NCBI GenBank assembly: GCA_963833985.1
Contig: CAWIAD010000002.1
Location: 6,176,001-6,240,000 of the forward strand
Length of the DNA: 64,000 nucleotides
Direction of reading: 5' to 3'
Origin: an uncultured Planctomycetaceae bacterium
GTDB taxonomy: Bacteria; Planctomycetota; Planctomycetia; Isosphaerales; Isosphaeraceae
The position numbers and the translations under genes were made by a program. Below the pieces are notes generated by a model. It was not told where the DNA came from. It saw only the letters and a program-made list of their open reading frames with translations, and did not search any database. Below, in pieces: positions 1 through 64,000 of this stretch (positions are counted from its first letter, which is position 1; each line of letters begins with the position of its first letter).

Positions 1-1395
1 CCGACCACCTTGCTGGCTGCCATCGAGGACAACCTGGGCCGGGCGAAGTCTGCTCACCTCACGATCACAAGCCGCGACGAACAGAACAAGGAATACAAGG
101 CCGACATCTGGTACGTGCGCGGCGCCGGCGTACGGGCTGAATCTCCCGAGGGCACGATCGTCGAGGATGAAAGCTTCCAGTGGTCCTGGAAGACGCCAGG
201 CCCGGGTGGTGAAACGATTGTCCTGCGCCAGCCGAGACCGAAATTCTTCGGCAAGATGCTGGCTCCCATGCTGGCACTTCCCGACATTCCATCGTTCTTG
301 TCGCGTGATCGTGCGCCCGAGCTGGACCGCCCGGTGAATGGACATGCGTGCCTGGGCTACATCCTCACGCAGACCGGCCGCGATCCGGATTTGCCCCCTG
401 GGGCACGCCCCGTGAATCCGCAGCCCATGCGCCAGCAGGTTCTGGCCGACGCCGACGGACGGATCCACGAGATCGTCTTGCAGGAACAGAACAAGGACGG
501 CAAATGGCGTGCGATCCGCGAGATCCAGATTGCCTACGACCTGCCGGTACCGCCCGAACGGGTCGCCGCGCGGCTGCCCGAACGATCGCGCGTGATCGAC
601 CGGGATCATGTCTTCGAGGACCGCTATCCCCTCGAGCGAGCGCTCTACCGGACCGAGATGGGCGGCCTGATCCTGGCTGTCCACAACATCCAGCCACTGG
701 TCAACCGTGATGGGTTCTATGTCGTCTCCTCGGTGCGCGGGACGCCGGATTTCCTGAGAAAGTACCAGCCCAGGCGGCGCTGGTTGAACCTGGAGGTGAG
801 CGAGCTGGACGTGGCCATGCAGCCGTCCTCGACAGGGATGATGGGCGGCAAGTATGACCGCATCGTGCTGGCGAGGGCATCACACGAGGGGGTGGAGTTC
901 CTGTGGTGGCTGATCATCCCGCGCAAGTACTTCACGATCAAGAACGGCGAGCGCGTCATGCTGCCCGAGACGAACGAATCGTGGGAGCCGGGGGTTCCGG
1001 GCCGGCTCGATGACGTGCCCGGAAAGGCGAGAGTGTTCCTGCAAGCTCTGTACTGGAACGAGAAGCTCCGGACCCCGCAGGGAACGATGGGCACGGTGGA
1101 GCAGTGGGTCGAGGTGCCGTTACCGGCCGATCAGGGCCCGAACACGATCGACAACGTCGCGGCGCTCGCCCGCCGGGACCTTCAAATCATGCAGCACAGC
1201 GGCAACTCGTCCCTCTTTGGCGTGGCCGCCGACACCAGGGATGATCCGCGAAGCGGCAGGCCGCTCTCCGGCTTCCAGCCCGACCAGATCAACGACGCGG
1301 AATACGCGGCCGCCGTTCGACGTGGCGTCGACGACATGCGGCGGTGGGACGAGGTTCACATGCCCGATGCGGCGGATGCGATCGTCGTCCCGTAG
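1..1395 (+). CDS. Hypothetical protein, 5'-partial (frame open from window start)
   Basis: Long ORF with GC-type codon usage; no family recognised. Confidence 0.6.
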   Translation, partial: PTTLLAAIEDNLGRAKSAHLTITSRDEQNKEYKADIWYVRGAGVRAESPEGTIVEDESFQWSWKTPGPGGETIVLRQPRPKFFGKMLAPMLALPDIPSFLSRDRAPELDRPVNGHACLGYILTQTGRDPDLPPGARPVNPQPMRQQVLADADGRIHEIVLQEQNKDGKWRAIREIQIAYDLPVPPERVAARLPERSRVIDRDHVFEDRYPLERALYRTEMGGLILAVHNIQPLVNRDGFYVVSSVRGTPDFLRKYQPRRRWLNLEVSELDVAMQPSSTGMMGGKYDRIVLARASHEGVEFLWWLIIPRKYFTIKNGERVMLPETNESWEPGVPGRLDDVPGKARVFLQALYWNEKLRTPQGTMGTVEQWVEVPLPADQGPNTIDNVAALARRDLQIMQHSGNSSLFGVAADTRDDPRSGRPLSGFQPDQINDAEYAAAVRRGVDDMRRWDEVHMPDAADAIVVP

Positions 1396-1454
1396 AAGAG
1401 GCCAGCCTCGTCCAGCAGGTTCACCCCGCCGGAAGTCGCGTGGCTGCAAGTGCA

Positions 1455-1871
1455 TCACACTCGTGCCACGCGGCTCTGGCTGCGATCACCCCGTGCCAGA
1501 AGCATGGGGTTGATCCGTCTGGCCAGCAGATCTCCGAGTGCGATGCCGATGGAGTCGGCCCCGAGATCGAACAGGTCAAAATCGCGGCCCGGAATCCAGA
1601 TCTGAGAGATTTCCTCACCCGCCACCACAACCGCCACGATGAGCGTGCCGAGCCCAACCGCCAGACCACCCAGCCTCATGGAGCGGCACCGGAGAGCCAG
1701 ATTCGTGAGCAAGCTGAAGGTGAACATGAAACTGCAATGGCAAATCTTGTCGCCCAGCGGAACCCGTTCGACCCAGCCCCAGTAAGCCTGCCCGATCCCG
1801 GTGTCGGCCGAGTAAATCACCACTCCCAGGAGGCCGCAAAATACGATCAAACCGATCCTGATCCAGCTCAT
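1455..1871 (-). CDS. VanZ-family membrane protein
   Basis: DKICH...EEISQIWIPGRDFDLFDLGADSIG motif; hydrophobic. Confidence 0.8.
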   Translation of the reverse strand: MSWIRIGLIVFCGLLGVVIYSADTGIGQAYWGWVERVPLGDKICHCSFMFTFSLLTNLALRCRSMRLGGLAVGLGTLIVAVVVAGEEISQIWIPGRDFDLFDLGADSIGIALGDLLARRINPMLLARGDRSQSRVARV

Positions 1872-2015
1872 GAATCGCCCATCCCGAACCGCGAAAGCGG
1901 TATGAGTCGCGAGCACCACCGACGAGCGGTACCCATGCCGGAAAGCAACTTTGCCACACAAAGTGAATTCCGTCAAGGCCAGCAGGCGGGGTGAAGTTGT
2001 TTTGCGACGGGCGCG

Positions 2016-2918
2016 CTAGCGGACGCGGTAGCTGGCCAGCGCCACGGTGACGTTGTCCTTGGCCTCTTGTGCCAGCACGGCGGCGATCAGGCGGTCGACG
2101 GATCGTTCGGGCGAGCGGGACTCGGCGAGTATGCGGGCAAGCTCATCATCGGGGACATACTCGGTCAGGCCGTCGGTGCAGAGCAGCACGAGATCGCCAT
2201 CGGCAAGAGTGCGGCGCTGAACTTCCACCTGAACTCCGGCGTTCGGTCCGCCCACCACATTGGTGACGACGTGGCGGCGCGGGTGCTCGCGGGCAACTTC
2301 CGGAGTGATCGCCCCCACGTCGACCAGCACCTGGACGAGCGTATGGTCCGAGGTGATTCGCTCCAGCGCGCCATCGTGAAACAGATAAGCGCGGGAATCG
2401 CCGGCATGGGCCACGAACAGGTCGGTCCCCACGCTGTAGGCCAGGGTGAGCGTGGTTCCCATGCCGGTGAGCTGTGGCTCGGCGTCGGCCTGGGCGAGGA
2501 TGTCGCGATCGGCGCGCTGGAGGGCAAGGCGCAGCTCGTTGAGCAGGGCATTCTGCTCGTGGCCCTCGCGGTGCAGGAACCACTTGATCGCGTCGAGTAC
2601 GAAGCTCTCGACGGTCCGCACGGCCATGGTGCTGGCCTCCATGCCACCCGCCGCGCCCCCCATGCCGTCCGCGACGATCAGCAGGTAGCCTTCCTCATCG
2701 GAGTATCGGGTCGTCTCCGACTCGGGAAGGCTGGAAGAGCAAATCCGCATCGATTTGGCCAGCTTGGCGATCAGGAACTGGTCTTCGTTGCGCGCGCGGA
2801 CATGCCCGGGGTGTGTCCCACCCGCGAAGGCCACGTCCACCCGCGATCGGGCCACGGACCTGCTCACGAATTCCGGCGTGGGGTCGTCTTGCGACGGCTC
2901 GGTCAAGAGAGTGCTCAT
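2016..2918 (-). CDS. PP2C-family Ser/Thr protein phosphatase
   Basis: R.RNED, VADGMGG, GMGTT, HAGDSRAY, LCTDGL, DNVT motifs. Confidence 0.92.
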   Translation of the reverse strand: MSTLLTEPSQDDPTPEFVSRSVARSRVDVAFAGGTHPGHVRARNEDQFLIAKLAKSMRICSSSLPESETTRYSDEEGYLLIVADGMGGAAGGMEASTMAVRTVESFVLDAIKWFLHREGHEQNALLNELRLALQRADRDILAQADAEPQLTGMGTTLTLAYSVGTDLFVAHAGDSRAYLFHDGALERITSDHTLVQVLVDVGAITPEVAREHPRRHVVTNVVGGPNAGVQVEVQRRTLADGDLVLLCTDGLTEYVPDDELARILAESRSPERSVDRLIAAVLAQEAKDNVTVALASYRVR

Positions 2919-3077
2919 GAACGTGCATTCATCGAACAGCGATACGGTCGTGCGACGAAGGACGTTCAAATTCCATGCACTTACCGTGCCGGCGGTGGCG
3001 GAATGCACGCGCCCTCGTGGCGTGATGGGGCGTGTTCCGCCACCTGGCAAGGTTCTTGGAGAAGGCGCCGCGGCCAT

Positions 3078-5000
3078 CTATCGGCCCGGGGAATCCGGCT
3101 TTGTGCCGGAGTTCGGGTGGACGAGCAGCCCGAAGGACTGGTATCCGGCGGCACCTGCGGCATCCACGCGGTGAGTGAGATACACCGCGTCGAAGACGTG
3201 GCAAAGCGCTCGAACCTGCTCCAGGTCACGAGCCACGTCGTCGCGGGAACGGTGCTGCTGGTCCGCGAGATACGACGTCATCCGATCCTGATGGCGAGCG
3301 ATCATGGCTGCCACAGCACCCAGGTCCAGGCAAGCGTACGACCGGGCCTCGGGGAAGGCCCGCTCTTGCAGGAGGTGAAACCGGGCGCCTGCGGAGCTGT
3401 CACTACCGCCGGCCAGGTAACGCTCCACCACGGACGAAGAGTTGCCCACCACCAGGCGCTTGCCCGCGCGGTCCACCGCGTACGCGAGAGGAATGGCCGG
3501 AGTGAGTGTTTTCACCATCGTGCCGGCAACCTCGCGGCCCTCGATATGCGCGGCTGCCGAGGCGAGTTTGGGCGTCAGCGCCAGCGCGGCAAGGCCCGTG
3601 TTCAGCGCGTTATCGACGGCGTCGGCCGGGCTGGGAGTTGTCTGATCCTGTGATCCGGCTGGCCTGTCCAGGGTGTCCTGAAGCTGGATCGCGACTGCCG
3701 AGGGGAACGGCCACTTCACGCCGGTCGGGTCGTCGGAATGGGCGGTGGCGTCCCAGCTCGCTGGAGCTTCGGCGAAAGCCACAATCCGCGGCCCCAGGGC
3801 CGGCAAGATCCGCGTGCTCGGATCCTGACCCAGGAAGATGCCCTTCAGCGTCACCTCAATATTGGCCAGGCGGTTCTGTTCCGAGGCCGGGACCATCTGG
3901 CGCAGGAAGGTGGTCAGGGACGAAAGATCAATCTCCAGCGACCCGACGGCCAGAGTGGTGCCGGGAACGCGCTCCATTCGAGGCGCGGCGGAGACCCGCG
4001 ATGTTGCGGTCTTGCCGAAGAGTTCCTGGAACTTCCCGGGCTCAAAGACCTCAGCGACATTCAGGGCCAGGCCGGCCTCATCGGCGACCAGGGCCGCGCC
4101 CGCTGATTCCAGGGCCGCGGCGTAACGCCGGATCAGGGCCTCGACGGGCGAGCGGGGTTCCGAAGCGTTCTGAAACACGCGCTCGGCGAGGCGCGAGTCG
4201 ATGAAGAGGCGGGCCAGCGCGTGCGTGGGAAGCTTCTTCTCCAGGGCTGCGAACCGAGGAGCATCGGCCAGGCTGGCGGCAGCCTGCGACCCGCTCGCGG
4301 CCTTGCCCGTCTTGCGGTCGATCAGCTCGCCCAGCAGGGAGGTGTCGTTCGAACAGGCGAAGGTTCCATCGGCAAAGCTCACGAAGCACTCCGGCAGATG
4401 ATCGGAGCCGGCCGGAAACTCCCGGAGGAAGTAAGAGACGCCTCCGCGCTTCTTTTCCACAACCGCGGCCACCTCACCGGTCTGCTGCTGCGTCGTGTTC
4501 AGCAGCTCGACGAGACGTTTCAGCAGGCCGGGATTGCTCGCCTTCAGGACCAGGATCCCCCGCGCCGAACGCGGTTCCAGGGGCACGTTTTCCGGCACCA
4601 CGAGGGCGACGACCACCGCATCGCCGAGGATCTGGTCGCGGATCTCCGTGAGCTTGGCCTGGAGAAAACCCTCGATCTGGTCGCGCAACGTCTCGAGCTG
4701 CTCGTACTTCTCGGAACCCATCCACGTCTTCACTGCCGGCAGTTCCCACAGGTCCCTGGCCAGGGGGGAACGCAAGAGCGCGCCGACCTGCCCGCGCAGG
4801 TCTTCCACCGTGAGCACCACGCTGGCGTTGGCCGGCACCAGCCTGTGCAGCTCACGCGCGGGCGCTGGCTTCGCTTCAGCGGCCGGCGCGGCCGGCACCG
4901 GCGGCAAGAACCAGGGGCTGGCGAACAGCAGCCAGGCGAGCCACCTTCGGCTCGGCAGGGGTCGGCAACGCCGACTTGCAAGATGAGGGTGCTTCATCAT
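3078..5000 (-). CDS. Exported hypothetical protein (DUF3352-like)
   Basis: Signal-peptide-like N-terminus followed by 'LHRLVPANASVVLTVEDL'; co-oriented with the sigma/anti-sigma genes. Confidence 0.6.
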   Translation of the reverse strand: MMKHPHLASRRCRPLPSRRWLAWLLFASPWFLPPVPAAPAAEAKPAPARELHRLVPANASVVLTVEDLRGQVGALLRSPLARDLWELPAVKTWMGSEKYEQLETLRDQIEGFLQAKLTEIRDQILGDAVVVALVVPENVPLEPRSARGILVLKASNPGLLKRLVELLNTTQQQTGEVAAVVEKKRGGVSYFLREFPAGSDHLPECFVSFADGTFACSNDTSLLGELIDRKTGKAASGSQAAASLADAPRFAALEKKLPTHALARLFIDSRLAERVFQNASEPRSPVEALIRRYAAALESAGAALVADEAGLALNVAEVFEPGKFQELFGKTATSRVSAAPRMERVPGTTLAVGSLEIDLSSLTTFLRQMVPASEQNRLANIEVTLKGIFLGQDPSTRILPALGPRIVAFAEAPASWDATAHSDDPTGVKWPFPSAVAIQLQDTLDRPAGSQDQTTPSPADAVDNALNTGLAALALTPKLASAAAHIEGREVAGTMVKTLTPAIPLAYAVDRAGKRLVVGNSSSVVERYLAGGSDSSAGARFHLLQERAFPEARSYACLDLGAVAAMIARHQDRMTSYLADQQHRSRDDVARDLEQVRALCHVFDAVYLTHRVDAAGAAGYQSFGLLVHPNSGTKPDSPGR

Positions 5001-5004
5001 CGTT

Positions 5005-5844
5005 TCAGGCTCCCTTGGATGCGGACGGAGGGATCGTGCGCCGCTCGTACTTTTCGAGCGCAGGAATACGCAGGAATCCGAATGCGTGGCGGGCCGTGGA
5101 CGACAGCGGTTGGACACCGGAGGACAGCCCGTCTTCGAGTTGCTGAAGGATCGCCGCGCCCGGCGCGGGCTGCGGGGACGAGGCAAAGACCGCGGCCAGA
5201 AAACTCTCGCCGATGTCGGTGGTACTCACGGAGGCCGGCAGCGCGGCGCCTCCGCCGGGCCGCTCATCGAAGGGCGCGGAACCCGGGATCATGTCGCGGC
5301 CCAGGCGGGCCGCGGGCTCCGAGGTCACGCGGGCGAGGTCGAGAGTCGCCGCCGTGGCTTCCAGGACGGCCGCCCGCAAGCCTTGTGAGCTGTGGCCGCT
5401 CGCCGCGATGCGCACGGCCGACCGGCCGTGCGGCCCCGGGCCTGATACAGCGTTCCGGGGAAGCCCGGATGGTCCGGAAAGCCAGTAGGCCAGCAGGGCG
5501 GCGAGACTGGCGGAGGCGGCAATGGCCGGCACGCGCCACCGCCACCTGGCACGGTACAGTAGCGCGGCCTGCTGCTCGGCGATGACCCGGTCAAGCAGTG
5601 CCTGGGGGGGCGCGAGCGGCGGCCGCCCGGTTGACGACCAGGTGCGCACCGCCTGGCGCAAGGTTTCGTAGCCGGCCAGCGCGTTGCGGCACCGCGTGCA
5701 GCCTGTCGCGTGGACCATCGCGCGCTGGGCTTCGGCGGCCAGCTCCGGAGACACGTCGCCAGGCTCGGTTGCGTCTTGTTCCGGGCTCGATTGTTCCGCG
5801 TCGAGCAGCAGGTTCCAGATTCGGTCGCAGTCGTGGCAGTTCAT
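5005..5844 (-). CDS. Putative zinc-finger anti-sigma factor
   Basis: MNC..C N-terminus, HxxxCxxC (HATGCTRC), one TM helix; directly downstream of an ECF sigma. Confidence 0.7.
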   Translation of the reverse strand: MNCHDCDRIWNLLLDAEQSSPEQDATEPGDVSPELAAEAQRAMVHATGCTRCRNALAGYETLRQAVRTWSSTGRPPLAPPQALLDRVIAEQQAALLYRARWRWRVPAIAASASLAALLAYWLSGPSGLPRNAVSGPGPHGRSAVRIAASGHSSQGLRAAVLEATAATLDLARVTSEPAARLGRDMIPGSAPFDERPGGGAALPASVSTTDIGESFLAAVFASSPQPAPGAAILQQLEDGLSSGVQPLSSTARHAFGFLRIPALEKYERRTIPPSASKGA

Positions 5845-5922
5845 GGGCCTGGTCCTCCTCGGTGGTCGGGGCCGATGCTGCATGGTTCCGGGGTGCGGTG
5901 CCCGCGCGAATCCAGGTTCAGG

Positions 5923-6474
5923 TTAACATTCCACCCCGCGACGCGCGAGGTTCTCCGCGAGCTCGGCCCGCGCTCGATGGAGCCAGGTCTTGACGGTGCC
6001 AACCGGGCGGCCGAGACTGCGGGCGATTTCCTCATAGGACAGGTTCTGTTCGTGATAGAGAACGAAGACGAGGCGATAGTCGGGGCGCAGCCGGTTCAGC
6101 GCCCGATCGAGCTCGCCGGCCAGGTGGTGCGGATCATTCACGCCGGGACGGGGGTCGACATGCTCGAGGGCCGCGGACACCGGCGCCAGCCTGGGCCTGC
6201 GCGTGCGCATTGACAGTGCCGTGCGGCAGCGGTTGGCGGCGATCTCCAGCAGCCAGGGACGGATGGGGCGGCCCGAGTCGAACCCGAAGATCGCCCGCAG
6301 AGCGCGCAGGAAGGTTTCCTGCGTCATGTCCTCGGCGTCTTGCCGGTGGTTGAGCATGCGGTAGCAGAGGCCAAAGACGATACCGTGAAAGCGCTCGACC
6401 AGGAGCCGCGCCGCCTGGGGATCTCCGGCCCGGATCGCGCGAATCAGCGTGGGCTCGTCCATGGTCGTGGTCAA
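5923..6474 (-). CDS. ECF RNA polymerase sigma factor
   Basis: DAEDMTQETFLRA (region 2), SYEEIA...GTVKTWLHRAR (region 4). Confidence 0.92.
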   Translation of the reverse strand: MTTTMDEPTLIRAIRAGDPQAARLLVERFHGIVFGLCYRMLNHRQDAEDMTQETFLRALRAIFGFDSGRPIRPWLLEIAANRCRTALSMRTRRPRLAPVSAALEHVDPRPGVNDPHHLAGELDRALNRLRPDYRLVFVLYHEQNLSYEEIARSLGRPVGTVKTWLHRARAELAENLARRGVEC

Positions 6475-6770
6475 GGTCAGCGTGCCCGCCCGCCCCGGTG
6501 GCTGCCGACGACGTGTCGGTCAACTCTGTTACCGCTGGGCCGGTCCGCACGTTTCAAGTTTCGCCCGCGGAGGTGGATTATTCCTGAATCGCGATCTGGG
6601 CGAACGCAAAGAACTCCAGGAGTTGAAGCCAGGGGGAGTCGAAGGAGCAACGAAAAGACCATCCCCGGGAGATCGTGGCGGCCACGATGGATCACCGGGG
6701 ATGGTCGCTCGCGGGTCGCGGAGACCGGGCGTTCCGGCGGAGCCGGAGCGGCCCGGTGTCGTGGACTCGG

Positions 6771-7178
6771 CTAGGGCGTCGTGGGAGCAGGCTCGATGTC
6801 CATCAATGCGGTCAGCTCCTCCGCGGACAGTTCCTCGAACGCGCGGCCTTGCTCCTGGAGCCCGGCCTCGAGCCGCAGGGCGATGTGGTGCAGCTCGGGC
6901 AAGTCGATCCGCCAGGCCAGCTCGGCCAGTTCGAGCGGATCGAGGTCGCCGAGCTGCTGACCCTTGCTCTCGAGTTCCAGCTCCATGAGCAGCACTGCCT
7001 CCTGGAGCTGGGCATGGGTCTCGGCCGAGCCGCCGAAGACCAGCGATTGGTCACCCCGGGTCAACCGATGCTGGTCATCATAGGAGTCCAGGCCGAGGCC
7101 GATCAAGGCGGCTCGGATGCGGCGCGGTCGTGCAGGCGATTGCTGCGTCGTGATCATCTCGGAGTAGGCCTTTCGCAT
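6771..7178 (-). CDS. Conserved hypothetical protein
   Basis: LIGLGLD...RLTRG...GGSAETHAQLQE, a pattern I recall from PVC-group proteins; start uncertain. Confidence 0.6.
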   Translation of the reverse strand: MRKAYSEMITTQQSPARPRRIRAALIGLGLDSYDDQHRLTRGDQSLVFGGSAETHAQLQEAVLLMELELESKGQQLGDLDPLELAELAWRIDLPELHHIALRLEAGLQEQGRAFEELSAEELTALMDIEPAPTTP

Positions 7179-7333
7179 GGGGATGCCGAAGGGACTGGCA
7201 TGGCGAGCCCGGCAACTCCCGATGGCGCCGGGCACCGTGCTCGTCACGCGATACTTATCGGTATCCCCCTTTGCCGCGCATAGCCCCGAGAGTGAGAATC
7301 GCTTGCACTTGTGACACGCGACCGGCACCGGTC

Positions 7334-7561
7334 TTACGATCCGCCCAAGCAATCCTTGGCGATGTTCCGCGCCTGGCGGTAGGCCATCTTGATGGTCATG
7401 CCGCGGCCCTCGATCTGGTCCTCGCCGAAGAGCCGGCCCTCGCTCGTCGGCAAGCCCGCCAGAGCGATGGTCAGCGGCAGCAAGTCCAGGAACTGCCGGT
7501 ACTTCTGCTGCAAGTCAGGTGCTGGAGATGCGGGATCGGCCACGGGTTGCCTCCTGGTCAA
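7334..7561 (-). CDS. Small conserved hypothetical protein
   Basis: KYRQFLDLLPLTIALAGLP; coding-like composition. Confidence 0.6.
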   Translation of the reverse strand: MTRRQPVADPASPAPDLQQKYRQFLDLLPLTIALAGLPTSEGRLFGEDQIEGRGMTIKMAYRQARNIAKDCLGGS

Positions 7562-7844
7562 AGCGGCATGGAGAGGGCCGCCGCCGGCGCACTTGCGGCA
7601 GCGGTTCGGAGTCTGGTGGAATCAGAACAGGGCACAGTATGGAACGGCCCCGGCAGGATGCCGGCCACCGCTCCGCCGACCTTCTATTGACACTAGCGCG
7701 CCGGACTCCTCGGTCGCAAGAACCTTGCCGGCGCGCGGAGGTCGGGTTCCGCGAATGCTGGCTCTGGTCGGATCCTCGCTTCACTCCATCTGGGGGATCC
7801 GTGCAGCACCCTGGCGCAAAGCTTTCCTGGTCGTCGTAATTCCT

Positions 7845-7872
7845 TTGACGAAAGCGCGTAAACTGATAAGAT
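7845..7872 (+). promoter_or_regulatory. Putative sigma70 promoter of the DEAD helicase
   Basis: TTGACG-N16-TAAGAT with extended -10 TG. Confidence 0.4.
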
Positions 7873-7971
7873 AGCATCGGTAAGAAACTCTGTTGACAGA
7901 ACGCGAGGTCGTTCCGGCATGTTTGCCACGGCCAGTTTTTTCCCGCGAGATCGACATTTCTGGAGGATTGT

Positions 7972-9201
7972 TTGAATCGACGAGCCAAGGAGGAACCCGA
8001 TTCGGGATTCCATTCGATGGGTTTGAGCCCGACGATGCTCAGGTCGCTTGCTCATGCCCGCTACACCACTCCCACCCCGATCCAGGCGGCTTTCATACCG
8101 CGGGCACTCGACGGCCTGGACGTCATCGGTCAGGCGAAGACGGGCACCGGCAAGACGGCTGCGTTCGGCATCCCCTTGATCGAGATGCTTGAAGGCCGTT
8201 CACGTGGACCGCAGGCCATCATCCTGGCCCCCACCCGCGAGCTGACGCAGCAGATCGTCGGCGAACTTCAGAAGCTGGCCCAGGACAGCGACGTCGCCAT
8301 CTGCGGCGTGTACGGCGGTGAGCCGATCGAGCGGCAGCTCCGGGCCTTGAGCCGCGGAGTCGACATCGTCGTCGGTACCCCCGGCCGCGTGCTCGACCAC
8401 ATCGAACGCCGCACACTCTACCTGGGAGACATTTTTCACGTCGTCCTCGATGAGGCCGACCGCATGCTCGATATCGGGTTCCGTCCCGACATCGAACGCA
8501 TCTTTCGCAAGCTGCCCTCGCCTCGCCAGACGCTGCTGCTCTCGGCGACGATCAGCGCCGATGTGCGAAAGCTGGCCCACCGCTACATGTTTGAGCCGGT
8601 GGAAGTGAACCTGTCGCAGGACCAGCCCTCGGTCGAGACCATCCAGCAGTATTACATATCGGTGAATCATGATCGCAAGGTCGAGTTGCTGGTGCACCTG
8701 CTGAAACACGACAAGCCGCGCCAGTGCATCGTCTTCACCCGCACCAAGCGCGGTGCCGACCGCCTGGCCGAGCGGCTCCGCCGCGTGGTCCCCGGCGTGG
8801 CCTCGATCCACGGCGACCTGCCCCAGAGCTCCCGCGACCGCGTGATGCGCGGCTTCCGGCTCGGCACCGTCCCGGTGCTGGTGGCCACCGACGTCGTCGG
8901 CCGGGGAATTGATGTCGAAAACATCAGCCACGTCATCAATTACGACATCCCCGACGATCCTGAAAACTACGTGCACCGGATCGGCCGGACGGGCCGGATG
9001 GGAAAAGACGGCATCGCCTACCTGTTCGTCGGCCCGGATCAGGGCGAGCCCCTGACCATCATCGAAAACCTGATCAACAAGGTCATTCCTGCCCTGCGGG
9101 TCGACGGCTTCGAGGTTGCCAAGGCGCGAAGCGGTTCGCCTGGCACGCGCGAGCTTTACAACACCGCGGTCACACGCTCGCACGAGCTGGCTGTTCGCTA
9201 G
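7972..9201 (+). CDS. DEAD-box RNA helicase
   Basis: TPIQ, AKTGTGKT, PTREL, DEAD, SAT, HRIGRTGR. Confidence 0.95.
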   Translation: MNRRAKEEPDSGFHSMGLSPTMLRSLAHARYTTPTPIQAAFIPRALDGLDVIGQAKTGTGKTAAFGIPLIEMLEGRSRGPQAIILAPTRELTQQIVGELQKLAQDSDVAICGVYGGEPIERQLRALSRGVDIVVGTPGRVLDHIERRTLYLGDIFHVVLDEADRMLDIGFRPDIERIFRKLPSPRQTLLLSATISADVRKLAHRYMFEPVEVNLSQDQPSVETIQQYYISVNHDRKVELLVHLLKHDKPRQCIVFTRTKRGADRLAERLRRVVPGVASIHGDLPQSSRDRVMRGFRLGTVPVLVATDVVGRGIDVENISHVINYDIPDDPENYVHRIGRTGRMGKDGIAYLFVGPDQGEPLTIIENLINKVIPALRVDGFEVAKARSGSPGTRELYNTAVTRSHELAVR

Positions 9202-10585
9202 CCTCGCTACTCGTCGCCGGGCCGATGATCGCCTCGCGTCCCAGCGCCTGGAACAGTTCCCGGGCGCTGGCCGCCAGCGCGTGGCTCCGCTCGTCAGACT
9301 GCCGGTCCGAGAACAGCTTGTGGTCGCACCGGGACACGATCTCGGCCGCCGAGTCGGCCAGCGCGGCCGACCTTGTGAGCTCGTGCACGAGGTCACGCGC
9401 CTCTGCGGGTGTCAAGGCGCCGGGCGGACGGCCGATGCTCAGGCCGGCATACGTGATCAGCCCGTCGCTGATCGTGCGCGCAAGCTCTTGACCGCTTTCC
9501 AGCCCGTCCGGCCCAGGCCAGCGCTGGAGCGCTTGCGTCAGCTTCCGCGCCAGCCGTTGCGCCGCTCGCAGGCTGCCTTTCCGTGCCAGCTTTCGCCTCC
9601 GCCTGATGACCAGCAGCAGAGCGGCCATGGAGAACAGCCAGAGAACCAGTGCGCTCGCGGGCAATGCCCACCAGAAGTCGCCCCGGCGGTCGGGTGCGGT
9701 GTAGCGGATCGTGCCGGGGTCGAACGCCGCGGTCGCGGACGCCTTGATCGGCAGACCCTGGGTCACCTTGGTGAGGTAGCGTGCGGATTTCGGGTCGAAC
9801 GCCGCGATGACCACCGGGGGAAGCGCGGCGGAACCGGCCTTCGCGGGCCGGATCCGGTAAGGGAACACCACCGACGGTGGGTCGCTCACGCGCTCCACGG
9901 GCAGTGCCTGCACGCGCAGGGCCAGTGGAACACGGTCGAATCGGCCCAGGTCCGGCGGCCGCATCGTTCCCCAGGCGGCTGGTCCGGCGATCTCGATCCG
10001 GTAAGTCAGCTCCTGCCCCACCCGGACGGAGGCAGGTGAGGCGCTCGCCTTCACCGTGAAGTCGCCCACGCCACCCAGGAACGCGGTCGGCCGACCCTCG
10101 ACGGGAACCGGCTCGATCGCCAGCCGCAGGGGTTTGCCGCGGCCGGCGCGAGCGCCCAGGCGCGCCATGACCGGTGGGATCTCGAGCACACCGGCCCTGC
10201 GCGCGACGACTCGCAGCCGGGTGATGAACGTGTTCTCGCTCGTGTTCTGGCCGCCAATGGAGGAAGCGCTCACTGGCTGGAACGATGTGCCAGCCATCGA
10301 GATCTCGGCATGGTCCAGATGGGGCAGCTCGATGGCGGGCCTCTCGTTCTCACCGCGGATCAGGACGGCCAGATCGATGGCCTGCCCTTGGTAATGCGGA
10401 CCCGGGTCAGCCTGAACCCGGACCCGCAGCTCATCGGCCGGCTGACTTTGTGCGCGGCTGCTGGCGATGGAGAGGATCAGGAGCAGCCGCAAGGTGGGCC
10501 GAGAGCTCGCGAGGTGCCGCCATCGGCGGGTAGGAGCCGCGGGCGGACGGCGTCCCGCTGCCAAATTGCCGGTCGTTCGCGGCAT
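9170..10585 (-). CDS. BatD-like protein
   Basis: Ig-like Bat domains ('FLGGVGDFTVKASASP..VRVGQ'), C-terminal TM; adjacent to VWA genes; start approximate. Confidence 0.7.
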   Translation of the reverse strand: MPRTTGNLAAGRRPPAAPTRRWRHLASSRPTLRLLLILSIASSRAQSQPADELRVRVQADPGPHYQGQAIDLAVLIRGENERPAIELPHLDHAEISMAGTSFQPVSASSIGGQNTSENTFITRLRVVARRAGVLEIPPVMARLGARAGRGKPLRLAIEPVPVEGRPTAFLGGVGDFTVKASASPASVRVGQELTYRIEIAGPAAWGTMRPPDLGRFDRVPLALRVQALPVERVSDPPSVVFPYRIRPAKAGSAALPPVVIAAFDPKSARYLTKVTQGLPIKASATAAFDPGTIRYTAPDRRGDFWWALPASALVLWLFSMAALLLVIRRRRKLARKGSLRAAQRLARKLTQALQRWPGPDGLESGQELARTISDGLITYAGLSIGRPPGALTPAEARDLVHELTRSAALADSAAEIVSRCDHKLFSDRQSDERSHALAASARELFQALGREAIIGPATSSEASEQPARASV

Positions 10586-10589
10586 CGTC

Positions 10590-12465
10590 CTACCAGTCCT
10601 TCCGGCCGTCGGCCGCGGCTTCCTGGGGCGGCTCCTCGGGCAGTCGCCGCTCCTGGGCATCGCGGATCTGATCCAGGGCCTGGTCAAGGCGATCATCCGG
10701 CGTTTCGCCCGCAGACCCGGGCGGCGCCTTGCTGGCCCCACCCGCGCCCCCGACGCGGCGACGGCCCGGGGGCGGGCGGTCACCGGTCTGACTGCTCGTG
10801 TTCCCGCCCCCGGACTGATTCTCCTGTTCCGGAGGAGTGCCGTCGTCCGGGGTATTCCCGCCGTCGGGCCGCTTGCGTGTGCCTGAGGGACGACGCTGCT
10901 GCTTGGACGCTGCCGGATCGCGTTCGCTCTCACCCTGCGGCGTGATGGAAGGAGGCACCTGTTCCAGTGCGTACTGACGGTTGATCGCGGCATCGTGGCG
11001 GACCGCGTCCAGGTCGGCACCGGTTGCGGTCGAGGCGAGGCAACGGTCGTAACGGGTGACTGCGCCGGAGACGTCGCCAAGCAACAGCACCGTGTTGCCC
11101 AGCGCATAGTCGATCTTGGCCCGGAGCTCTGAACCTGCATGCTGCTGCGCTTCCTCGTAGCGCTGGCGAGCCTGTTCGTCAGCGCCCCATCTGAAACAGC
11201 ACCGCGGCTGCGTTGTACCGCGGGATTGGCTGGTCGGGCGCCCGCTCGACGGCGGCCTCGAAGAGCCTCAGCGCCTCGGCCGGGCTTCCTCCGGCGTACG
11301 CCGCGTCGCCCTGACGCACGAGCTCGGCGGCGCTGGCCCGGCGCGGAATGGCGGCCGTTTCCCGCGTGTCGACCTTTTGAAGCGTCGGATGCTCAGGTTC
11401 CGGTTCCGGTTCTTGCCCCGCTCCGATACTCGTGAACGCGAGCGTCCCGAGCAGGACGGCCCCCGCGATCCGGTTCCACGCCCAGCGCCAGGGGCCGATG
11501 CGTCCGGCCGGCCAGCATCCCGACAGAGCCAGCCCGAGCGCCACGGCCAGGAAGAACGGGAACCGCTCCGGACGCTCGGCAATGTGTCTGGCCGCACGTT
11601 TCTGCCTTGCCACCGGTGCGATGCGGGTCTGGTAGAGCGTTTTCAGGTCGGCCGTGGCAAGGCCCAGCTTCAGGACCGCGCCGTCGTTTTCCTCCGCGAT
11701 CGCCTCCAGCGCCGTGTCGACCCTGCGCGAGAGCACCTGCGCACCCTCGTAGACAAGCGGCTCATTGCCCTGGCCCGAGGGGACCGGGTGGCCATTTTCG
11801 GGATCGCCGATCGCCACGGCGTGCACGATCGTTCCAGAGCGCGCCAGCCGATCGAGCCGGGTCCGCCAGCGCTCGGCCAGGTCTTCACCGTCCGAGAAGA
11901 CGACGATGGAGCGTCCCGCGGCATGCTCTTCATCGCCAAACGTCTCCAGCGCGGCGACCAGCCCCGCGCCCAGATCGGTGCCCCCGGGCTGGACAGTGCC
12001 AGGTTTCAGGCCGCGCAAGACTTCCACGACGCTGCCCAGGTTCTCGGTGAGCGGGCAGCGCCGCACGCCGCGGCCGGCGAAAGCGACCACCCCCGCGCGG
12101 TTGGCGGCGTCCGTCGCCAGCGCCGCCACCAGGCTCTCGGCGGCCTCGATGGCCACGGCCATCCGGCTGGGAACTGCATCTTCGGCGGCCATGCTCCGAC
12201 TCACGTCCATCAGGAGCACCACGTCGTGCCCGGGTGCCAGCGGCGGTTCGATGATCGAGCCGAATTTCGGCCGTGCCAGGGCCAGGACCAACAGGCTCGC
12301 GGCAACCAGGAGGCTCAAAGAGCGCAGGTGCGGCGGCCTGCCGCGCTGGGCCAGGAGTTTCCAGTCGCGTGAGCGCAGGCGTCGGCCGCGTAGCGACCAG
12401 AGCACCACGCCGAAGACAAGCAGCCAGAGCCAGAGGAGCCGGGGATAGGCGAAGGTCACGGTCAT
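10590..12465 (-). pseudogene. BatB-like VWA+TPR protein split by a frameshift at ~11180
   Basis: DVSRSM MIDAS, FSDGED; TPR 'YNAAAVLFQMGR' continues in another frame as 'EQARQRYEEA...DYALGN' and ends in KDW. Confidence 0.8.
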
Positions 12466-12493
12466 GATCTCATCATCGCACGAAGACGCTGGG

Positions 12494-13360
12494 TCACGAT
12501 GCGGCCGGGTCCTTGATGGCCGCGGCAATCCGCTCGCCCAGCGTCGTCAGCTCCTCGGCATTCTGCGGCACCTGTCCAAACGGATCCCCCGGGCGGAGAT
12601 GCGGGCGATGCGGCAAGGCGTGAACGCGCTGGTCCACCAGATCGAAGACCCCGTAGATCGTGTGCACCGAGTGGCCCTGGATGGCCGCGATTCCTTTCTG
12701 CACGTCGAATGCCGTCAAGGCGGCATTGAGATAGACGGCGGCTTCCACGAGCGCGTCGCGGTAGCCGGGGCTCTGTGTGGCGGCCGTACCGTGAACCCGA
12801 TCCAGCGCCTTGGCCGCGCCGCGGACGGCGATCTGGATCCGATCGACGAGCGAGCGGAGCGAGTGCGTGAAGGCGATCTCCGGGTAATCCTGCGGCGAGA
12901 GGTACGAGTCCACCGCGGCCGAGACCGCACCGCAGTTGGTATGCCCCAGCACCACCAGCAGCCGGAGACTCTCCTTGAGGTTCTGCACCGCGTAGTCGAT
13001 GCTCCCGAGGCACTCCGTTCCCAGCACATTGCCCGCCACACGGATGACGAACAGCTCGTTGGGCGGCTGATCGAAGATGCGCTCGATCGGCACGCGGGCA
13101 TCCGAGCAGCCCAGCACCAGGGCAAAAGGCGCCTGCTGGACCGGCGTTCCCGCGTTCAGCGGGAATCCCAGCAAGAGCGGGTCGGACGGGATGACGATCG
13201 AGCTGGGCCGGGCACCGCCCATGCACTCTTTCCGGACATGCGCGACGATCGCACGGAAGCGCTCGTGTCCTTGCTGGAGCTCGGCGACGGCCCGCTGCGG
13301 GTCCATCGCCGTCCGGGGCAGCAGTGCCTCGAACGGGTCGTAACGGTAGATGATATCCAT
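12494..13360 (-). CDS. Beta-class carbonic anhydrase
   Basis: GCSDARV, RVAGN, LGHTNCGAV. Confidence 0.92.
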   Translation of the reverse strand: MDIIYRYDPFEALLPRTAMDPQRAVAELQQGHERFRAIVAHVRKECMGGARPSSIVIPSDPLLLGFPLNAGTPVQQAPFALVLGCSDARVPIERIFDQPPNELFVIRVAGNVLGTECLGSIDYAVQNLKESLRLLVVLGHTNCGAVSAAVDSYLSPQDYPEIAFTHSLRSLVDRIQIAVRGAAKALDRVHGTAATQSPGYRDALVEAAVYLNAALTAFDVQKGIAAIQGHSVHTIYGVFDLVDQRVHALPHRPHLRPGDPFGQVPQNAEELTTLGERIAAAIKDPAAS

Positions 13361-13686
13361 GAATCGCCCTCGGGCCCGTCAGCTTGCCTGCTTTGCACGA
13401 TGAGACATGCCCTTGAGCATAGCGGAGGGCCGTTCACGACTCAATTCTTCGTGGCGGCGCAACCGTGTGGGCTTCGGGGTGCTCCTCGAACCGCCGTCCC
13501 CGACCGGAAGGCGCGGCCGGGGGGATGTCCGATTCTCGCAACACGATGCCGCCATGCCACCGCGACGCCCCTGCGAAAAGTAAGCGGAAACCGTCGTCCT
13601 CATTGAATTTCAAGCCTTGGAGGTTGATACTGGAAATCAGCTCAGCTCCCATCTCGACCTCATTCCTCTCCCGGCGAGGGGGCCTG

Positions 13687-14871
13687 ATGATGATTCCCTC
13701 CAGGCGTCGTTCCGCGTTCACCCTGATCGAGCTGCTGGTCGTGATCTCGATCATCGGAGTCCTGATCGCACTTCTGCTGCCTGCCGTGCAGTCCGCGCGC
13801 GAATCAGCACGGCGCGCCCAGTGTCTGAACAACCTGAAGCAGCTCGCCCTGGCTGCGCAAAGCTATCTCGCGCAGTCCAACGTGCTGCCGGTGCAGACCA
13901 TCGAAACCGGCTGGTTCTCCACGGGGAACCACCCGCTGAACTGGGGCGCCTCGTGGGCGGCGCAAATGCTGCCTCAACTCGAGCAGCAGCCGCTCTACAG
14001 CTCGATCAACTTCAATCTCCCCATCCTGGAGCTGACTTCGCCTTACTATTGTGCCAACACCACGGCCGGGCTCGCGGCCATCAGCACGCTGCTCTGCCCG
14101 TCGGAGAGCCTCAGCCCGAACCCATCGTTCAACCTCGCCACGTTCGAGGCGAACCCGCTGTCGGTCCAGTTCGCGGTCTCGAACTACGTGGGAAATTACG
14201 GAGGGCCGGCCATGATCAAGGCCTGGAGCGGCACCATCATTCCTGTCAAGGGACCCCCCAATCGATTGACCATCGCTTACTTCTCGATGGCTGCGTCGAG
14301 CGAGGTGCCGCCGGCGACTTGCGGACCCGTACGTGTGCAGTCCATCACGGACGGCACCTCGAACACCGCGCTGTTCAGCGAGCGCCTGCTCGGGGCGGGA
14401 AGCAAGGCGGCGGTCCCCGGCCCGAACGCCGCTGTCGGCGGAATCGATGCCAGGCGCGCGCTCTTCCAGACGACCTTCAACGTGGTCCTCGATCAGAAAG
14501 ACGCACAGGGCGCCCTGGCGTACGTCTCCGCCTGCAAGAGTCTGCCAGGGGGCACGCCCGCAGCCAGCTATCCCGGCATGCAGTGGATGCCAAGCATCGA
14601 CTACGCACCGCTGGAGAACGCCTACTCGCACGTGATGGCGCCCAATGGATTCTCGTGCACGGGATCACCGGACGGCGCACAGGTGATCGGCAGTAGTTTG
14701 TATGGCGGAATCGGCGCCGCGATCACGGCCACGAGCAACCACCCTGGCGGTGTCAACATCGCCTTTTGCGACGGCTCGGTGAAATTCATCAAGGATTCGA
14801 TAAACCTATCCGCCTGGTGGGCGCTGGGAACCCGCGATGGCCACGAGATCATCAGCGCCGACGCCTACTGA
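13687..14871 (+). CDS. DUF1559 prepilin-type protein (H-X9-DG)
   Basis: FTLIELLVVISIIGVLIALLLPAVQSARE; ITDGTSNT; HPGGVNIAFCDGSV. Confidence 0.95.
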   Translation: MMIPSRRRSAFTLIELLVVISIIGVLIALLLPAVQSARESARRAQCLNNLKQLALAAQSYLAQSNVLPVQTIETGWFSTGNHPLNWGASWAAQMLPQLEQQPLYSSINFNLPILELTSPYYCANTTAGLAAISTLLCPSESLSPNPSFNLATFEANPLSVQFAVSNYVGNYGGPAMIKAWSGTIIPVKGPPNRLTIAYFSMAASSEVPPATCGPVRVQSITDGTSNTALFSERLLGAGSKAAVPGPNAAVGGIDARRALFQTTFNVVLDQKDAQGALAYVSACKSLPGGTPAASYPGMQWMPSIDYAPLENAYSHVMAPNGFSCTGSPDGAQVIGSSLYGGIGAAITATSNHPGGVNIAFCDGSVKFIKDSINLSAWWALGTRDGHEIISADAY

Positions 14872-14874
14872 GTT

Positions 14875-15168
14875 TCACGGCAGAGACCGCCAGCGGACCA
14901 GAAAGGCCCAGAGGCACGCAAGACTTGTGCAGAGCAGGCAGCCCGTGATGCCCAGCAGGTCCAGGTGCTGGGTTCCCGGCGCTCCCCCCGAATCACGATG
15001 ACGCTGCCAGCTCCGGTGCCTGAGCCACTGCATGGCGAGGTGCCAGAACGCGCCCCCGATCAGCAGCACGGCCGGACCGAGCCCGTTCATCGTCGGACCG
15101 TGTGCCGCAAGCGAGCAAGAAGCCAGAACGAGAGCCACGCCAAGAAGCAGGAAATCCGTAGGGTTCAT
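14875..15168 (-). CDS. Small putative membrane protein
   Basis: Three hydrophobic segments; fills the gap divergent from the ECF-WD40 gene. Confidence 0.4.
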   Translation of the reverse strand: MNPTDFLLLGVALVLASCSLAAHGPTMNGLGPAVLLIGGAFWHLAMQWLRHRSWQRHRDSGGAPGTQHLDLLGITGCLLCTSLACLWAFLVRWRSLP

Positions 15169-15327
15169 CGCCTCGACCCTCGACCTCGCCTCTACCCGCC
15201 ATGGCGATGGAAACGCCATGGCTCCTCCCCCCCCATTCGATTTCTCACGGTTTTGCACGCGCCTGGCCCGATGCGGCCATTTATAGTAGGGACCTTTCAT
15301 CGTCAGCGAACCGCGAGAGCATGGCTC

Positions 15328-17406
15328 ATGGCAAGAGACAGTGTGAGGAATTCACTTCAGCATTTCCAGACTCTCTGCACGCTCGGGGCGATCGGCGGGC
15401 TCAGCGACCACGAGTTGCTCGCGATGTTTCTGCTGCAAGACGAGCGTAACGCCAACGCCGCGTTCAAGGTTCTGGTGCAGCGACATGGGCCCATGGTCAT
15501 GGGCGTTTGTCGACGCATGCTCGCCCATCACCACGCGGCGGAAGACGCTTTCCAGGCGACGTTCCTGATCCTGGTACGGCGCGCGGGCACCGCCTCGCGG
15601 CAGGCAAAGCTGGCAAGCTGGCTGCACGGCGTTGCCGTCCGCGCCGCGAAGGAGACGAGACGCTCCGAGGCGCGGAGGCTGGCCAGGGAAAAGGCCCTTC
15701 GCGGGGGCGGCTCGGTGGAGCATGCCTGCGACGATCGAGCCGACCAGATCGACCTGAAACTGGTGCTCGACGAGGAGTTGAGCCGTCTTCCGGGGCGATA
15801 CCGGGCCGCTCTTGTGGCGTGTGAGCTGGAGGGAAAATCGCGCCGGGAGGCAGCGCTGGAGCTGGGAGTGCCGGAAGGAACGCTCTCGAGCGATCTGGCA
15901 CGCGGGCGAAAGCTCTTGAGGAAGCGGCTGGAGCGTCGCGGCTTGAGTGCCTCGGCCTGGCCGTCAGCGGGAGGGGCCTTCGAGGTGGGACGGGATCTGT
16001 ACCCGGATGCGCTGGCGGAATCATCGGCTCGAACCGCGGTGAGTCTCCGATCCGGAGACGTCTCGACAATCTCGCCCCAGGTCCTCCGGGTGATTCATTC
16101 TGCGGGAAGGAGCACCTTCGTGAGCAAACTGATTATGGCGACGGCGAGCTGCGCTTCCGTGGCAGTCCTGGTGCTGGCCGGGGGTGTGGCCTGGTCCGGT
16201 CAAGACGCACCGCCCCGGACCAGGGCCAAAGCACCCGGGCTGCCGCGCGTCTCCTCGTCCGTGGAAGGTGACAAGCTACGCATAAATCTCGAGGTTCCTC
16301 TTGACCTGGTGGTCCCCAGCACGGTCATCCTGCGGGGTCAAGGACGGGAGATCGAGATCGCAATCGGCCCGCGGCTGCTCCGTCGCATGCAAGGGCACAC
16401 CGGGCCGGTCAGTGCGGTGGCGTTCTCTCCGGATGGTCAGCGGATCCTTTCGGCGAGCGGCTGGCCCTGGGGCGATCGAACCTTGCGGCTCTGGGACGTG
16501 GCCAGCGGTGCAGAGATCCGACGGTTCCAGGCGGCCCGCGACGATTCTGGCCCCGCAACGCACGGCCCACGCGAAGTTCCCGGTGAGGTATACTGCCTCG
16601 CGTTCACCCCCGACGGGCGCCAGGCCCTCTCGGCAGGCGCCGGCGGGTTGGTTCAGCTCTGGGACCTGGAAACCGGCAAGGAAATACGTCGGTTCCCTGG
16701 GCACACCGGCACGGTCTACGATCTGGCGATCTCAGCCGACGGCCACCGCGCCCTGACGGGCAGCCGGGACAGAACGGCCCGGCTTTGGGACCTTTCCAGC
16801 GGCCGGGAGATGCAATGCCTCAAGGGCCACACCGGCTGGGTCCGCTCGGTGGCGTTCGAGTTTCCCGATTGCCTCCGCGCGATGACGGGTTCCGGTCCTG
16901 GAGACCCCACGCTGCGGCTTTGGAACCTCGAGAAGGGCCGCGAGCTGGGAGCTTTCCATCAGGACGGTATCGTGCGCGATCTGGGGTCTGTACCTGGTCC
17001 GCCCGGGAGTGGGCTGTGGGCCATCGCGGCCGTCAACCCCGAAACCCACAATGCCCCCGGCGCAATCCACTACTGGGACCTGAATGTTGCACGCGACGCT
17101 CGCCAGTTCCGTGGGCATCGCGCTGCCGTCACCAGCGTGGCGTTTTCTCCGGATGGCCGACAGTTCCTCTCGTCGAGCTACGATGGCACGGTGCGGCTCT
17201 GGGACATTGTGAGCGGGCGCGAGCTGTACCGTCTGGCCGATCATCGGGAATGGGTCTGGACGGTGGCTTACAGTCCGCGGGGCAACCTGGCTGTCTCGGG
17301 CGGAGGCGGCTCCGGCGGCGACCAGACCGTTGCACCCGGCCACGACTTCGCCCTTCGCTTGTGGGACCTATCTGCGCTGCCAGAAGTGAAGAAAGAGACG
17401 CAGTGA
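15328..17406 (+). CDS. ECF sigma factor with C-terminal WD40 repeats
   Basis: RHGPMV..VCRR..AEDAFQATFL; TM segment; multiple GH...WD repeats. Confidence 0.9.
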   Translation: MARDSVRNSLQHFQTLCTLGAIGGLSDHELLAMFLLQDERNANAAFKVLVQRHGPMVMGVCRRMLAHHHAAEDAFQATFLILVRRAGTASRQAKLASWLHGVAVRAAKETRRSEARRLAREKALRGGGSVEHACDDRADQIDLKLVLDEELSRLPGRYRAALVACELEGKSRREAALELGVPEGTLSSDLARGRKLLRKRLERRGLSASAWPSAGGAFEVGRDLYPDALAESSARTAVSLRSGDVSTISPQVLRVIHSAGRSTFVSKLIMATASCASVAVLVLAGGVAWSGQDAPPRTRAKAPGLPRVSSSVEGDKLRINLEVPLDLVVPSTVILRGQGREIEIAIGPRLLRRMQGHTGPVSAVAFSPDGQRILSASGWPWGDRTLRLWDVASGAEIRRFQAARDDSGPATHGPREVPGEVYCLAFTPDGRQALSAGAGGLVQLWDLETGKEIRRFPGHTGTVYDLAISADGHRALTGSRDRTARLWDLSSGREMQCLKGHTGWVRSVAFEFPDCLRAMTGSGPGDPTLRLWNLEKGRELGAFHQDGIVRDLGSVPGPPGSGLWAIAAVNPETHNAPGAIHYWDLNVARDARQFRGHRAAVTSVAFSPDGRQFLSSSYDGTVRLWDIVSGRELYRLADHREWVWTVAYSPRGNLAVSGGGGSGGDQTVAPGHDFALRLWDLSALPEVKKETQ

Positions 17407-17423
17407 GTGTTGCGACTCGAACT

Positions 17424-18437
17424 TCACGGCAGCCTCCGCAGCGGGCCGGAGACCAGCAGTCGGTCAAGCAACAGCAGCACAAATGCCAGGCCGGCCCAGG
17501 GGGCGAAGTGCTCGTCGTAGCGCGTGCGGATCGTCGTCCGGATCAGGCTTTTCTCGAGCTCACTGATGGTCTGGAAGATCTCGCGCAGGGCGTCGGCGTC
17601 GGCCGCCACGAACGAACGGCCGCCGGTGATGCCGGCCAGCCGCTCGAGCAGGGCGATGTTCGGGCCCTCCGTCTCGGTCACGACGGGCTGCCGTGAAGTG
17701 GGGTCAGTAGCGTGCACGATCCCGCCCGTGCGGCCAACGGCGATCGTGTGCAGGGTGATGCCCAGGTCGCGCGCCATGGTCGCCGCGGACTCGGGGTCGA
17801 CCCGCAGCGCCGGGGGAACTGCCGGCTCGTCGTTGCCGTCGGTCAGGAGAATCAGCACTCGCTTGCTTGGCGTGGCCTCACGCAAGGCGCCCAGGGCCTT
17901 GGCGATGGCGTATCCGATGTTCGTGCCGTCATCGCCGGGCCGAGCGATGCGCACGGCCTGGGCACTTTCCAGCAGGAACCGGTGGTCCGCCGTGAGCGGG
18001 CAGCTCATGTCGGGGTAGTTGGCGAAGACGACCAGTCCGATCAGGTCATCCGGGCGGCCCTCGACGAACTCGGCGAACGTGGTCTTGGCAGCCTCCAGCC
18101 GGCTGATTTTCCGCGTTTCTCGATCGACGGGGAAATCCACCGTTTTCATGCTCGAGCTCTGGTCCAGCGCCACGACAATTGCCACCCCGTGGGACGCGAT
18201 CCGGATGACGCCGCCGACCGTCTGCGGCCGTGCCAGGGCCACCGAGAGCGCGGCGATCGCCAGGCTGCGCAGGGCCGCCGGCACGAACCGCAAGGCCAGC
18301 CGCGCCGACCTTCGCCTTTGCCCCGGCGGCAGGTCGGCAAAGCTGGGCCAGAGCATGCGCGGCCGGGCCCGTTCCAGAACCACTGGTACGGGGAGCAAGA
18401 TGAGCAACAAGAGCCAGCCGGGATGAGCGAATTCCAT
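17424..18437 (-). CDS. BatA-like VWA domain protein
   Basis: ALARPQ, DQSSSM, LTDG; N- and C-terminal TM. Confidence 0.85.
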   Translation of the reverse strand: MEFAHPGWLLLLILLPVPVVLERARPRMLWPSFADLPPGQRRRSARLALRFVPAALRSLAIAALSVALARPQTVGGVIRIASHGVAIVVALDQSSSMKTVDFPVDRETRKISRLEAAKTTFAEFVEGRPDDLIGLVVFANYPDMSCPLTADHRFLLESAQAVRIARPGDDGTNIGYAIAKALGALREATPSKRVLILLTDGNDEPAVPPALRVDPESAATMARDLGITLHTIAVGRTGGIVHATDPTSRQPVVTETEGPNIALLERLAGITGGRSFVAADADALREIFQTISELEKSLIRTTIRTRYDEHFAPWAGLAFVLLLLDRLLVSGPLRRLP

Positions 18438-18485
18438 GGAAAACACCGGTAAGACCGGCCCCCGAGCCTTGATCTCGCCGACAGG

Positions 18486-19694
18486 TTACGGGCGGCCACC
18501 CAGCAGCGCCCGTCGCGCCGCCAGGGCCCGCGCGAGTGCCGCTTCCGGGTCGGCATCAAGCACGGTCAGGTGGCCCATTTTTCGGCCCGGCTCGGCCGCA
18601 CGCTTGCCGTAGAGGTGGATCTTGACGGCTGGATCGAGCCGCAGGGCAGCATCCCAGCAAGGTTCGCCGCCGGCCCAGAGGTCGCCCAGCAGGTTGACCA
18701 TGGCCGCGGGCATGGTCAGGTCGCTGGGGCCCAGCGGTAATCCGCAGAGCGCGCGTACCTGCTGTTCGAACTGGCTGGTCACGGCGGCCTCGATGGTGAG
18801 ATGTCCCGAATTATGCGGCCGGGGGGCAATCTCGTTGACGAGCAGGCGGCCCTCCGCCGTGACGAAGAACTCGACGCAGAGAACGCCCACGGTCCCCAGC
18901 GCCCTGGCCACGCCCAGGGCCAGCGCCCGGGCTTCCGAGGAGACGATCGGCCCCACAGGCGCCGGCATCATGGTCGTGTCGAGGATGTGTCGCTCGTGGC
19001 GGTTCAGCGCCACGGGATAAGCCACGGCATCTCCGTCCTGCCCGCGCGCCACCACCACGGAAAGCTCGCAGGCGAACTCGACCCAGCCCTCGGCCACGCA
19101 CGGCACGCGGCCAAGGCTGGCCCAGCCGGCTTCCATCTCTTCGGCCTGCGCCACCAGCACTTGCCCCTTGCCGTCGTAGCCGGAGCTGGCCGTCTTGAGG
19201 ATGAGCGGCAGCCCCAGCGCCCGCGGGGCCGAGCTGAGCTCCTGCTCGTTCCGGACCGGACGCCAGGGGGCGTGGGGGATTGCGTGGCGGGTCAGGAAGG
19301 TCTTCTCGCGAAGCCGGTTCTGGCTGGTCCAGACGGTACGCCAGCCGGGCCGCACCACCCGCCTGCGCGACAGCCAGCGGAGCGCCGGGGCCGAGACATT
19401 CTCGAATTCGACGGTGACCGCCTCGGCCTGCGCGGCAAGGGATTGAAGCGCGGCCAGGTCGTCGGGAGCACCGAGCACCGTCCAGTGAGCCACCTGGGCC
19501 GCCGGGTCATCGCCGGAGGTGCCCAGCACGCCCACCTGGTAGCCCATCCGCTGCGCCGCCTGGACGAACATCCGGCCCAGTTGACCGCTGCCGATGACGG
19601 CCAGCGACGCCGGGGGAACGAGGACCTTGTGAGCCGCATCATTCGCGGGACAGGCGACGGCTGAAGCGACCGTACCAGCGGTTCGCGAGCTCAT
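18486..19694 (-). CDS. purK: N5-CAIR synthetase
   Basis: [33 protein letters not shown]. Confidence 0.96.
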
Positions 19695-20194
19695 ACCGGC
19701 GTTTCTCCCACGGCGTCAGTCTGGTCCTGGCGGAACCGTGCGAGAGCAGCGCGCAGGGCCGGGTACTTGCGCGCCAGGATGGCCGCGGCCAGAAGCCCCG
19801 CATTCGCCGCGCCCGCGTTGCCGATCGCCAGCGTTCCCACCGGAACTCCACGGGGCATCTGAACGATCGAGAGCAACGAATCCATGCCCTTGAGCGACTT
19901 GCTTTCCACCGGCACCCCCAGCACTGGCAGAATCGACATTGCCGCGAGCATGCCGGGCAAGTGCGCCGCGCCACCGGCACCCGCGATGATGACCTCCAGG
20001 CCCCGTCCTTCCGCCTCCCGGCCATACCGGAAGAGGCGTTCCGGCGTGCGGTGCGCCGAGACGACCTTGCTCTCGAAGGGTATGCTCAGCTCGGTGAGGA
20101 CCTCGGCGGCATGCCGCATGGTCTCCCAGTCCGACTTGCTCCCCATCACGACCCCCACCAGGGGCGATCGGGGTACTTCGGGCGTTTCGGCCAC
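19691..20194 (-). CDS. purE: N5-CAIR mutase
   Basis: [30 protein letters not shown]. Confidence 0.97.
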
Positions 20195-20213
20195 GTCGAC
20201 CTCGCATGAATCT

Positions 20214-20699
20214 TCAAGCGTCGATTGGGTTGATCGAATCCCCGATGTGAATCACACCGCCCTCCAGGATCTCCGCCCGCAAGCCGCCCCGATGCACGAG
20301 CGCGGCGCAAACACCTTGCCGGGTCAGCGACTCCAGGTGCGCACAGGGCTCGCACAGACGGATGCCGCGGAGTGTCACCGGGCCAACCCGGAAGGTCTTG
20401 CCCACCAGGTGATTGAGCGCGATCCCCCGCGTGACCACATTGCGGCGGGTCTCGATCGGTCGCAGGGGAATCTCGTCAACTCGGTTCACCGCATCGATCG
20501 CCTCCGCCTCGATGAGGGTGATCTCGCGATCGGGACCAGTCTTGACGTCCGGCAGGCCCGGGCGGCGATATTTGCGGTCTCCTTCCAGGCCATGCCCGGC
20601 GACTGCAATCACCGCTTCAACCGCCTGTAACGGCTGCTTCGACGTGGGACCGATGAACAGGGCCTTGACGGCAGGGTTCGAGTCTTGAGTGCTGGACAT
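20214..20699 (-). CDS. MOSC domain protein
   Basis: [28 protein letters not shown]. Confidence 0.9.
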
Positions 20700-20738
20700 G
20701 GTCAAGATTCCGATTGAGAATCCACGTGAATGCACTGC

Positions 20739-21404
20739 TCAGTTCGACGTTTTCTTCTTCACCCAGCGGTCGGCCAGCTCGAGCAGCCGGGCGAGCGGCA
20801 GCTCATAACCGGGCAGCAGGGGCGTGGCGTAAGACGCGTCTGCGGCGATCACGATCTCTTGCTCGGGCTCGGGGTTGAAACGGCAGACGGTCATCGTCCT
20901 CGAGAATCGATCTACGATCCAGTATTCCTTCACGCCAATCTCGCGGTACTCGGCGCGCTTTGCCTGGTAATCACGCTGTTGATTGACTTTTCCCTTCGAG
21001 ACCAGCTCGATGATGATCGTGGGTGTTTCGCCCGGCTCGGGCAGACGCCCCAGACCCGCCCAGATCACGCGGTCGGCTCGCCGACGGTTCTTTCTCGTCT
21101 CGATCTCCTCCTCGGCGAGCGTCGCGTCCAGTGCCGAGCCCTGTGGATGCGACTCCTGATAGTTCCGCAGCCAGCGGCCTAATTCTTCGTTCGGATCACG
21201 TTCACTACGTGCGGGAATGGGGGACACGACAAGAACCTCATTGATCAGCTCGTACCGCCAGCCTTTGACGAATCGCGCACGGTCGAACTCATCGGTGCTC
21301 AGCAGCAGCCCGGCCGATCGCGGCCCGAGGCGTAGCCGTGGTGGTCTCGTCCGGCGCGGACGTTTCCCCCCTGTCTCGCGCGTTGTCGGTGCCTGCGACA
21401 TCAT
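20739..21404 (-). CDS. Uma2-family endonuclease-fold protein
   Basis: YELINEVL, IELVS, DYQAKRAEY...EYWIVD. Confidence 0.88.
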   Translation of the reverse strand: MMSQAPTTRETGGKRPRRTRPPRLRLGPRSAGLLLSTDEFDRARFVKGWRYELINEVLVVSPIPARSERDPNEELGRWLRNYQESHPQGSALDATLAEEEIETRKNRRRADRVIWAGLGRLPEPGETPTIIIELVSKGKVNQQRDYQAKRAEYREIGVKEYWIVDRFSRTMTVCRFNPEPEQEIVIAADASYATPLLPGYELPLARLLELADRWVKKKTSN

Positions 21405-21563
21405 GGACCTCGGCTGGAGGGCGGTCTTCAAGACTCGATCACGAGTGTACGGCCATTCTACCGCATCCTGCCTGCGGAATTGACCCTCAATCAGGAACCG
21501 GGGAAGATGGAGCCATCTTGAACGGAGTTGATGCCAGGGCTGGCCTCGAGGAAAGGATGACGG

Positions 21564-22682
21564 ATGAAAGATGGCGAAATCCGGCTGGGCGTGATCGGGT
21601 GCGGAGGATTCGGCCTGTATGCTCTCCAGCAGTTTGCCCAGGTGCCCGGACTGAAGCTGGCCGGCATGGCGGGCACGCACCGGCAGGCAGCGATGGCTGC
21701 GGCACAGCGCTTCGGGATCCCTGATATCGAAGATGTCAGCGAGATGCTGGCACGCGATGACATCGATATCGTGTACATCGCCACGCCGCCGTTCCTGCAT
21801 CATCCGCAGGCGATGCAGGCGCTGCGGGCCGGCAAGCACGTGATCTGCGAGAAGCCGCTGGCTTTGACGGTGGCCCAGGCCGACGAGATGATCGCCGAGG
21901 CCCATGCGCGCGACCGGCTCCTCACGGCCAACCTCATGCAACGCTACAACCTGGTCAGCGACGCCGTCGGCAAGCTCGTTCAGAGCGCGGTCCTGGGCGA
22001 ATTCCTGCACGGCACGTTCGAGAACTACGCGTCCGACGAGAACCTCGGGCCCGGCCACTGGTTCTGGGATATTTCCAGGAGTGGAGGCATCTTCATCGAG
22101 CACGGAGTGCACTTCTTCGATCTGTTCGCCGGCTGGCTGGGGCCGGGCCGGGTGGTCTCGGCCGAGCTTGGCTTGCGGCCCGGTTCCGCGCCACCGATCG
22201 AGGAGCACGTGCACTGCACGGTACGCTACGGACAGTCGATGCTTGTCAGCTTCTACCACGGATTTCACCAGCCCGGCCGCATGGATCGCCAGGAGCTGCG
22301 GATGGTCTTCGAGCGCGGAGATGTGACGCTGTATGACTGGGTACCGACCCGGGTCCGGGTGCACGCGATCGCCGACGAGGCCCAGACGCGCGCCCTGTGC
22401 GAGCTCTTCCCGGGTGCCCAGCTCGATGCGCTGGCCACCTATGCTCCCAGGGACCGCGCCTGCGAGGGCCGGCACAAGAGGCTGGACGTCTACCAGACGC
22501 TGGAGCTTTCCTGGGGCGAGGGGACCAACAAGTCCGTCCGCTATGGCGAGCTCCTGCGAGCGCTCATGGCCGACCAGCTCGCCTGGATCGCCAATCGTGA
22601 CCACACCCGCAAGATCACCGAGAAGAACGGCCGCGATTCGCTGGCCGTCGCTTGCCAGGCCGATACTCTGGCACGGGCCTGA
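21564..22682 (+). CDS. Gfo/Idh/MocA oxidoreductase
   Basis: GVIGCGGFG, AGKHVICEKP, EHGVHFFD. Confidence 0.92.
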   Translation: MKDGEIRLGVIGCGGFGLYALQQFAQVPGLKLAGMAGTHRQAAMAAAQRFGIPDIEDVSEMLARDDIDIVYIATPPFLHHPQAMQALRAGKHVICEKPLALTVAQADEMIAEAHARDRLLTANLMQRYNLVSDAVGKLVQSAVLGEFLHGTFENYASDENLGPGHWFWDISRSGGIFIEHGVHFFDLFAGWLGPGRVVSAELGLRPGSAPPIEEHVHCTVRYGQSMLVSFYHGFHQPGRMDRQELRMVFERGDVTLYDWVPTRVRVHAIADEAQTRALCELFPGAQLDALATYAPRDRACEGRHKRLDVYQTLELSWGEGTNKSVRYGELLRALMADQLAWIANRDHTRKITEKNGRDSLAVACQADTLARA

Positions 22683-22707
22683 TCTTTCCTGGGAAGGAGC
22701 CAGATTC

Positions 22708-23778
22708 ATGCCGCTGAAGCGTCTCTTCGAGCGCGTGCTGTTGCGCCCCGCAGATCTCAAGCCCTCACGCGAAGACTTCGAGGTCGTGGGCGTGTTCAAT
22801 CCGGGCGCAGTGCGCAGGAATGGCGAGGTGATCCTGCTGGTTCGGGTCGCGGAGCAGCCGCGCGAGAAACGCACAGGCTTCACTGCCCTGCCCCGCTGGA
22901 GCAAGCATGGCGAGCCGGAGATCGACTGGGTCAAGAACAGCGATCTCGAGCCCGTCGATCCGCGGGTGGTGAGACGCAAGGCAGACGGCCTGGTCCGGCT
23001 GACCTTCACGTCGCACCTGAGGGTCGTGCGCTGCGGCGACGGCCGGTCGGTCCAGGGGGTGAGCGATACGTGCTTTCTGCCCGGGACCGAGCTGGAAGAG
23101 TACGGCGTCGAGGATCCGCGCATCACGTATCTCTATGGGCGATATTATTTCACTTACGTCGCCGTCTCGCGCCACGGGGCGGCCACCGCCCTGGCTTGCA
23201 CGGAGGACTTCGTCAGTTTCTCACGCCAGGGCACCATCTTTTGCTGCGAGAACAAGGACGTGGTTCTCTTCCCTGAATGGATTGGCGGCGCCCACGCCGC
23301 GCTGCACCGGCCGAACCCGGCCACGCCATTCTGCCGGCCGGAGATGTGGATCGCCTGGTCGCAGGACCTCATCCACTGGGGCCATCACGGCGTGCTTCAC
23401 GGCGGCGGCGCCGAGTGGGAAACGGGGCGCGTTGGCGCCGGTACGCCACCGCTGCGCGTTCCCGGCGGCTGGCTCGAGATTTACCACGGCAGCCGACACA
23501 CGACCGTGCCCGGGACGGTCGGCAAGTACTCCACCGGCGCGCTCTTGCTGGACGCGGAGAACCCGGCGCGAATCTTGAAGCGTACTCCCGAATCCATCTT
23601 CGAGCCCACGGCTGAGTTCGAGCGGAAGGGATTCGTGCCCGATGTCGTTTTCCCCACCGGGATCGTCGAGACCGAGGGCACCTTTCTGGTTTACTACGGT
23701 GCCGCGGACACCTGCACGGCCGTCGTCGAGTTCTCGCGTGCGGAGTTGCTGGCGGCGCTCGCGGCCCCGGGTTCCTGA
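22708..23778 (+). CDS. GH130-like glycosidase/mannoside phosphorylase
   Basis: FNPGA, GVEDPRI, NKDVVLFP, YYGAADT. Confidence 0.88.
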   Translation: MPLKRLFERVLLRPADLKPSREDFEVVGVFNPGAVRRNGEVILLVRVAEQPREKRTGFTALPRWSKHGEPEIDWVKNSDLEPVDPRVVRRKADGLVRLTFTSHLRVVRCGDGRSVQGVSDTCFLPGTELEEYGVEDPRITYLYGRYYFTYVAVSRHGAATALACTEDFVSFSRQGTIFCCENKDVVLFPEWIGGAHAALHRPNPATPFCRPEMWIAWSQDLIHWGHHGVLHGGGAEWETGRVGAGTPPLRVPGGWLEIYHGSRHTTVPGTVGKYSTGALLLDAENPARILKRTPESIFEPTAEFERKGFVPDVVFPTGIVETEGTFLVYYGAADTCTAVVEFSRAELLAALAAPGS

Positions 23779-23952
23779 GACTCGATGCATATTGCCCTGA
23801 CCGAAGGAGACAGCCAGCATTTCATGGAAGGAACAGGCCGCGACCGTGCTGCCTCACCGGTCGCGGCACCTGGAACCTGGATCGTTTCTTCGAGCGCTTC
23901 TCAGCTCAGTCTCAGCATGCTCGTACGATCGTCGGCAGGTCGCGGCGTGGTC

Positions 23953-26900
23953 TCATCCGACCTGGAGGATGACGGACGCGTCGATGAAGGCGGAGTAGTC
24001 GGATCCGCTGGGATCGATGCCGGCGAAGGTGATGGTGTGGCTGCCGGCCGTGACGTTGAAGGCGGCAGTAGTGTAGATTGAGTAGTTGGTGCTGGCGGGG
24101 GTGATGGTGCTCACGACTGTGCCGTCCACCAGCACCTGCACCTGCTCGTTACTGGTTCCGTAATTGGCCCGCTGGGCAGCGCTGAAGCTGATCTGGTACG
24201 AGCCGGTCGCGGCGAAGTTGACTGACTGGCTGATGGAACCAGTCTGCTGGAGGAAGGCGACCTGGGTGCCTTGCGGTGCGTTGGGGTTGCCCGCGGTGAA
24301 ACTGCTGCTGTTGCCTGCCAGGCCGGCCGTGCCGCTGTAGCTCCATGCCGTGCCCGTGGGATCATACTGGTAGGCCAACTTGCCCGATCCCAGGCTCGGG
24401 TTCTCGAAGCTGGGGTCAGTAAACCCGGCCGGCGAAACGCTGTAGAGACTGACCTGATCGAGCAGCGCCGTATAATCGTCCCCGGTCGGAGCCACACCGA
24501 TCAAGGTGATCGTGTGGTTGCCCGCGGTCACATTGAACGCGGTGGTCGTGTACGTGCCATAGCTGGTGCCGGCTGGGACGAAGGTATCCAGCAGCTTACC
24601 GTCCACCAGGACATGAACTTCCTCAAGACTGGTGCCGTGGTTGGCGCGCTGGGCGGCGGCAAGGCTGATCAGGTAAGAGCCAGGCGTCGCGAAATTGACG
24701 GTCTGGCTGATGGATCCGGCGCCCTGGAGGAAGGCGACCTGGCTGCCTTGCGGCGCGTTGGGATTGCCGCTGGTGAAGGTGCTGCCGTTGCCCGCCACGC
24801 CGGCCCCGCCGGTGAAGCTCCATGCCGTGCCCGTGGGATCAAACTGGTAGGCCGACGTGCCGGTCCCCAGGACCGGGGTCTCGAAGCCGGAGTCGGAGAT
24901 GCCGGCCGGCGGAGCGTTCGAGACGCTGAGCTGATCGAGCAGGGCAGTGTAGTCGGATCCGCTGGGATCCACGCCGATGAACGAGATCGTGTGGTTGCCC
25001 GCGGTCACTGTGAACGCGACGGTCGTCAACATGGTGTAGCTGGTACTTGCGGGGGTGAAGGTGCCCACGGTGTTACCGTCCACCAGCACCTGGAGTGATT
25101 CGTTGCTGGTGCCGTAATTGGCGCGCTGGGCGGCACTGAAGTTGACTTGATAGCTCCCGGCCGCCGCGAAATCGACGGTCTGGGTCATCGTACCGGTTTC
25201 CTGGAGGAAGGCGACCTGGGTGCCCTGCGGCGCGTTGGGGTTGCCCGCGGTGAAGCCGCTGCCGTTGCCCGCCACGCCGGCCCCGCCGGTGAAGCTCCAT
25301 GCCGTGCCCGTGGGATCATAGTGGTAGGCCGACGTGCCCGTACCCTGAGTTGGGGTCTCGAAGCCGGAGTCGGAGAACCCGGTCGGCGGAGCGTTCGAGA
25401 TGCTGAGCTGATCGAGCAGGGCAGTGTAGTCGGATCCGCTGGGATCGACTCCTGCGAAGGTGATGGTGTGGCTGCCGGCGGTCACGGTGAACGCGGCAGT
25501 CGTGTAGGAGTTATAGCGCGTGCTGGCCGGGGTGAAGGCGTCCACCACGGTGCCGTCAATCAGCACCTGGACTTTCTCCTTGCTGGAGCCGTAGTTGGCG
25601 CGCTGGGCAGCACTGAAGCTAAGCTGGTAGGTCCCGGCTACGGTGAAATCGACGGTCTGGGTCATCGTACCGGTTTCCTGGAGGAAGGCGACCTGGGTGC
25701 CCTGCGGCGCGTTGGGGTTGCCCGCGGTGAAGCCGCTGCCGTTGCCCGCCACGCCGGCCTCGCCGGTGAAGCTCCATGCCGTGCCCGTGGGATCGTACTG
25801 ATAGGCGGAAGCGCCCGTGCCCAGGATCGGGTCTTCAAACCCCGCGTTGAGTATGTCGGCGGGGGAGCCGGCGATGGTCATACTGGAGCCATAAAGGCTG
25901 CTCATGAGGTAAGAGCGATACTCAGGTCCGGTCATCTGCTGCACATAAGTTTTGGTTCCATTGGGCAGCACCTCGATTGTCTGCCCGATGGTACCGGAAG
26001 ATGAAGCTTGATCCCCGGACGTGAAGTCAAGGTTCCCGTTGGGGAGCAACTGCGCGGCCCCCAGGGCCGAGGAGTAGTTGCCCAGGTCGGCATTGACCAC
26101 CAGCGTGGCCGTCATCGTTTGCTCGTTGAGGACCAGTTCCTGCCCGCGGCTATCCGCGTTCGGGTTCGTCAGGCGGCGAGTGTTCCCGTCATCAAAAACC
26201 AGTATCGTCGAGTTGTCGACATAGGTCACGTCGTGCTGGTGGGAGAACCACGGGGATGGGTCCGAAGAATTGATGGTGAAATCCCCGCCCTGCCCCAGCC
26301 GCCAGACGACGTGGCCGTCTCCAGTCCCGTTGGCGTAGTCGATCTTGATCACCCAGTCCTGGGCGCGCAGTGAGACCAGCAGGTTCCCATCCTCGGGCGA
26401 GTAGCTGATGGAGTTGGCGTGCAGCCAGTCCCCCGGGCCCTCGCCATTCGTGGGCAGGCGGCTAGTCGAAAGCCAGTCGAAGGGGTTCCAGGCCCACGAA
26501 ACCTGGAAGTTCTGGTTCAAGACGAGAACCATGTCGCCGTTGTAGGTGGTGGGGGTGCCGTTCACGTTGATGATCTTCTGAGTCAGGGCCAGGACGGCCG
26601 TGTCACCGTTGGGCAGGCGCACGGCCTCGTGGTTGAAGCTCATGATCGAAGGTTGTCCCATCGCGGCAAGTTCGGCGTTGACGGCGTAGATGTCCGTCTG
26701 GCGTACCTCATTGCCGCCCAGGTCAATCTCCCTCAGCGTGTCCGTGCTCCCGGCCCCGGAAAACGTGCCACCCAGCAGCAGCATTGTGCCGCCCGGCACA
26801 AGGCTCGTGCCATAGCTGTAGAAGTTATTGCCCACAGAGTCATAGTACCAATTGATGTTCCCCTGGAGGTCTGTCGCCAAGGTCTCGGTGATGTTGGGCG

Positions 26901-27666
26901 GGTTCGCGACTCCGAAGTGGAGAACCATGTTCTGAGTCATATCCGTAGCGGGCGCGGGTGCCTGCGGCACGGTGAAGGTCGGGAAGGTCAAGTTGGTCGG
27001 CAAGCTTCCTGTCGTATAGGCCAGCGGAGCCGATACGGCCCCATTGTTCAGCACGTCTCTCATCAGGTAGGTCGTGTTGGGCAGCATGCCGGCGACCAGG
27101 AAGTTCGTGCTCTTTCCCGACACCACGGGCAGCTGTGTTGTATCCGTCCAGCTCGGGGTGGGGCTGAGCGGACTGAACTGGACGTACATCGAGGTGCCGG
27201 ATGACGGCGGGGCGCTGTACAGCGCGACTAAAGGGTTGGCCGTCGGGCTGATGACGGCACTGCTTCCGACCACCCGGGTCTGTGCGGTGTAAGACGCACT
27301 CGTAGAGTCAACGGTCGTCGAGCTGTAGCTATTTTTGACCACCACCTGAACGGAATAGGTCCCTTCCAGCAAGGGGTCCCAGTTGAAGGTGTTGCTGGAG
27401 CTGAAGTCCTGGACCATCTGGGACGAACCATTCGGCGATGTGACATTAAACTGATAAACAGGAGTTGTCCCGTCGCCACTCGCCGTCGCCGTCCACACGA
27501 CAGGCGATCCCACCAGGGGAACCGATGGTCCGCCGGACGACAGCGTGACGGACAGAAGGCAGCGCTCTTCCAGAAGACTGCACCGCGGTCGATACATCCG
27601 GCGCCGGCGAACCTGTGTGTACCTGGTCTCGGTGAGTCTGCGCGGAAAAGTCGAGAGCTGCCACAT
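23953..27666 (-). CDS. Extracellular aryl-sulfate sulfotransferase-like protein with four C-terminal beta-sandwich repeats (paralogue 2)
   Basis: LEERCLLS motif; NPLVA, DWLHANS, FSHQHD, FDDGN, YRSY; repeats 'GFE.P...NPNAPQGTQVAFLQ...AAQRANYG'. Confidence 0.8.
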   Translation of the reverse strand: MWQLSTFPRRLTETRYTQVRRRRMYRPRCSLLEERCLLSVTLSSGGPSVPLVGSPVVWTATASGDGTTPVYQFNVTSPNGSSQMVQDFSSSNTFNWDPLLEGTYSVQVVVKNSYSSTTVDSTSASYTAQTRVVGSSAVISPTANPLVALYSAPPSSGTSMYVQFSPLSPTPSWTDTTQLPVVSGKSTNFLVAGMLPNTTYLMRDVLNNGAVSAPLAYTTGSLPTNLTFPTFTVPQAPAPATDMTQNMVLHFGVANPPNITETLATDLQGNINWYYDSVGNNFYSYGTSLVPGGTMLLLGGTFSGAGSTDTLREIDLGGNEVRQTDIYAVNAELAAMGQPSIMSFNHEAVRLPNGDTAVLALTQKIINVNGTPTTYNGDMVLVLNQNFQVSWAWNPFDWLSTSRLPTNGEGPGDWLHANSISYSPEDGNLLVSLRAQDWVIKIDYANGTGDGHVVWRLGQGGDFTINSSDPSPWFSHQHDVTYVDNSTILVFDDGNTRRLTNPNADSRGQELVLNEQTMTATLVVNADLGNYSSALGAAQLLPNGNLDFTSGDQASSSGTIGQTIEVLPNGTKTYVQQMTGPEYRSYLMSSLYGSSMTIAGSPADILNAGFEDPILGTGASAYQYDPTGTAWSFTGEAGVAGNGSGFTAGNPNAPQGTQVAFLQETGTMTQTVDFTVAGTYQLSFSAAQRANYGSSKEKVQVLIDGTVVDAFTPASTRYNSYTTAAFTVTAGSHTITFAGVDPSGSDYTALLDQLSISNAPPTGFSDSGFETPTQGTGTSAYHYDPTGTAWSFTGGAGVAGNGSGFTAGNPNAPQGTQVAFLQETGTMTQTVDFAAAGSYQVNFSAAQRANYGTSNESLQVLVDGNTVGTFTPASTSYTMLTTVAFTVTAGNHTISFIGVDPSGSDYTALLDQLSVSNAPPAGISDSGFETPVLGTGTSAYQFDPTGTAWSFTGGAGVAGNGSTFTSGNPNAPQGSQVAFLQGAGSISQTVNFATPGSYLISLAAAQRANHGTSLEEVHVLVDGKLLDTFVPAGTSYGTYTTTAFNVTAGNHTITLIGVAPTGDDYTALLDQVSLYSVSPAGFTDPSFENPSLGSGKLAYQYDPTGTAWSYSGTAGLAGNSSSFTAGNPNAPQGTQVAFLQQTGSISQSVNFAATGSYQISFSAAQRANYGTSNEQVQVLVDGTVVSTITPASTNYSIYTTAAFNVTAGSHTITFAGIDPSGSDYSAFIDASVILQVG

Positions 27667-28044
27667 CGGATGAATTCCTCAAAAGGTGATAGCAAGATGG
27701 GCGAGGAAACGTGTCGGAAAAGCCAATCCTTCTGGGAAGGTCCGTCTCCATCCGGAGGTGACCCTGGTGAAGACCGAACGCTAGCATCCCAACTTCTCGA
27801 GAGCAAGTATTGTTTCGAGAAATCTTCACCAAAAAGATTGTTAGGATTAGGCAATCCTTGCTTCATCAGTTCATGAATGGACGAATGCCAGGCGCCTCGA
27901 ACTGCACGCAGCTCGCGACGAGGTGCTCTCTTACAGCAACGAAAGAGGACGAACGTGCTTTGTTTGGAGCGTCCACCCCTCTGGAGAGACTCGTTTGGCG
28001 GCGAGTTAGCTCCTTGTAAGTGATTTTAGCCCAGTGGCATGGTC

Positions 28045-31000
28045 TCATCCGACCTGGAGGATGACGGACGCGTCGATGAAGGCGCTGTAGTCCTTACCAC
28101 TGGGATCGACGCCGGCGAAGGTGATGGTGTGGCTGCCGGCCGTGACGTTGAAGGCGGCAGTGGTGTAGATTGAGTAGTTGGTGCTGGCGGGGGTGATGGT
28201 GCTCACGACTGTGCCGTCCACCAGCACCTGCACTTGCTCATTACTGGTGCCGTAATTGGCGCGCTGGGCGGCGCTGAAGCTGATCTGGTACGAGCCGGTC
28301 GATGCGAAATTGACGGACTGGCTGATGGAACCAGTTTCCTGGATGAAGGCGACCTGGGTGCCCTGCGGTGCGTTGGGATTGCCCGCGGTGAAACTGCTGC
28401 CGTTGCCCGCCACGCCGGCCCCGCCGTAGTAGCTCCATGCCGTGCCCGTGGGATCATACTGGTAGGCCGACGTGCCCGACCCCAGGCTCGGGTTCTCGAA
28501 GCTGGGGTCAGTAAACCCGGCCGGGGCGACGTTGTTGATGTTGATCTGGTCGAGGAAGGCGGTGTAGTCGGCCCCGGTAGGAGCGCCGCCGGCAAAGGTG
28601 ATGGTGTGGTTGCCGGCCGTGACGTTGAAGGGGACCGTGATGTAGGTCGAATAGCTGGTGCTGGCGGGAGTGAAGGTGCTCAGTGGCGTGCCGTCCACCA
28701 GAACCTGGACTGATTCGTTGCTGGTGCCATAGTTGGCCCGCTGAGCGGCGCTGAGACTGATCAGGTAAGAGCCGGCCGTCGCGAAGTTCACCGTCTGGCT
28801 GATGGAGCCGGTCTGCTGGATAAACGCCACCTGGGTGCCTTGCGGGGCGTTGGGGTTGCCACTGGTGAAAGCGCTGCCGTTGCCTGCCACGCCGGCCTGA
28901 TTGGTGAAGGTCCATGCTGTACCCGCGGGATCGTAGCGATACGCTGAGCTGCCGGTCCCCACGCTAGGGCTTTCCAGGCCGGCATCGCCGAAAGCTGCCG
29001 AGGGAGTGGTGACCCCGGTCGCAGCGACGTTATTGACATTGACCTGGTCGACGAAGGCGGTGTAGTCCTTGCCACTGGGGTCAACGCCGACGAGGGTGAT
29101 GGTGTGGTTGCCGGCCGAGGCCGTGAACGGAGAGGTCGTGTAGGTGGAGTACGTGGAGTACGTGGTGCCGGCCGGTGTGATGGTAGCCACGACCGAGCCG
29201 TCGACCTCGACCTGGATTTCCTCATTGCTGGTTCCGTAGTTGGCCCTCTGGGCGGCACCGAGGCTGATCTGGTAGGTCCCGGCCACCGTGAAATCGACAG
29301 TCTGGGTCGTCGTGCCTGTTTCCTGGAGGAAGGCGACCTGTGTGCCTTGCGGGGCATTGGGGTTGCCACTGGTGAAGGCACTGCCGTTGCCCGCCACGCC
29401 GGCCGTACCGCTGTAGCTCCATGCAGTGCCCGTAGGATCATACTGGTAGGCCGTGCCGCCCGTCCCCAGAATCGGGTCTTCGAAGCCCTGGTTCAGCACG
29501 CTGGCTGGTGTGCCGTAGAGATTATTCATAAAGTACGAACGATATTCCGGGCCGGCCCCGTTCATCTGTTGCACGTAAGTGATCGTTCCGTTCGGAAGTA
29601 CCTCGATGGACTGCCCGTAAAAGTTAGGTTGTCCGAGATACCCGGAATTGAAGTCGAGACTGCCATTGGGGAGCAACTGCGCAGACCCCAGCGCGAGGGA
29701 ATAGTTCCCCAGGTCAGCGTTGACCACCAGCGTGGCCGTCATGGCTTGCTCGTCAAGGACCCATTCCTGGCCCCGACTATCCGCGTTGGGGTCGGTGAGG
29801 CGGCGGGTGTTCCCATCGTCAAAAACCAGTATCGTGGAGTTGTCGACATAGGTCACGTCGTGCTGGTGGGTGAACCAGGGGTAGGTCACGCCCGGAGGAG
29901 CGATGGCGGTGAAATTGCCGCCAGCTCCCAGCGTCCACACGATGTGACCGTCACCGCTGCCGTTGGCATAATTGAGCTTGAGTACCCAGTCCTGTGCACG
30001 CAAGGAAACGATCAGGTCCCCGTCCGCGGGCGACCAGGCAACGGAGTTCGCGTGCAGAAAGTCGCTTGGCCCCTCGCCGTCGGTGCCCAGGCGGCTCGTC
30101 GAGAGATAGTTGAAGGCGTTCCAGGCCCACGACACCTGGAAGTTCTGGTTCAGGACGAGGATCATGTTGCCGTTGTAAGTGGTCGGGACACCGTTGACGT
30201 TGATAACCTTCTGTGTGAGGGCGATGACAGCCGTGTCCCCGTTGGGCAGGCGCTCTGCGTCGTGGTCGAAGTCGATGATGGGGCTCTGCCCCATCGCGGC
30301 GAGCTGGGCGTTGACGGTGTAGATATCCGTCTGGCGTACCACGTTACCGCCCAGGTCGATCTCGCGCAGGGTGTCTCCCCCCGCGAAGTTCGAGAGATTA
30401 CCGCCGACCAACAGCAGCGTGCCGCCCGGCACAATGGTTGTACCGATTGCGGGGAAGTTCGCAGCCACTGTGTCATAGTACCAGTTGATATTGCCCGCCA
30501 GGTCCGTCGTCAGGACCTGCATGGTTGTCGTCGGCCCGATCCCCTCGTGAAGGATCATGCTCTGTGTGAGATCCGTTCCAGGACCGGGAGATTGCGGCAC
30601 GGTGAAGGTGGGGAAACTCAAGTTCGACGGCAAGCTTCCGGTCGTGTAGGCCAGCGGAGCCGATACGGTGCCGTCGTTCAGCACATCTCTCATCAGGTAG
30701 GTCGTGTTGGGCAGCATGCCGGCGACCAGGAAGTTCGTGCTCTTTCCCGACACCACGGGCAGCTGAGATGTATCCGTCCAGCTCGGGGTGGGGCTGAGCG
30801 GACTGAACTGGACGTACATCGAGGAGCCGGATGACGGCGGGGCGCTGTACAGCGCGACTAAGGGGTTGGCCGTCGGGCTGATGACGGCACTGCTTCCGAC
30901 CACCCGAGTCTGTGCGGTGTAGGAAGCGGTCTTGGAGTCAACGCTCGTCGAGCTGTAGCTATTTTTGACCACCACCTGAACGGAATAGGTCCCTTCCAGC

Positions 31001-31296
31001 AAGGGATCCCAGTTGAAGGTGTTGCTGGAGCTGAAGTCCTGGACCATCTGGGACGAACCATTCGGCGATGTGACATTAAACTGATAAACAGGAGTTGTCC
31101 CGTCGCCACTCGCCGTGGCCGTCCACACGACAGGTGATCCCACCAGGGGAACCGATGGTCCGCCGGACGACAGCGTGACGGACAGAAGGCAGCGCTCTTC
31201 CAGAAGACTGCACCGCGGTCGATACACCCGGCGCCGGCGAACAGGAGTTTGTTTGTTCCTAGCGTGTTTGCGATGAGTGAACAGATGGTGCAGCAT
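28045..31296 (-). CDS. Extracellular aryl-sulfate sulfotransferase-like protein with three C-terminal repeats (paralogue 1)
   Basis: Same motifs (DFLHANS, FTHQHD, YRSY); near-identical termini to 23953..27666. Confidence 0.8.
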   Translation of the reverse strand: MLHHLFTHRKHARNKQTPVRRRRVYRPRCSLLEERCLLSVTLSSGGPSVPLVGSPVVWTATASGDGTTPVYQFNVTSPNGSSQMVQDFSSSNTFNWDPLLEGTYSVQVVVKNSYSSTSVDSKTASYTAQTRVVGSSAVISPTANPLVALYSAPPSSGSSMYVQFSPLSPTPSWTDTSQLPVVSGKSTNFLVAGMLPNTTYLMRDVLNDGTVSAPLAYTTGSLPSNLSFPTFTVPQSPGPGTDLTQSMILHEGIGPTTTMQVLTTDLAGNINWYYDTVAANFPAIGTTIVPGGTLLLVGGNLSNFAGGDTLREIDLGGNVVRQTDIYTVNAQLAAMGQSPIIDFDHDAERLPNGDTAVIALTQKVINVNGVPTTYNGNMILVLNQNFQVSWAWNAFNYLSTSRLGTDGEGPSDFLHANSVAWSPADGDLIVSLRAQDWVLKLNYANGSGDGHIVWTLGAGGNFTAIAPPGVTYPWFTHQHDVTYVDNSTILVFDDGNTRRLTDPNADSRGQEWVLDEQAMTATLVVNADLGNYSLALGSAQLLPNGSLDFNSGYLGQPNFYGQSIEVLPNGTITYVQQMNGAGPEYRSYFMNNLYGTPASVLNQGFEDPILGTGGTAYQYDPTGTAWSYSGTAGVAGNGSAFTSGNPNAPQGTQVAFLQETGTTTQTVDFTVAGTYQISLGAAQRANYGTSNEEIQVEVDGSVVATITPAGTTYSTYSTYTTSPFTASAGNHTITLVGVDPSGKDYTAFVDQVNVNNVAATGVTTPSAAFGDAGLESPSVGTGSSAYRYDPAGTAWTFTNQAGVAGNGSAFTSGNPNAPQGTQVAFIQQTGSISQTVNFATAGSYLISLSAAQRANYGTSNESVQVLVDGTPLSTFTPASTSYSTYITVPFNVTAGNHTITFAGGAPTGADYTAFLDQININNVAPAGFTDPSFENPSLGSGTSAYQYDPTGTAWSYYGGAGVAGNGSSFTAGNPNAPQGTQVAFIQETGSISQSVNFASTGSYQISFSAAQRANYGTSNEQVQVLVDGTVVSTITPASTNYSIYTTAAFNVTAGSHTITFAGVDPSGKDYSAFIDASVILQVG

Positions 31297-31797
31297 TGTG
31301 GATGATGTCCCGTAGAGAAATGAAGGCAAGTTGAACGGGGGACAGTGCCGAGGGACCACGCAACGTCCGGCGCCGAAATCGCGGCCCCCCCTATGGGGGT
31401 TGGACGCTAACACCGGGCTGAGGCCTTTGCAATGAGGCTGTTTGCGCGGAAGCCTCAGGGCGCGGTCATGAGGAGGTGGCGATTGTCTCTGGACGCGGCA
31501 TTGCCCATGTTCAAGTTCGCTCTATCATGATCGGCCTGCGGGAGCGGAACGCAATGTGATGATAGGCTGGAAACGCTCGATCTTTATCTGCAAATCATTA
31601 TGGGATAACATTTTCGGCGTAGCGGTCTGAGATAAGCGTTCTTGCGTATGAAGCTCTGAGCCGGTGTCTTTACACGCTGGACGCCGCGTGCGATACCATG
31701 GCGATATCTGTATGAGTTAGTAAATGAACGGTTCTTCATGTTGTTGAAAAAATAGAACACATGAGTCCGCATCGGGTCAATCCAATCATTTCGGCGT

Positions 31798-33378
31798 TCA
31801 CCCACGCACCATGGCTGAAAGCACGCGGTCCAGGGGGATGGTGGCGAAGCTGCTTGCGTAGTCGGACATGGCGTAGGGGATGATCAGCTCGCCGTTGTGG
31901 ATGACTCCTCCGCAGCTATAGACCACGTTGGGTACGTAGCCCTCGCGCTCGTTGGCATTGGGTTCGAGGAGGGGTTCCTCGAGGCGGCCGATGATCCGAG
32001 AAGGATCGTGGAGATCCAGCAGGAAAGCCCCCATGGCGTACTTGCGCATCGCACCGACACCGTGAGTGAGCACGAGCCACCCGGCTTCTGTCTCCAGCGG
32101 CGAGCCGCAGTTGCCCAGTTGCACGAACTCCCAGCCGTAGGTCGGCTTGGCGATCTGCTCCTTGGTGTACCAGAAATGAAGCATGTCCGAGTACATCAGG
32201 TAGATGTTCTCGTTGTCCTGTCTTGAGAGCATGGCGTAAAGACCGTTCACCTTCCTGGGAAAGAGTGCCAGGCCCTTGTTGCGGACCTCCGGGCCGTTGA
32301 GCGTGCTGGCCTTGAAGCGCAGGAAGTCTTCGGTCTCAAGGATCTGCGGCAGCACGACCTTGCCGTCGAAGGCCGTGTAGGTGGCGTAGTAGCGTGCCGA
32401 TCCGTCGTCGTCCTGAAACTTGACGAAGCGGGCATCCTCGATGCCATTGGTCTCGGTGGGGGAGGAGGGAAAGATGATCCGCTCCGAGAGCGAGAGCTCG
32501 GGGCTGAAGCAAATCTCGTAGTTGGCCTTGACCAGGATGAGCATGTTGTGGGCGATCGGTTCCAGCTCGCGGTGGCGCGGGCGATTCTGCTGCAAGCCGC
32601 GCTGGATCGACCGCTGGATGTCATCCACGGCGAACTGGTCGCCCAGCGTGCTCAGCACGTCGTCGGCGAAGGGGCTGTCGATCCCCAGCTCGATCAGCTT
32701 GCGGGCGTAGAGACGCTTGTCGAACTGGGTATTGGGAACCAACTCGGGTGCCGTGACGAAGCGCGTGGGCTCGTCGATGGCAATCCGGTTCTCAGCATCG
32801 ATCACGCCGCTCCGGAACGTGATTGACGAGATGTGCCCCTCGCCGGTGGCCCGGAGGCTGAGGATGAACCGTCGCGAGCCTTCCGGAAGAACGTCCTGAT
32901 CGGGGTGCCAGACCATGGAGGGATTGAACAGCGCCGCGGATTCGAGCGAGTATTCCTGGGTGAAATAAGCGCCCATCAAAAGCTTGCGGTTCTCGCTGAT
33001 CGGCTGGTCGGTGAGGAGATGATGCCGGATCTGGTCGAACCGCTTGAGGAAGAACTGGCGCGTCTTTTGATGGCGGTCGCGGAATTCGCTCAGGACATCT
33101 TCGAGGAGCAGGTCCACCTCGGCTTCAGAGAGCGCCGCGACCCGTCCCAGGATACGCTCGATCCGGTGCTCGCTGGCAGGCTGGAACGGGCGAATGACCA
33201 CGCGGCCGTTGTTCGGCCTGATCACGATGCCCGTTCGTTTGGCCTCGGGCGGTCGAGACGGGTGCGACAGGCCGTCGGGGTGATCACCTCCGGCGGCCGG
33301 ACTGGTCGCTTCCACGGTCAGTGTGGAGCTGTCACGTTCCATGCGCAGGAACTCCGGGTCTGGTATCTGTTTTCCCAT
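31798..33378 (-). CDS. GH130-like glycosidase (long form)
   Basis: AALFNPS, GIEDARFV, NKGLALFP, GNCGSP, YVPNVVYSCG. Confidence 0.88.
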   Translation of the reverse strand: MGKQIPDPEFLRMERDSSTLTVEATSPAAGGDHPDGLSHPSRPPEAKRTGIVIRPNNGRVVIRPFQPASEHRIERILGRVAALSEAEVDLLLEDVLSEFRDRHQKTRQFFLKRFDQIRHHLLTDQPISENRKLLMGAYFTQEYSLESAALFNPSMVWHPDQDVLPEGSRRFILSLRATGEGHISSITFRSGVIDAENRIAIDEPTRFVTAPELVPNTQFDKRLYARKLIELGIDSPFADDVLSTLGDQFAVDDIQRSIQRGLQQNRPRHRELEPIAHNMLILVKANYEICFSPELSLSERIIFPSSPTETNGIEDARFVKFQDDDGSARYYATYTAFDGKVVLPQILETEDFLRFKASTLNGPEVRNKGLALFPRKVNGLYAMLSRQDNENIYLMYSDMLHFWYTKEQIAKPTYGWEFVQLGNCGSPLETEAGWLVLTHGVGAMRKYAMGAFLLDLHDPSRIIGRLEEPLLEPNANEREGYVPNVVYSCGGVIHNGELIIPYAMSDYASSFATIPLDRVLSAMVRG

Positions 33379-33496
33379 CGAAATCGCTTTGCGGGGCCGA
33401 CAGCGTGAGTCTCGAAGCGGGCCGAACTGGCATCTGACCGACCCGGGACCAGGCGCGTCGCGGTCCGTACGCTGCCCGTCTTCAAAGTGAACAGGA

Positions 33497-35778
33497 TCAC
33501 GCCCCCTGCACCTGGCGGAACGGTGCCAGTACGCTCTCCAGGAGCTTCATCTCGCCCAGCGCCAGCAGGAAGGAAAGAGTGGACTCGGCCCCCTGGTTCT
33601 GGTTGACGCGGTCCTCCTGGAGGCCGTCGCAGCAGCCGCCGGTCTTGGCGTCGTACAGCTCCAGCCCCAGGTCGTTGTTGCCGAGGAACCATTCGAAGGC
33701 CAGCCGCGCCTCCTTGAGCCACACGGTATCCTCGGTGGACTGATACGCACTGATGCAGGCCGACACGGTCGCCGAGGCTTCCAGCGGCTGCTGATCAAAC
33801 TGGGCACAGTCGGTCCCGCGATGGTAAAAGCCCTCCGAGCCGATGGGGCGGAAATGGCCGGCGGACGCCTTCTGCTGGCCAACCAGCCAGTGCAGTGCCG
33901 TCACGCCGATGTCCACGGCCCGGTCATTTCCGCTCGAGCGCCCGCTGGTGATCAGGCCCTGACACAACCGGGCGTTGTCATACGTGAGGTACTCTTCAAA
34001 CCAGCACCACTCGCGGGACGCTGTTTGATCATAGAGCGCGGAGAGACGCTCCGTGAGCGTATCGCGCACCTGGCTGGCCTGCCGGGCCCCGCTGAGCCGC
34101 TCGAGATAATGGTGAATGCCCAGCAGACCGAAGGCCCAGGTCCGCGGCGACTTGGTCTCCAGAAGCGCCGGTAAAGCCAGGTCGAAGAGTTCGGATGCCC
34201 AGAACTGAAGATCACGCCGCTTCGACCTGTGAACACAGGCTCCCAGCGCCCAGAGGGCCCTGCCCTGGCAGTCCTCCGAGCCGATCGGCTCCAGCCAGGA
34301 CCGGTTGTAGCCCATGAAGTTGCGGAACCGGCAGACCTTGCGATCAAACGCATAGTTGAGAAACGCCGCGTACGATGCCGTCAGCCGCTGGATCTGCACG
34401 AGCTGATGCCCAGTTGCTCGAGCAGCAGCGTCAGCAGCAGCGCGCGGGAGTTGTCGTCAGTGCAATAGCCTTCGGCGAAGTTGGGGATCGAGTAGCAGGC
34501 ATGCTGGAGGATCCCTGCCGAGTCGGTCATGCGGATCAGGTGGTCGAGCCTCCAGCCGGGCAGGTCCATCGGCTCCTCGGCCAGCGTCCGCACCGCCTGC
34601 AACTTGACCGGCACGTCCAGCCGGCTCCGCCGCGCACGCTGGAACGAATCCATGTAATCGTGGGCGATGTGGCTCCAGATCATCTCTCGGCCCAGAAGAT
34701 ACGCCTTTTTGCGCAACGCGTGGCGGCGCGTCTCGTCGCGCAACAGCTCGCAGACTTCGCGGGCCAGCGCGGCGGAATCTCCGAACGGCACCAGCACGCC
34801 GCGCCCTTCGCCCAGCAGCTCTTCGGCATGCCAGTAGGGAGTGGAGATGACTGCCTTGCCGCAGCCGAACGCATAGGCCAGCGTGCCGGACGTGATCTGC
34901 GCGGGGTTGAGGTATGGTGTGATGTAGATGTCGGCCACGCCAATGAACTCGAGCAGCTCGTCGATCTCGACGAAGCGGTTGTAAAAGCTCACATTCTGCT
35001 TGATGCCCAGACTCTTGGCCAGACGCTCCAGGCTGATGCGGTACCGCTCGCCCTGCTCGCGGATCAGGTTCGGATGGGTCGCACCAAGCACGATGTAGAC
35101 GAAATTCGGGTGTTCCTTGAGGATCGTCGGCATGGCGCGGAGCATGTGCTCGATGCCCTTGTTGGGCGAGAGCAGGCCGAAGGTCAGCGCGACGAACTTC
35201 CCCTCGACGTCAAACTGGTCCTTGTAGAAGGCGGGATCGATGAACGCCATGTCGGGGATGCCGTGGGCGATGAGGTCGATCTTGGACTCCGGAACGTCGT
35301 AGACCTCGCGCAGGAAGAGCCGCGCCCGTTCCGTCATGACGATCACCCGGGCGGAGAGGTCGATCACCTGGTCGAGCACCCGCCGCTGTTCCATGGAGGG
35401 TTGGTCGAGCACGGTGTGCAACGTGGTGGCGACGGGCATCCGCAGGTTCCTCAGCAGGCGGATGATGTGGCTGCCGGAGGGCCCGCCGAAGATGCCGTAC
35501 TCATGCTGGAGACACACGACATCGACGTTGGCGAAGTTCAGGTAGTCGGCCGCGCGCAAGTAGCCATCGAGCTCCTGCTCCTCAATCTCGAACCGGACCT
35601 CGGGCGGATAGTCGTACCCCTCGGTCACATCGTTGACCGGGACAACGAAGCAGTCCGAGGCGGGATACTGCGTGGCCACCGACGTACACACGTCGTGGGT
35701 GAAGGTGGCGATCCCGCACTTGCGCGGCAGGTAGTCGCCGATGAAGCCGATCTTGCGAATCTCGGTGGTACGACTCAT
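33497..35778 (-). pseudogene. GT4 glycosyltransferase fused to a C-terminal helical-barrel-like domain, frameshifted at ~34400
   Basis: PRKCGIATF, QHEYGIFGG, SGTLAYA, GYCTDDNSRAL | FRNFM, GSEDCQGRA, FDQQPLEA, NQGAESTL. Confidence 0.82.
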
Positions 35779-36657
35779 AGGATATCGTGGGACGGCAGGA
35801 TCAACCGGTGCTGGCAAGAACCGCCTCGGAACCCGCCCAGCGGGAGATCAAGATCAATACCAGATGCCAGGGCCAGGATTGCCAGGACTTGACCACGCAA
35901 CCTCGAAACTCCATCAAGCACGCGCTACCGCTGCTCGGCCGGGCAGCAAGGCGGCGAAGCTGGGGCCTGTCCCCCGAACGCTGAACGCTGCCGTGCCAGT
36001 TTCAAGGTCAGCGAAAAAACGGGACGCCGGCGGATGGCTCGAAATGGGCGCAGCGCAGGCAGACAACCCTCCTTTTGAGCCTTCTCGACGTCCCTATCAT
36101 ATCGCATGATTCTAACAAACCATTCGGTGCTGGCGAAAGCCAGCAGCACCCGGCGGGACCCCTTGCCGTGAGCCGGATGATCACACCTGCCGGGAATCGC
36201 CGCATCCACCTGGGCATCGCGCACCAGTCCTCGCCCGGCGACTTCACGGGCCACCCGAGAATCGACGGGGACCTGCTTGCCCGGCGCCTGCGCTCGCGCG
36301 GCCGGACCATCTCCGCATTCCCTCAGCATCTCCGCGTCGTCATCATGCCCAACCATGACTGGCCCATCGTGGAGCAGTTCCTGGAAGACCTCGCCCACTG
36401 CGCAGCGATCCGAAGCGCATCGTTCTCGGTGCGGACGGCCGGCCCGGTATTGATCCCGGCCCCCCCTTGGTTCACTTGCCACTAATCGAGTTATATGTGC
36501 AACTGTAACAATTTGATCAAAATATCTTGACTATTGCCAGAACCTGGTGGATGATCGGATTTCAGATCACCTGTTCCGTCATTCATCTGGCCACCCCGGA
36601 TCGTGCGACATCTCGCGTTCGAGGCGTTCCGGGAATCCTTCCGCCCGCGAGGTCGGC

Positions 36658-38649
36658 ATGAGCACCGTTGCGCGAACCGAGACGCTGGATGCACTCTTTC
36701 CCCAGCTTGACGGATCGAATGGCCGGCATTTCCCCTATCCCGGTGTGCCCATGACGTGCGACGGCGCCGAGGCGGTCGTACACGTTGAGACGCACATCAG
36801 CCAGGCCGCCGGCGCCTATCCCATCACCAGCTCCACCACCATGGGGGGCGGCTTCAACGCCGGGGTCATGAACGGTGCGCTCAACCTCTGGGGCGACCCC
36901 CTCATGTTCTTCGAGCCAGAAAGCGAGCATTCGGCGGCCAGCGTCTGCGAGGGCTTCGCCGTGGCCGGTGGACGGGTGACGAACTTCACCTCGGGCCAGG
37001 GCCTGGTGCTCATGAAGGAGGTGCTCTACACGATTGCCGGCAAGAGGCTGCCGGTGGTCATGAACATTGGCGCACGGGCGCTCACCAGCCAGGGGCTGAA
37101 CGTGCATGCCGGGCACGACGACATGATGTCGGTGGCGGACTGCGGTTGGGGCATGATCTTCGGCCGCAACGCCCAGGAAGCCGGCGATTTCTGCCTCATC
37201 GCCCGGCGCGCGGCCGAGGCCGGTCATACGCCATTCTTCAACGTGCAGGACGGCTTCCTGACCACGCATACCGTCGAACGCGTGCACCTCCCCGAACCGG
37301 AGTTCATGAAATCGTTCGTCGGCGACCCCCGGGAGAAACTCCTGAACCTGATGGACCCTGCCAGCCCGGTCATGTCGGGCGTGGTCCAGAATCAGGACTC
37401 GTACATGAAGGGTAAGATCGCCCAGCACTGGTATTATGATCGGATCGATCCGATCCTGGCCGAGGCCTTCGAGGAGTTCTACAAACAGACCGGCCGGCGC
37501 TACAGTTTCCTGGAGCCCTATCGCTGCGAGGATGCCGAGTACATCCTCATCGGCATGGGGTGCTACATGGAGACCGTGAAGGCGGCCGTCGACTACCTCC
37601 GCGAGCAGAAGGGTATTGCCGCGGGCTGTCTGACCGTCTTCGTTTTCCGGCCGTTCCCGGCGGCGCGGATCATCGAGGCGCTCCGTGGCTGCCGGGCGAT
37701 CACCGTCTTCGAACGCATGGACGACCCCCTCTCCACCACGGGCAATCACCTCACTCGCGAGATCAAGGCGGCATTCTGCGACGCCATGACCGGCCAGAAC
37801 GGCCAGGACCCGATCGAACGGATCCCCCGCGTCTACAGCGGCTCGGCCGGCCTGGGCAGCCGCGACGTCCGGCCCGGCGACATTATCGCCGCCTTCGAGA
37901 ACATGATTCATGACGGGCCTGAGTATTTCAGCATCGGCATCGACCACCCCTCGGCACTGAAGCTGGCGAACGATCCGGACCTGCGTCCCCACGGCGGCTT
38001 CTCGATGCGCGGGCATTCGGTCGGCGGCTTCGGCTCGGTCACCACCAACAAGGTCATCGCCACCATCGCCGGCGACGTCTTCGGCAAGGACGTGCAGGCG
38101 TATCCCAAGTACGGCTCGGAGAAGAAGGGACTGCCGACGACCTATTACCTGACGATTGCCGATTCCCACATCCTCACCCACTGCGAGCTCGAGCAGGTCG
38201 ATCTCGTTTGCATCAACGACCCGACGGCCATCTTGAGTCCCGGCCCGCTCAAGGGACTGGTGGAGGGTGGTGCGATCTTCATGCAGTCGCCCCACGAGGA
38301 TCCCGCCGAGGTCTGGAAGCGGATCCCCGAGCACAATCGCCGCACGATCCGGTCCCGGAACCTGCACGTGTACTACGCCGACATGGTGAAGATCGCGCGT
38401 GAGGTGGCCTCCGTGGCCGACCTCCAGATGCGCATGCAGGGCATCGTCCTGCTGGGAGCGTTCCTCAAGCTCACGCCCTACGCCGCCCTCGCCGGCATGA
38501 AGGACGAGCAGGTCGACGCCGGTGTCGAGAAGGCCCTGCGCAAGTACTTCGGCAAGCGCGGCGACCGTGTCGTGCAGGACAACCTCACCTGCGTCCAACG
38601 CGGCTATCGCGAAACGCGTGAGATTCCCCGGGAAATCTTCCAGGGCTGA
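36658..38649 (+). CDS. Pyruvate/2-oxoacid:ferredoxin oxidoreductase, alpha+gamma subunit
   Basis: YPITSST, ESEHSAA, TSGQGL, FRPFP, SVGGFG, YGSEKKG. Confidence 0.9.
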   Translation: MSTVARTETLDALFPQLDGSNGRHFPYPGVPMTCDGAEAVVHVETHISQAAGAYPITSSTTMGGGFNAGVMNGALNLWGDPLMFFEPESEHSAASVCEGFAVAGGRVTNFTSGQGLVLMKEVLYTIAGKRLPVVMNIGARALTSQGLNVHAGHDDMMSVADCGWGMIFGRNAQEAGDFCLIARRAAEAGHTPFFNVQDGFLTTHTVERVHLPEPEFMKSFVGDPREKLLNLMDPASPVMSGVVQNQDSYMKGKIAQHWYYDRIDPILAEAFEEFYKQTGRRYSFLEPYRCEDAEYILIGMGCYMETVKAAVDYLREQKGIAAGCLTVFVFRPFPAARIIEALRGCRAITVFERMDDPLSTTGNHLTREIKAAFCDAMTGQNGQDPIERIPRVYSGSAGLGSRDVRPGDIIAAFENMIHDGPEYFSIGIDHPSALKLANDPDLRPHGGFSMRGHSVGGFGSVTTNKVIATIAGDVFGKDVQAYPKYGSEKKGLPTTYYLTIADSHILTHCELEQVDLVCINDPTAILSPGPLKGLVEGGAIFMQSPHEDPAEVWKRIPEHNRRTIRSRNLHVYYADMVKIAREVASVADLQMRMQGIVLLGAFLKLTPYAALAGMKDEQVDAGVEKALRKYFGKRGDRVVQDNLTCVQRGYRETREIPREIFQG

Positions 38650-38740
38650 AGCACGCCGGCCTGCGCCGGCCGGGCTGCCCTTCGCTTCCAACGCGCGCTC
38701 AGATCGCATCCGTGGCTCCCTTCCTCTCGAGGAGAGATCG

Positions 38741-40387
38741 ATGCTCCAGACTCCCACCCGACCCTCGATGAACGACGCGCACGACCAGGACCCGTACAAC
38801 AACAGCAGCTATGGCACCCTGGTCGATGCCCCCTACAAGCTTGTCAGCTTGCCCGTCCTCGACGTCCTCGACTTCAACGAGCGCATCATCCGCGGCTACG
38901 AGGAGGGCTCGGCCGAGAAGGGGCTCCCCGCCGATCTGTCGGTGGCGCGTTCTCTGGTTCCCGCCGGCACGGCCACACTCCGCGACTTCAGCAACATCGC
39001 CCCCGAGATTCCCATTTACCTGCCCGAGAACTGCACCGGCTGCATGGACTGCGTCACCCAGTGCCCCGACACCGCCATCCTGGGCAAAGTGCTCTCCGAG
39101 TCCGAGCTGGAAGACCACCTGGCGACGATTCATGAACCGTCCGACCGCGACATGTTCCGAGTCCAGTGGTCGCGCACCAAGAAGTATTTTGAAGCCCCCA
39201 AGAAGAAGGGGATCGCCGGTGGGATGTTCAACATCATCATCGACCCCAGCAAATGCAAGGGGTGCGCCGAGTGCGTCACCATCTGCGACGACAACGCTCT
39301 GAAGATGGCCGACAAGACCGACGACGTCATGACCACCGCGCGGAAGAGCCACCGCCTGTTCAAGAGCTTCGGTCCCAGCAATCCCCAGTACGTCAGCGAC
39401 AACCTGCTCATTGACATGATGCTCAAGGAGCAGACGCACATCTACACTGGCGGCGCAGGGTCGTGCGCGGGCTGCGGCGAGGGGACGGCCCTGCGCATGA
39501 TGTGCGCGGCGACCGGCTCGAAGTACGGCGATCAGTGGGGAATCGTCGCCGCGACCGGGTGCAACACGGTCTATACCTCAACCTATCCTTATAACCCCTA
39601 TCTCGTGCCCTGGACCAACTCACTCTTCGAGAACGCACCGGCGTACGCCATCGGCGTGCGCATGCGCTGGGACCAGATGGGCTGGCGCGATCGCCCGCTC
39701 TGGTGCCTGGGTGGAGACGGTGCCATGTTCGACATCGGCTTCCAGTCGCTCTCGCGGATGTTTGCCAGCGGTATGAACATCAAGGTATTCGTGCTCGATA
39801 CCCAGGTTTATTCGAACACCGGCGGTCAGGCCTCGACCAGCAGCTTCACCGGCCAGAACACCAAGATGAGCGTGCACGGCAAGGCGATCGGCGGCAAGCA
39901 GGAACGTCGCAAGGAGATCGCCCAGATCGCCATGATGCACCCGCGCACCTACGTGGCCCAGACAACCTGTGCCCACACGAACCACTTCTACCGCTCGGTC
40001 ATCGGCGCACTCGAGTTCGACGGCCCGGCCATCGTCGTCTGCTACACCACCTGCCAGCCCGAGCACGGCGTGGGCGACAACATGGCTGCCGAGCAGGCCC
40101 GGCTGGCGGTGGACAGCAGGGCATTTCCCCTCCTGGTCTACGACCCCCGCAAGGGCAGCACCATCAAGGAGCGGCTCTCGCTCCAGGGCAACCCGGCGGC
40201 GAAGGACGACTGGTTCGTCAATCCCAAGACCAAGGAGCCGGTCACGTTTCTGGATTTCGCCCGCAGCGAGGGCCGCTTCTCCAAGCACTTCGACCGCGAC
40301 GGCAACCCGTCGGAAACGCTGCTTCGCGCCCGGGAAGACCGGCTGGAGAACTGGCATCTGCTCCAGGAGCTGGCGGGGCTGAGGTGA
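38741..40387 (+). CDS. Pyruvate/2-oxoacid:ferredoxin oxidoreductase, ferredoxin(delta)+TPP-binding(beta) subunit
   Basis: CTGCMDCVTQCP, CKGCAECVTIC, CAGCGE, GGDG...YSNTGGQ. Confidence 0.9.
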   Translation: MLQTPTRPSMNDAHDQDPYNNSSYGTLVDAPYKLVSLPVLDVLDFNERIIRGYEEGSAEKGLPADLSVARSLVPAGTATLRDFSNIAPEIPIYLPENCTGCMDCVTQCPDTAILGKVLSESELEDHLATIHEPSDRDMFRVQWSRTKKYFEAPKKKGIAGGMFNIIIDPSKCKGCAECVTICDDNALKMADKTDDVMTTARKSHRLFKSFGPSNPQYVSDNLLIDMMLKEQTHIYTGGAGSCAGCGEGTALRMMCAATGSKYGDQWGIVAATGCNTVYTSTYPYNPYLVPWTNSLFENAPAYAIGVRMRWDQMGWRDRPLWCLGGDGAMFDIGFQSLSRMFASGMNIKVFVLDTQVYSNTGGQASTSSFTGQNTKMSVHGKAIGGKQERRKEIAQIAMMHPRTYVAQTTCAHTNHFYRSVIGALEFDGPAIVVCYTTCQPEHGVGDNMAAEQARLAVDSRAFPLLVYDPRKGSTIKERLSLQGNPAAKDDWFVNPKTKEPVTFLDFARSEGRFSKHFDRDGNPSETLLRAREDRLENWHLLQELAGLR

Positions 40388-40416
40388 GGCGAGGCGAGCT
40401 GAGGGTCGCACGGCAC

Positions 40417-40746
40417 ATGAACGCCGGCACCGGCACTATCGTGGCCTCTCATGTCCATGCGTCTGGCGGCCTGGCCGAGACCCTGGATTTTGTCAGGCGC
40501 ACCCGCTCGGAGCTCCGGCAGCTCCGGCGGGTGTACGCGTGGATCGATCGTCTACACATCTGTGACGTCAATCGGGATGTCTTTGAAGTGATTGGTCTGG
40601 GTTACGCTGATCCCGACGTCATTGCCGTATTCAAAGACATCAACGCCGCCTACGACCCTCGCAGTCTGCACCTGCCGACGGCTACGGAGTACAAGGAGTT
40701 CAACCTTGGCCGCTGTCATCCCTGGGCCGAGGACCGGGTGATGTGA
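40417..40746 (+). CDS. Small hypothetical protein
   Basis: Coding-like 109-aa ORF immediately after the PFOR genes. Confidence 0.55.
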   Translation: MNAGTGTIVASHVHASGGLAETLDFVRRTRSELRQLRRVYAWIDRLHICDVNRDVFEVIGLGYADPDVIAVFKDINAAYDPRSLHLPTATEYKEFNLGRCHPWAEDRVM

Positions 40747-41716
40747 GCATCCGCCTGAGTCTCCAGGCCAGCACGATCGGCGCCGCGATCAGCGTGAGGG
40801 TGAAAGCGGGCGGTTCGGGGACTGCCGCGTACGCCGCCTGGCCGATCACTTGCCCGATCTCCGTGGTGGGATGGACGGTGTCCCAGAACAGGTAACCCTG
40901 TCCGTTGTAGTTTGGATCAAGGTATGCAGGGTCCGTCACGTTGGTGAGGCCATGCGCTCCCGGGTCCATCATGAGGTTCTGAAAGACCGAATTGACGTCG
41001 ACCTGGTGGATCGTGACACCGAGTTCCTGCTGGAGGCCGTCAAGCTGGGAGTGGAGCATGCTGTCGAACTGGAGCGAGAGGTAATTCAGGGCGCCGCTGA
41101 CTGGTAATCCACTGGTCGCCGGAAGTTCACCCAGCAATGGCAGGTTGGGTACCAGGAATTGCCTGGCGCCGGCAGCGGCCAGCAATGTGATATCGCTGAC
41201 CAGGTTCGCAACCGGCACTGAGGGATCGGTCACTCCGCCGTGCAGGAAATCATTGGCCCCGCCCCAGATCGTGAAGAGCTGCGTGGCCGCGATGGAAGGC
41301 GAGGTGGAAAGGTACTGGGTGATCTGCATCCCGATATTGGGTGTGTTGTAGATCGGAGAGAGCCCTGTGCCAGTCTCCGCCCCACCCCAGGCATAATCCA
41401 TACCGCCCGCCACGCTGGGTCCTGGTGCGGCGACTCCCAGGTCTTTCGCCAGGTATTCCAGCCAGATCGGCCCGTTCGAAAACCGCCCCGGGTCATACGA
41501 ACCGCCTGGATACGAACCGCCCGGATACAGACTCCCTGGGTTGGGGTTGACCCCTCCGGTCGCAAGATAAATGTTGCCGACGTCAGAGAGGCTGTCCCCG
41601 AAGGCGACGATCCCACTGATACCGCCGGCGCGCGCTGAGCTGGCCGACCACAAGAAAGAGAGAACAGCCAGCAAGGCAAGACGTCGCATCGGTGTCAATA
41701 TCGTACGCGCCATCAT
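40700..41716 (-). CDS. SGNH/GDSL esterase with PEP-CTERM sorting signal
   Basis: FGDSLSD, RFSNG, GANDF, FWDTVHPT; VPEP+TM+RR. Confidence 0.9.
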   Translation of the reverse strand: MMARTILTPMRRLALLAVLSFLWSASSARAGGISGIVAFGDSLSDVGNIYLATGGVNPNPGSLYPGGSYPGGSYDPGRFSNGPIWLEYLAKDLGVAAPGPSVAGGMDYAWGGAETGTGLSPIYNTPNIGMQITQYLSTSPSIAATQLFTIWGGANDFLHGGVTDPSVPVANLVSDITLLAAAGARQFLVPNLPLLGELPATSGLPVSGALNYLSLQFDSMLHSQLDGLQQELGVTIHQVDVNSVFQNLMMDPGAHGLTNVTDPAYLDPNYNGQGYLFWDTVHPTTEIGQVIGQAAYAAVPEPPAFTLTLIAAPIVLAWRLRRMLTSPGPRPRDDSGQG

Positions 41717-42073
41717 GATTCGAATACTCCTTTTGGGTGCATCACAAAGAGAGTGCACGCATGGCGATTCGTCGTCTCGCTTTCCTGCGAGAGAACGCGA
41801 CGACCGCGAACCCGCACACTCTACCTACGGATCATCCCTGGTTTCCTTACGCGGATCTGATTCTCGGGCCCATCCCACGCCTGCGCCGGGTGGCCTGGCA
41901 CCAGATGAACTCGCATCCAGGCCAGGTTTCGACCACAATAACGATCTGGGGCCGTTGCGCTGCACGGACCGAGGCTGAGCCCATTGCGCAATATCGCGTG
42001 CAGGTTCTATCAGAATTTCGCAAAAGGTAAAGATCGGTTTCAAATTATCGTGATCGGAAAGGAAACATCGGCT

Positions 42074-42793
42074 GTGGCAGCACGACCGGAATCGGAAAAG
42101 GATAGGCAGGCACACGCGCACCGTCTGAGCGCCTTGCAGGGAACGCCGCCGGGTTCGCTGGTGATCCATGAGATCTACCGTAGCCTGCAAGGGGAAAGCA
42201 CGTATGCCGGGCTTCCCTGCGTCTTCGTGCGGCTCACGGCCTGCCACCTGCGGTGCGTCTATTGCGACACGTCCCACGCCTTCACCGAAGGAGCGCTCAT
42301 GACCCTTGACGATGTCGTCGAGAAGGCGCTTACCCTGGGTGATGAGCTTGTGGAGATCACCGGCGGAGAGCCCCTGCTTCAACCCGATGTCCACCCGCTC
42401 ATGGCCCGCCTGGCCGACGCCGGCAAGACGGTTCTGCTGGAAACCAGCGGAGCAATGGACACTGGCGCCGTCGATCCCCGTGTGCACGTCATCCTGGACC
42501 TCAAGACGCCCGGCTCCGGCGAGGTGAACGCGAACGTCTGGAGCAATCTCGCCCGGCTGCGGCCGACGGACGAGATCAAATTCGTCGTCTGCGACCGGGC
42601 TGACTTCGAATGGTCCAGGCACGTCGTCCAGGAGCATCGGCTCACGGAGCGCTGCCCTGTCCTGTTCTCTGCCGCCTTCGGCCAGGTCAACCCCACCGAG
42701 CTGGCGGCCTGGATCCTCGAATCGCGGCTTGCCGTCCGTCTTCAGCTCCAGCAGCACAAGATCCTCTGGGACCCCAAGGCAAGAGGGGTCTGA
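42074..42793 (+). CDS. queE: 7-carboxy-7-deazaguanine synthase (radical SAM)
   Basis: EIYRSLQGES, CHLRCVYCD, TGGEPLLQ, QLQQHK; GTG start inferred. Confidence 0.88.
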   Translation: MAARPESEKDRQAHAHRLSALQGTPPGSLVIHEIYRSLQGESTYAGLPCVFVRLTACHLRCVYCDTSHAFTEGALMTLDDVVEKALTLGDELVEITGGEPLLQPDVHPLMARLADAGKTVLLETSGAMDTGAVDPRVHVILDLKTPGSGEVNANVWSNLARLRPTDEIKFVVCDRADFEWSRHVVQEHRLTERCPVLFSAAFGQVNPTELAAWILESRLAVRLQLQQHKILWDPKARGV

Positions 42794-43077
42794 GTCCGAG
42801 CGGCCTGGTCGCGTGCTCCCACATGCGTCCGGCAAAAGTGGCCTTGAACAGCCAGACCACCCAGTGGAGCGCACGCTTTCGCCGCCCTGGACCGCCGCGC
42901 GCCGCCTCGCTCGCAGAGGCGGCGCGCTGATCCAAACCAACGGGCGGATTGTCAAAGAGCACCCACACGGATCCCTCCTGCTCAGTCTACGGCCAGATCG
43001 CCGGCCAAACGCATCTCGCCTCGTTTGTCCCGACTCACCCGGCCGATCCGACAATTCTCAAGCGGGTCGCATCAATG

Positions 43078-43146
43078 AGCCGTGGGCAGTAGGCCGTGGG
43101 CAGTTTGTAGGCGGCAGTAGGCCGTGGGCAGTAGGCAGTGGGCAGT
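43078..43146 (+). repeat. Degenerate heptamer tandem repeat (GGCAGTA/GGCCGTG/GGCAGTG)
   Basis: About 9 imperfect 7-nt units seen directly. Confidence 0.7.
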
Positions 43147-43252
43147 CCTATACATCTCCTCAATGAACTCGATGCTTTCTGTGCTTCATAGTCTGTCTCG
43201 CCCTCCGATACGGAATTGCGCAGTCGGCAGTGGGTGGTCGTTGTCGGTTGCT

Positions 43253-43407
43253 TCATCTGTCCCGCAGTTCCTGGATTTGGCTCCGTTCTGGCGCCCCTTT
43301 TCGCTCCGCAACGGCTGTATCCTCTTTGCCAATATCAACTTGCGTCGCCAGATCATTGGCTTCGTTCAAGATACTCTGAGAAACGCGCCGAGCACCACCC
43401 GTAGGGT
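43253..43407 (-). pseudogene. Detached 3' end of the gene at 44869..46071
   Basis: Removing the IS and one target copy restores an open frame ...ALTHPTGGARRVSQSILNEANDL...ERSQIQELRDR*. Confidence 0.7.
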
Positions 43408-43427
43408 GGGTCAGCGCAGCGCAACCC
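43401..43427 (+). repeat. GTAG-type REP palindrome (left part; reconstructed GTAGGGTGGGTCAGCGCAGCGCAACCCACC)
   Basis: GTAG tetranucleotide plus GGTGGGT/ACCCACC stem; right part at 44874..44896. Confidence 0.8.
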
Positions 43428-44873
43428 CATAGCGTCCAACTTAAGGAATTTGGCCTAGGAAAAAAGAAAGGAAGTCCTTAATCCAGTTCGCGTTGTATCG
43501 AGCAAGCGCGTCCTGGAAGAAGGAGCTTCCGTTGGGGATCATAAACAAGGTGGCCGTGTTGTTGCAATCGAGCTTGGGTTCGAAACTCGACGAGATCGGT
43601 CGTGCGACGGGCGTGATCCGGCGGCAACGAAAATTCTCGGGCGCGTCGCTGCTCAAGACCATGGTTCTGACTGTGATGAAGACGCCTCGCCCCCATACCA
43701 ACGACTTCGTCGCGACGGCGGCACTGCTGGGTGTGAACGTGACTGCCGAGGCGATCGAAAAGCGGTTCTCGGAGAAGCTCGTCGCGCACTTCGCGCGGGT
43801 TTGGAACACGTGTTGGAGTCCGTCGTGGAGGCGTCGGCGGCCGGCGTGGCGCTGCTGGACAAGTTCACCGCCGTCGTGATCGCCGACAGCACCACGGTGA
43901 CCTTGCCCGACGAATTCGAGGCGGAATTTCCCGGCTGCGGTGGCAAAACGGGCAGTGGTAAGGCAGCGGTGAAAATTCAGGTGGCGTGGGAACTGCGCCG
44001 CGGTCAGTTGGAGAAGTTGGAGGTCCATCCCGGTCGTCACAGCGACGCCACGAGCGTGGACGTGGACGCACCAGTGGCCTCCGGATCGCTGACGCTCCGC
44101 GACCTGGGATACTTTTGCCTGGAGCGGTTCCGATCCATCGGCGCAAGGAGCTTATTGGATTTCGCGTTGGCAACACGGCACGGCCGTTTTCGACGCGGAG
44201 GGGCGGCGATGGGAGATGCTGGCGTTTCTCCGACGGCAACCCGCCGGCATGCCGGTCGACGTGTCGATCGCGGTGGGCGCGGCGGAGCGTCTGGGATGTC
44301 GGTTGATCGCCTTGCGAGTGCCTCCGGAGGTGGCGAACCGACGTCGGCAAGCGGCCTACGAAAAGGCTCAAAAACACGGCCGCGTGCCCACGCAAGAACA
44401 TCTGGACTTGTGCGACTGGACGATTTTCCTGACCAACTGCCTGGCCGCACTTCTGACGTGGAAAGAGGTCGTGGTCCTGTATCGGACGCGCTGGCAAATC
44501 GAACTGCTGTTCAAACTTTGGAAATCTCACAACCACCTCGCCGAGTCGCGTGCACACTGGACCAGCATGGAACGCCTGGCGTTGTTCTGGGCGAAACTGA
44601 TCGGCGTGGTGCTTCAGCATTGGCTGCTCCTGACCGCGAACGCGGCCGATCCCCGCCGCAGCCACTGGAAAGCGGCCCGCGTCATCCGGAACTGGATGGA
44701 ATCCCTGACCCGAGCGTTGGATAACATCGACGAGCTCATACGCACCTTGAGAGACATGGCCACGACGATCGCCAGCGTCGCTCAGAAGAAACGTCGGAAG
44801 AAACGGCCCAGCCTATTCCAACTCCTTTTGGATCCAGAACTTCTGGAATGGAATCCTTAAGTTGGACGCTATG
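43428..44873 (+). mobile_element. IS4-family insertion sequence (~1.45 kb), transposase with two frameshifts
   Basis: Perfect 20-bp terminal IRs CATAGCGTCCAACTTAAGGA; DSTT, DLGY, YRTRWQIELLFKLWKS (YREK); flanking direct repeat. Confidence 0.92.
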
Positions 44874-46071
44874 GGGTCAGCGCAGCGCAACCCACCGTCT
44901 TGCAGACCTTTACGTGCGGCGAGATGCCCCCGCTCGACGACATTCCGGGACCATCCCCGTCGTTCCGGCCGTCGCGCGATTCATCGTGTGGTTGACGTGC
45001 GACTGGCTCGGGCGCGGGGCCGATCTGTGGCTCATGGACAACCGGCATAGGGGGACGGTCGGCCTCGTTGTTGTTGTCGGCGCCGAGCTCGGCTTTTTGC
45101 AGGTTCGACAGCGTGGTCAGCGTACGCAGTAGCTCGCGGGTCAGTGCACCCTGGTGCCGGCGCAGGACCGCAAGGGCCTTGCTGGCGGCGAAGACCGCGC
45201 GGTCGGGCTCGGCGTCGGCTTCCATCTGCTCCAGGTCCTCGTGCTCGCCGAGCCTTGCTTCCAGCCGGTGGATCGCCTCGTCCACGATCGAGCTGAGGAC
45301 CTCCCAGCCCTCTTTCGGGCTGGCCGGCGGGCGAGACAGGCGCCGCCACGGCATCGCGCCGCTGAAATAAGGGCCGGAGCTGGCCTTCATGTTCCGGAAC
45401 AGCTCCCAGAGCTCGCGGCCCTGACCCGGTTCGATCGCGTCGACGGCCTGGAACACGCGGTTGGCGGCCGGGTCGATCATGCCTTCCAGGAAGCTCTTGC
45501 CCATGAGCCGCAGGAACCGGTAGTGGTCGGTCTCGCTCCAGGCGGCCCGCACGTCGATGAGGTTGCGGAACTCGGACCACCGCGCCAGCAGCCAGCGGCA
45601 GCCCTCGGGGATCTGCTCGAGCCGGGCGAGGAAGACGGCGGGCATGTCGTCGTAGTACTCGGCCTTGCCGAACCGCTCACGCGGGTCGAGGGTGTCCAGC
45701 AGCTTGCGGCCCAGGATGTGGGCCTGCTTCAGCCGCGTGGCCTCGTCGCGGTCGCGCTGGCGGTGCACGCGAGCCGCGAGGTAAGCCGTCTCGGCCCGCT
45801 CGGCGCGGTCGATCTGCCAGTCGATGCGCGCCGCATGGCCGACCAGGGTGCGCTCGACGTCGTTGCGCGGCACGAGTTCGAACGTCCACTGCAAGATCCG
45901 TTCGGCGAGCTCCTTCGGATCTTCCTGTGGCAGGACGGGGATGGCGATGCGGGCGTTGGCGCCATGCCTCAGCGCGTTGAGCCGGGCGCGGGCCTTGCCC
46001 TGGTCGCTCTTCGGCCCCGTGCTTTTTGCGGCGTTGCGGCGATTGGCCGCGATCTGGGCTGTGGTGGCCAC
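44869..46071 (-). CDS. 'AANRRNAxKSTGP' family hypothetical protein, C-terminus truncated by the IS4
   Basis: MATTAQIAANRRNAAKSTGPKSDQGK..NALRHG N-terminus; stop codon supplied by the IS end. Confidence 0.8.
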   Translation of the reverse strand: MATTAQIAANRRNAAKSTGPKSDQGKARARLNALRHGANARIAIPVLPQEDPKELAERILQWTFELVPRNDVERTLVGHAARIDWQIDRAERAETAYLAARVHRQRDRDEATRLKQAHILGRKLLDTLDPRERFGKAEYYDDMPAVFLARLEQIPEGCRWLLARWSEFRNLIDVRAAWSETDHYRFLRLMGKSFLEGMIDPAANRVFQAVDAIEPGQGRELWELFRNMKASSGPYFSGAMPWRRLSRPPASPKEGWEVLSSIVDEAIHRLEARLGEHEDLEQMEADAEPDRAVFAASKALAVLRRHQGALTRELLRTLTTLSNLQKAELGADNNNEADRPPMPVVHEPQIGPAPEPVARQPHDESRDGRNDGDGPGMSSSGGISPHVKVCKTVGCAALTP

Positions 46072-46445
46072 GGAGTTGCTCTCTTTGCTTGTAGTGCAGG
46101 TCGTGTATGCGGTGCGCAGAGCGGCCCTGGCTGCTGGTTCACCGAGGAGCGGCGCGGGGAGCGGCCCTCTCGGCGAGCCGCGGCCGATGCGCCGGGATCT
46201 GCCGTCTATCTATGAGGATCCGACCGAAACTGCCAAAAACCGGAGGAATCCGGAGAAATTTTTGGTTTCCCCCTCAGCCGTCGGGCAGGTGTATTCGTAC
46301 GGCAGGCGATGCTTGCGTGCCGGGGCGTCTGCGTCCGCATCTGCGTCGCCGCAGGGCACGCAATCCTTGCCTGCCGGGGCGCGCACCATGACTTCTCCGC
46401 CTGGAGCCCGGGCGCATGGCCAGGTGCGCCAGCGCCATGGACTCT

Positions 46446-46666
46446 GCGGCACATGGCCACGTGCGTGAGCACGTGGTTTTCACGGGCGCAGCCTCCAACC
46501 TCGGGCGTGAGCCCGACCAGCACTGCGCCGCATCACAGGCATCCCCACGGCGATGCTCCACCCGACCCCGCGTCCGCGGCGCATGGCCACGTGCGTGAGC
46601 ACGTGGTTTTCACGGGCGCAGCCTCCAACCTCGGGCGTGAGCCCGACCAGCCCCGCGCCGCATCAC
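46446..46666. repeat. Two ~91-bp direct repeats (period 130 bp), each with two perfect hairpins
   Basis: Copies at 46446..46536 and 46576..46666; CCACGTGC-GTGA-GCACGTGG and TCGGGC-GTGA-GCCCGA. Confidence 0.9.
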
Positions 46667-46671
46667 GCTCA

Positions 46672-47724
46672 TCACCTCACCTCGCACCCGCCCAGGTTCG
46701 CCAGATGATGCCGCCCCAGCCGCCCCGCAATCTCCCGCAGCCGTTCCCGGCTTGCCGCGAAGAACCGCCCCAGCAGCCGGCCCCCGGCCAGCTTCAGCAG
46801 CCGCGCTTGCCAGCTCTCGGCATTGCTCCCCAGCCGTTCCAGGATCCCCGCCAGTTCCGCCGAGATCGCCGCCTTCCCCTCGCGATACAGCCGCCCGGTG
46901 TACTCTACCAGCAGCAGATAGCTGCCCAGCGAGAACCCCTCGACCATCCCTTCGCGACCGCGACCGGAGTCCGAGTCCGAGTCAAGCCCCCGTCGGTCCT
47001 CGATCGGGCACAGCCACAGCCCCTCCTCCAGCCCCTCCGCCGCCTGCGACCCCGCCACGCTGCCGGCCTCGGCGGCCTTCAGGTCCTCGGCTCGCCCCTG
47101 CTCCTGGACGTGCTCGACCCGCTGCTTGATCGACGTGTGGGCACTCGCCTCGGGCACCTCGGCGATGCCCGCGGCCACCGGGTTCAGATCGATGTAAGTG
47201 CAAGTGGCCAGCAACGATTCCTCATCGAGGATCGCCACGCTCTGGAACCGCCCCTCGAAGAACGCCCCGCGGGTGTTCTCCTCGCGGTTGGCCATCCGCG
47301 ACAGCGGCTCCTTGAGGCACTTCATGAACCAGCTCAGGCTTTGCAGCCGCTGGCGTGCCATCACCACCCACTTCACGTCTTTCAGCCGTTCCTTGACCCA
47401 CGCCTCCGAGATCGCAACCGCCCGCCGCGTCTTGTCGCGCGGTGGAAACAGCCTCCCCCAGCGCCGCACGACCTCTTCATCCGCCCACCCCGCAGCCACA
47501 TCCGGGTCGAGCCGCACCAGCAGATGCAGATGGTTATCGAGGATGGCGAACCCTCCCACGGCCACCGAGAAGATCTCCGCAAGTTCCCGCAACCGCCGTT
47601 CGATCCATTCTTTACGGTCGAGATGCCCCTCGCCCAGTAGGAACGCCCGCCGCACACAGCGGCTAATGCAGTGATACCAGCGGGTGACCGACGGATCCAC
47701 CAGATGCGCACGGGCAATCGTCAT
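46672..47724 (-). CDS. HUH/Y1 tyrosine transposase (RAYT-like, 'YHCISRCVRRAFL' type)
   Basis: WYHCISRCVRRAFL, DNHLHLLV (HUH), FFEGRF, TYIDLNPV (catalytic Tyr); SD GGAGGT. Confidence 0.88.
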   Translation of the reverse strand: MTIARAHLVDPSVTRWYHCISRCVRRAFLLGEGHLDRKEWIERRLRELAEIFSVAVGGFAILDNHLHLLVRLDPDVAAGWADEEVVRRWGRLFPPRDKTRRAVAISEAWVKERLKDVKWVVMARQRLQSLSWFMKCLKEPLSRMANREENTRGAFFEGRFQSVAILDEESLLATCTYIDLNPVAAGIAEVPEASAHTSIKQRVEHVQEQGRAEDLKAAEAGSVAGSQAAEGLEEGLWLCPIEDRRGLDSDSDSGRGREGMVEGFSLGSYLLLVEYTGRLYREGKAAISAELAGILERLGSNAESWQARLLKLAGGRLLGRFFAASRERLREIAGRLGRHHLANLGGCEVR

Positions 47725-47751
47725 GCACGGACCTCCCAGCAAGATCCGCAC

Positions 47752-47780
47752 AAGCTACCCAATTCCACCGCCCGAGTCAA
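47752..47780 (-). promoter_or_regulatory. Putative sigma70 promoter of the HUH gene
   Basis: TTGACT-N17-TAGCTT on the minus strand. Confidence 0.6.
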
Positions 47781-47785
47781 GAATA

Positions 47786-48007
47786 CATTGCATGTCCTTG
47801 CTGCTTCTTCATTGCATGTCCTTGCTGCTTCTTGCTGCTTCCTTTGCTGCTTCCCTTTGTCCTTGCTGCTTCTTGCTGCTTCTGCTGCTTCCTTGCATGT
47901 CCTTGCTGCTTCGCTGCTTCGTGTCCTTGCTGCTTCGTGTCCTTGCTGCTTCCTTGCTGCTTCTGTGTCCTTGCTGCTTCTTCCTTGCTGCTTCTGCTTG
48001 CTGCTTC
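47786..48007. repeat. 15-unit coterminal array of variable-length (CATTGCATGTCCTT)GCTGCTTC
   Basis: Every unit ends in GCTGCTTC; left ends vary. Confidence 0.92.
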
Positions 48008-48274
48008 TACCATCCTGATTCTCGAGCCCGAGGTGTTCGGCACGACGACCGGTTCATTGACGGCCGACATCCAGGGCAAGTCTGCGTTCGCGAGCAACGT
48101 CGCCTTCGGCGGCATCCCGGCTTCGGCTCGCCCCCCGGCGCCGGCGGCACCGGCTACGGCGGCGGCCTGTTCGTCGGCGGCGGGACCGTGACTGTCTCGA
48201 AGAAGACGAAGTTCGCCGCGAACTTCGCCATGACCGAAGGCAACGACACCTACGGGCCGTATACCACGACCTGA
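48008..48274 (+). pseudogene. 3' remnant of a Gly-rich extracellular repeat protein
   Basis: ...FASNVAFGG / GAGGTGYGGGLFVGGGTVTV...NFAMTEGNDTYG..*; no start; internal frameshift ~48115. Confidence 0.6.
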
Positions 48275-48720
48275 AGCCGTCGCGCGGACCGCCGCCTCTC
48301 CCGATCGTTCGCCCCGCGAGACCCGGCCGACGGCCGCGCCTCCAGGGCCGCGATCATCCTCTCGCACGCATCGGCTTCGGCCCGTCCTCCGGGAAGTGCA
48401 TCACAACGCGGGAGGGCGAGCCGTCCGGCCCTGGCCGTCTGATTCCCTGAGAAGCTGAAATTGATGATGACGCTCAACTTCCAGCGATTCGAAGATGTTT
48501 CACTCGTGGCCGCGTAAAGTATTCTTGGGCGACATCGGCGTATGCCCCCTCGAAACGTTGCTCGAGAGATTTCATTGAGCTTGTCAGACGAGGGCAAGCA
48601 GGCTCACATGGCCCTGATTGACGGACGAGGCAGGGTGCTGATACGTTCGGAACGTCTGCCCGTTCAGTTTGACAGGGGCCAGCCTGCGTGGGTGGAGAAG
48701 ACCCGAGAGTGAGCCATCCC

Positions 48721-49377
48721 ATGAGTACGATGATTGCACCGCCAAGGAACGAGGCGCGGCTGGTCGTGCCGGATGTCTCCTGGTCGGTCTACGAGACCTG
48801 GGTCGACTCGCTACCCGAATCAACGCCGGTGCGGATGGCCTACGACGGAAGGAACCTGGAGATCATGACAAAAGGGCCGGACCATGAGGATTACCGGCAG
48901 CTCCTGGGGCATCTTGTCGTCGAGACCGCACGGGCACTGAGGCTATCACTCAAAGGTCTGGGCGAGACGACGTGGAAACGCGTCGAGATCCAGCGCGGGA
49001 TCGAGGCCGACCAGTGCTACTACTTCAGCCCCGAAAAGCTCGTGGAGGCGACGCGAAGCCGAGGGGCAAACGATGTTACCTCGTTTCCGAATCCCGACCT
49101 GGCCATCGAGGTTGACCTTTCGCCATCGCAGATCGACAGGCCCGGCATCTACGCCGCGTTGGGCGTAGCAGAAGTCTGGCGCTTCGACGGCGAGACGACG
49201 ACGATCGAGCGCCTGGGCACGGATGGGCGATACGAACTGGCCGCGGCGAGCACCTTCCTGGGCATACGGGCCGACGAGGTCACGCGATGGCTTGTCGCCG
49301 AGGACTCAACTGACGAGATTGCCTGGCTGGAGCGGCTTTCTGACTGGCTCAGGAACGAATGGCAGAAACGGCCCTGA
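48721..49377 (+). CDS. Uma2-family endonuclease-fold protein
   Basis: VSWSVYE, RMAYDG.LEIM, IEADQCYY, PDLAIEVD, EVWRFDG. Confidence 0.9.
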   Translation: MSTMIAPPRNEARLVVPDVSWSVYETWVDSLPESTPVRMAYDGRNLEIMTKGPDHEDYRQLLGHLVVETARALRLSLKGLGETTWKRVEIQRGIEADQCYYFSPEKLVEATRSRGANDVTSFPNPDLAIEVDLSPSQIDRPGIYAALGVAEVWRFDGETTTIERLGTDGRYELAAASTFLGIRADEVTRWLVAEDSTDEIAWLERLSDWLRNEWQKRP

Positions 49378-49616
49378 GTGCAGGGTCAGCTTGAGGATGT
49401 CCGGTGCTCGTGGTCCTCCATCGATCGAAGTAGAGAATGCAAAGCCATGTCGTCTGGCCTCTCTATTCGCAGGCTGGTTGCCGTCGGGATCCGTGGATCG
49501 TTGTTCATTCACCGGAAGTGCGGGACGGGTCAAGAATCGATTGAGCAAAAGCTCGGAAGCGGCGCCGCGATGCCAGACTATTGTAGAAACTGTCGCAGGG
49601 AGACCGGGTCACTCTT

Positions 49617-49814
49617 CGCCCCGGAGGGGCGGTGTCAATAGCCAGGTGGCGTCAGCCCCTGGATGCCAAAAGGCGCGTGAAACGGAGCGTCTTCAGCCCC
49701 GGCCGGGCGCTAGTGGGCGGGTCACTGCCGCCCCGTTCGGGGCTGGCCAACGTGCGACGCTGCCCGCATCCCATGGGTTCACCCCTAACTCTTGTCGGCC
49801 GCCCCTCCGGGGCG
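49617..49814. repeat. REPIN-like nested inverted-repeat element
   Basis: Perfect 16-bp IR CGCCCCGGAGGGGCGG at both ends; inner CAGCCCCG...CGGGGCTG. Confidence 0.65.
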
Positions 49815-50044
49815 CTGGTTGAAAGGACGGTTCGCGGTCGCTATCTTGGTCGACGGTCCCGCGCGGGCCAGCCTGTTTGCCCATGCGGCAATTCCTGACG
49901 CGACCGCTCCCAAGGTCAGACGCATCGACGTCATCGTCTGGCGCAGTGCTCTTCGAACACGCATCGCACGGGATGGCCCAGAAGCCCGTATCCATTGCCT
50001 CAGAGCCGTGCGGGAGCCGGGCGAATCGAGAGGGAGGTACCAGC

Positions 50045-51661
50045 ATGGCAGGGACCGATGATCGCCGCATCGAGACGGCCAGCGAGGGCGCGCCATCCGC
50101 GGGAGCAGGCTTGCCGGATCCAGGATCCGCCGCAACGGCGCACCTCCCACCGGTAGCCGCGAATCCCGCAGGTGGTCCCGCCGCGCCGGTGCAGGGCGAG
50201 CCACGGCCAAGATCGCGCTGGCGGAGATGGCTGGTCATCCACGGGGTCCTGCTCACCCTGGCGGTGATAGGCTACCTGCTGTACCCCACATTGATCACGA
50301 TGTGGAACACGGTTTCCACCGATGACTCCTATGTCAACAGTCACGTGACGTTTGTGGCTCCGCGGGTGCCGGGGCAGGTCGCGGAAGTGCTCGTGGACGA
50401 CAACATGCGCGTGGCGAAGGGGGACCTGCTCGTCCAGCTCGATCGCGAACCGTACCAGGTGCAGGTCGACATCAAGAAGGCAGCCGTGGTGAATGCCGAG
50501 GCCGACCTGAGGGCTGCCGAAGCGGACGTCCGGGCCACTCTGGGCCTGGTCCGCAGCCAGCGCTGGCATCTTCAGACAGCCATCGAACAGGTCGACAACC
50601 AGGTGGCCCTGCTGCGCGCCCGCGTGGCTGCCCTGAAAAGCAAGGAGGCCACGCGCGATCGGGCCAGGGCCGATCTGCGGCGCGCCGAGGCTCTCTACGG
50701 CCGTTCCGCAATCTCGCGAGAGGAGCTCGACCAGCGTCGTGAGGCCGACAGGGTCGCGGACGCTCTGGCGAATCAAGCTCTCGAAGAGGTGTCCGAGACG
50801 CGGGTCTCGCTCGGCCTGCCCCCGCGCCCCGAGAAGGGGGAACTGTCGGATGTTCCCGATAATCTCAATCAGACATTCTCCGCCGTCCGCCAGGCACTCG
50901 CCGAACTCGCGCGGGGCGTCGCGCAGGTTGGCCTGCCGCTGGTCTCGACGACCCTGACACCGGAAAAGGCGCTCGCCGAATTCGTCAGCCGGGACAAGGA
51001 GGGGAACATCGACCGGATCCTGGAGCGGATTGTTCCCGAAGCGCCGGCGGTCCGGCAGGCAGTCGCAAAAAAGCAGCAGGCGGAGCGCGATCTGGCGCAG
51101 GCGGAATTGAACCTCCGCTACTGCGACGTCCGCGCCGAGATCGACGGCGTGGTGACTCGCCGCAACGTGAACCCTGGCAACAATGTCGCGGCAGGGCAAA
51201 GCCTCATGGCCGTGCGCTCGATCACGGAGATCTGGATCGACGCCAATTTCAAGGAAACACAGCTTGCCGATCTGCGCATTGGCCAGCGTGTGCGCTGTGA
51301 GGTGGATATGTACGGCGGCCGGCGTGAGTTTGAAGGCCGCATCACCGGCTTCACCATGGGGACTGGCCAGACCCTTGCGCTGCTGCCGCCCCAGAACGCC
51401 ACGGGCAACTTCGTGAAGATCGTCCAGCGATTACCGGTGCGCATCGAATTGACCGATTACGAGCCGGACAAGCAGCCCTTGTTCGTGGGACTCTCGGTGG
51501 TCCCCCACGTGTATTACAAGGAGCCACCCACCGGTCCTCACGCTGGTGAGGTGCTGCAACCCTTGAGCTCGTCTGCTCGCATCCGGAAAGCCCCCGGGGC
51601 AAACGGCACGCTGGAGGCAGAAACCGCACAGGCCAGGGAACCCGTCGGGGGCCATCCGTAA
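50045..51661 (+). CDS. EmrA/HlyD-family membrane fusion protein
   Basis: STDDSYV, ANFKETQL, LLPPQNATGNFVKIVQRLPV. Confidence 0.92.
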   Translation: MAGTDDRRIETASEGAPSAGAGLPDPGSAATAHLPPVAANPAGGPAAPVQGEPRPRSRWRRWLVIHGVLLTLAVIGYLLYPTLITMWNTVSTDDSYVNSHVTFVAPRVPGQVAEVLVDDNMRVAKGDLLVQLDREPYQVQVDIKKAAVVNAEADLRAAEADVRATLGLVRSQRWHLQTAIEQVDNQVALLRARVAALKSKEATRDRARADLRRAEALYGRSAISREELDQRREADRVADALANQALEEVSETRVSLGLPPRPEKGELSDVPDNLNQTFSAVRQALAELARGVAQVGLPLVSTTLTPEKALAEFVSRDKEGNIDRILERIVPEAPAVRQAVAKKQQAERDLAQAELNLRYCDVRAEIDGVVTRRNVNPGNNVAAGQSLMAVRSITEIWIDANFKETQLADLRIGQRVRCEVDMYGGRREFEGRITGFTMGTGQTLALLPPQNATGNFVKIVQRLPVRIELTDYEPDKQPLFVGLSVVPHVYYKEPPTGPHAGEVLQPLSSSARIRKAPGANGTLEAETAQAREPVGGHP

Positions 51662-51726
51662 CCGGAACGCCGCAGGGTCTCGCCGGCATCCGGGAAACGG
51701 AGCAGTGCAGCCACAGGAGCCCGTTC

Positions 51727-53337
51727 ATGAGCAGTGCGGTCCTGACCTCGAGAGCGAGCAGCCGCCCCGCCATCAGCCAGTGGCTGGTCGCCGTGGCCGT
51801 GGTCATCCCGACCTTCATGGAGGTGCTGGACACGACGATCGCCAATGTCTCGCTACGGTATATTGCCGGCGGCCTGTCGGCGACGAACGTGGACAGCGAG
51901 TGGGTGCTCACCAGCTACCTTGCGGCCAATGCCACGATCCTGCCCATCTCCGGCTGGCTGTCGGCCCATCTCGGACGCCGCCGCTACTTTCTGATGTCGA
52001 TCGCCATCTTCACCATCGCCTCGGGTCTTTGCGGCCTGGCGGGTAGCCTGTGGCAACTGATCCTCTTCCGGGTGATCCAGGGGCTTGCCGGAGGCGGTCT
52101 CCAGCCCTCCAGCCAGGGCGTTCTGCTCGACGCGTTCCCGGCCGAGAAACAGGGCGCCGCACAGACGATGTTCGGCGTGGCGGCCTTGCTGGCCCCGGTC
52201 GTCGGCCCCACACTGGGCGGCTATCTCACGGTCACCTACAACTGGCGCTGGATCTTCTACATCAACCTGCCGGTGGGTGCCATCGGCTTCGTGGCGTCTT
52301 ACCTGCTGGTCAAGGACCCGGAATACCTCGAGAAGGAGCGGGCAGCGCTGCGCCGCCGGCCGCTGAACTTCGACTACGTCGGCCTGGGACTGCTCGTCCT
52401 GATCATGTCGAGCTGGGAAGTGATGCTCAGCAAGGGACAGGAGTGGGACTGGTACAACGACCCGTTCTGGCGCGTGCAGACACTCTTTGTTCTGTTCGTC
52501 TTCGGGCTGGCAAGCTTGATCTTTTACGAGCTGCGGGTCGCGAACCCGGTGGTCGATTTCCGGCCGCTGGGCGAGCGGAACTTCGCGGCATGCTGCATCA
52601 TCATTTTCTGTGCCTACGGCGTGCTCTACGGCGCCAGCACTTCCTTGCCGGGCCTGCTCCAGTCGCTCTTTGGGTACGACGCGTACGTCTCCGGCCTGGT
52701 GCAATCGCCCTCAGGCATCTTTTCAATCATGGGGCTGGTGGTCGTGGGATCGCTCATCGGGCGCGGCATCGACGCGCGCTGGTTGATTGCCTGCGGCCTG
52801 CTGATCATGGCGGCCGGCAACTACTGGATGGCCATGATGAACATTGATATCAGTCCCTTTCAGGTGGTCTGGCCGAGGGTCGTGCTGATCGTCGGCCTGT
52901 CGATGATCTTCGTGTCCATCAACGTTGCCGCGTTCCGGTACACGCCCAGCCACCTGCGCGGGGCAGCGGTCGGACTGATGGCACTGCTTCGCAATGAGGG
53001 GGGAAGCGTCGGCACATCGATGGCCCAGACCATAGCGCAGCGGCGCGACCAGTTCCATACCGCGCGTGTCGGTGAGTTCCTCGATCCGTTCAATCCGAAC
53101 CTGAACGACTTCGCGGAGCGGGGCCGGGCGTACTTCTTCAACCAGACGGGCGACCCGGCCGGAGCCCAGCAGATGACGTGGCAGGCACTCGAAGATCTCC
53201 GCCAGCAGCAGGCCTCTGCACTCGCCTACTTCGACGATTTCTGGCTGTTCGCCGTCCTGGCCTTGCTGCTGCTCGGCCTGATACCGCTCATGAAGCGATC
53301 GGTGGCGGAGAAAGGTGAGCACATCGGGGCGGAGTAG
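51727..53337 (+). CDS. EmrB/QacA DHA2 MFS efflux transporter
   Basis: MEVLDTTIANV, GPTLGG..WRWIFYINLPVG. Confidence 0.94.
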   Translation: MSSAVLTSRASSRPAISQWLVAVAVVIPTFMEVLDTTIANVSLRYIAGGLSATNVDSEWVLTSYLAANATILPISGWLSAHLGRRRYFLMSIAIFTIASGLCGLAGSLWQLILFRVIQGLAGGGLQPSSQGVLLDAFPAEKQGAAQTMFGVAALLAPVVGPTLGGYLTVTYNWRWIFYINLPVGAIGFVASYLLVKDPEYLEKERAALRRRPLNFDYVGLGLLVLIMSSWEVMLSKGQEWDWYNDPFWRVQTLFVLFVFGLASLIFYELRVANPVVDFRPLGERNFAACCIIIFCAYGVLYGASTSLPGLLQSLFGYDAYVSGLVQSPSGIFSIMGLVVVGSLIGRGIDARWLIACGLLIMAAGNYWMAMMNIDISPFQVVWPRVVLIVGLSMIFVSINVAAFRYTPSHLRGAAVGLMALLRNEGGSVGTSMAQTIAQRRDQFHTARVGEFLDPFNPNLNDFAERGRAYFFNQTGDPAGAQQMTWQALEDLRQQQASALAYFDDFWLFAVLALLLLGLIPLMKRSVAEKGEHIGAE

Positions 53338-53394
53338 TTTTGCGAGTGGAAAGAGTATCAAGCCGTCCGCACTCCGGCCAATTTCCGGGCTTGC

Positions 53395-54183
53395 TCAGCT
53401 CGCCTCGAGGACGGACCGCCAGCGCCTGGGTACGGAATCGAAGGCAATCTGGTAGGTTTCCTCGAGCGGTACGGGCACGTATTGGTCCACGTCAAGGTAG
53501 AGAGGCATGTCGATGAGCCTCTCGCCCACGCAGACCGGCTCGACATAAGCGCGCACGAGGGTTCCCGCCTCGTAGGCGGCCAGCGTGAGCGGCTTGTCCG
53601 CGGGGCGTTCGTAATCCTGGCCGGCAAACTCGTCCCAGATCGCGCCGTGGATGCCCTGCCGATCGCGTGCGGTCGGCGGCTGGAGATCGAGGATCAGGAG
53701 GTGGATCTGGTGGCTGAGGAACTCCGCGGCCTTGCGGACGAAATCTTCAAAAGCCTTGCGATCGGCCTTGTTGCCTCGCGACACGACCTCGACGATGGCC
53801 ACCAGTTCATCGCCGGAAAGGTGGCGCACAGCCACGACGTTCTGTTTACGACGATAGAACTCGTGGTCGGTCTCGGCCGTCACATGCACCTGCGGCCGCG
53901 CTGTGAGTAATCCTCCCCCAGCCGGGCCGTTTCCGTTGCCATGACTGGAATCTCGCCTCATCGCCGTTTGTGCCGGGCCATCCGCGGATGCACTGGTTTC
54001 ATCTCTGGTCCTGGTTCGTGTCAGGACATCCGGTACAAATCTGGCTCCTTGCTGCTCGGCGAGGGCATAGTAGTCGCTCGGAAGTATTCGCTGATTCAGC
54101 ACGTTGGCAATGGCACCGACCCACGCTTGACGGAAGTGATGAAAGATCCCCGCGTCGACTCGTGTCCAGTCGTGGATTGGCAT
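53395..54183 (-). CDS. DUF4058-like PD-(D/E)XK-fold protein
   Basis: MPIHDWTRVDAGIFHHF, EVVSRGNK, VPLEETY. Confidence 0.8.
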   Translation of the reverse strand: MPIHDWTRVDAGIFHHFRQAWVGAIANVLNQRILPSDYYALAEQQGARFVPDVLTRTRTRDETSASADGPAQTAMRRDSSHGNGNGPAGGGLLTARPQVHVTAETDHEFYRRKQNVVAVRHLSGDELVAIVEVVSRGNKADRKAFEDFVRKAAEFLSHQIHLLILDLQPPTARDRQGIHGAIWDEFAGQDYERPADKPLTLAAYEAGTLVRAYVEPVCVGERLIDMPLYLDVDQYVPVPLEETYQIAFDSVPRRWRSVLEAS

Positions 54184-54315
54184 CGTCGTGCTCTGGCCTC
54201 CGCGTGAAGCTGCCATTCGATTTCGCCCTTCTATCATAGCGGCAGGCGGGTGGGCTCACCACGCACGCCGGTCAACGGCGAACCGGAAGTTCAGCAGAGG
54301 CGACCGATCAACGTC

Positions 54316-56361
54316 TTATCGCAATCCGGCCCCGATGGGCCGGCCGGCCGAGCCGGCGGGCCGGGTGTCCAGGTTCCGGCGGTTGTTCCGTTTCGTGCTC
54401 CTCGGCAGCCTGGGCAGTGGCGAGCGGATCGGTCCATCGTAAACGTACTCGATCTGACCATTGTCGTGGATGTTCAGCTCGACGCTCATGCCCGGCTTCA
54501 GGGACATGAATTCGTGGGCAGCCTCCGCGTTGTTCGTGAACACCTTGACCACGTAGCCGGCGGGTTCCTTGAAAAGGTATTCAAGTCCTGGGCCCTGTGG
54601 AAGGAGCTGATCGTTCACCGTGATGCGCAGCTCGGGATTCGTCCAGTGAAGGACGATGAGTCCCTTCGCCTTCCTGATACCCAGTAGGTCCGGGATCGGA
54701 GGCAGGTTCCAGGTTGACCAGGCCGCCCGCGCGATGAGAAGAAGACCGGCCAGGACCACGATCAGGACGCCCACGCGCTCGATCCACCCGCGGCGCCGCC
54801 TGGGTGGCTTGGCCGGGCCGACGTCGTCCAGGAGAGCAATCCGCGGAGCGGCCGTTGCCGTCAGTTCCGAATTCGGGTTCGTGCCGCGCTGGCGCCGCGC
54901 CAGGTGCCTGCCGAGCACATCGACGACTTCCGCCGCCGTCTGATAGCGATCATTCGGGTCCTTCTCCAGCAGCCGGTCAATGATCCGCGACAGCCATTCG
55001 GGCACCTCGGGGTTGATCTCGCGGATCGGCCGGTGGGTGTCGTCGCAAACCCGTTTCAGTACGCCGAGCGTGGTCGAGGCCCGGAACGGCGAACGGCCGG
55101 TGCACATGGCATAGAGCACCGCGCCCAGGCTGAAGAGATCGGCGCGGTGGCCGATCGTCTCGCAGCGTGCCTGTTCGGGCGCCATGAACAGAGGAGTGCC
55201 GGCGACCACGCCGCTTTGCGTCAGGCTGGCGTCGTCGACGGCGCGTGCCAGGCCGAAGTCGCTGATCTTTACCCGCTCCACGCAGTTTTCCAGCAGGATG
55301 TTGGCGGGCTTGATATCGCGGTGAACCAGGCCCTGGGCGTGCGCCGCGGCCAGGCCCGTGGCGGTCTGCATGCCGATGCGCAAGATGGAGTTCAGGTCCA
55401 GCGGCGCGGAGCGCTCGATGCGCGCCTGGAGCGAGATGCCCGGGATGAATTCCATCACCAGGTAGGGCAGGCCCTTCCACTCGTCCACGGAGTGAATCGC
55501 CACGACGTGCTCGTTGCGGATGGCGGCCGCGGCACGGGCCTCGCGAGCGAACCGCTGCCGCGCCGGGCCGCTGGCGGCGAGCTGGGGCGCCAGGATCTTG
55601 ATCGCGACGGCCCGGTGCAGGGAGGGATCGAAGGCCTTCAAGACGATGCCCATGCCCCCCTGCCCCAGCAGTTCCAGCACATGATAGGGTCCCAGCTTGC
55701 CAAGCTCACCCGGCGTGTCGGAGGGATCAAGGAAGCTGAGCTCGATGGCGGAAACGGTCGCGCCGGGTCCGGCTGGCTCAGCCTCCGGCTCCGGCTCGAT
55801 CTCGTCCTTGAGCGCGCCCATGACGCGCTTCAGTCCCGGGGATTCGCCGGTTCGACCCTGCCGCAGGTTCCTCATTTCTTCGGGCCACGCGTCATCGCCC
55901 GCAGCCAGCGTATCGAGCTTCGACTGGCAAGCATGACAGCGCTCCAGGTGCTTTTCCAGGCTCTGTCTTTCGCGCTCGGAGATCGAGCCGTCGAGCAATT
56001 GCTCGAGCCGGGCGGGGTCCGGGCAGGCGGCCGGCCGCGGCTTCGGCTGGGGATCGAATCCCCAGCAGAGTGCATAGTAGATGGCCCCGCACGCAGAGCA
56101 CGTCTCGACATGATGATCGACAAGCTCGGCGGCGTGAGGACTGAGAGACCCGTCCAGGTATCCCCGCAGCACCGCCATGTCGGGGCAGCCGATCTCCCGC
56201 GGGTTGCCGTTGGCGTCATGGGTCAGCGCCTCGAGCCTTTCCTGACAGGACCCGCAACAAGAGACGTGGTACTCGACGACCTGCCGACGATGCTCGGAGA
56301 TCGAGCCATCGAGCAATTGCAGGAGCAGCTTCTCTCTGGGGCACGCGTGCTTTCGTCTCAT
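54316..56361 (-). CDS. Membrane Ser/Thr kinase with three N-terminal zf-HC2-like domains
   Basis: GQGGMG, VAIK, HRDIKPAN, DFGLA, GTPLFMAPE; 3x HxxxCxxC. Confidence 0.92.
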   Translation of the reverse strand: MRRKHACPREKLLLQLLDGSISEHRRQVVEYHVSCCGSCQERLEALTHDANGNPREIGCPDMAVLRGYLDGSLSPHAAELVDHHVETCSACGAIYYALCWGFDPQPKPRPAACPDPARLEQLLDGSISERERQSLEKHLERCHACQSKLDTLAAGDDAWPEEMRNLRQGRTGESPGLKRVMGALKDEIEPEPEAEPAGPGATVSAIELSFLDPSDTPGELGKLGPYHVLELLGQGGMGIVLKAFDPSLHRAVAIKILAPQLAASGPARQRFAREARAAAAIRNEHVVAIHSVDEWKGLPYLVMEFIPGISLQARIERSAPLDLNSILRIGMQTATGLAAAHAQGLVHRDIKPANILLENCVERVKISDFGLARAVDDASLTQSGVVAGTPLFMAPEQARCETIGHRADLFSLGAVLYAMCTGRSPFRASTTLGVLKRVCDDTHRPIREINPEVPEWLSRIIDRLLEKDPNDRYQTAAEVVDVLGRHLARRQRGTNPNSELTATAAPRIALLDDVGPAKPPRRRRGWIERVGVLIVVLAGLLLIARAAWSTWNLPPIPDLLGIRKAKGLIVLHWTNPELRITVNDQLLPQGPGLEYLFKEPAGYVVKVFTNNAEAAHEFMSLKPGMSVELNIHDNGQIEYVYDGPIRSPLPRLPRSTKRNNRRNLDTRPAGSAGRPIGAGLR

Positions 56362-56379
56362 TGCGGTACACTCCGGCAA

Positions 56380-56971
56380 TCAGTCATCCAGCAACTGGCG
56401 GACCTGTTCTTTGATCTGGCCGAGCACCCGGCTCCTGGCGATGTACACGGCCCCCACGGACATCTTCAGACTGGCCGCGACGACCTTGGCCGGCGCGCCC
56501 TCCACGGCTGTTCGCCAGAAAGCCTGCCAGGTTGCTTCCTCGAAGCTGTTGCGAACCTGCTCGGCAGCGTAAGAAAGCACGCGCCTCTGGTAGTCCCGAT
56601 CCCAGGCGGCAGACTCGTCGTCATGGGCCGGTCGGGCCTCAAGCCAGGCGGCCACTGACGCATCACCGGTGGCCTGCGGCAGCCGCTTGCGGGCCTCGAA
56701 ATAGCTGTTCAGTGCATTCCGCGTCACGGTGTAGAGCCAGCCCCGAAACGTTCCCCTGGCGGGATCGTAATCAAGCCGTCCGACCGCGCCGGCAACCGAG
56801 CGCAAGACTTCCTGGGTCAGGTCGGCCGCGTCGCAATCCTGAAGCCCGCGGCGCCGCGGTTTCATACACCAGGGGCGCATAGATCTCCACGAACTGGCCC
56901 CAGGCCTGCCGATCACGGTGATCCTTGATGCGGACCAGCAAGCTCGGTCTTGTGGCGTCGGACGGGTTCAT
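56380..56971 (-). pseudogene. ECF sigma factor (kinase-associated type), frameshifted at ~56858
   Basis: TRPSLLVRI...AWGQFVEIYAPLVY | RRRGLQDCDAADLTQEV...FRGWL...AVYIARSRV. Confidence 0.85.
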
Positions 56972-57178
56972 TGCTGTTGCATCCCCTGACAGTTCTTACC
57001 GGCGCCAGAGCAGGACCTTTCACGATTTTCCCGGCCTATCGAGATTCGCTTTCTTTCCCGTCACCGTCGCCCGCTCCGGAGGCTGGGGTAGCCGCGACTT
57101 CACGAAAGCGTATCCTGGCGTGGGCCGTGAGGCGAGTTCACGCAGACGACAGGTCGCAAAACTTCAAAGGAGACAGGG

Positions 57179-57643
57179 ATGCCCGACCGGCGGTCGCTCG
57201 ATTTTCAGAGCATGGAGCAGATCTTGCCTGAGGTGGAGTGCTTGCTCCAGGGACATCAGACGACCGGTCAATGGACGCTCGCGCAGATTCTCTATCATCT
57301 GGCAACCGCGATCCGGCTGTCGAGTTCAGGACATTTCCGGAGACCGGCCGGCCCCGGTGTCGCGGCTCTCAAGCAGCGCTTCTTCAGCACCCGGAAGTTC
57401 CGTGACGGAGCCCCCGTTCCGGTGCCGGCCCTGATGCCGCCAGCCGATGCCGAGCTCGAGCACCAGGCCGAGGCATTGCGCACCGCGATTGCGGGGTTCC
57501 GGGACGCCGACGGCCCGTTTCCCGATCATCCGATCCTCGGCGCTCTCACCCGGGACGACTGGTGCACGTTTCATTGCATCCACGCGGCGCATCACCTGAG
57601 TTACGCCATGCCTTCCCCGGAGACGGCGGAGCGACAGGTCTGA
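57179..57643 (+). CDS. DUF1569 (DinB-like) protein
   Basis: WTLAQILYHL, HPILGALTRDDW..H..HHLS. Confidence 0.85.
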   Translation: MPDRRSLDFQSMEQILPEVECLLQGHQTTGQWTLAQILYHLATAIRLSSSGHFRRPAGPGVAALKQRFFSTRKFRDGAPVPVPALMPPADAELEHQAEALRTAIAGFRDADGPFPDHPILGALTRDDWCTFHCIHAAHHLSYAMPSPETAERQV

Positions 57644-57721
57644 CGGTCTGCTGGCGGGCACGGAGGGCGCGGGGGGCGGCGGGAACCGGGCCGAGGCTCT
57701 GCATTGCAGCCGCCCGATCGA

Positions 57722-57955
57722 TCACCAGCCCAGGCTGGGCCGCAGGCCGATGAGATACTGCACCACCAGCAGGATGATGACATAGCCTGTCACGCGCAGC
57801 ACCATCTGGGAGAGATTGCCGATGATTCGCGCGTAGTCGCGGCAGGTCTGCAAGGCGGCGACGCCACTTCGCAGTGCGATGATCGACCCCACTGCCAGCA
57901 GCGCGAGGATCGGGCCGAACACCAAGAATCCCTGGAACACCCTGGCCGGACTCAT
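57722..57955 (-). CDS. Small two-TM membrane protein
   Basis: Two hydrophobic helices. Confidence 0.5.
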   Translation of the reverse strand: MSPARVFQGFLVFGPILALLAVGSIIALRSGVAALQTCRDYARIIGNLSQMVLRVTGYVIILLVVQYLIGLRPSLGW

Positions 57956-58175
57956 CTTGGGTCGGACCCCCGAACCTGGAACCTGAAGGCTCAGGCCTGT
58001 GCCTGGGCACCACGCGGGCCGTACGGATTCCGCCGCCGTTCGGTCGGCTGCACTCACGCCCTGCCCGGATTAAAGACTAGATGCCAGAAGCCGTCGAGGG
58101 GAAAAAAGAGTCAAGTATTGAACGTGCGAAGAGTCTTTGATTCCCAATTGTACGGGCCGGGCAAGGCAGGGCCCA

Positions 58176-59016
58176 TCAGCCGGTACCCTCAGCGCTCGGG
58201 ACGTGCGCGAGAATGTCCTCCTCGGGCAACGCAAAGAGTCGACGAGCGTTCATCGTGGTCTGGCTGGCAAGCTGGGCCGGTGAAAGCCCGATGGCGCCGG
58301 CCAGCAACTCGACGGTCCAGGCAAGATGAGCGGGTTGGTTGGGCCGCCCTCGCACCGGCTGGGGGCTGAGGTAAGGACTGTCGGTTTCGACGAGCAGCCG
58401 GTCCAGCGGAACGGTCCCCGCGACCGCGCAACGCGTCCAGTGATTTATTGGAGAACGTCACCATACCGGCAAATGAGATGTGCAATCCCAGTGCCAAGAA
58501 CTCGGCCGCATGATCGGCGGTACCGGTGAAGGAGTGCAGGACTCCGCGTATGGGCCGTCCCTGGTGCCGGAGCTGCCCGATCAGGTCGGCCTCGCAACCA
58601 CGGCAGTGGATCACGACCGGAAGTGCGCGCTCGTGGGCCAGGGCCAGGTGGCGATCGAACCAGTCCTGCTGGTCGGTGAAGGGCGTGTGATCCCAGTAAC
58701 GGTCCAGGCCGGTCTCGCCGAGGGCGACCACGTGGGGCTGCTGCGCCAGCTCGCGTATGCGGTCCCAGTCGCCGGCCTGCGCCTCGGAGACGTGATTGGG
58801 TTGTACCCCCACGGCCGCGAAGACTCCCGGGTGCCGCGCAGCGATCTGGAGCACGGTGGCACTGTCGGCGGCCGTGGTGCCGATGGCCACGATCTGGACC
58901 ACGCCGGCAGCCACGGCGCGCTGGATGACACCCGGCAGATCGTGCTGTAGCCTATGGTCCTCCAGGTGTGCGTGGGTGTCCACCAGCGGACTGTGGCAGG
59001 GAACCCGAGGCGTCAT
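58176..59016 (-). pseudogene. tatD: TatD-family DNase, frameshifted at ~58428
   Basis: DTHAHL, GETGLD, IHCR, HSFTG | LLVETDSPYL...NARRLF in the second frame. Confidence 0.88.
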
Positions 59017-59558
59017 CCCTGGATCTCTGGTTTGCCCGGCCCGGACGCCGGGACCCGTTCGGCCGCGGCCGGACCATCACCGGCATGGCGGACCGCCGGC
59101 ATGCTCTCCCCATCGTGGTAGCCCAGCAGCTCCAGCCGGTAGCCCGTGATGTGGAAGCCTTGCCGCTCGAGTTCGGCCTCGAGCCGGGGATCAAGCTTGG
59201 AGACCAGCGCGGGATCGAACTGGGTGGGAAGGTCGTAAACCTCGCCTGTACGCAGGCAGCGAAAGTGGTAATGCTGCTCGCTGCGAGCGTCGTACCGGGC
59301 CGAGCCTGTCCCGTCGGTTCCGGTCAACCGCGTTGCCGCTCCGATGGCGACGAGGGCTTCCAGCGCCTTGTAGACCGTCGCCAGGCTGATCCTGGGAAGG
59401 GTTCGCCGCACCGCATGGAAAACGTCTTCGGCTGTGGGGTGGGAGAGCTCCTGACTGAGCTGGTCGTAGACCGCGAGCCGTTGCGTGGTGCAACGCAGCC
59501 CTGCCGACTCGAGAGCCGTGCGGACGGCGTCGTGATGGAGCAGGGCGGGATTCGACAC
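59013..59558 (-). CDS. Fur/PerR-family transcriptional regulator
   Basis: TTQRLAV, HPTAEDVF, ISLATVYKAL, HYHFRC; GTG start inferred. Confidence 0.88.
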   Translation of the reverse strand: MSNPALLHHDAVRTALESAGLRCTTQRLAVYDQLSQELSHPTAEDVFHAVRRTLPRISLATVYKALEALVAIGAATRLTGTDGTGSARYDARSEQHYHFRCLRTGEVYDLPTQFDPALVSKLDPRLEAELERQGFHITGYRLELLGYHDGESMPAVRHAGDGPAAAERVPASGPGKPEIQG

Positions 59559-59853
59559 GCCGGCGCGATCCTTTCCTGGGAACCCGGCGACCACAGCTTG
59601 CTGCGCGTGCCCGGCGGCAGCCAGAGCACAATGGCGGGGTCGGACCTCGTATCTGATCAGGGCTGTTCGGTCTTCCCAGTCATGCGCCTCATCCAGCCCG
59701 CGGCCCGGCCCAGCCCCGCAAGCGAGGTTTGCCCCCGCTCCCGGGCCCGGAGCAGGCCACAACGACCTCGCTTCCCATCAAGAAGAGGGTCCGCGCGGAG
59801 TTGCGGGCCACGCAACGGAAGAGGAAACGGCCTTGCTTCTATTGTTCGGACGC

Positions 59854-59882
59854 TTGACAGCCCTGTCAACTCCCTATAAATT
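59854..59882 (+). promoter_or_regulatory. Putative sigma70 promoter of nusA-infB
   Basis: TTGACA-N17-TAAATT. Confidence 0.6.
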
Positions 59883-60160
59883 ATGACATTAGCTGGGATT
59901 GTCGGACACTCTTTCGTGGTTCCGGCTGGAGGGGCTTGGCTCTCTCTTCGGGCCTGGTCGGGCCGTGCGGCCGATCTCGCCGGGGAGGTTCCAGGGAGGC
60001 GTTGCTCTGCTCGATGGCATCGCGGCAAGTAGACCGAGCCCCGCCTGCTCGACCGGGCGCGGCTCGGCGTCGTTTCAGGACGTATCGAATCCGTCTGGCC
60101 GCGATTGCTCCTGCGGGTTGATCATCGAGTAAGCCATCGAGTACGCCTCGGAGGGATGGG

Positions 60161-61912
60161 ATGAGCGTTGACCTGGTCCGGATCGTGGACAGCATTCACC
60201 GGGACAAGAACATCCCCAAGGAGATCTTGTTCGACGGCATCCAGTCGGCGCTCACGACCGCGGCTCGCAAGCACTATCCCGACGCTGGCGACATCGAGGT
60301 CCACATCGACCGCGACACCGGTGCCATCGCCGCCACCAAGGATGGCGTGAAGATGGACCCCGCGGAGCTGGGACGGATCTCGGCCCAGACGGCCAAGCAG
60401 GTGATCATCCAGAAGATCCGCGAAGCGGAGCGCGATAGCCTCTTCGACGAATTCGAGGAGCAGCGTGCCGACCTGGTCACCGGCACCGTGCAACGCTTTG
60501 AAGGGGGAGCGGTCATTGTCAATCTGGGCAAGACCGACGGCATCCTGCCGCGGGGTGAGCAGATCCCCGGCGAGAGCTACCACCCCAACGAGCGCATCCG
60601 TGCCATCATTCTTGATGTCCGCAAGGTCGGCCAGCGGGTGAAGATCATCCTCAGCCGCACGCATCCGGACTTCGTGCGCCGGCTGTTCGAGCTGGAGATC
60701 CCCGAGATCGCCGACCAGATCATCGCGATCCGGGCGCTGGCACGCGAGGCCGGCTATCGCTCCAAGGTCGCGGTCACGTCGATCGATACCAAGATTGACG
60801 CCGTGGGTGCCTGCGTCGGCGTGCGCGGCACGCGTATCAAGAATATCGTCGACGAGCTGGGCGGCGAGCGCATCGATATCGTTCGCTGGAACGAGTCGCT
60901 CCTGGTGCTCATCCCCAACGCGCTGCAACCCGCCGAGATTGACGAGGTGATGCTCTGCCACATGCTCGGCCGCGCCATCGTGCTGGTGCGCGACGATCAG
61001 CTCTCGCTGGCCATCGGCCGGCGCGGCCAGAACGTCCGGCTGGCCTCCAAGCTGGTCGGTTGGGACATCGAGATCATGACCGCCGAAGAGCTGGACGAGG
61101 TCATCGACAAGGCGGTCAAGGCCTTCGAGAAGATCGAAGGGGTCGAGACCGAGCTGGCCGAGCGGCTCGTCGAGCAGGGAATCCTCAGCTATGACGACCT
61201 GTCGGTCATGGAAATCACGGACCTGGTGAACACGATCGAAGGATTGACCGAGGAGCAAGCAACGGAAATTGTGACCAGAGCGGAAGTTCTGGCGGAAGAG
61301 CTGGCCGAGGAGCTGCCTCGGCGGAAGGGTGGCCGGGCCGCCGCGGCGCTCCTGGAGGGATCTTCGCGGAGCGACGGCGATGGAGCGGCCGGCGGCAGCG
61401 ACCAGCCAGCCGACGAGGAACCGCGCCCGACCGATGGGGAAGACGACGGCGGAGCTGCCCCGGACGGATCCGAAGAACGCCTTCCCGCAGACGACGAGAG
61501 TACCACGGAGGCCATCCTCGGCGATTCAGCCGGCATCCACCGTTCGGCCTTGCCTTCCGAACAGGACGATGCGGCCGGGGACGACTTGGCGACCGACGAG
61601 AATACCGATTCGGAGGGAGACGAGGCGAGCGACGACGAGATCCACGACCTGGCCCTGGCGGCGGAGACCTCCGGGTTCTCGCCCCATGGCCACGAGGTAA
61701 CTTCGCAGCCCGGCGACGACGATCAGGGAGCGGCCATTCGCATCGTGACCGATGCTGTCGAGCTGGGCGAGACCTCGAGTTCGTACACTCCGGCTGCTCC
61801 GCCTACCGCCGAGCCAGCCGGGCAGGTCCGACCGGGCCCGTCCGCAGAGGCGGACGGAGCAGAAACACGTGGATCTCAGGAACCAGAGCCGCAAGCCGGC
61901 AATCCGTCGTAG
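60161..61912 (+). CDS. nusA: Transcription termination/antitermination factor NusA with long acidic tail
   Basis: [39 protein letters not shown]. Confidence 0.97.
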
Positions 61913-62187
61913 CCCGAGCGTGCCGTACGCCCCCCCAGGGCGCTGCCCCGCGGCAGCCGGCACGCGAAACAGCGCCCCTGAGGAGTTCCGGGAAACGGAA
62001 TACGGAATCTTGATCCGAGCCAGCTTCCCTGTTCTCCGCTCCGGACACACTGGAATCAAGCCGGCTTCATGCCGCGTACGTCCCTGCAAACCCGACGCGC
62101 GAGCGTGAAAGACCCAAAAATTCTCAACTTATGATCGGGTTGCGGAAGTCCGCGGCCAGCCGGAGATCGCTCCGGGAGGAGTTGCCT

Positions 62188-64000
62188 TTGTCCACGCGTG
62201 TTCACGAGTTGGCGAAAGAACTGGGACTCAAGAGCCAGGAGTTGCTCGAGCGGATCCAGAGTTGGGGGCTGGATGTCAAGGTCAGCGCACTGGCCAGCCT
62301 CGACGCGTCGACCGTGGAGCGAATCAGAACACTGATGGGACAGCCGCCGGTCTCGAAGAACGCCCCCTCCGGCGAAAGGCCCGCGCCAGCGCCGTCTCAA
62401 TCCCCCCCGCCGGCCCCCCGGCCCACGCCTCGCCCGGTGGCCTCGGTACCGTCGGCCGCTGCTGCGCCCGCCTCCGCGGGGGCGGCTCAGGGGCAAGCCG
62501 TGGGCGCCAGGCAGGCCGCCTCCGGCCCGGCACCCCCGGCCCCGGGCGCGCCGCCCGCACAGAGCCGGCCCCTCACCGCCGGGCCGCCGTCCGTTCCCCC
62601 CAGGACGAACGCGTCGCCGGCGGGCCCGGCTCCCACCGCTGCCACACAGGCTGCGCCGCCCTCGGGCCGCCCTCAGGGGGCCGGCCCGTCCCAGGAAGTC
62701 TCTCCGGGCTCCGCCCCCGCACCGGGCCCGGCGCGTTCCATACCGCTCAGCTCGCCTCCCCTGGCACGGCCCGGCGGAGGTTTTGGCGGATCACGCCCGG
62801 GGGGTGGACCCCTTTCTGCGCATACTCCGCACCGGGGCACCGGACTTCGTCCCGGCAGCTCGACCTTTGCTCCCCAGGCCGACTCGCGTTCCTCCCGTCC
62901 GCAAGGTCCGTCACCGTCACCGGGAGGCGCCGAAGGCAGCCCAGGGACCGCGAATTTCCAACCTTTGAAGCGGAGCGACTACATGTCTTCGGCGGGAATT
63001 CGCCCCCCTGTCCAGCGCGGCACGCCGCCATCGGCTCCCGCGCAGACAATGCAGAGGCGTCCGGGTGAAGAAGCCCCCACCGAAGGCGGCCGCCGCGATG
63101 CGCCCGCCGGTCCGCGCCGGCCGCTACCTCCCGTGGCGGCGCCCCAGGCGCCGGTGCATCGCCCAGGGGGGCCGGTTCGGCCCGCTGCCCGCCCCGGCGA
63201 GGGGAAGACGCAGCAGCCCGAGAAGCGGATGACCAAAGAGGAAGTGCTCACCCTCATGCGGTCCGGCCAGCTTGGCAACACGGCCGGTGCCGGCAGCCCG
63301 CCGACCGGACTCCGGGGGGGGCAGCCCCCGCGTGGGCCGGTCATGCCCGGGGCGCCGCGTGACCGTCCCGGTCCGGGTACCGGCACGATGCCCGGCTCGG
63401 GCCCGCGCCGCCCCCTTCCGGGCCCACCGGGAACGTCGCCCCATCCGGGAACCGCGCCGGCGGCTCCGCCCCCCTTCGAGGAAGAAGATGACCGCAAGGC
63501 CAAGGGGAGAGTCGGCTCCTCGGCCGACCGGGCCGGACGCCGCGCCCGCCGCAACGAGCGCGCCACCGAGCGCCGGGTCACCTCACCCTTGCCGGCAGCC
63601 TCCCTTCTGACCGAGGACGAGGAAGTGCGCCGCGTCCGCGCGGCCCGGCGCGGCCACAAGCCGGGCGGTCAGCGGTTCGCCCTCGCGCCCATGCGCAAGA
63701 ACAGCGCTCAGATCGAACCGCCGGTCACCGTCCGCAACCTCTCCGAGGCAATCGGCATCAAGGCCAATGACCTGCTGCGCAAGCTCATGGCCATGGGAGA
63801 AATGGCCACCATCAACGCCACCCTCGACGAGGACCTGGCGCAGATGCTCTCCGTGGAGTTCGGCGTCGAGCTCGAGATCGTGCACGTGCGCACCGCGGAG
63901 GACGATCTCCTCGACTCCCTGGCGCCCGCGGGGTCGTCCGAGGATCTCGTGCCCAGGCCGCCGGTGATCACGATCCTCGGCCATGTCGACCACGGCAAGA
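62188..64000 (+). CDS. infB: Translation initiation factor IF-2, 3'-partial (absent from the ORF track because it has no stop in the window)
   Basis: TTG start after GGAGG; RVHELAKELG N-terminus; Pro-rich linker; RPPVITILGHVDHGK at window end, in frame. Confidence 0.95.
   Translation, partial: MSTRVHELAKELGLKSQELLERIQSWGLDVKVSALASLDASTVERIRTLMGQPPVSKNAPSGERPAPAPSQSPPPAPRPTPRPVASVPSAAAAPASAGAAQGQAVGARQAASGPAPPAPGAPPAQSRPLTAGPPSVPPRTNASPAGPAPTAATQAAPPSGRPQGAGPSQEVSPGSAPAPGPARSIPLSSPPLARPGGGFGGSRPGGGPLSAHTPHRGTGLRPGSSTFAPQADSRSSRPQGPSPSPGGAEGSPGTANFQPLKRSDYMSSAGIRPPVQRGTPPSAPAQTMQRRPGEEAPTEGGRRDAPAGPRRPLPPVAAPQAPVHRPGGPVRPAARPGEGKTQQPEKRMTKEEVLTLMRSGQLGNTAGAGSPPTGLRGGQPPRGPVMPGAPRDRPGPGTGTMPGSGPRRPLPGPPGTSPHPGTAPAAPPPFEEEDDRKAKGRVGSSADRAGRRARRNERATERRVTSPLPAASLLTEDEEVRRVRAARRGHKPGGQRFALAPMRKNSAQIEPPVTVRNLSEAIGIKANDLLRKLMAMGEMATINATLDEDLAQMLSVEFGVELEIVHVRTAEDDLLDSLAPAGSSEDLVPRPPVITILGHVDHGK

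Follow-up and report, generated by a model that had tools for sequence, protein, structure and literature searches.

The window, i.e. the whole 64-kb stretch of DNA that was analysed, harbors an intact gene encoding a 350-aa Y1/HUH transposase, preceded by an array of short truncated units and followed by hairpin-rich repeats (Table 1). The genome to which it belongs (hereafter G000; 10.2 Mb in two contigs, C1 and C2) contains 11 full-length copies of the element at 85-100% identity, in addition to near-full and partial ones. The protein matches the Pfam profile Y1_Tnp (PF01797) with 24.1 bits, above the cut-off of 23, and scores 40 with NF047646, under the cut-off of 80. H65 and H67 are at least 90% conserved and Y177 is invariant in an alignment of 45 sequences. 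The best structural match of the predicted model (pLDDT 73.6), which includes a helical insertion at about residues 74-128, is TnpA-REP 4ER8 (Z 8.2, rmsd 3.7, 153 aligned residues; Foldseek probability 0.97 but E 0.31), and a PDB sequence search with the protein found no relative. The protein is a member of TnpA-Y1 (IS200/RAYT superfamily), and its enzymatic activity is predicted from its sequence and model.

Comparison of its motifs with Table 1 of Quentin et al. (2018) suggests that the transposase fits TnpA-Y1 subclass 2.3 by its length (350 aa versus a median of 325), by the NHxH, YxDLNP and TS motifs present in both, by insertions after beta1 and beta3, by the many copies per genome and by the absence of REP hairpins. 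Alteromonadales members of this subclass are ~35% identical to the protein of the window, which is found in a planctomycete, unlike the members described. Furthermore, in the accessible part of that work (PMC6006769), flanking signals were not found for subclass 2.3 and neither ends nor mechanism are defined, whereas the present analysis defines a TIR motif as well as an end position, along with miniature elements and ragged arrays.

The hairpin-rich repeat located downstream of the gene occupies the place of the inverted right end of relatives. No inverted right end was found within 3 kb of the window copy and only one of the 14 copies examined in G000 has one; 13 of the 14 have a different repeat, a hairpin one, 27-50 nt past the last codon. 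The hairpin-rich repeat follows nearly every transposase copy, forms clusters and arrays at C2:1859401-1860500 and also flanks an IS200-like gene in inverted orientation, with short arrays of its own. Beyond it, a 400-aa ORF (MATTAQIAANRRNA...; 44869-46071, minus strand) without Pfam or NCBIfam match belongs to a ~1.6-kb unit that has about a dozen copies in the genome and is also found downstream of the element copy at C2:802308. A multicopy ~1.5-kb IS-like element (about 43405-44896), apparently frameshifted and with other copies about 99% identical, is inserted at the end of this ORF. On the other side lie genes encoding a Uma2-family putative endonuclease (48688-49377) and a DUF4058 protein (53395-54237), which belong to ordinary planctomycete multicopy families; these were the only matches among four neighbouring proteins scanned. 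No empty allele of the window locus was found among 41 genomes or by a translated search of the flank.

Table 1. Features of the transposase locus (window coordinates)
Feature	Position	Strand	Remarks
Two copies of a ~104-130-nt hairpin-rich repeat	46443..46676	-	Directly 3' of the stop codon; ~100 copies genome-wide
Intact 350-aa Y1/HUH transposase gene, subclass 2.3-like	46672..47724	-	N64-H65-L66-H67, Y177-I-D-L-N-P, T197-S198
Promoter-like TTGACT-17-TAGCTT	47752..47780	-	Pattern conserved among left ends
Conserved end (TIR) motif GGACATGCAATG	47786..47797	-	No significant hairpin (fold z = 0.46 and 0.62)
10-nt locus-specific tip GAAGCAGCAA	47798..47807	-	Predicted main nick directly 5' of it
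14 added units (200 nt), tandem duplications with ragged inner ends	47808..48007	-	Start 10-12 nt outside the GGACA motif
Outer flank	48008..48274	+	Resembles, and may be, what is left of the 3' part of a Gly-rich repeat gene truncated by the element end

Anatomy of the array

A preliminary description of this DNA had reported 15 units ending in GCTGCTTC, each a piece of 8-22 nt of a 22-nt master, with 0-4 extra bases at the joints. All 15 ends were found as claimed and the unit lengths and extra bases hold when compared with the innermost copy. The 64-kb window contains 18 matches to GCTGCTTC versus 3.3 ± 1.5 expected, 15 of which stand head-to-tail at 47786-48007, and suffixes of the master of at least 13 nt are confined to this array within the 10.2-Mb genome (nine matches at 13 nt). 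However, the innermost of these units (47786-47807) is the element's own end, and hence the added units number 14. Furthermore, the 22-nt master is not a natural unit but merely the longest duplication at this locus, other loci reaching ~82, 153, 178 and ~550 nt. The units do share GAAGCAGC as their end, but this is a locus-specific tip, and the conserved left-end signal, GGACA[T/G]GCA, sits 10 nt further inward, 73 nt ahead of the start codon. The 10 nt outside this motif differ at every G000 locus inspected. The nearest sister copy shows 12 differences in 1126 nt, yet it has a different tip.

The main nick is predicted directly 5' of GAAGCAGCAA on the minus strand, between 47808 and 47807, with a wobble of about -9 to -12. 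The left end does not fold better than shuffled sequences, and a model involving hairpin recognition was therefore rejected. The statement that the innermost unit adjoins the promoter of the gene is borne out by conservation: a TTGn[CA]n-16..19-TAnnnT pattern is found between motif and start codon at 58 of 81 left ends versus 0 of 81 control stretches inside genes. A strict sigma-70 scan of 47600-48100 called no site.

The window array unrolls fully from its inner end in 14 steps, nine of them perfect and five with 1-4 extra bases, the unit starts being at -10 to -12 (one ambiguous). If only perfect duplications are allowed, 21 of them (1-24 nt long, offsets 9-12) are required to unroll the array exactly, and every base is then explained. 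Since shuffled orders perform about equally (15 of 60 permutations unroll as cheaply, so that the order of this array alone is not distinguished from shuffled ones), the exact unrolling is not counted as evidence of order. We infer from the growth order of pooled arrays (see below) that the outermost of the 14 units is the oldest.

Ends and arrays across the family

At 67 of 80 related loci, the motif is located at most 220 nt upstream of the gene. Units were counted at 80 left ends, from 66 relatives and the 14 G000 copies. At least one adjacent unit is present at 34 of the 80 left ends, versus 33 of 1500 random anchors and 19 of 800 purine-rich ones (Fisher p 8e-26); homologues therefore carry, in their flanks, coterminal arrays of their own termini. 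Moreover, 41 of the 68 relatives with enough downstream DNA have an inverted copy of the motif 65-423 nt after the gene (background: 4 of 63 windows), which indicates that the family is TIR-bounded and TIRtron-like. Mirror-oriented units are found at 20 of these 41 right ends. The proposed tie between the array and the end of an HUH element is supported. The inverted second end with its mirror arrays in relatives, and the recognition of the element as a transposon that has many copies and belongs to a named class, go beyond the preliminary description.

Within a search range of -16 to +3, 74 of 93 unit starts at left ends and 48 of 63 at right ends fall between -12 and -8, with a peak 9-10 nt outside the motif. 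Unit ends spread from -8 to +96, one ~550-nt unit covering half the gene (C2:3954755), and the median duplication length is 16 nt. Each array copies only the tip of its own locus. Among 17 pairs with end bodies at least 93% identical, 13 (three lineages only) share 7-11 nt outside the motif and the four others share just 0-3 nt, which suggests that the tip moves with the element and turns over fast.

G000 also contains miniature elements of ~50 bp that consist of two inverted ends. Those found at C2:3032841-3032893, 3035175-3035227, 5023786-5023831, 510432-510484 and 2788190 have two inverted GGACA ends with arrays outside, and several such elements connect unrelated flanks or occur at deletions in transposase copies. 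In the genome G041, the motif pattern has 232 matches versus 0 for the reversed control. Several types of ends, each a tip plus a body, are dispersed there as nested ragged fragments (L135-L150), which constitute the best natural dataset for event reconstruction.

Gammaproteobacterial homologues (~35% identity) have ends of the form xGACA[CG][CG]CA, and duplications are present at 4 of the 14 ends located; they measure 11, 36, 153 and 178 nt and begin between -8 and -12. The icd-ilvI site of Pseudoalteromonas is empty in one species and filled by a distant homologue in two strains whose end arrays differ, the filled/empty pair being too diverged for a target duplication to be read. Colinear flanks were found for 0 of 32 two-ended relatives compared with G000 and fetched loci, mostly for want of homologues.

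A motif-free detector found ragged arrays in 21 of 150 flanks of subclass 2.3 genes, 9 of 174 flanks of subclass 2.1, none of 58 REP-RAYT (2.2) flanks and 8 of 1500 random windows (2.3 versus 2.2, p 0.001; 2.1 versus 2.2, p 0.12, not significant). The polarity that it assigns is unreliable, 5 of the 21 subclass 2.3 detections scoring better on the opposite strand, and it missed all 20 gammaproteobacterial flanks, for which the motif-anchored search gave the 4 of 14 ends mentioned above.

Other TIR-type Y1 genes of G000 have bigger arrays built from their own motifs. Subclass 2.1-like Y1 genes at C2:3098250-3098940 and C2:2426900-2427240 (L155, L269, L289) show at both ends ragged arrays of at least 17 units, with multi-unit block repeats and another end motif, GTGTCAGTTCATTTT, which has 39 matches in the genome versus 0 for the reversed control. 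Two ~450-aa 2.3-like Y1 genes (C2:551499 and 2519187; L157) have nested arrays at both ends, with a third motif, GCCACCCAC. The ends of 2.1-type relatives carry GGGGACA or GGGGTCA. Canonical REP-type RAYT genes with regular REP arrays, at C2:1566381 and C1:530016, provide a contrast class.

Origin of the units

The pool in which joints were analysed comprised 227 units in 118 distinct arrays; these came from G000, from the 80 relatives and from regions of G041-G045 that are rich in the motif. Gammaproteobacterial loci and loci from the flank search (L081-L104) were excluded, low-complexity tips were skipped and unit starts were restricted to -8 to -16; these arrays are non-independent samples, many of them coming from motif-rich regions of two genomes. 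Perfect in-place tandem duplications account for 170 of the 227 units, whereas 57 are imperfect as duplications at the 8-nt detection limit, which counts against in-place copying. In arrays of at least three units, 71 of 98 joints with extra bases are explained by the bases preceding the own unit, versus 46.4 ± 2.5 when contexts were permuted within the array (71 was reached in 0 of 5000 permutations); the extra bases are thus inherited from the outer neighbour unit. In 34 of 109 neighbouring pairs, the outer unit exceeds the inner one in length and hence cannot be a copy of it, which requires that new units were inserted at the inner boundary. Microhomology at the joints is at chance level (mean 0.98 observed versus 1.11 simulated; none in 54% versus 50%) and only 7 of 109 neighbouring units are identical, which fits ligation rather than slippage. 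The view that constant-period slippage is inadequate, already put forward in the preliminary description, is therefore upheld. Taken together, inherited joint bases and the lack of excess microhomology favour sequential in-place duplication at the inner boundary and speak against slippage and telomerase-like addition as well as against the capture of free oligos.

At the fixed end, 68 of the 88 cases without ambiguity begin with a purine (G44 A24 C10 T10) and the base preceding the inferred nick, as read from this genomic proxy, is unconstrained (G32 C20 T20 A16). Most units end inside the motif, at positions +3, +5 and +7. Ragged ends favour purine/pyrimidine steps (last base purine in 85% versus 70% simulated; next base A in 9% versus 24%), a bias that a plain polymerase stall would not predict.

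The array consists of the left end of a Y1/HUH transposon of the inverted-repeat type and of 14 in-place duplications of that end, which probably arose through abortive initiation cycles of the transposase. The simplest route to in-place duplications that have a fixed 5' start and a free 3' end and need no homology would be as follows. The enzyme would bind the non-hairpin motif and nick the strand that reads GGACA inward, at a place set by distance (~9-12 nt) and not by a fixed sequence, Tyr177 keeping the 5' tip. The host polymerase would extend the 3'-OH of the flank into the element, displacing the tip, and synthesis would usually halt after 1-25 nt, often within the bound motif; units ending within the motif might thus result from the polymerase meeting the bound enzyme. 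The new 3'-OH would then attack the phosphotyrosine, sealing an n-nt loop. Replication would fix the duplication and the intact inner end could be nicked again, leading to growth at the inner boundary. Nick wobble combined with cycles of 1-4 nt would remodel the tip and would account for the differing tips of 99%-identical copies. Productive cycles would likely transfer either the end alone or the complete element to 3'-OH ends located far away. At C2:1453087, a several-kb duplication (C2:1453097-1458013 versus 1400133-1413131, about 99% identical and IS-peppered) stops 9 nt outside a GGACA motif, and G041 contains scattered short fragments of ends that have kept inherited tips. This suggests that joining of the same 5' end to remote 3' ends is possible. 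HUH strand transfer, invoked in the preliminary description, is retained as the likely joining step, whereas the transfer of captured free oligos finds no support.

Perfect duplication alone does not tell which strand was cut. Moreover, IS200/REP enzymes require single-stranded hairpin DNA, which counts against action on a non-hairpin end, and the window copy has no inverted right end within 3 kb, which also weighs against the model. Cleavage by HUH enzymes yields a 5'-phosphotyrosine and a free 3'-OH, from which DNA can be synthesized or which can itself attack the phosphotyrosine (accessible part of PMC8266576). Nearly the same scheme, with a second cut and constant units, was proposed for BIME amplification by Ton-Hoang et al. 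(2012) as an untested model (Fig. 7B in the accessible part of PMC3333891).

The same enzyme could also act by one-ended strand transfer between sister duplexes or at the replication fork, which we consider unlikely. The fixed end would be joined to a variable cut lying a few bases within the end of the sister (with opposite-strand polarity), or the transposase would make a second cut as in the BIME model. Perfect in-place duplications, joint memory and lack of microhomology would be expected from this route too; the purine/pyrimidine bias could reflect a weak cleavage preference, and element ends are also found at junctions of distant rearrangements in G000. However, a near-random second cleavage 1-25 nt from the first would be required, and the bias of the ragged ends is unlike that of the fixed end, where the first base is mostly a purine and the preceding base is free. 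Furthermore, it is the 5' end bound to the tyrosine that is fixed in IS91 and in Helitrons, which also counts against this route.

Serial capture of free truncated end-oligos from other copies, or their telomerase-style addition in one burst during integration, appears still less probable. Fixed 5' ends and ragged 3' ends would be expected, and there are indeed short fragments of ends, dispersed and with inherited tips, as well as nested ends that belong to different copies. Nevertheless, all units of the window carry the locus-unique tip whereas the sister copy has another one, and joint bases derive from the neighbouring unit. Two-tier arrays, in which one body has two tips (C2:2547749), are not explained by a single donor template. 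The telomere-like or telomerase-like addition considered in the preliminary description thus does not agree with units that are in-place duplications, nor does its DNA-capture system, as the units hold only local end sequence and nothing foreign.

Replication slippage, unequal recombination or break repair by the host at purine-rich ends, with no involvement of the transposase, is very improbable as the origin of the arrays. Tips are indeed A/G-rich, and adjacent units that are identical, or blocks of several units, occur in some arrays (C2:3098785; a 12-nt run repeated four times), so that secondary expansion probably contributes. However, 68 of the 118 arrays consist of just one unit, whose start is already at the fixed offset, neighbours are rarely identical, microhomology is not in excess, purine-rich control anchors score 2.4% and the position follows a different motif in each transposase subfamily. 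Finally, an assembly or base-calling artefact, as judged from the assemblies, can practically be set aside, since the arrays are always motif-anchored and the same anatomy is found in dozens of independent assemblies, including contigs with short-read names (k141, NODE), and in complete replicons of cultured Pseudoalteromonas and Catenovulum. No sequencing run was listed for 46000-49000.

Relation to known systems and significance

The family resembles TIRtrons (TIRYT; Di Nocera et al. 2013, PMC3733652), in which a tyrosine transposase gene lies between inverted repeats that are not REPs, and whose TIRs likewise occur as dimers and clusters. Flanking inverted repeats are seen in 41 of 68 relatives but in only 1 of 14 G000 copies, and were not found within 3 kb of the window copy. 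The GGGGWSAS consensus, which concerns only some TIRs of TIRtrons, differs from GGACA[T/G]GCA, whose preceding bases are variable. The accessible text of that paper mentions clusters only, without truncated coterminal polarised arrays or an end offset, and its Figure 9, which gives upstream TIR sequences, could include such arrays. In contrast to REPtrons, whose genes are flanked by GT[AG]G-footed hairpins, the left end has no hairpin.

With REP/BIME amplification, as presented in the accessible parts of PMC3333891 and PMC8266576, the element shares the fold (4ER8) and a proposed sequence of nick, 3'-OH extension and attack on the 5'-phosphotyrosine that adds one unit. BIMEs involve constant units, a GTAG hairpin, cleavage between C and T and a second cut, whereas this family has no hairpin, no dinucleotide rule at the fixed end (as judged by genomic proxy) and lengths that begin at 1 nt and reach hundreds. 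Among HUH elements, IS91/ISCR, Helitrons and Replitrons likewise combine a precise end with a variable or fuzzy one and capture flanking DNA, but they have unrelated Rep-type or Y2 transposases and dissimilar left and right ends (Craig 2023, accessible part of PMC10288648), whereas this family has two equivalent inverted ends, both stuttering outward. Telomerase-like or CRISPR-like acquisition relies on a dedicated template or polymerase, or on foreign spacers, whereas the units found here are local end sequence.

The gene class already has a name, and a hypothesis on the chemistry has been published. What appears to be new is the definition of the ends, the boundary set by distance and the ragged arrays with their polarity, as these were not found in the literature searched: no published description of ragged end arrays of Y1 elements was found in sources that only thinly cover subscription journals, figures and supplements. 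Most likely, on present sequence evidence, the array is a by-product of false starts of the transposase, neither a telomere nor a capture system.

A broader reading, which is possible but doubtful, is that Y1 enzymes of subclasses 2.1 and 2.3 form a separate HUH class. They would recognize a non-hairpin TIR motif, nick at a measured distance on opposite strands at the two ends and give both 5' ends to host 3'-OH, as a replicative counterpart of Mu type with reverse polarity, abortive cycles writing a one-directional and time-ordered tape at each end. If this reading is true, the array would be a natural event recorder made by one protein.

No ends, substrate or mechanism are described for subclass 2.1, the largest class-2 Y1 group, or for subclass 2.3 in the part of the literature covered. 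The arrays provide for them a candidate binding motif, a putative cut position, the likely strand and a sign of probable in vivo activity, from which a cleavage and strand-transfer assay can be directly designed. If confirmed, cleavage at a distance from a non-hairpin motif, acceptance of any 3' base and ordered addition of units would make such an HUH enzyme useful for labelling DNA or recording events. The arrays may furthermore be viewed as traces left in genomes by the nick-extend-rejoin step that was put forward in 2012 for REP/BIME amplification (accessible part of PMC3333891), and the ends of the element also mark duplications and deletions in these genomes.
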